Assembly: GCA_964016885.1 (NCBI GenBank)
Contig: CAXHJY010001660.1
Span: forward strand, 1,108-65,107
Length of the DNA stretch: 64,000 nt
From: Eledone cirrhosa
Lineage: Eukaryota
Direction of reading: 5' to 3'
Position numbers and translations under genes: made by a program. This document shows, piece after piece, positions 1 through 64,000 of this stretch; positions within the stretch are counted from its first letter, which is position 1; each line of letters starts with the position of its first letter. A model generated the notes under the pieces. That model made no database searches. It had not been told where the DNA came from and was given only the letters and a program-made list of their open reading frames with translations.

Positions 1-13529: not shown

Positions 13530-13580
13530 GGTTTCCTGATGATTTCTCCCGAATGAAACAGTTCTAGTCCTGTAGAAGCC
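13530..13580 (+). ncRNA. Type I hammerhead ribozyme motif, family A
   Basis: Same fold; stem I ggtttc/gaagcc contains one wobble. Confidence 0.7.
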
Positions 13581-13583
13581 TTT

Positions 13584-13628
<45 letters not shown>

Positions 13629-13685
13629 CTGCGCTCTGTGAAGACGTGCGAAAAATAAGTGTAGCATATTGAACAATATATATTA

Positions 13686-20733
<7,048 letters not shown>

Positions 20734-21471
20734 TAGTCAGCATATGTAGACTATTATGATAAACATAGAAACATATGCTAAAGCCACTAACTCCTTCTAC
20801 TAACACCTCTCGCCGAAGTCTATATTTTTTCATGGTACTACACTTACTTATATTATATGCTCCGTGATCTCTTCTGGACCTAAATACCATATTCTCCTGC
20901 TTGGATACTTATGATAAACGAAGGATACCGTCGAGTCAAACACTCTGGTAAGCAGATATCTTGTTTAAGCATTCATTCTTGATATACATAAACGAAACCT
21001 TATCTATCCTCTACACACACACACAAACACACACACACACACAAACAAACACACGCACACGCACATATATATAAGTTTATCCCGGGTTCAATCGGGGGTA
21101 ACCACACACGCACACGCGCCACACACACACACACACATTTATATAGCCGCCATTTCTGTCATTTTAAAGTCCGTATAACACACACGCCTTTTATTGAAAT
21201 TTTCTTTTCAGCCTATAACTTATATTGGTAACATATTTTATATAAAATCTTGGTTGGCATGAAACACATTACCGTCAAGTTGGCAAACTTTGGCTTCCTA
21301 TCAAAGATACCTCTAATTAAACAATTGGCTTGCATATCACTGCTTTCATTGCCATCATCGATTATATCATTCTGCCGTATTATAAGCAGCATTGTTTTTT
21401 TTACAGGAGCTTAGATTTGATCATTTCCAGATGACTTTCGCCAACTGAAGGAATATTTTAGGAAGTGGGCA

Positions 21472-21503
<32 letters not shown>

Positions 21504-21618
21504 TTAATTATGTATTAAACAACACAAAACAATTGTTTATTACATAATTAAATAGCTCTGTAGCATGCATAGAGCACTCTCCCTTCCTTTACCCTTTCTA
21601 CGGAAATACTTTATATAT

Positions 21619-21960
21619 ACTAGCAGAAAAACCACCCGCGTGTGCTTTTCTGCTGGCATGTGTAGTGTGTATATTGATATTATACACAAATATATATGCA
21701 TGTAAATATGATACATCAAATAAAATCGTAATTGACAATATACACAGAAATTGAACGAAGACTGTGTTACACTGTCTTATGTAATCAGTAACGTAATCCA
21801 TGATACATTTAAAAAAGACGATATTATAAATAAACTGCATTAGGAGAAAATTGTGACGAAAATATATGCGATATTTTTATAAGTGTTATAATATAACGGC
21901 CGCTAACCGGAAGTGTTGACATTTGAAAATTTTAAAGAAGTGAATCATTAAATAAGCTAT
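21619..21960 (-). mobile_element. Second Helitron-like remnant
   Basis: aCTAG followed by hairpin (tagcagaaaa...ttttctgctg). 21905-21955 resembles the Helitron interior at 20538-20590. Confidence 0.5.
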
Positions 21961-22034
21961 AAAATATATTTAATCAACAGCCACGAAATTTAGCACATAC
22001 ATTATGTAATATTCATTCATTATTTATTCAAAGT

Positions 22035-22258
22035 AAACGGCCCTTGCCATTCTGAGTTCAAATCCCGCCTAGGTTAACTTTGCCTTTTATCCTTACGGGG
22101 TCGATAAAATAAAGTACCAGTAATGCACTGGGATAATTGCTGGCCTTGTGCCAAAAGTAGAAACAATTATTTATTCAGAGTAAACCAACTTATTTTACAA
22201 ACAGGGTAAAAAAATATATTCTGGACGGAGTCCCGCACTCCTCCCTTTATTATAGTTA

Positions 22259-22297
<39 letters not shown>

Positions 22298-23340
22298 TAC
22301 TTTTTTACCTGTTCCAGCCATCCGGCTGAGGCCATATATAAATAAACAAAAACAAACCAATTAAACATAAATATGCGGTGAGGAAAAAACCCACGGTGGA
22401 TTGGCAGAGTTATTAAAATGTTGGACATCCAATAAAGTACCTGTAATGCACTGAAGTCGATTTAATCGACTTTCCCCTTCCCATAAATTGCTGGCCTTGT
22501 GTCTATATTAGAACTCGTTTCTTTGATGGTGTTGGATTGGCAGTATCGGTAGAGGGTCGGATAACATACTTTACGGCTTAGAGTTACGGCCCTTTATTTT
22601 CTGAGTTCATATATCACCGTGGTTTGATGTGCCTTTTCTCAATACGGGTGGATAAAACAAAGTACTAGCAACGCACTAGTGTCGAATTAATCAACATTCC
22701 CCTTCCTTTCAATTTGATGACCTTGTGCCAAAAGTATTACTAATATTATTTCAATAGCATGAATTGGCAGTATCGGAAGAGGGTCGGACGCCATGCTTTC
22801 CAGCATAGTTACGTCCCTTTACGGTCTGAGTGCAAATCCCGCCGAGGTTAACTTTGCCTTTCATCCTTACGGGGTCGATAAAATGAAGTACCAGTAATGT
22901 ACTGGGTATTTGATGGTCTTGTGCCAAAAGTAGAAACAATTATTTCAATAGCATGAATTGGCAGTATCGGAAGAGGGTCGGACGCCATGCTTTCCAGTAT
23001 AGTTACGTCCCTTTACGGTCTGAGTTCAAATCCCGCCGAGGTTAACTTTGCCTTTCATCCTTACGGGGTCGATAAAATAAAGTACCAGTAATGTACTGGG
23101 TATTTGCTGGCCTTGTGTCAAAAGTAGAAACAATTATTTCAATAGCATTTATTGAATGAGAAGCAAGGGATTGGTAGTGTCGTTAGAGCGTCGGACACAT
23201 TTTAGTTACGGTATTTTTCATTCTGAGTTCAAATCTCGTTGAGATCAACTTTGCTTTTGATCCTTGCGAGCGTCAACAAAACAAATGACCAGTCATTTAC
23301 TAGAGTCGACATAATCGACTTTCCATTCACCCACAAATTA
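22035..23340 (+). mobile_element. Cluster of about 6 copies of a tRNA-derived SINE
   Basis: A-box-like ttggcagtatcgg, B-box gagttcaaatcc, central ctttgcctttcatccttacggggtcgataaaataaagtaccag. Two copies form a 194-bp tandem duplication. More than 20 further copies occur in the window (e.g. 4790, 24590, 26157, 29795, 30005, 35630, 36068, 36622, 41600, 43730 on +; 1350, 30600, 44240 on -). Confidence 0.88.
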
Positions 23341-23998
23341 TGTGTAAATTAGATACAATCTTTGGAAAGTAAGGGAGGTAACTCTGAAAATATCGCAGGC
23401 TTATATTTAACATTATAGAATTCACCGAAGTAAGTTAAGCGATCGTATAAAAACTTCATCGTTGCCTCGTGGTTGGTCAAATTTAGCCCAAGGTCCAGCA
23501 GACTATGATAAAAAGAATTCGAGTCGTGACCACTTTATATTTATTAAAATATCGTGTTTCAATATGTAAGCTCATTGTGTGAGAGAGAGAGTGTATGTAG
23601 TGTATGTATGCACGTATGATATAGAAATGATATATAATATAAAATAATATACTTTTCAATTGAGTATCTTATTTAACAGTGGATTTTTGGTTTTCCTTCT
23701 GAAAACCATCACCATCTATCTATATGTATATACATACACCCCTCCCCCCCACACACATATGTAAATACGTATACACATACATACACACACATATTTATAC
23801 ACACACATATACATGTATATCAATAACGAAATGAAACAGTAATTGAAACAGAAGATACTTTGAAAAAGTATTTAAAGATAAGATCGTTTTTTTTTCTTCA
23901 TTTCTTTCTTTCTACTTGCCAGTTGCACTTGCAAGTGGCTATTCACATGATCTTCAGTTTTATTATAAATGTGCGTGCGTGTATATATTTATATATAT

Positions 23999-24483
23999 AT
24001 ATTAGGATTGGTGCTCTGAAATAGCGATGTATACATGAATGTATGTATAGTATATTTGGCAATATACCGTATGTTTAATTAAAAACATTTAGAAGACCAT
24101 TCGCTCTCAGTTTTAAAGTAGTGACTATATCACTTACTTATTATCGACAAAGGCTGGGAGAGAGGCTGACAGCTGTTTCTCGCTGTTTGGCGTTTATCAA
24201 AGCCACACTCTCACCTGCCCTTGTCAAAAATTATGGAAGCTGGATTCTTAGAGAATTCCAGTAATAATCAGGAGCTGATTACACAGAGCGATTGCCGGTC
24301 CAACAAAAATTAGGTATTAGTATTGGTGTTCTGAAATAGCGATGTATACATGAATGTATGTATAGTATATTTGGCAATATACTCTATGTTTAATTAAAAA
24401 ACATTTAGAAGACCATTCGCTATCAGTTTTAAAGTAGTGACTATGTCATTTACTTATTTTCGGCAAAGGATGGTCTTCTAAAT
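23999..24483. repeat. About 155-bp direct repeats flanking a decayed hammerhead (24164-24204 -)
   Basis: 23999-24152 matches 24316-24470. Confidence 0.8.
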
Positions 24484-25044
24484 ATACTATATATATACTG
24501 GGTCGATAAAATAAAGTACCAGTAATGCACTGGAATAATTGCTGGCGTTGAGCTCAAAAGTAGAAACAATTATTACAAGGAAGATGGTGGTGGATTGGCA
24601 GTATCGGTAGAGCGTCGGACAACATGCTTTGCAGCATAGTTACGGCTCTTTACGTTCTGTGTTCAAATCTCGCTGAGGTTAGCTTTGCCTTTCAACCTTA
24701 CGGGGTCGCACTGCGGTCGATTTAATCGACTTTCCACTCCCCCAAATTGCTGGCCTTGTGCCTATAGTAGAAATCATTACAAGGAAGAGGTGTAATATAT
24801 TTCGAAGGTACTGTGGTGTATTTTCTGTACATCCTCGTCAGATAAAATACATGAATTGATGTATGACATACCTCAACTGTCTTGATAGTTCAATTCCAGT
24901 ATTGGCAGTCAGATATATATATATGACTGTCTAGAGCTAACTCTTACACGGGAGGACGCCGTCCGTGTAACTTATGCTCGGAGGAAACATTACAAAGTAC
25001 TCTGGTGCGTTATGGTCCATCTGGTTCCTTACCACATTTCCTTC

Positions 25045-25121
<77 letters not shown>

Positions 25122-25473
25122 ATGGATGGATTACAAACGTTGTTTAACCGTTTCAAACCATTCCATTGATAGTCTATTATTGTCAACTTAATAACTGTTT
25201 CTACTTTTGGCACAAGGCCAGCAATTACTCAGTACATTACTGGTACTTTATTTATTGTCAACTTAATAACGTCTTCGTTAACTCAATTACGTCTTCGTCA
25301 ACATCCAAAACATAAACATACACATACCGGCCATAATTAAATATGGAATGATACGCGACGTAGTGCTGACGTTTTGCCAAGAACTTCTAAACTCCAGATC
25401 TTATATTTGACAAATTTAAGAGATGCCCCGCCCCCTTTAGATCCGTGATAACACTGCTACTACTTGCAGCTGT

Positions 25474-25785
25474 GAAGAGAGCAAGGCACCCAATCGGATG
25501 GTGCGGTGATGCTCCAGTTGGTAGAAGAGAGCAAGGCACCCAATCGGATGGTGAGGTGATGCTCCAGTTGGTGGAAGAGAGCAAGGCACCCAATCGGATG
25601 GTGAGGTGATGCTCCAGTTGGTAGAAGAGAGCAAGGCACCCAATCGGATGGTGAGGTGATGCTCCAGTTGGTAGAAGAGAGCAAGGCACCCAATCGGATG
25701 GTGAGGTGATGGTCCAGTTGGTAGAAGAGAGCAAGGCACCCAATCGGATGGTGAGGTGATGCTCCAGTTGGTAGAAGAGAGCAAG
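25474..25785. repeat. 50-bp minisatellite, about 6.2 copies
   Basis: Unit gaagagagcaaggcacccaatcggatggtgaggtgatgctccagttggta. Confidence 0.97.
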
Positions 25786-25850
25786 AATTCGAAGTGGAAT
25801 GTATGACTACAGATAATCCCCCTCTCTCTCTTTATATATGTGTTTCTCTC

Positions 25851-25900
<50 letters not shown>

Positions 25901-27433
25901 GGTACGTAGGTTAAGTCCATAGGGTTAGTTTGAATATAATTATTAAGGCTAGTTACTGCAACGGCCGACTGATTAAATGTCATTTGATTATAAGTATGCC
26001 AGACTAGGGATCTCTTAAGCAACAACAATATATGTGTGTATTTAACTAACTGTATATTATCAGTTCATTAAAAAAAAAAAATATATATATATATGTGTGT
26101 ATCAATTACAGTAAATATTTTGGGCAAGACAGTAAAACTAATAAGATATATTATAACGGTGGATTGGCAGTATCGGTAGAGGGTCGGACGCCATGCTTTG
26201 ACGCATAGAGTTATGGCCGTTGTCATTCTGAGTTCAAATCCCGCCGAGGTTAACTTTGCCTTTCAAACTTTACGGGGTCGATAAAATAAAGTATCAGTAA
26301 TGCACTGGGTAATGGCTGGCCTTGTGCCAAAAGTGGAAACAATTATAACTATTAGGCTTTATCACCATACCCCTGTATGTGTGCATGTTTGTCTACTTTA
26401 ATGCATAGAATATGCTCTAATTTTCTGAAGTCTTTCATCGTTACATACAAACACAAATACACACACTTATATATGCATGTTAGAATATGCATGCGTGTGT
26501 GTGTTTATATAGACAACGTTCGTTTCTTAGTCTGTATTATTGCTGACTAGGAAACTGTATTGTTTCAAATCTCCAAAGTTTCCATTCCAATATTTCATGT
26601 CATCTCCTTTTATCGTAGCTTGTGGCTTCGAAGTACGTTTGTTCTCGTCTGACATCTCATCCATTTTCCTTTGATTTTTCGTGTGGCTATTTAGTTCTGT
26701 CTATCGTCATTTTTTGATGAGTCAACTTTATCTTTTTGTCTTTTTCGCTACTGTTTTTGGAACAGGGAATAAATCAAGAAAAGTTAGCCTTGGTTACTAT
26801 CCAAAAATGTGTTGCTAGTGTTGTTAATTTATAATAGTAAAAATCAGTAAAATCCTTAAATGATCATAAAGCAAATACATATTCGGTAATTTAGATCTAA
26901 GGGAGCTAACTCTGACAAGAAATTACGCTTGTAGTTTTTGCCAAAGTTACTTTGTTGTTGCGTGGTTTTGTTTCTCTTATAGTCTGTAACTAATTGTCTC
27001 TTAAATTTGAACTTAGTCCTTCATGACAAGTATGAGATCTAAAGAAACAATGTATTTGAAGAAATTAGATATAGTATCCGGATACGAGCAGCTATCACAG
27101 ATACATATATATATAACAGAGAAAGTTATATATAAAAACGTGTAAGTTTTGTTTACATATGAAAAATATCTATTACGTGTTTCGCAGAGGATTGACTCCA
27201 TAGTTTGAGGAGCAGATCGATACTGGAGTCGGGTCCATAACTCCTATGGGTTACCTCGAGCCAAATCCTCTGCGAAACGCGCTTAACAGGTCGATACGGA
27301 AATAAATATTTTTCATATGTAAACGAAATTTCCTCGTTTTTTTCTATTATATACACTCTGCTTGTGTTTAGACTGCTTGATTTGGTACCAACACCAGGAT
27401 TTCACCGTACTCCCTACACACACACACACACAC

Positions 27434-27497
<64 letters not shown>

Positions 27498-27879
27498 GCA
27501 ATCGCTTGTAACAGATCCTGAACAAGCAATGCTTGTACTGCGAAGGTTTTTTAAGTGGGGAACGGTCTTGCACTCGGCCAATCCCACTCTCTGAGCATCG
27601 AAAACACTTCCCGAAAAGGAGAACTTGCCAACATCATCGATACATGCATGCGTATATAAATGCATACATGCATAATCCACCGATATATAATACATTCATA
27701 CATACATACATGCATACCTATATATATACGTACACCTCTAAAAAAAAAGTGGCTCTATTAGAAATAGGTTAGTTGTATTCATTCTCCGCCTATCAAATAT
27801 TTCAATTCCCCCCCCCCCCGAGTCTCTCCTTTAGCTTTAGTTAAAGTACGTAAAATACAAAATTTACTTTATATGGCAG

Positions 27880-28370
27880 ATTGAGAGAGAAAGGAAGGAG
27901 GAGAAAGAGAATAGAGGAGGGGGTAGCTGAAAGAGAGAGAGAGAGAGATAGGGGGAGAAAGAGAGAGGAGAGATAGGGGGAGAAAGATAAGAGAAGAGAG
28001 AAGGGGGTAGATGGAAGAGAGAAGAGTGGGGGATAGGGGAGAAAGGGAAGAGAGAGATAGGGGGAGAAAGAGAAGAGAGAAGGGGTAGATGAAAGAGAGA
28101 GAAGAGAGATAGGGGAGAAAGAGAAGAGATTGAGAGATAGGGGGATGATGAAAGAGAGAGAGAAAATGAGAAGAGAGAGAAGAGAGAGAGTGATAGGGGT
28201 AGATGAAAGAGAGAGAAGAGAGTGAGAGATAGGGGAGAAAGAGAAGGGTAGATGAAAGAGATAAGAAGAAAGAGATAGGGGGATGATGAAGGAAAGAGAG
28301 AGAAGGGGTAGATGAAAAAGAAAAGTGGGGATAGAAGTGAGAGACAGAACAGAAAAGGGAAGGGAATAAC
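27880..28370. repeat. GA-rich polypurine low-complexity tract
   Basis: Almost entirely G/A on the + strand. Confidence 0.9.
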
Positions 28371-28720
28371 TGTCAACAAACTTAATTAAACAAAGCTTTA
28401 GTTAAAAAAAGCTCTACACCCCTCCAACATCCAGATATGTCCGTGTACCGAGTGGTGAAGAAATATCTGAGGTTTAGAGTGGAATTAGAGAAAATAGAAA
28501 CAGCACGGCTCTTCTCTTTGAATTCATAGTTTTATATTTGATTACCTAAACAGTTCAGTCTACAGTTTAAAATATTTAATCTGTTAAAATATACTAATTC
28601 GTTGTAAAAATAATACAAAACAATACAAACATCTCTGGATGATTTTCTCCATTTAAAGTAAGAGTTGGCAAATATTGTTTTGGAGGCAAGCCAGATTTGA
28701 AATGTTTTATGTCTTGCACT

Positions 28721-28990
28721 CAGTGCCGGATTTATCCTTGTGCTTATGTGTGCTTAAGCACAAGAAGACCCATCTTCCTGCCGAAAATTCTTTTTACCTC
28801 CTTCAGAGCCCAAGTAAGGGGCCTTATAATTTAACAAGCACAGGGCCTTATTTGTCTTAAATCCGGGGCCCCGTTGGCTACGGGGACCCATCTTCCCGCC
28901 GAAATTCTTTTTTTACCTCCTTCAGAGCCCAAGTAAGGGGCCTCATAACTTAACTAGCACAGAGCCTTATTTGTCCTAAATCCGCCACTG
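28721..28990. mobile_element. hAT-type MITE
   Basis: TIRs cagtgccggattta / taaatccgccactg. Perfect 8-bp TSD cttgcact (28713-28720 and 28991-28998). Internal duplication of about 100 bp. Confidence 0.9.
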
Positions 28991-30857
28991 CTTGCACTCA
29001 AGGTGAATAAAAGAGAAATGAAAACATTATAAGTAAATATTTCCTGTCACCTCTTCAATCCTAAAAATCGATGATCCATGTTGACTTTATCCAAGTAGAC
29101 TATAAGATATTGTTAGTTTCTGGTGTTCCATTCACTTATGAAAATGAAAGAAAACATTTACTGTTTAAAATATCGCAACTGAGAAAACTTTCATTCTTTA
29201 TTATGTGAAAGAAATCCCACTTTTTTGTATTTATATAGGGCTATATATATAAATAAGGGTATTTCTCACCTGACAACTGTGGAGGAAAGCAGTCAAGCAT
29301 ATGATATCGAATGAATGGAAGTAAACATACACATACATATACAGCAGGTCCGAATACAGAGGAGCCGAGCTACCACTGTCATCGCCTCCGTCTCTCTGCA
29401 AAATGAAAGGTGGCAGAATCTGTACTCTTGAGTTCAAATCCCGCCGAGGTTAACGTTATCGAATATTTTTTTCGAGGTCGATAAAAAAAAAGTAGCTATC
29501 TATTACTGGGGTCATTTCTTCCTCTATATCTCTTCCCCAGTTCCTCTATCTCACTCTCCTACTCTCCTCATAATCGGCTGTGTTCAGACAAATGGTGGGG
29601 ATGATTTTTTGTCAAGCTTAAAGTATCCAGGGCGTGTCATATGTTATGAGGGCGTCATTACAACACCATCAGGAATTACGGGTCTACATGAACATTGCAA
29701 ATATGAAACTTATTTCGGATTCCGAGTTTTATTGTCCGTTAACTGAAAAGTAAAATAATGTTTATATTTAATGTCAATTATTCAATTAACTAGGGCAGTG
29801 GATTGGCAGTATCAGTAAAGCGTCAGACACCATGCTTTGCAGCATAAAGTTATGACCCTTTACTTTGAGTTTAAATCCTGCCGAGGTTAACTTTGCCTTT
29901 CATTCTTACGAGGTCGATAAAATAAAGTACCAGTAACGCACTGGGGTCGATTTAATCGACTTGACCTTCCCCAAAATTGATAGCCTAAATCAGAAACCAT
30001 TATTCAGGCGGTGGATTGGCAGTATCGGTAGAAGGTCGAACACCATGCTTTGACGCATAGAGTTACAGCCCTTGCCATTCTGAGTTCAAATACCGCCGAG
30101 GTTAACTTTGCCTTTTATCCTTACGGGGTCGATAAAATAAAGTACCAGTAATGCACTGGATAATTGATGGCCTTGTGCAAAAAGTAGAATCAATTATTCA
30201 ATTAACTCAGCAGGATATATGAAATACAACAGCAGGCCGCTCTTTGTCATTACACAATCACAAGTGATAAAAGTTAGTTAAGATTACTTCCCTTTAATCA
30301 TCTTCAGAAAGATGAATATTTTTATGGCGTAAACTTAATTAGTTATTGGATTTACGTGATTTACATGTACATGCGCACAAATACACACAAGCACACACTC
30401 ACTCAATCACACAAATACACACGCATTAAACTTATCCCCCAACAAAAATATGAAGATTCCAGTAAGCCCGTCAGTGTATTTGCCGTTACATGTTTATTTT
30501 TATATATTTTTGTCATATTCCACAGATCATAAAATGCTGCACCTAAATGCCGCCAGATATTTTGTGCAAGATTCTCTCACTCATAGCAATAAATAACTAT
30601 TTCTAACATTGCTACAATATCAACAATTTGGTGAAGGGTGAAGTCGATTATATCGGCTTCACTAATTGACTGGTACTTTATTTTATCAACCCTGAAATGA
30701 TGAAAGGTAAAATACTACCTCGCCGGAATTTGAACTCTGAACGTAAAGAGCCAGAACAAACATTCGTTTGTCTGCGTTAATAAACTGCACTTCGATTATA
30801 TACCTAATTTTGTAGCTGTTTATCTCTGTCAATAAATTTCTCTTTAGTTACATTTAA

Positions 30858-31067
30858 CCCGTTAATGTTCAAACCGGCCAAAACCCTGTACCTTTTTCTG
30901 TTGAAACAGGCTGTAACTGGTCCCTCAAATTGATGTTAAGGTATTGTTCTCAAAATAAATACTTTCAAAATCTCATAGATTCAATATTATGTGAGATAAT
31001 TATGTGAGATAAAGCATTTACCATGAAAATACAATGGTATATATATAGTAATGTGAATGCTAAAGGG
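30858..31067. mobile_element. piggyBac-like MITE
   Basis: TTAA flanks, CCC...GGG termini, second copy at 34937-35155. Confidence 0.75.
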
Positions 31068-31117
31068 TTAAGTGTTTTATTTTCAATTCTTATTGGTTTT
31101 GCTTTTTTTCTATCTAG

Positions 31118-31213
31118 TGCTTTTGGGGATTAATCGAAGAGTTGACTCACTCGGAAGTAGTGAATGATATCAAGAAATACTCTGGTTCCAAAGAATATAG
31201 ACAATGGTGTATG
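31118..31213 (+). CDS. RUN-domain protein exon 3: CFWGLIEELTHSEVVNDIKKYSGSKEYRQWCM
   Basis: tttttttctatctag acceptor, gtaagt donor, phase 0->0. FWxLxxxxTH matches the PLEKHM1-type RUN block. Confidence 0.85.
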
Positions 31214-31314
31214 GTAAGTTTTAAAAATGAAACTAGGTTATAATTATATTTACGTGAAAAGGATCAAATTTGTTATTTACAGTTGTATTAGTGTAGCAAA
31301 CTCCGTAGAATGAG

Positions 31315-32025
31315 AATAATACCAGGTTTACAAATAGCTAAGAGATAACTGGTGGTTGTACTGCCGTATAATGATAACACTCCAGGTTTACAGATAGTTA
31401 AGAGATAACTGATGGTTGTACTGTAGTATAATAATAACACTCCAGGTTTACAGATAGTTAAGAGATAACTGATGGTTGTACTGCCCTATAATGATAACAC
31501 TCCAGGTTTACAGATAGCGAAGAGATAACTGATGGTTGTACTGCCGTATAATGATAACACTCCAGGTTTACAGATAGCTAAGAGGTAACTGATGGTTGTA
31601 CTGCCCTATAATGATAACACTCCAGGTTTACAGATAGCTAAGAGATAACTGATGGTTGTACTGTAGTATAATGATAACACTCCAGGTTTACAGATAGCTA
31701 AGAGGTAACTGATGGTTGTACTGCCCTATAATGATAACACTCCAGGTTTACAGATAGCTAAGAGATAACTGATGGTTGTACTGCCCTATAATGATAACAC
31801 TCCAGGTTTACAGATAGCTAAGAGATAACTGATGGTTGTACTGCCCTATAATGATAACACTCCAGGTTTACAGATAGCTAAGAGATAACTGATGGCTGTA
31901 CTGCCCTATAATGATAACACTCCAGGTTTACAGATAGCTAAGAGATAACTGATGGCTGTACTGCCCTATAATGATAACACTCCAGGTTTACAGATAGCTA
32001 AGAGATAACTGATGGTTGTATTGTC
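31315..32025. repeat. 60-bp minisatellite, about 12 copies
   Basis: Unit tccaggtttacagatagctaagagataactgatggttgtactgccctataatgataacac; aligns line by line in the listing. Confidence 0.97.
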
Positions 32026-32039
32026 GTGGTTCGCTGGTA

Positions 32040-32570
32040 CCCAACTCGACAGTAAATGACTCCGTATCGGTGTTTCCCTCAGGCTCAATCTCCAGGTCTG
32101 AGAGCATCATTAGTATTCATGATAGACGTATTCCGTCTTCTTTAGCGGTCATGCCGCCTCAGTGACTCTAACCTTTCATGATATGCCACTCTCAATGAGA
32201 TCGTTAAGCGTGGCTTAGATACAGCTTTAATCGATCGGGTTCGACCGAGGGGACGGTAAAAGGCCACATGACATCACAATTTTCCCGATACTTTCTCCAG
32301 TAGGAACCTGATTAACCCAGCGTTAAATACAAGATCCTTGTCCGACAAGCTCAAGATCTCAAGTTGTTGAAGTACTGACGGTTTTAGTTTCTCATCTAAC
32401 TTACAGTGGCGCAAACATATGTCTCCTGAGACCTCGAACCACCACCTTATTTACTGTAATCGGGACAATGTTGGCCACACGCAAGAATGAGCCTTAGCTA
32501 ATAACCTGGCTTTTGCAATGCATTTTCTCCGCTACTCTTCAGGGTAATGCTTTCGCAATTTTATCCACAG
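32040..32570 (+). pseudogene. Highly decayed CRE-like fragment
   Basis: ctcaatgagatcgttaagcgtggcttaga, ggggacggtaaaaggcca and cagggtaatgc motifs shared with 42665-43110. Confidence 0.5.
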
Positions 32571-33154
32571 AGACCACGAAATAACCACCTGAGGTTTTGC
32601 ACTTCAGAGGGATAAAAAAAAAAACCTTTAATAGATTAATTTGCAGAATGTAGAATATTTAATAAAATTTATCAGAAAGTTAGTAGCTTCATCGAATATT
32701 ATTGACTATAGAAAAATAGTTTAAATAATAAGAAATATAAGACCCCTTAATAGAAAAAAATGGATATTAGCATTTGTGGGACTCGAACCCACATTTTCAT
32801 GTTTGCCGGGCAGAAATATTAAAATATTTTGAAGTTTCTTAACCTCAGAATTAAGCCATTCCATTATTTAGTTATGTTATAAAAAATGAAATGTAAAGGA
32901 ATTTTTGATGACATTAATTTAGTACAGAGGAACATTTTTTTTTAATCAACTAATTACAACAACGTTATGAACTTAAAATAAAATCCTCCCCAAACTGATA
33001 TTTTCAGTGTTAATGTTTTGAGATAGAATAATTGATAAATACAAGGCGGTTAATACACAATGTGAACAGTAAATTTAAAGTTTCATATCTTAAGTAATGA
33101 CTGTTTACGATATAGCATTTATTAAGTCTTCATTTCGATATTTTCCTCTTATAG

Positions 33155-33228
33155 ATATGGGTACTTCAAGTGATAGACGAAGGTATGCTCTCTTGTTACC
33201 TCACCTCCATGAATGGGAAGCTGCTGTC
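33155..33228 (+). CDS. RUN-domain protein exon 4: IWVLQVIDEGMLSCYLTSMNGKLL
   Basis: ttttcctcttatag acceptor, gtaagt donor, phase 0->2. Matches the RUN 'W..L...G.L..YL' block. Confidence 0.85.
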
Positions 33229-33516
33229 GTAAGTATATAATATCTCGATATTTCCACTTTTGTTAGGTAATCGTTTGGAACGTGATTACAATAAGAAATT
33301 CTAATGAGTGAACACATTTTAATAGTGTGTACGCACGCACACACATACACACACTACATTATAATTTGAAAATATGAGCGTCCCAAATGCAGAAAATGAT
33401 TGTAACAACAGTCGATCTCTATAAAGGGTAATTCCGAAAATTGTGTATTAAAATTGTGACAATGCTTCTAAAATCGCCTCAAACGAATATTCAATGTGTA
33501 TGTATGTATATATATA

Positions 33517-33849
33517 TATTGTTATACTTTGGGAGGGTCATGTTGCCAATAAGAAACACACGCACCAGTTGCTTTCACTTCAATTTATTATAATAAATTT
33601 ATAAATTTAGGAATTTATAAATTTCCGGTTGGTTGGTTGGTTCCACAACCAGATGGTTGTTTATATATTGTCAAAGTTCTTTCATCACATATTCTGTGAC
33701 CTCTTCGGTGACTGGGGATTCTTTTCTTTGTTTTTGTGCCTCTCCTTTGTTCTGTCCTACGCCATCTTGTTTCTGTGTGTGTTGAAGTGAAAGCAACTGG
33801 TGCGTGTGTTTCTTATTGGCAACATGACCCTCCCAAAGTATAACAATAT
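33517..33849. repeat. 68-bp perfect inverted repeat of a PLE-like terminus with a decayed hammerhead (33670-33712 -) in the spacer
   Basis: Arms 33517-33584 and 33782-33849; same family as 2335-2600. Confidence 0.88.
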
Positions 33850-33914
33850 CGGTTTCAACACACGTTTTCAGATAAAGAGTATTGCTAAACAAATTCTGAA
33901 ACGAAATATATATA

Positions 33915-33967
<53 letters not shown>

Positions 33968-34138
33968 TGTCTAAGAAAAACAAATACTAGACGTGAAGTA
34001 TAGAAAAATGAAGAATTTAATCTAAAGTTCGTTCTTTAACATATGTTTCAATACAATATAAGTCTACATAATGCTGATTGCATAATAATATCATTATGCC
34101 CATTCATTAACAATACATTAAATATTGCATTTCTTCAG

Positions 34139-34168
34139 AAAGATTTCAAAAATATATCAAAGTATGAG
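34139..34168 (+). CDS. 30-nt symmetric microexon (SKISKIYQSM), possibly alternative
   Basis: ttcttcag acceptor, AG/gtaagt consensus donor, phase 2->2, open in frame. Confidence 0.6.
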
Positions 34169-34372
34169 GTAAGTTTGTCGCAACTTGCAGTGAAGATATT
34201 TCTACTGCTTTCCGCTGTGAATGTGAGAGAAGGAGAAATGGTTTACATTTAGATATTTGCCTTTCATCCCTACGAGGTCGATAACATAAAGTACCAGTAA
34301 TGTACTGGGTAATTGCTGGCCTTGTGCCAAAAGTAGAAACAATTATCTTAAGAGGAACATTTTTATTTTCAG

Positions 34373-34443
34373 AAAATTTTACCAATCTGATGCGCTTCTC
34401 AGAGACGATGAGTTCTTCCAGAACCTAATGACTGTTACACAAG
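34373..34443 (+). CDS. RUN-domain protein exon: KFYQSDALLRDDEFFQNLMTVTQ
   Basis: ttttattttcag acceptor, AG/gtaaat donor, phase 2->1. FY...ALLRD is the C-terminal RUN block. Confidence 0.88.
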
Positions 34444-34936
34444 GTAAATCTAAGTTTAATGTGATATGTCTATTTGGCTGCTATAGCATAATACACACGC
34501 CCATTTCAGATCTACCTGAAGATAAGTCAGTAATAAGCAGAGGCACGACAGAAACAGTCGAGGACAACACCATCGATAAGAGTTGGACCCATTTGAATTT
34601 TGGAATAAAAGAGTTTTTCTTTATCGATTCTCGGATAAGCCCCGTAGCTTATACCCCCCTCTCTAAATGTTGTTAAGCCTGACATCGGATCAACAAATCA
34701 ATCAATCAAGTAACTGACACGTTACGTATGCTAGAGACAGGTAAATCAATAAACTAGCATGTAGTATCGCATAGAAAAGCATGAACATCACAGTATTAAC
34801 TAGATCAAAATATTACACAATATAACTGAGATATAGTGAAATCAGTATTGACAATTTTAATGCAAGACTCATTAAAACGCCGACTGAAATAATTAAGCAG
34901 TGAGGAAAAGTCAAGCTCAATCAAGGACAAGCCTAA

Positions 34937-35155
34937 CCCTTTAACATTTAAACCGGACATATGCAGCCAGAATTTTCTCACCTCTTTCTGTCCAAACCAG
35001 CTATAACTGGCCCGTCATACCAACATAAAGGTATTGTTCTCAAAATAAATAATATCAAAATCTCATAGATTCGATATTATGAGATAATTATGTAAGATAA
35101 AGCCTTTACACTGAAAATACAATAGCATATGTAGAATAATGTAAATGCTAAAGGG
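34937..35155. mobile_element. piggyBac-like MITE (second copy)
   Basis: ctaa-ccctttaacattt ... aaatgctaaaggg-ttaa; homologous to 30858-31067. Confidence 0.75.
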
Positions 35156-35242
35156 TTAATCAATGATTAAAATTAATTTTTGGTTTTGGTATAATAATGC
35201 GTTCATCAGGGAAGCATAATCGATATACAATTGTTGTTTCAG

Positions 35243-35293
35243 ATTTGGATCAAAACACCCACGAAAAGAAAGAAAAATTTAAGCATGCTGCTG
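35243..35293 (+). CDS. 51-nt exon: DLDQNTHEKKEKFKHAA
   Basis: ttgttgtttcag acceptor, gtaagt donor, phase 1->1, open. Confidence 0.65.
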
Positions 35294-36459
35294 GTAAGTA
35301 ATATCAAAACAGAATTCAATATTTCAGGAACGGAACTGTAATGCGTTCCCCAAATCCTTTCAAAGAATATCAATAGACGAAATTGTTGTTTAGGCTGAGA
35401 TAGGTCTTCCTCAAAGACAGCCCAGTGGTGACCAACCCGCCTTTTAATAGGTAATCCAATATGTTTATTGTCGGGGCTATCTTTTCTGCAGATTGCATTG
35501 TATAGTGTTTTGGCCACTACATCATAGGTAGATAGTACCGTGATGACATATTTGGGAAGCTGCTTATGACACGGGTGATATCTTCAATGTTAATTCTGCA
35601 CGTGTTGTCACATGTCTGTCTGTCTGTCTCAGTATCGGTAGAGTGTCGGACGCCATGCTTTCCAGCATAGTTATGTCCCTTTACAGTCTGAGTTCGAATC
35701 CCGCCGAGGTTAACTTGGCCTTTCATCCTTACGGTGGGGTGGGGGTCAATAAAATAAAGTACCAGTAATGCACTGGGGTAATTTCTGGCCTTGTGCCAAA
35801 AGTAGAAACATTATTATTATTATTTGAATTCTTCTTGTGAGGAAGAAGCTCATTCATAACAAAGAAACAAACTCCGTTGGTAGATTTTGGATAACAAAAC
35901 CAATGAGCGTCACACGTTCAACCTTAGAAAATCTTGCACATTTTTACTATTGTATTTGTAAAGCCGATCAATGTCACTTAGGCAACTATCATATCCAAGT
36001 ATATCTATAGTCTTCGATATAAAGGTGAATTTGAAGGATTCGAAGCAGTTTTCCATAATTGTTCTTCAGTATCGGTAGAGGGTCGGACGGCATGCCTTGA
36101 CGCATTGAGTTACGGCCCTTGCCATTCTGAGTCCAAATCCCGCCGAGGTTAACTTTGCCTTTCATCCTTACGGGGTCGAGAAAATAAAGTACCAGTAATG
36201 CACTGGATAATTTCTGGCCTTATGCCAAAAGTAGAAACAATTAATTTTGGAAGAATTTATTCACATCTGACTTCTACGACAGTACATATTTTAAAAACTT
36301 TTTTGTCGCAAACAATTATATCAGACCTGTTATGTTTGCATTTGGCGAATGTTTTGATTGGGATGTTTCATAAATACGTCAAACTAAATAGACGCCCCCT
36401 CCTCTACTCTCCCACGTATATGCATTGATGCTGAAATGGTTTTTTGTTATTATTTTTAG

Positions 36460-36501
36460 GTAAAGCAAAGTTAGTCAATGAAGAAAATGTATGTTCGAAT
36501 G
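36460..36501 (+). CDS. 42-nt exon: GKAKLVNEENVCSN
   Basis: ttatttttag acceptor, gtaagc donor, phase 1->1, open. Confidence 0.6.
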
Positions 36502-37197
36502 GTAAGCGTTTCTACTTTTTAATAAATTTTCTAAGGAGCAAGAAATTTACTTCGCAATTTCTTGCTTCTGGAGAGCTTGATACGACTGAGCGACATCTTA
36601 CGCAAATAACGTGTTGTTATTGTTGGATTGGCAGTATCCGTAGAGGGTCGGACGCCATGCTTTGCAGCACAGAATTACGGCCCTTTATGGTCTGAGTTCA
36701 AATCCTGCCAAGGTTAACTTTGCCTTTCATCCTTACGGGGTCGATGAAATAAAGTACCAGTAATGCACTGGGTAATTGCTGGCCTTGTATCTCCTTGAAT
36801 GTTCAATGTTACAGTTCAACATGAAGAGGTAGAATAGCTTCAACTTGAATTGATTTGAGATTTGAAATTTCTGGTAGGAACTTAAAAATGAGAACTGTAC
36901 ATCGAGTAAGTCTCACAAAGCTATTTGAAGCTACTCATAATATGGATTTACACTGAAAACGCTATGCTATTTTTTTGTTCACCCCAAGGCAAGGCAATAA
37001 AGCCATTAAAATGTAAAGGGGTTACTGAGAAGGGAGGATGAAAAGACAGAAATAACTTAATTCCAGAAGAGTGATAATGACGATTGATGTTGCTTTTGAA
37101 TTTTTGCAAATTGTAATGGCAAGTAAAGCAAATATTATGTGTACGAACGTGCGTTTGTATGGAAGTTTATTCTGCAATTTTGTCTTTTTCATTTCAG

Positions 37198-37245
37198 CTT
37201 TTATTAGTAGAAACTTTGGTGAGGAAGAGCCAGTCCTTGATACAG
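37198..37245 (+). CDS. 48-nt exon: AFISRNFGEEEPVLDT
   Basis: tctttttcatttcag acceptor, CAG/gtaagt donor, phase 1->1, open. Confidence 0.7.
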
Positions 37246-37789
37246 GTAAGTTACTTCAACAACAATACAGTTTTGTCTTATCTAGAGACAAATATAAAAT
37301 AATTGTCTGAATTATTATTGGATACTTTAGATTAGACACGATATTAAATTTTATTTCAAGTCTACAGATTTTCTGCAGTTTATCCATCTAACAATAAAAA
37401 AATGAAAGAAAAAAAAAAGCCTGTTCTCACGAGATTTAAACTTTTAATGATGATCAATGTCTTCTTATATGTTGATAATTTTACGCTATTTACTATAGAT
37501 GGTAAAAAAACAACAAAAAACCAAAAACCAAAAATAACGATGGTCCAATTGATTTAGTAAAGAGATTTGTATGAACCTAACATTTGTGAATTTTACAAAA
37601 CCATCCCATAATTAGGAAAATTGCCTCAATTTGACATGGGGCTACACAAGAATAACAACAACAACCACGTACAAGTGTCTGTGGAATACTCAACTATTTA
37701 GTTACAGTGTTACGCAGCTGAGTCTACGCAAGTATTACATTATGAGTACACGTAATAAAAAAAAACTAGTTGAAGGATTTTAGGTATCG

Positions 37790-38360
37790 TTATTTGTCAG
37801 TCTGGACGAGCTCCGCATCTCCATTGCACTCCGAGTGGGAGCAGATGTCTGTGGGGTGTGTGAAATGTCGATGTGGTAGGTCTCTCGATGTCACAGGCCT
37901 CCACGGTTTGTCCTGCCACCTGAATGCTTGTCGCTTCTCCCACCACACCGAACTACACCTGATCATTAAGTGAGCCCCAGCTCGGCTAAATATCTCCAAA
38001 GTTCTGGAGCAGGCTGGATTATCCAGAATTGATGGGAAGAGACCAGATGTCGACCAGATGTCTCATCTGGGATGTCACAGTCAGTGACTCTCTTACTTTC
38101 TCCCACATCATGGCGCGGTAAATGTGAAAGTTACTGCTTCCGTTGTCGAACGGAATAGAATACCGGGAACTATCAAACAATTATTTTTCCAGCCTGTGGA
38201 GTTTGCGACATTTGGTAGAGTTGGGGTGCTGATAGGGAAGTTTTTGTCATCGTTGGCGTCTCTCCTTACCGAAGTGTCAGGTGATACCCGTGAGAGTGCC
38301 TGGTTGTTTCAGCGTCTTAGCCTCGCCATTACCCGTGGTAATGCGTATTGGCTTGCCTCA
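37790..38360 (+). pseudogene. Decayed CRE-like non-LTR retrotransposon C-terminus (Zn knuckle plus restriction-like endonuclease)
   Basis: CRCG..LD..GLHGLSC...H, DGKRPD, WDVT, FQPVEFATFG, WLFQRLSLAITRGNA, spread across frameshifts. Confidence 0.7.
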
Positions 38361-38645
38361 AAAATGTCAGTTGAACCTTGTGAAATGCGGCCGATTATCG
38401 TATTCGGTGGTGAGATGATGGTCATTTTCGTTTTAGTTCCACCTCTTTTTTTTCTTTCTCTCTCTTTGATTGTATATATTGGTGCGTTGTATTTGTAAGG
38501 TTCCTAGCAATAGTTAATTGTATTTATTATATGTGCTTATATTTGGGTTTAAATTTTAATTCTGAAAGAATTGTTAACAATTTGTAATGTTATTTATACA
38601 ACTGTGAATAAAATAAATTGTCGAACCGTGTTTTCTTCTTTACAG

Positions 38646-40616
38646 AGATCGTTGAGAAATATGAAAACAGTACAAGGAGACACGATCATAGAGATTCTTT
38701 AAGAAATGGTGTGGAGCCAGTGTCTAGCAATCGCTCTCAACATAATCTTATAAAGAATAGATCTCGAGATAGTTTAACGAGTAGAAAGTCATCATCTTCG
38801 CTAAAAAGTGTTGGAGATGATTCTATGCAAAACAAAACTAATGCGAAGACAACTGTGAATGTAAAGAACGCCAAAATAAACGACAGACATGTTAGATGTT
38901 TTATATCTCCCTCGTCTTCATGGTATTATGACCCACTTAATGCCGTATGTAAAATTCCGTCATTAAAACCTGTCCGAAGTTCATCGACTGGAGCTTTAGT
39001 CAATATTAAAGACAAATTCCAACCAAAACGAAGTTCAAGCTGTAGTAGTAATCCACTTATGAAGCGAAATTCTCTCAAAAAACAAAACCATTCCCATTCT
39101 TTGGATCGAAATCTAAACCATTCAATTTCGAATTGTAGTTCAATCGGTTCACCCGAAACCGGAAATAAGATACCCACATCGAACTGTGTCAAAATCCGTA
39201 AGTGTCGCACGCGTTCTCCCAGTATAAGAGATGTTAATGAGGATCTGATTGGTTCTTCGCCTAAAGATAACATCAGTGAAATGTCTTGCTCTGACACTTC
39301 AACCAAAACACTTACCTCGGAAATAGTCAAAGGAATTCATAAGCAACAGACGTCTACCCATTGCTCTCCGTCCAGTAAAAGCAACAAGCAAAATAATTCG
39401 CCACAATCGGAGGTAGCACAGAATAAAAGGAAATCTGATCATTCTAAGGAATATTTACAAAATGAAATTATTGAAGAGGTGGCGAATGATTCTTCAACTT
39501 TGCCGGTTGTAAAAGAAAACAGTAAAACGAACCATAAAGTGTATGCTTCTGCATTTTCTTCATCATCTACTTCATCATCATCGTCTTCTCTAAAGGCTCC
39601 AATGCCTGCTGCAGCTGCAGGTGGACTTGGTCCACAAGGTGATTGTGAAGCACTGGCTTTTCGAAAAACAAGTAATAGGTCATCTAGTAAAATCAATCGA
39701 AAATCTTGGCCTTTTTACCAAAATCAATTGCTAGATATTTGTCCAGGATCATCAGCTATCCCCAAGCTGAAATCTAGTCACCTTTCCACCGATCGTCTAA
39801 CTAGAAATGACAAGAAAAAGCAACGCAGTCAGTCATTTGATAAAGATGGTACTGCAGGTCTGACAACTCCTTACATTAATACCCCTGCTGCAGGCCAACC
39901 GAAGGTATCTAATTATTCAATCACTTCCTCTGGTTCATTTGTCTCGGCCAGTAGCTACTCAACAGAATCTTACGAGTCTTTATTCACATCAGAAGAATGC
40001 AACGAAGCAACAGAAGAAACTAGCATGAAACGCTGCTCTTCTCACACAGAGTCATCACCTACTCTTCAATATATTAGTGCAGAAGGTACATCAGTCGGTG
40101 GTAGCACGTCAGCCGAATCCTTCGCAACGGTTAATGAATCGGCCACAGAACATGTATCGGTCAACGGCAGCACGTCTGCCGATTCTTTCGCAACCGTAGA
40201 CGGCTCTTCTGCAGATTCTTCACAAAGCATGCGCAGATTTCCACCAACACTTCAGGAACAACCAGCACCACCAGGACCAACGTTATTCTTAACAACTTCA
40301 ACTTCCACCGATTCTTCCCAGTCATCGTTGTCACCTTCTCTTTCTCCCCGTTCTCGCTCTTTGCAGTTGTCACCTTTTGTGCCATCAGCATCAACCATTT
40401 CGCCATCTTCATCGAAATCATTAACACCGAATGCCTCAAATGCGCCAAACGTACAATCAGTACATGAATCACCTGCAAAAACTTGCACGTCTTCTTCAAC
40501 ACAATGTTCACCGTCAGACATTCCAAACACCGAATTCTTGCCTTCTCATGTGTTAGGACCTCTTATCGGTTTCGACGCACTTTCTATACATTCCATCAAC
40601 AGAAATTATTCTAAAG
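38646..40616 (+). CDS. 1971-nt Ser/Thr-rich exon of the RUN-domain protein (likely disordered)
   Basis: Lies inside ORF 38618..40951. ttcttctttacag acceptor, AAG/gtacgt donor, phase 1->1. An internal 22-aa repeat differs mostly at third codon positions. Confidence 0.9.
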
Positions 40617-41334
40617 GTACGTTTACATTATATGTTATTTCTTCTTTCAAAATATGCACACATGCACATATACATACACACACTCTTACACACACTCTTA
40701 CATGCACTTACACATACACTTACACATACACTTACACACACACTCCCAGACAAAATACACACCTACACACACGCACACACATACATCTCCACAAACACAC
40801 CTCCACACACCCACGCACACATAGACACTCACCCACGCTCACACAGGCACACACCCACGCACACACAGACACCCACGCACACACCCACGCACACACAGGC
40901 ACACATACACGCGTACACACTCATATAAAGTTATGTATTTGTGTTCATTAGGTGTTCGCTTTGCAACCACTTGATTTCGGCTTCAGTCCCACTGGGTGAC
41001 GCTCTTTAGTTGACGGGAATTGTATGGCAGCTCGTCACGCACGCACACGCACAATACACTCGCCTCCTCCTCATCATCATTTAACGTCCGTTTTCCCTGC
41101 TAACAAGGTTAGTGTATGTATGTGTGTATGGATGGATGAATATGTGTATGGGTTATGTAGTCCAACCCTAAAAAACGGAGCTCATCTTCTAAGAAATACC
41201 ATTGATTAAAGAGGTCTGTTTGATGGGGTTCTTTTGCGGCTAAGTAACAACAATACATATAACTTGTATACACATTCATTCTTTTCAACAATTCTTTAAA
41301 AATAAAATAAAATATTTGTCTTCCTACATATATT

Positions 41335-41560
41335 CATCATCACCCGGTGGCCTCAGCCGAAATCGACTCGACAATTGATCTCCACATGGATCTTTCGTTC
41401 ATTGCCGTTGCCAAATCTTTGATTTCAATACCAGAATCTCTGAAGATGATATCGGAATAGGAGAGCTTGCGCCCCCTGTTATTAGTGACTGCTTGTGATT
41501 TCCAAAGCCCTAGTGGGGACACAACCTCATAGGTGGCACGATGGCAGTGGTCAGCAAATC
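41335..41560 (-). mobile_element. RTE-clade LINE 3' end
   Basis: LW...RGRKLSYSDII.RD.G...L.TAMNER..WR.IV followed by a (TGA)n tail. Confidence 0.65.
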
Positions 41561-42664
41561 TTACTCTCCTTTTACGTACAACGACAGATATGCGTGGGAG
41601 GCTGGCATATTAGTAGTATCGTTAGATCGTCGGTTAGAATGCTTTATGATGTTCGTTATGGCTTTCTGCTCTCAAAGTTCAAATCCCACTGAATGTCAAC
41701 TTTGCCTTTTATTCTTTCGAGGTCGATAAAAAAAAGTACCAATCTAACACTGGGGTCGATTCTTCCTTTCTCGGGAAGAAATCTGCTGTACTCAGGCCTG
41801 GAGAGGGACCATACAAAATACAAATATATTAGAAATCTATATTTCAAAATATTGTGGCATAGAACATTCTTAGAAATGCACCTGTAGAAAACTACGATCA
41901 ATTTACAGGAAATAAATGAAATATTTGTAGTTTGATTTCTTCACACACAAAGGTGCTGAAATATTTTATTTATTTTAGCGTGAGATCTTGACACTGTTAA
42001 GCAAATAATTTAACACATCTTGCTTTCTATGTAGTTCGGTGATTCATTGTTGAATTTGTTAAACAATGGCAGGTCAAAACATCAGATTCCTTCTGCATCC
42101 CCAAACGTGGCATATAAACATACAAACTCACGTACATAAGTGTGTTTATCTTCTCTTTTCTCTCTTTTCCACAGACCTCATTCCTCATCTCTGTTTTCTT
42201 ATTGATTCTGTTAAAAAGTGGGTGAGGTAGTAAATCCGGCGATGGGGTACCTTTACAAAAATATCAGTTTTTAAAAAAAAATATTTACCTTTGGGAAAGT
42301 TTTTCTTTTTCCTAATGCCTAAGGCCACACGGAGTCATTGAGGAAGTACATGAGTGGTCACTGGATCTACTAGAAATAGTTGCCGAATCTTCTTCAAATA
42401 CTACCTCACAGTTTTAGAAAATGATATAGGCAACAATGTGGTTCTTTGTTCACTGTATACAACAAAATAATGGGATGGTCATGGTTGGAATACTTCCCAT
42501 AATAGGTTACATCGACTAGTGTGTTTACCAAAGACTAAACGACATGAATAACTCAAGGTGATGCGCCAACTCAAAAGAATCTAATGAATTAAAAGTTGTC
42601 ACTGTGTTTGTTAAAGAACAGATTAATACATAACTGCAGCACCACATTTTCACTTAGTTTCTAC

Positions 42665-43110
42665 CACCAGAATTAATTATTAAGCCAATCATAAAGCATG
42701 GCTTGGACGCTGCAGGCGTCTCCTCCCAGCACGAGCCGGTGGGGCTGGACCAAGGGGATGGCAAAAGGCCAAACGGTATGACCATCTTCCCGTTCCGTGG
42801 TGGCAAACTCCTTGTCTGGGATGCCACTTGCAGCAACACTTTCTCCAGCCGCAACCTGGAGTTCTGCTGCACTTCAGGCTGAGGAGGGCACACTGTCCAA
42901 GTACCGATCGCTCTCCGACAGGTTTGCGATCGTTCCCTTAGCAGTGGAAACTTCTGGTGTCCTTGGCGCTAGGGCTACCTCCCTACTTAACACCATAGGT
43001 GTGAGCCTCGTGAGATGGAATGGCTCTTCCAGCGCATCTCCCTTACCATCCTCCGGGGTAATGCCTTCTCCATTCTGCTTGCCGGGGCTGTGGAGTGGGC
43101 AGCATATGGG
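42665..43110 (+). pseudogene. Decayed CRE-like retrotransposon RLE domain
   Basis: DGKRPNGMTIFPF.GGKLLVWDATC, FAIVPLAVETSGVLG, WLFQRISLTILRGNA. Confidence 0.72.
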
Positions 43111-43639
43111 ACCCCATTCGCTCATAATATAGAGATGGGGAGGGGGAGAGAGATGGAGGCGATGACAGTAGGAGTTCGGATCTTCCGTGTTCGGACACGT
43201 ATATTTATTGACCTCTTCTTCTTCCCACGCATATTCTTACATAATCTTAATAAATCAACGTCGATGACTTATACATTCAATATGTTGGTATTGTTGAGTC
43301 AGCTTTCAGTTTTACAAGCAATAGGTAGCCCTCGGGATTTTTGCTCGGTATATTCTAACAAATGAAGAATCTAACAGAATTCTTTCACTCCAAACAATAG
43401 TCAATTCTAGTTAGCTCTTTATTGCACACTGATTTATATTTAACACTAACTAAACCAATTGTAAAGATAATTGTTTTGAACAAATAATATTAATCTATTT
43501 GCTAATCGTTACAGAGTCATTATTCTTCAAATTACAACACATGCACGCACACATATGCATATTCCCCCACTCTTCATTATTTTACTTGGTGCCTTGCTCT
43601 TCAAGATAGAATCCATTTTACTATTGTTGTAAAACATGA

Positions 43640-43712
43640 GAAGAATTAGCTCAGATGGTAGAACGCTCGCTTTGCATGCGAGAGGTACCGGGATCGTTGC
43701 TCGGATTCTCCA
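43640..43712 (+). pseudogene. tRNA-Ala(TGC) pseudogene
   Basis: Cloverleaf with perfect anticodon arm CTCGC-TTTGCAT-GCGAG. The acceptor stem has an A2.C71 mismatch and A3-U70 in place of G3.U70; there is also a D-stem mismatch and T at position 58. Confidence 0.75.
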
Positions 43713-44478
43713 TGTGTCAAGATTTCTTTTAGGGCGGTGGATTGGCAGTATCGGTAGAGGGTCGGATGCCATGCTTTGCAGCATAGAGTTACGGCCCCTT
43801 ATGATGTGAGGTTAACTTTGCCTTTCATCCTTATGGAGTCGATAAAATAAAGTACAAGTCACAATTTATTCGACTTTCCCCTCCTCCCAAATTGCTGGCC
43901 TTGTGCAAAACAAAATTCAAAGCAATTATTGATTGCAGTTCTCTAACTGGCGTCATATACGATTCTCATAAAAAAATCTCAGATTAGAATGAAATTTACG
44001 GCAAATCTACGTTGAATAGAATATATTTTAACCATTTGTCTCAAATGAGTAGAACTGAATATATGCAAGGGTGATAGGGGAGGAATTGTCTCCTTCATAA
44101 TTCTACATATACACACATTTTCGTTTCCTTGTTTCTTTAAAATTATAAAATGATTAATTTTCATAATTTTAATTATAAAATAGTTGTGTAGATGTTTAAT
44201 TAAGAAAGTGCGACAATCTGTTACATTAATAATAATGATTTCTAGTATAGACACAAGGCCAGTAATTGGGGGAAAGGGGAAAGTCAATTAAATCGACCCC
44301 AGTATTTCACTGGTACTTTATTTTATCGACCCCGTAAGGATGAAAAGAAAAGTTAACTTCAGTGACATTTGAACTCAGAACGTAAAGGGCCATAACTATG
44401 CTTCAAAGCATGGTGTCTGACGGACGCGCGTTACACCTCAATAGATTTAATGAAATTTTAACAATTCCATTTTTATTA

Positions 44479-44565
<87 letters not shown>

Positions 44566-44616
44566 GTATATATATATATTTATATGTATATATTTATATG
44601 TATATATATATATTTA

Positions 44617-44658
<42 letters not shown>

Positions 44659-44696
44659 TTTCAGAATTATACTGTATTATTTTCCTATTTGTTCAG

Positions 44697-44857
44697 GGGA
44701 AACATCTCCGTCGCACAGTAACGATGTCGAATGCGGTTCTTTCCCAATCACTCCAGACGACAGTATCAGCGACATAACGACACCCAGGCATTCATTTGCA
44801 GACAGCATGGCTGACCAGATCAGTTTAGATAGTACCAGTACTTCAGATGGCAGTCAG
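44697..44857 (+). CDS. Exon: [54 protein letters not shown]
   Basis: tttcctatttgttcag acceptor, phase 1 entry matches the large exon, CAG/gtgtag donor (or read-through to TAG at 44861-44863). Coding-like GC content in an AT-rich context. Confidence 0.8.
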
Positions 44858-45171
44858 GTGTAGTATCTGCTATATATATATTTTTATAGATGTTTTATCA
44901 CATTTCTTAAACTGTAGCTACCCGACCGTTCACGGTAACTATGCTAACATTAACCCTGATCCTAAATCTAACTCTAACCTTAACCCTAACCCTAACCTTA
45001 CTTTTAATTCTAACATTAACTCTCACATACTCATATTTCTATACCACCACTTTCATCTTAAGGAACAATAAAACACTAAACGTATGTCATTAAAAAAAGG
45101 GAGTTTTATGTTGTTTATTGTATTTTATTATATTCTAACTAATTACGGCCCTTTCCATTCTGAGTTCAAAT

Positions 45172-56182
<11,011 letters not shown>

Positions 56183-56183
<1 letters not shown>

Positions 56184-56570
56184 TACCCAACTACACCTCT
56201 CAAAGTCAATGACACACGACCGTGACTTCTGGCGTCACGCAGTAATACAGGGTACCCGACCTCCCATGGGTACATGCTGAAGCATATAAACAATATGTCC
56301 CCCCCCCCCCACCGCAAGGTGGTCGTGGAGGTGCCACGGCAAAAAAAGCACCCAGCCCCACACTGTAAAGTGGACGTGTAGGCGCCACGAAAAAGCACCC
56401 AGCACTCACTGTAAATGAGGTTGGTGTTAGGAAGGGCATCCAGCTGTAGAAATCAAGCCAGATCAGTTCCTGTATGAGCAAGGCATGGTCAGCCGACCAG
56501 ACACTGCCCACAACAGGACAACCCGTCTAACCCATGCTAGCGTGGAAGAACGGACGTAAAACGGTGATGA

Positions 56571-56572
<2 letters not shown>
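56183..56572 (+). mobile_element. RTE-like 3' fragment plus SINE body ending in (GAT)n
   Basis: DRDFWRHAV-like end and gaagggcatccagctgtagaaa motif; homologous to 348-520. Confidence 0.6.
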
Positions 56573-56661
<89 letters not shown>

Positions 56662-56664
<3 letters not shown>

Positions 56665-56710
56665 TCCTGATGATTTCTAATTAATGAAATAGTTCTAGTC
56701 CCGTAGAATC
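56662..56710 (+). ncRNA. Degenerate family A hammerhead
   Basis: Core CTGATGA and GAAA retained, but stems II and III carry mismatches. Confidence 0.45.
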
Positions 56711-56807
56711 TCATCTATATTAAAACTTTTATACTCTGCTATGTATTGAGTACTTTACTTACTGTGGTTACCTCCGATTCAACCCGGAATAACGTATATA
56801 TATATAC

Positions 56808-56853
<46 letters not shown>

Positions 56854-56899
56854 ACACATATATATATATATATACACATATATATATATATATATACAC

Positions 56900-56930
<31 letters not shown>

Positions 56931-56955
56931 TATATACATATATATATATATACAC

Positions 56956-56990
<35 letters not shown>

Positions 56991-56994
56991 CACA

Positions 56995-57026
<32 letters not shown>

Positions 57027-57032
57027 CACACA

Positions 57033-57292
<260 letters not shown>

Positions 57293-57293
57293 C

Positions 57294-57346
<53 letters not shown>

Positions 57347-57387
57347 CATATATATATATATACATATATATACATATATATATATTC

Positions 57388-57422
<35 letters not shown>

Positions 57423-57423
57423 T

Positions 57424-57461
<38 letters not shown>

Positions 57462-57497
57462 GCATATACATACACACATATATATATATATATATAT

Positions 57498-57608
<111 letters not shown>

Positions 57609-57643
57609 TATATATATATACACATATATATATATATATACAC

Positions 57644-57676
<33 letters not shown>

Positions 57677-57691
57677 TATATATATATACAC

Positions 57692-57724
<33 letters not shown>

Positions 57725-57806
57725 TATATATATATATACACATATATATATATATACACATATATATATATATACTATATATATATATACACATATATAT
57801 ATATAT

Positions 57807-57885
<79 letters not shown>

Positions 57886-57995
57886 TATATATATATATAT
57901 ACACATATAGTACGTTATTCCGGGTTGAATCGGAGGTAACCACAGTAAGTAAGGTACTCAATACATAGCAGAGTATAACAGTTTTAATATAGATG

Positions 57996-58046
57996 AGATT
58001 CTACAGGACTAGAACTGTTTCATTCATTAGAAATCATCAGGAATCT
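57996..58046 (-). ncRNA. Type I hammerhead ribozyme motif, family A
   Basis: Minus strand: agattc-CTGATGA-t-ttc(taat)gaa-t-GAAA-cag(ttctagtc)ctg-TA^-gaatct. Confidence 0.75.
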
Positions 58047-58257
58047 GGGTATCACGCCATCCAGAACCTGTTTATAGAAATCTGTCTGCCTTTGTTACTC
58101 TAAAAACATAAATAAATATAAATTAACTATAGCTATGTAGAATTAGCTTTTAATGAATTCCCTTCTCTATCAACCAATGACCTGCACCCATCCCACTCCC
58201 CACCCTCTCCTACCACTTGTAGAGACCTATAAATACCATATTTATTTTTTGATACCC

Positions 58258-58311
58258 AGATTCCTGATGATTTCTTCTAATGAATGAAACAGTTCTAGTC
58301 CTGTAGAATCT
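58258..58311 (+). ncRNA. Type I hammerhead ribozyme motif, family A
   Basis: agattc/gaatct stem I, intact core, 3-nt duplication confined to loop II. Confidence 0.72.
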
Positions 58312-58331
58312 CATCTATATTAAAACTATAT

Positions 58332-58396
<65 letters not shown>

Positions 58397-58455
58397 TATA
58401 TATATATACACATATATATATATATCTATACACATATATATATATATATATACAC

Positions 58456-58644
<189 letters not shown>

Positions 58645-58721
58645 TATATATATATATATATATACACATATATATATATATATACACATATATATATATA
58701 TATATGTACACATATATGTAT

Positions 58722-58755
<34 letters not shown>

Positions 58756-58781
58756 ATATATATATGTACACATATATGTAT

Positions 58782-58815
<34 letters not shown>

Positions 58816-58833
58816 ATATATATATATATACAC

Positions 58834-58886
<53 letters not shown>

Positions 58887-58889
58887 CAC

Positions 58890-58920
<31 letters not shown>

Positions 58921-58923
58921 CAC

Positions 58924-59052
<129 letters not shown>

Positions 59053-59112
59053 TATATATATACATATATATATATACATACACATATATATATATATATA
59101 TATACATACACA

Positions 59113-59148
<36 letters not shown>

Positions 59149-59171
59149 CACACATATATATATATATACAC

Positions 59172-59204
<33 letters not shown>

Positions 59205-59221
59205 CACACATATATATATAT

Positions 59222-59298
<77 letters not shown>

Positions 59299-59315
59299 TA
59301 TATATATATATACAC

Positions 59316-59398
<83 letters not shown>

Positions 59399-59495
59399 CA
59401 CATATATATATATATATATACACATATATATATATATATACACATATATATATATATATACACATATATATACACATATATATATATATATACAC

Positions 59496-59928
<433 letters not shown>

Positions 59929-59935
59929 TATATAC

Positions 59936-59966
<31 letters not shown>

Positions 59967-59967
59967 C

Positions 59968-60018
<51 letters not shown>

Positions 60019-60031
60019 CATATATATATAC

Positions 60032-60066
<35 letters not shown>

Positions 60067-60067
60067 C

Positions 60068-60116
<49 letters not shown>

Positions 60117-60129
60117 CATATATATATAC

Positions 60130-60206
<77 letters not shown>

Positions 60207-60249
60207 CATATATATATACATATATATATATATATACATATATATATAC

Positions 60250-60392
<143 letters not shown>

Positions 60393-60405
60393 CATATATA
60401 TATAC

Positions 60406-60436
<31 letters not shown>

Positions 60437-60449
60437 CATATATATATAC

Positions 60450-60512
<63 letters not shown>

Positions 60513-60634
60513 TATATTAATAAGAGGAATTCCAACTTTGTCTGATTTACTCGTTTTATTTACAATCCTTTAAAATATATATAATGGTATTATAATGAAA
60601 TAGTATGATAGAATATTAAATTCTAAGTGTTAAT

Positions 60635-60673
60635 TGAACAAGTACTTTCATGCTTTCGCAATCTTCAGGTTCA
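60635..60673 (-). ncRNA. Minimal type I hammerhead (inverted copy)
   Basis: Reverse complement of 60757-60795. Confidence 0.75.
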
Positions 60674-60756
60674 TGATATGTGGTGACAGTCGAGTTTACA
60701 ATTTTCAACTGTTGAAAATTGTTGAAAATTGCAAACTCGACTGTCACCACATATCA

Positions 60757-60795
60757 TGAACCTGAAGATTGCGAAAGCATGAAAGTACTTGTTCA
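60757..60795 (+). ncRNA. Minimal type I hammerhead with palindromic stem III
   Basis: tgaac-CTGAAGA-t-tgc(GAAA)gca-t-GAAA-gtac-TT^-gttca. Confidence 0.75.
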
Positions 60796-60967
60796 ATTAA
60801 CACTTAGAACTTAATATTCTATCATACTATTTCATTATAATACCATTATATATATTTTAAAGGATTGTAAATAAAACGAGTAAATCAGACAAAGTTGGAA
60901 TTCCTCTTATTAATATAATCTTCTATACACAATCATACACACCCGTGTATATTTACCTATCTATATC

Positions 60968-61016
<49 letters not shown>

Positions 61017-61025
61017 GTATATGTA

Positions 61026-61080
<55 letters not shown>

Positions 61081-61103
61081 GTATATATATATATGTATAT
61101 ATG

Positions 61104-61174
<71 letters not shown>

Positions 61175-61357
61175 ATATGTATATATATATATATATGTAT
61201 ATATATATGTATATATATATGTATATATATATGTATATATATATGTATATATATATGTATATATATGTATATATGTATATATATATATGTATATATGTAT
61301 ATATATATGTATATATATATGTATATATATATGTATATATATATGTATATATATATG

Positions 61358-61388
<31 letters not shown>

Positions 61389-61389
61389 G

Positions 61390-61422
<33 letters not shown>

Positions 61423-61437
61423 GTATATATGTATATA

Positions 61438-61484
<47 letters not shown>

Positions 61485-61509
61485 GTATATATATATGTAT
61501 ATATATATG

Positions 61510-61570
<61 letters not shown>

Positions 61571-61781
61571 ATATATATGTATATATATATGTATATATAT
61601 ATGTATATATGTATGTATATATGTATATATATATGTATATATGTATGTATATATGTATATATATATGTATATATGTATATATATATGTATATATGTATAT
61701 ATATATGTATATATGTATATATATATGTATATATGTATATATATATGTATATATGTATATATATATATATGTATATATGTA

Positions 61782-61824
<43 letters not shown>

Positions 61825-61845
61825 GTATATATGTATATATATATG

Positions 61846-62008
<163 letters not shown>

Positions 62009-62173
62009 GTATATATATATGTATATATATATGTATATATATATGTATATATATATGTATATATATATGTATATATATATGTATATATGTATATATATGT
62101 ATATATATATGTATATATATATGTATATATATATGTATATATATATGTATATATGTATATATATGTATATGTA

Positions 62174-62214
<41 letters not shown>

Positions 62215-62261
62215 CTATATATATGTATATATATATATATATATATGTATCTATATATATG

Positions 62262-62291
<30 letters not shown>

Positions 62292-62292
<1 letters not shown>

Positions 62293-64000
62293 GTAACTTT
62301 GAATAACTTTGAAATGTTTTGGCCAGTATTGGCCCAGGCCATGTCTAACTTAATAGCACCACCTGGCGAAGTCTTTCAATTCAGGATTTGGGCACCATGG
62401 CCCATTCGAGAAGAGAATTACTGTTTGCGGAGACATATCCGGGTGTGGGTGGTTTGTCCGGGATTACTTGGAGGAATTTGTCCATAGACTTCTTGAATTT
62501 TGTGTGGTCAGTTTCTGTTTTGACGTGTCCTGGTGTGATGTTGAAGAGAGCAGGGCCGATTGAGGTGAAATAATTGTGCCGTATTGTTGTTATGAGTTGC
62601 GATTTAGATTTTTGAATGGGACGGATAGCACGGGGCCCAAGCCTTGGGTTTATCTTGAAGGCGATGCCAACATCATTTGGGCAGTGATGATGGAACATTT
62701 TCCACATCATGCAGATAATATAACGCTCACGGCGACGTTGGAGTGAGTAAAGTTTCAGGTTTTCCAATCGACCCCAGTAGTCAAGGTCTGACATGCCATC
62801 TATCTTTTTCGTGATTGCCCTTTGAGGAGCTTCAAGTTTCATGATACTTTGTTTCGTGTGGGGAGACCACAGTGGACAACAGTATTCAAGGTGTGGTCGG
62901 GCGAAAGTAGAGAAGAGAAGGATAATGGTGCGGGAATCTCTCGACTGGAAGGTTCTGAGGATCCAGGAACACATTCTGCGGGCCATGTCAACTTTGCTGC
63001 TTATATGCGTGGTCCAGCTTATGTTGCTGTCCACGGTTACTCCCAAGTCTCTGATGTTGTTAGATGCCACGAGAGTTTCCCCGGAGGGAAGGGAGTACGG
63101 GAGTTTCAGAGCATCCTCTTTTCCAAAGTGGATCAGTTCGAATTTGTCTTCGTTCAGTAACATGTTGTTCTTTTCTGCCCATTGGGTAACAGCCAGTAGG
63201 TTTGACTGAAGGCTTATCCGGTCATCCACGCCATTGATGACCTTTTGGAGCTTGGAATCATCAGCGAAAATTTTAATGTTGCTGTGTTTGATGATGTCAG
63301 TGATGTCATTAATATAGATGATGAAGAGAAGTGGGCCCAACACAGTGCCTTGTGGGACTCCACTACTGACTTTGGCTGGGCTTGATTTGACTCCCTCAAC
63401 TACAACATGTTGGGTTCTGTTTGACAGGAAGCTCTTGATCCACTGCAGCAGCTTTCCAGTGACACCAATATTGGACAGCTTTCTCAGTAGAATGTTATGA
63501 TCAACCGTGTCAAAGGCCTTGCTGAAATCAAGGTAGATAACATCAGTGTTGGAACCCTCTCCCAAGGCTCTCAAAATGTCATCAAAGTGATGCAGTAGTT
63601 GCGTCAGGCAATCCCTTCCATTACGGAATCCATGCTGGTTGGAGTTCAGCATATTGTTACTCTCAAGGAAGTGGGTCATTCGCGATCTCACCACTCGCTC
63701 AAATACCTTAATGATATGAGAGGTGAGTGAGATTGGACGGTAATTCACGGCAAGGGATTTGTTTCCCTTTTTGAAAACTGGGACAACAGACTGGGATAGA
63801 AGGTTTTCTGGCACATATCCAGCATCCAGTGAGTTCCGCCACAGATTGGCAAGAGGAGATGCAAGTTGGTGTTGACACGCCTTCAAGACACAAGCAGGGA
63901 ACCTATCGGGACCTACTGCTGAATTATGCTTGATTTCCTTTATTGCCGCCAAGACATCAGGGGCGCCAAACGTTATGTCCGATAAGGTGTAATGGGGAGT
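62292..64000 (-). mobile_element. CR1-like LINE, 3' portion with short 3'UTR ending in a (TA)n array
   Basis: Uninterrupted RT ORF, then about 90 nt of 3'UTR abutting the microsatellite. Confidence 0.9.
62381..64000 (-). CDS. Non-LTR retrotransposon ORF2 reverse transcriptase (CR1/L2-like), running off the window edge
   Basis: Motifs [61 protein letters not shown]. The frame stays open for 16 more codons to position 64000. Confidence 0.95.

What the first reader, a model, noticed from the sequence alone, without database searches (positions are those of the whole stretch)
60513..60917. Very young 405-bp palindrome carrying two divergent minimal hammerheads
Seen: arms of about 197 bp with about 2 mismatches, and a centre containing a 10-nt duplication (gttgaaaatt x2), which looks like a template-switch footprint. 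Each arm encodes a 39-nt hammerhead with a 5-bp stem I, a GAAA-tetraloop stem II and palindromic AAGUACUU stem III. Established: such minimal PLE hammerheads are thought to act as dimers. Inference: a transcript from either strand would contain one ribozyme and its full antisense, forming a long dsRNA hairpin.
Basis: partly seen in the sequence, partly recalled or inferred. Interest (0 to 1): 0.7.

Follow-up and report, generated by a model that had tools for sequence, protein, structure and literature searches.

The report
Head-to-head stump of Penelope-like retrotransposon
This DNA palindrome is real and each half carries a hammerhead-ribozyme motif, but the halves are mirror copies of the end of a very abundant repeat, likely the ordinary dead-end footprint left when a Penelope-like jumping gene inserts into a TA repeat, a layout already described in print.

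Summary
Observation confirmed: 197-bp arms (60513-60709, 60721-60917) with 2 mismatches, a 10-nt central duplication and two identical 39-nt minimal hammerheads on opposite strands. Public runs show that arm and tail are one high-copy repeat: other copies end with or without the tail and form head-to-head joints at many other breakpoints. The window holds a second head-to-head pair with two intact hammerheads 2.3 kb away. Inverted truncated copy, one-sided tail and TA target are the published footprint of Penelope-like elements (PMC3846280, PMC8557442), and paired minimal hammerheads on opposite strands 100-700 bp apart were reported in 2014 (PMC4209133). In a read-through transcript the hammerhead is predicted to be fully buried in the hairpin. 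Not shown: the autonomous parent, transcription, cleavage, an age, or reads across this exact junction. Side note: all 7 intact hammerheads in the window, from three unrelated families, close stem II with U-U. This scan has already reported the same layout at other loci of this genome and in other genomes. Low interest.

The parts
60513..60712 (-). Left arm: inverted, 5'-truncated copy of the repeat's 3' end, without tail, ending directly in (TA)n
   Evidence: family sequence continues past 60712 in other copies: loose ends in X1, X2, X3, X4, X6
60635..60673 (-). Minimal type I hammerhead motif, copy 1 (predicted cut after 60640)
60710..60731 (.). Head-to-head junction with period-10 tandem duplication (GTTGAAAATT x2), leaving an 11-nt loop
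   Evidence: same centre without the duplication in 2 contigs of X2 (table 7)
60721..60917 (+). Right arm: direct, 5'-truncated copy of the repeat's 3' end up to the short end point
60757..60795 (+). Minimal type I hammerhead motif, copy 2: stem I 5 bp, CUGAAGA, U10.1-U11.1 plus 3-bp stem II with GAAA loop, GAAA, GUAC palindromic loop, CUU triplet (predicted cut after 60790)
60918..60967 (+). One-sided tail; family sequence at least to about 60950 (true end not resolved); A+C-rich (74% over 60918-60944) with a 6-bp stem-loop at 60935-60950
   Evidence: (tables 2, 7, 8)
60501..60517 (+). Candidate target-site duplication, left copy (low information: lies in microsatellite)
   Evidence: its 16-nt core occurs 65 times in the left flank and once in the right flank, directly after the tail
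60968..60984 (+). Candidate target-site duplication, right copy
58328..60512 (.). Left flank: (TA)n microsatellite interrupted by C on the + strand (insertion target)
60968..62295 (.). Right flank: (TA)n microsatellite interrupted by G on the + strand; not a mirror copy of the left flank
   Evidence: run-length alignment score 4 against a shuffled mean of 5.9

Best explanation
The locus is two back-to-back, truncated copies of the 3' end of a high-copy hammerhead-bearing repeat, one with a tail and one without, set in a TA microsatellite, and it was likely made in one insertion by a Penelope-like reverse transcriptase-endonuclease. Shown: anatomy, repeat nature, two kinds of 3' end, variable head-to-head joints in other copies. 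Inferred mechanism: the enzyme cut the (TA)n target on both strands; each DNA end primed copying of the same RNA, one from the short start point (60917, where the RNA reads UAUA and can pair with the TA target) and one from the long start point at the end of the AC-rich tail; both copies stopped at nearly the same 5' position (possibly the RNA's own 5' end) and were joined head to head; a 10-nt slip then duplicated the centre. The hammerheads are passengers of the terminal repeat. They are predicted to be inactive here, because each strand encodes only one of them and it would be paired with its antisense.
For: (1) Arm and tail are one repeat: 1899 and 1234 contigs laid in X1 and X4, 2519 reads in X19; depth continues through 60918-60953; loose ends going straight into TA at 60917 in 33 (X1) and 29 (X4) contigs. 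(2) 7 of 11 joints listed table 5, 3 of the 3 X19 rows in table 5c, and 2 of 2 table 5 run from the left (antisense) arm to the right (sense) arm at different breakpoints. (3) The family continues 5' of the junction (loose end at 60712 in X1 11, X4 12, X2 5, X3 9, X6 2 records), so the arms are truncated. (4) Both arms share the same base at six mirrored sites where copies in organism A vary (60593, 60608, 60622, 60623, 60675, 60692), and each of the 2 arm differences is a private change in one arm. (5) A second family in the window shows the same design, tail on one arm only: 57913-58327 (two intact hammerheads), 12271-12450 and 13450-13590. (6) Literature: inverted pLTR plus optional 31-bp tail and junction palindromes (PMC3846280, passages); inverted 5'-truncated copy, 30-40-bp one-sided tail, (TA)n bias (PMC8557442, passages); two reverse-transcription start sites in an AC-rich stem-loop, both strands cut and extended, hammerhead dispensable in vitro (PMC11167929, parts 1-2 of 4); dual minimal hammerheads 100-700 bp apart on opposite strands (PMC4209133, parts 1-2 of 4).
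Against: No start codon was found for an ORF running into the tail, unlike Pen2a_Av and PAc. The tail may be longer (up to 50 nt) than the 30-40 bp published. Each joint rests on one or two contigs or reads with 21-34 letters on the shorter side, and the runs are not shown to be the window's own species. No listed record bridges this exact junction with 31 letters on both sides. Two-ended priming is not separated from fold-back copying by these data.
Confidence: 0.85

Rival explanations
1. Same class of insertion but a different route: one copy (with tail) was made first, and its 3' end folded back or switched template and copied itself (self-priming model of Arkhipova et al. 2013), giving equal arms automatically. 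This is a variant of the best explanation; the confidence is for the route, given a Penelope-type origin.
For: Arms are of equal length and meet at a near-perfect hairpin tip; PMC3846280 reads junction palindromes as self-priming; the same centre recurs in 2 contigs of X2.
Against: The fold-back tip would have a loop of 1-3 nt with 1-2 bp of priming; other copies have unequal arms and foreign letters at the joint (tables 5, 5c); PAc cuts and extends both target strands from two start sites.
Confidence: 0.35
2. The RNA copied was a non-coding, non-autonomous retrozyme-type repeat riding on a Penelope enzyme rather than the terminal repeat of an autonomous element. Also a variant; the confidence is for the nature of the template.
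For: No ORF start found in arm or tail; very high copy depth; retrozymes proposed as Penelope derivatives (bioRxiv 10.64898/2026.07.22.740005, part 1 of 5).
Against: No tandem monomers at this locus; the hammerhead is of the minimal kind tied to Penelope terminal repeats (PMC4209133), not the canonical retrozyme kind (PMC7229834, passages).
Confidence: 0.35
3. A selected hairpin-RNA gene or self-muting ribozyme switch that produces double-stranded RNA for small-RNA silencing or A-to-I editing.
For: Predicted 197-bp duplex, -314 kcal/mol; the locus lies about 20 kb downstream of a 779-codon exon-like frame on the + strand, so read-through is possible.
Against: Breakpoints differ among copies, arms are no better conserved than a recent insertion would be, and no promoter or conservation across species of this locus was shown.
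Confidence: 0.07
4. Fold-back read chimera or assembly artefact.
For: No listed record bridges this exact junction under the 31-letter rule; palindromes within long TA tracts are hard to sequence.
Against: A chimera mirrors everything: here the tail is on one side only and is true family sequence, the flanks are not mirror copies, each arm has a private base change, and like junctions occur in independent short-read data.
Confidence: 0.04
5. A foldback or MITE-type DNA transposon whose long terminal inverted repeats happen to include a hammerhead.
For: Long inverted arms, no coding capacity, TA target.
Against: Asymmetric ends (tail on one side), variable inner breakpoints, single arms with unlike sequence before 60721-60722 (table 7), hammerhead core kept.
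Confidence: 0.03

Closest known systems
Insertion units of endonuclease-bearing Penelope-like elements with inverted pLTR and one-sided tail (Pen2a_Av, PMC3846280; Fig. 2 legend and text of PMC8557442)
   Same: Head-to-head inverted truncated copy, tail on one arm only, palindrome at the junction, AT-rich or (TA)n target, arm length about 200 bp (Pen2a_Av pLTR 218 bp)
   Different: No ORF between the repeats; tail up to 50 nt rather than 30-40; parent element not identified
[quoted passage not shown]
   Same: Type I topology, 5-bp stem I, palindromic stem III loop, opposite-strand pair
   Different: Stem II is short (3 bp) and closes with U10.1-U11.1 instead of the conserved G10.1-C11.1 with an extra base after position 9; the two motifs are 83 nt apart; CUU triplet
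Poseidon of Anolis carolinensis (PAc; PMC11167929)
   Same: Two 3' end points flanking an AC-rich stem-loop tail; AT-rich target
   Different: In PAc the ORF starts inside the hammerhead and runs through the tail; not seen here. Enzyme activity was shown for PAc, not for this family
Metazoan non-LTR retrozymes (PMC7229834)
   Same: Non-coding, high-copy, type I hammerhead, low GC
   Different: Retrozymes are head-to-tail tandems giving 170-400-nt circles; this locus is head-to-head with one hammerhead per strand

Membership tests
EN+ Penelope-like element insertion | Inverted 5'-truncated copy joined head to head | tested here: met
EN+ Penelope-like element insertion | Tail on one end only, with two fixed 3' end points in the family | tested here: met
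   copies end at 60917 into TA or continue through the tail; long end point not resolved to the base
EN+ Penelope-like element insertion | Hammerhead in the terminal repeat | tested here: met
EN+ Penelope-like element insertion | AT-rich or (TA)n target | tested here: met
EN+ Penelope-like element insertion | Target-site duplication | tested here: inconclusive
   17-bp direct repeat 60501-60517 / 60968-60984, but inside microsatellite
EN+ Penelope-like element insertion | Repeat belongs to an element encoding telomerase-like RT and GIY-YIG endonuclease | not testable with these tools
   no genome held; no such frame among 11 window frames scanned; collections searched hold no copy
Minimal PLE hammerhead | Core C3 U4 G5 A6 N7 G8 A9, G12 A13 A14 A15.1, U16.1 H17 | tested here: met
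   CUGAAGA ... GAAA ... UU
Minimal PLE hammerhead | Palindromic 15.2-16.2 and loop III allowing a dimer | tested here: met
   AAGUACUU self-duplex -6.6 kcal/mol; monomer closure of stem III costs +5.3 kcal/mol
Minimal PLE hammerhead | G10.1-C11.1 pair with an extra base after position 9 (typical, PMC4209133) | tested here: not met
   U10.1-U11.1; a known natural variant that keeps some activity (PMC3088659, passage), so filed as a variant motif
Minimal PLE hammerhead | Self-cleavage as a dimer or with protein help | not testable with these tools
   needs in vitro assay
Non-LTR retrozyme | Head-to-tail tandem monomers each with a hammerhead | tested here: not met
   only two inverted copies in the window; family-wide arrangement unknown
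Non-LTR retrozyme | Expressed as linear and circular RNA | not testable with these tools
   no RNA run was available to lay
MITE or foldback DNA transposon | Symmetric terminal inverted repeats with fixed ends | tested here: not met
   one-sided tail, variable inner breakpoints

The most novel reading that the evidence does not exclude
Near-symmetric stumps like this one are transcribed inside host transcripts and supply a large, family-specific pool of perfect 200-bp hairpins that feed small-RNA silencing and A-to-I editing in this (probably octopod) genome, so the element's own insertion route makes its silencer and mutes its ribozyme; and the U10.1-U11.1 stem II closure seen in 7 of 7 intact sites from three unrelated families marks a lineage-wide hammerhead variant tuned for low or protein-dependent activity.
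Probability: 0.15. Interest if true: 0.5.

Novelty: new member of a known kind. Interest (0 to 1): 0.15.

Why it matters
Little by itself: it is one more truncated Penelope-type insertion. It is a clean example for the open question of how these elements build inverted ends (one short end, one long end, equal inner stop points), and such stumps are a possible, untested source of double-stranded RNA in a lineage known for heavy RNA editing (the last point is from general knowledge, not from a call).

Tried and rejected
Rfam: no hammerhead among the 150 of 222 matches listed for 56000-64000 or for 60720-60920; the miRNA matches are hairpin and TA artefacts far below gathering scores. Whole-genome census impossible: no genome held. 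Exact pattern scans found 0 matches in metagenome contigs and viral contigs. No RNA holder listed; this says nothing about expression. X15 laid 0 reads (about 1 in 100 of the run read) and X5 only 2 contigs. Idea that the palindrome extends into the flanking microsatellites: rejected, run-length patterns do not match. Read ends piling at 60632-60635, 60798 and 60899 in X19 coincide with TTAA and GAATTC sites and are likely restriction ends of the RAD library, not element ends. The RT frame at 62381-64000 is LINE-type and not the partner. Family not found in supplementary file S1 of PMC8557442: the two diagnostic hammerhead strings had 0 occurrences, though matches split across line breaks would be missed. 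Earlier-findings look-up by sequence gave nothing and by relatives only TA-word matches. Paper searches for a U-U stem II in Penelope hammerheads gave only PMC3088659; some searches gave listings only, none read. The library lacks most subscription papers, and supplements of PMC4209133 (alignments of PLE hammerheads), which I did not open, may already show U-U closures.

Full report
Observation. The palindrome is as described. Arms 60513-60709 and 60721-60917 are 197 bp with 2 mismatches and an 11-nt spacer. The centre has a period-10 repeat over 60710-60731. Each arm has the same 39-nt type I hammerhead (60757-60795 on +, 60673-60635 on -), with intact core, 5-bp stem I, 3-bp stem II with GAAA loop, and AAGUACUU at stem III. 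A strict pattern finds 7 such sites in the window against a mean of 0.03 in 30 shuffles (the U-U criterion was set after seeing the hits; the relaxed pattern gave 19 sites, 11 of them in a 27-bp satellite and one unrelated, against a mean of 0.2). Rfam does not detect the motif.

Setting. The window is animal DNA rich in TA microsatellites. The named protein closest in identity to its LINE reverse transcriptase, among 120 listed, is from Argonauta hians (63%), so an octopod host is likely; this is an inference.

The arm is a high-copy repeat with two kinds of 3' end. 14 of 21 listed runs hold part of the stretch, from 10 studies, 3 of them with half the words or more. Laying four runs gave 1899 contigs (X1), 1234 (X4), 2519 reads (X19) and 0 (X15). 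Depth continues through 60918-60953, so the one-sided tail is family sequence; its far end is hidden by repeat masking from 60948. In 33 X1 and 29 X4 contigs the sequence leaves at 60917 straight into TA. The tail is 74% A+C over its first 27 nt and has a 6-bp stem-loop at 60935-60950. Past 60712 the left arm continues in other copies with further family sequence, so both arms here are 5'-truncated.

Head-to-head joints are routine in the family. 7 of 11 joints table 5 run from the antisense arm to the sense arm at different breakpoints; the other four are three within-arm skips and one strand change. The three X19 rows in table 5c and both joints table 5 are of the same kind. Each rests on one or two records with short sides, so they show variety, not frequency. 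Two X2 contigs lie on the window up to 60721 and then continue as the window does from 60732, that is, the same fold-back centre without the 10-nt duplication (table 7). Three contigs each in X2 and X3 begin at 60721-60722 after unlike sequence. The junction therefore looks like a recurrent 5' stop point. It sits on an ACAGTT word resembling the initiator consensus TCAGTY (recalled, not from a call); I looked for this after reading note e1-8815902, and it remains a hypothesis.

The same design recurs in the window. A second, unrelated family has two intact hammerheads head to head at 58040 (-) and 58264 (+), with a tail of about 60 nt on the left arm only; pairs at 12271-12450 and 13450-13590 have the same one-sided tail and one intact hammerhead each. 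A third family has inverted arms at 8421-8677 and 8859-9068 with one hammerhead at 8730 (-) in the unpaired part. All 7 intact motifs, in three families, have U-U at 10.1-11.1. That pair is a known natural variant (PMC3088659, passage) but departs from the G-C pair called highly conserved in PLE hammerheads (PMC4209133).

Not an artefact, most likely. The tail is one-sided and is family sequence; the flanks have mirror polarity (C-interrupted left, G-interrupted right) but their run-length patterns do not match (score 4, shuffled mean 5.9); each arm has one private change relative to copies in organism A (60698 left, 60810 right). No listed record bridges this exact junction with 31 letters on both sides, and the runs are not shown to be the source animal, so direct confirmation is lacking.

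Age and origin of the arms. 2 differences in 197 bp is 1.0% (95% interval 0.12-3.7%). Copying errors at insertion or later conversion between arms could shift this either way. The arms agree at six mirrored sites that vary among copies in organism A, as expected from one template or one subfamily.

Mechanism. Published work gives the frame. EN+ Penelope-like elements often carry an inverted 5'-truncated copy, a 30-40-bp tail at one end, and favour microsatellites (PMC8557442, passages; PMC3846280, passages). The purified PAc protein cuts AT-rich DNA on both strands, extends both, starts reverse transcription at two sites in an AC-rich stem-loop that define the tail, and does not need its hammerhead, which cuts only with protein present (PMC11167929, parts 1-2 of 4). 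Applied here (inference): both cut ends of the TA target primed on one RNA, at the short and the long start point; both copies stopped near the same 5' position and were joined over a 2-nt overlap; the centre was then duplicated by a 10-nt slip. A 17-bp direct repeat on both sides may be the target duplication (weak). Fold-back self-priming (PMC3846280) remains a live alternative, and the template may have been a non-autonomous repeat, since no parent ORF was found.

The ribozymes. The monomer cannot close stem III (+1.1 against -4.2 kcal/mol); the palindromic segment pairs with itself (-6.6), which fits the dimer model. Here the two motifs are on opposite strands, so no cis dimer is possible. 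In the read-through RNA the arms pair at probability 0.999 and the hammerhead stems at 0.0; even in the right arm alone stem I is predicted at about 0.01. Minimal PLE hammerheads cut weakly even as dimers (PMC4209133). The locus is thus predicted to be catalytically silent.

Novelty. PMC4209133 already reports dual minimal hammerheads 100-700 bp apart on opposite strands as parts of truncated PLEs. PLEs are recently active in Octopus vulgaris (31 families, 336 insertions; PMC13282606, passages). Unreviewed notes of this scan describe the same layout repeatedly in this genome and others; they are not independent support. I did not find this family's sequence in print, with the limits stated under Tried and rejected. 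Verdict: a real, recent, ordinary member of a known insertion type; interest 0.15.

Noticed in passing
window 57913-58327: Second head-to-head pair of an unrelated family, two intact type I hammerheads (58040 -, 58264 +) with a longer stem III (4 bp plus 8-nt loop holding CUAG), tail of about 60 nt on the left arm only; related copies at 56660-56794, 12271-12450, 13450-13590 and 10808-10960.
   Followed up: partly
window 8421-9068: Third family: inverted arms that include about 140 bp of irregular TA/TG/CA low-complexity sequence mirrored on both sides, a single minimal hammerhead (core at 8730, - strand) in the unpaired part, and an A-run at the inner end of the right arm. The mirrored low-complexity part may be captured flank or part of the element.
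   Followed up: partly
window 8730, 12389, 13536, 58040, 58264, 60668, 60762: All 7 intact hammerheads, from three unrelated families, close stem II with U10.1-U11.1 rather than G-C.
   Followed up: partly
window 45200-62300: The long TA tracts switch polarity (C-interrupted versus G-interrupted on +) at islands: C-to-G across 46400-47100, 51834-52505 and the finding locus; G-to-C near short islands at about 49070 and 54715-54800; no switch across 57913-58327. Unexplained.
   Followed up: partly
window 46400-49230 and 51834-54940: Apparent duplication of a block about 5.4 kb apart (islands 98% alike); each island holds internal direct repeats of 150-170 bp ending in TA, possibly another partial-tandem retroelement end.
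   Followed up: no
window 62381-64000 (-): Open 539-codon LINE-type reverse transcriptase frame running off the window (Pfam RVT_1, E 5e-32), apparently intact.
   Followed up: partly
window 38612-40951 (+): 779-codon Ser-rich open frame without Pfam match, likely a large host exon running into a CA repeat.
   Followed up: no
window 10008-10265 and 11031-11718: Two further inverted-repeat structures (258-bp imperfect palindrome; 170-bp arms 87% alike around a 350-bp spacer) without a hammerhead match, MITE-like.
   Followed up: no
window 13750-19300 and 31303-32027: A 27-bp satellite with a 2614-bp higher-order repeat, and a 60-bp tandem array.
   Followed up: no
window 6521-7114 and 7270-7863: 594-bp direct repeat, 98% alike, set in (TATG)n microsatellite.
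   Followed up: no
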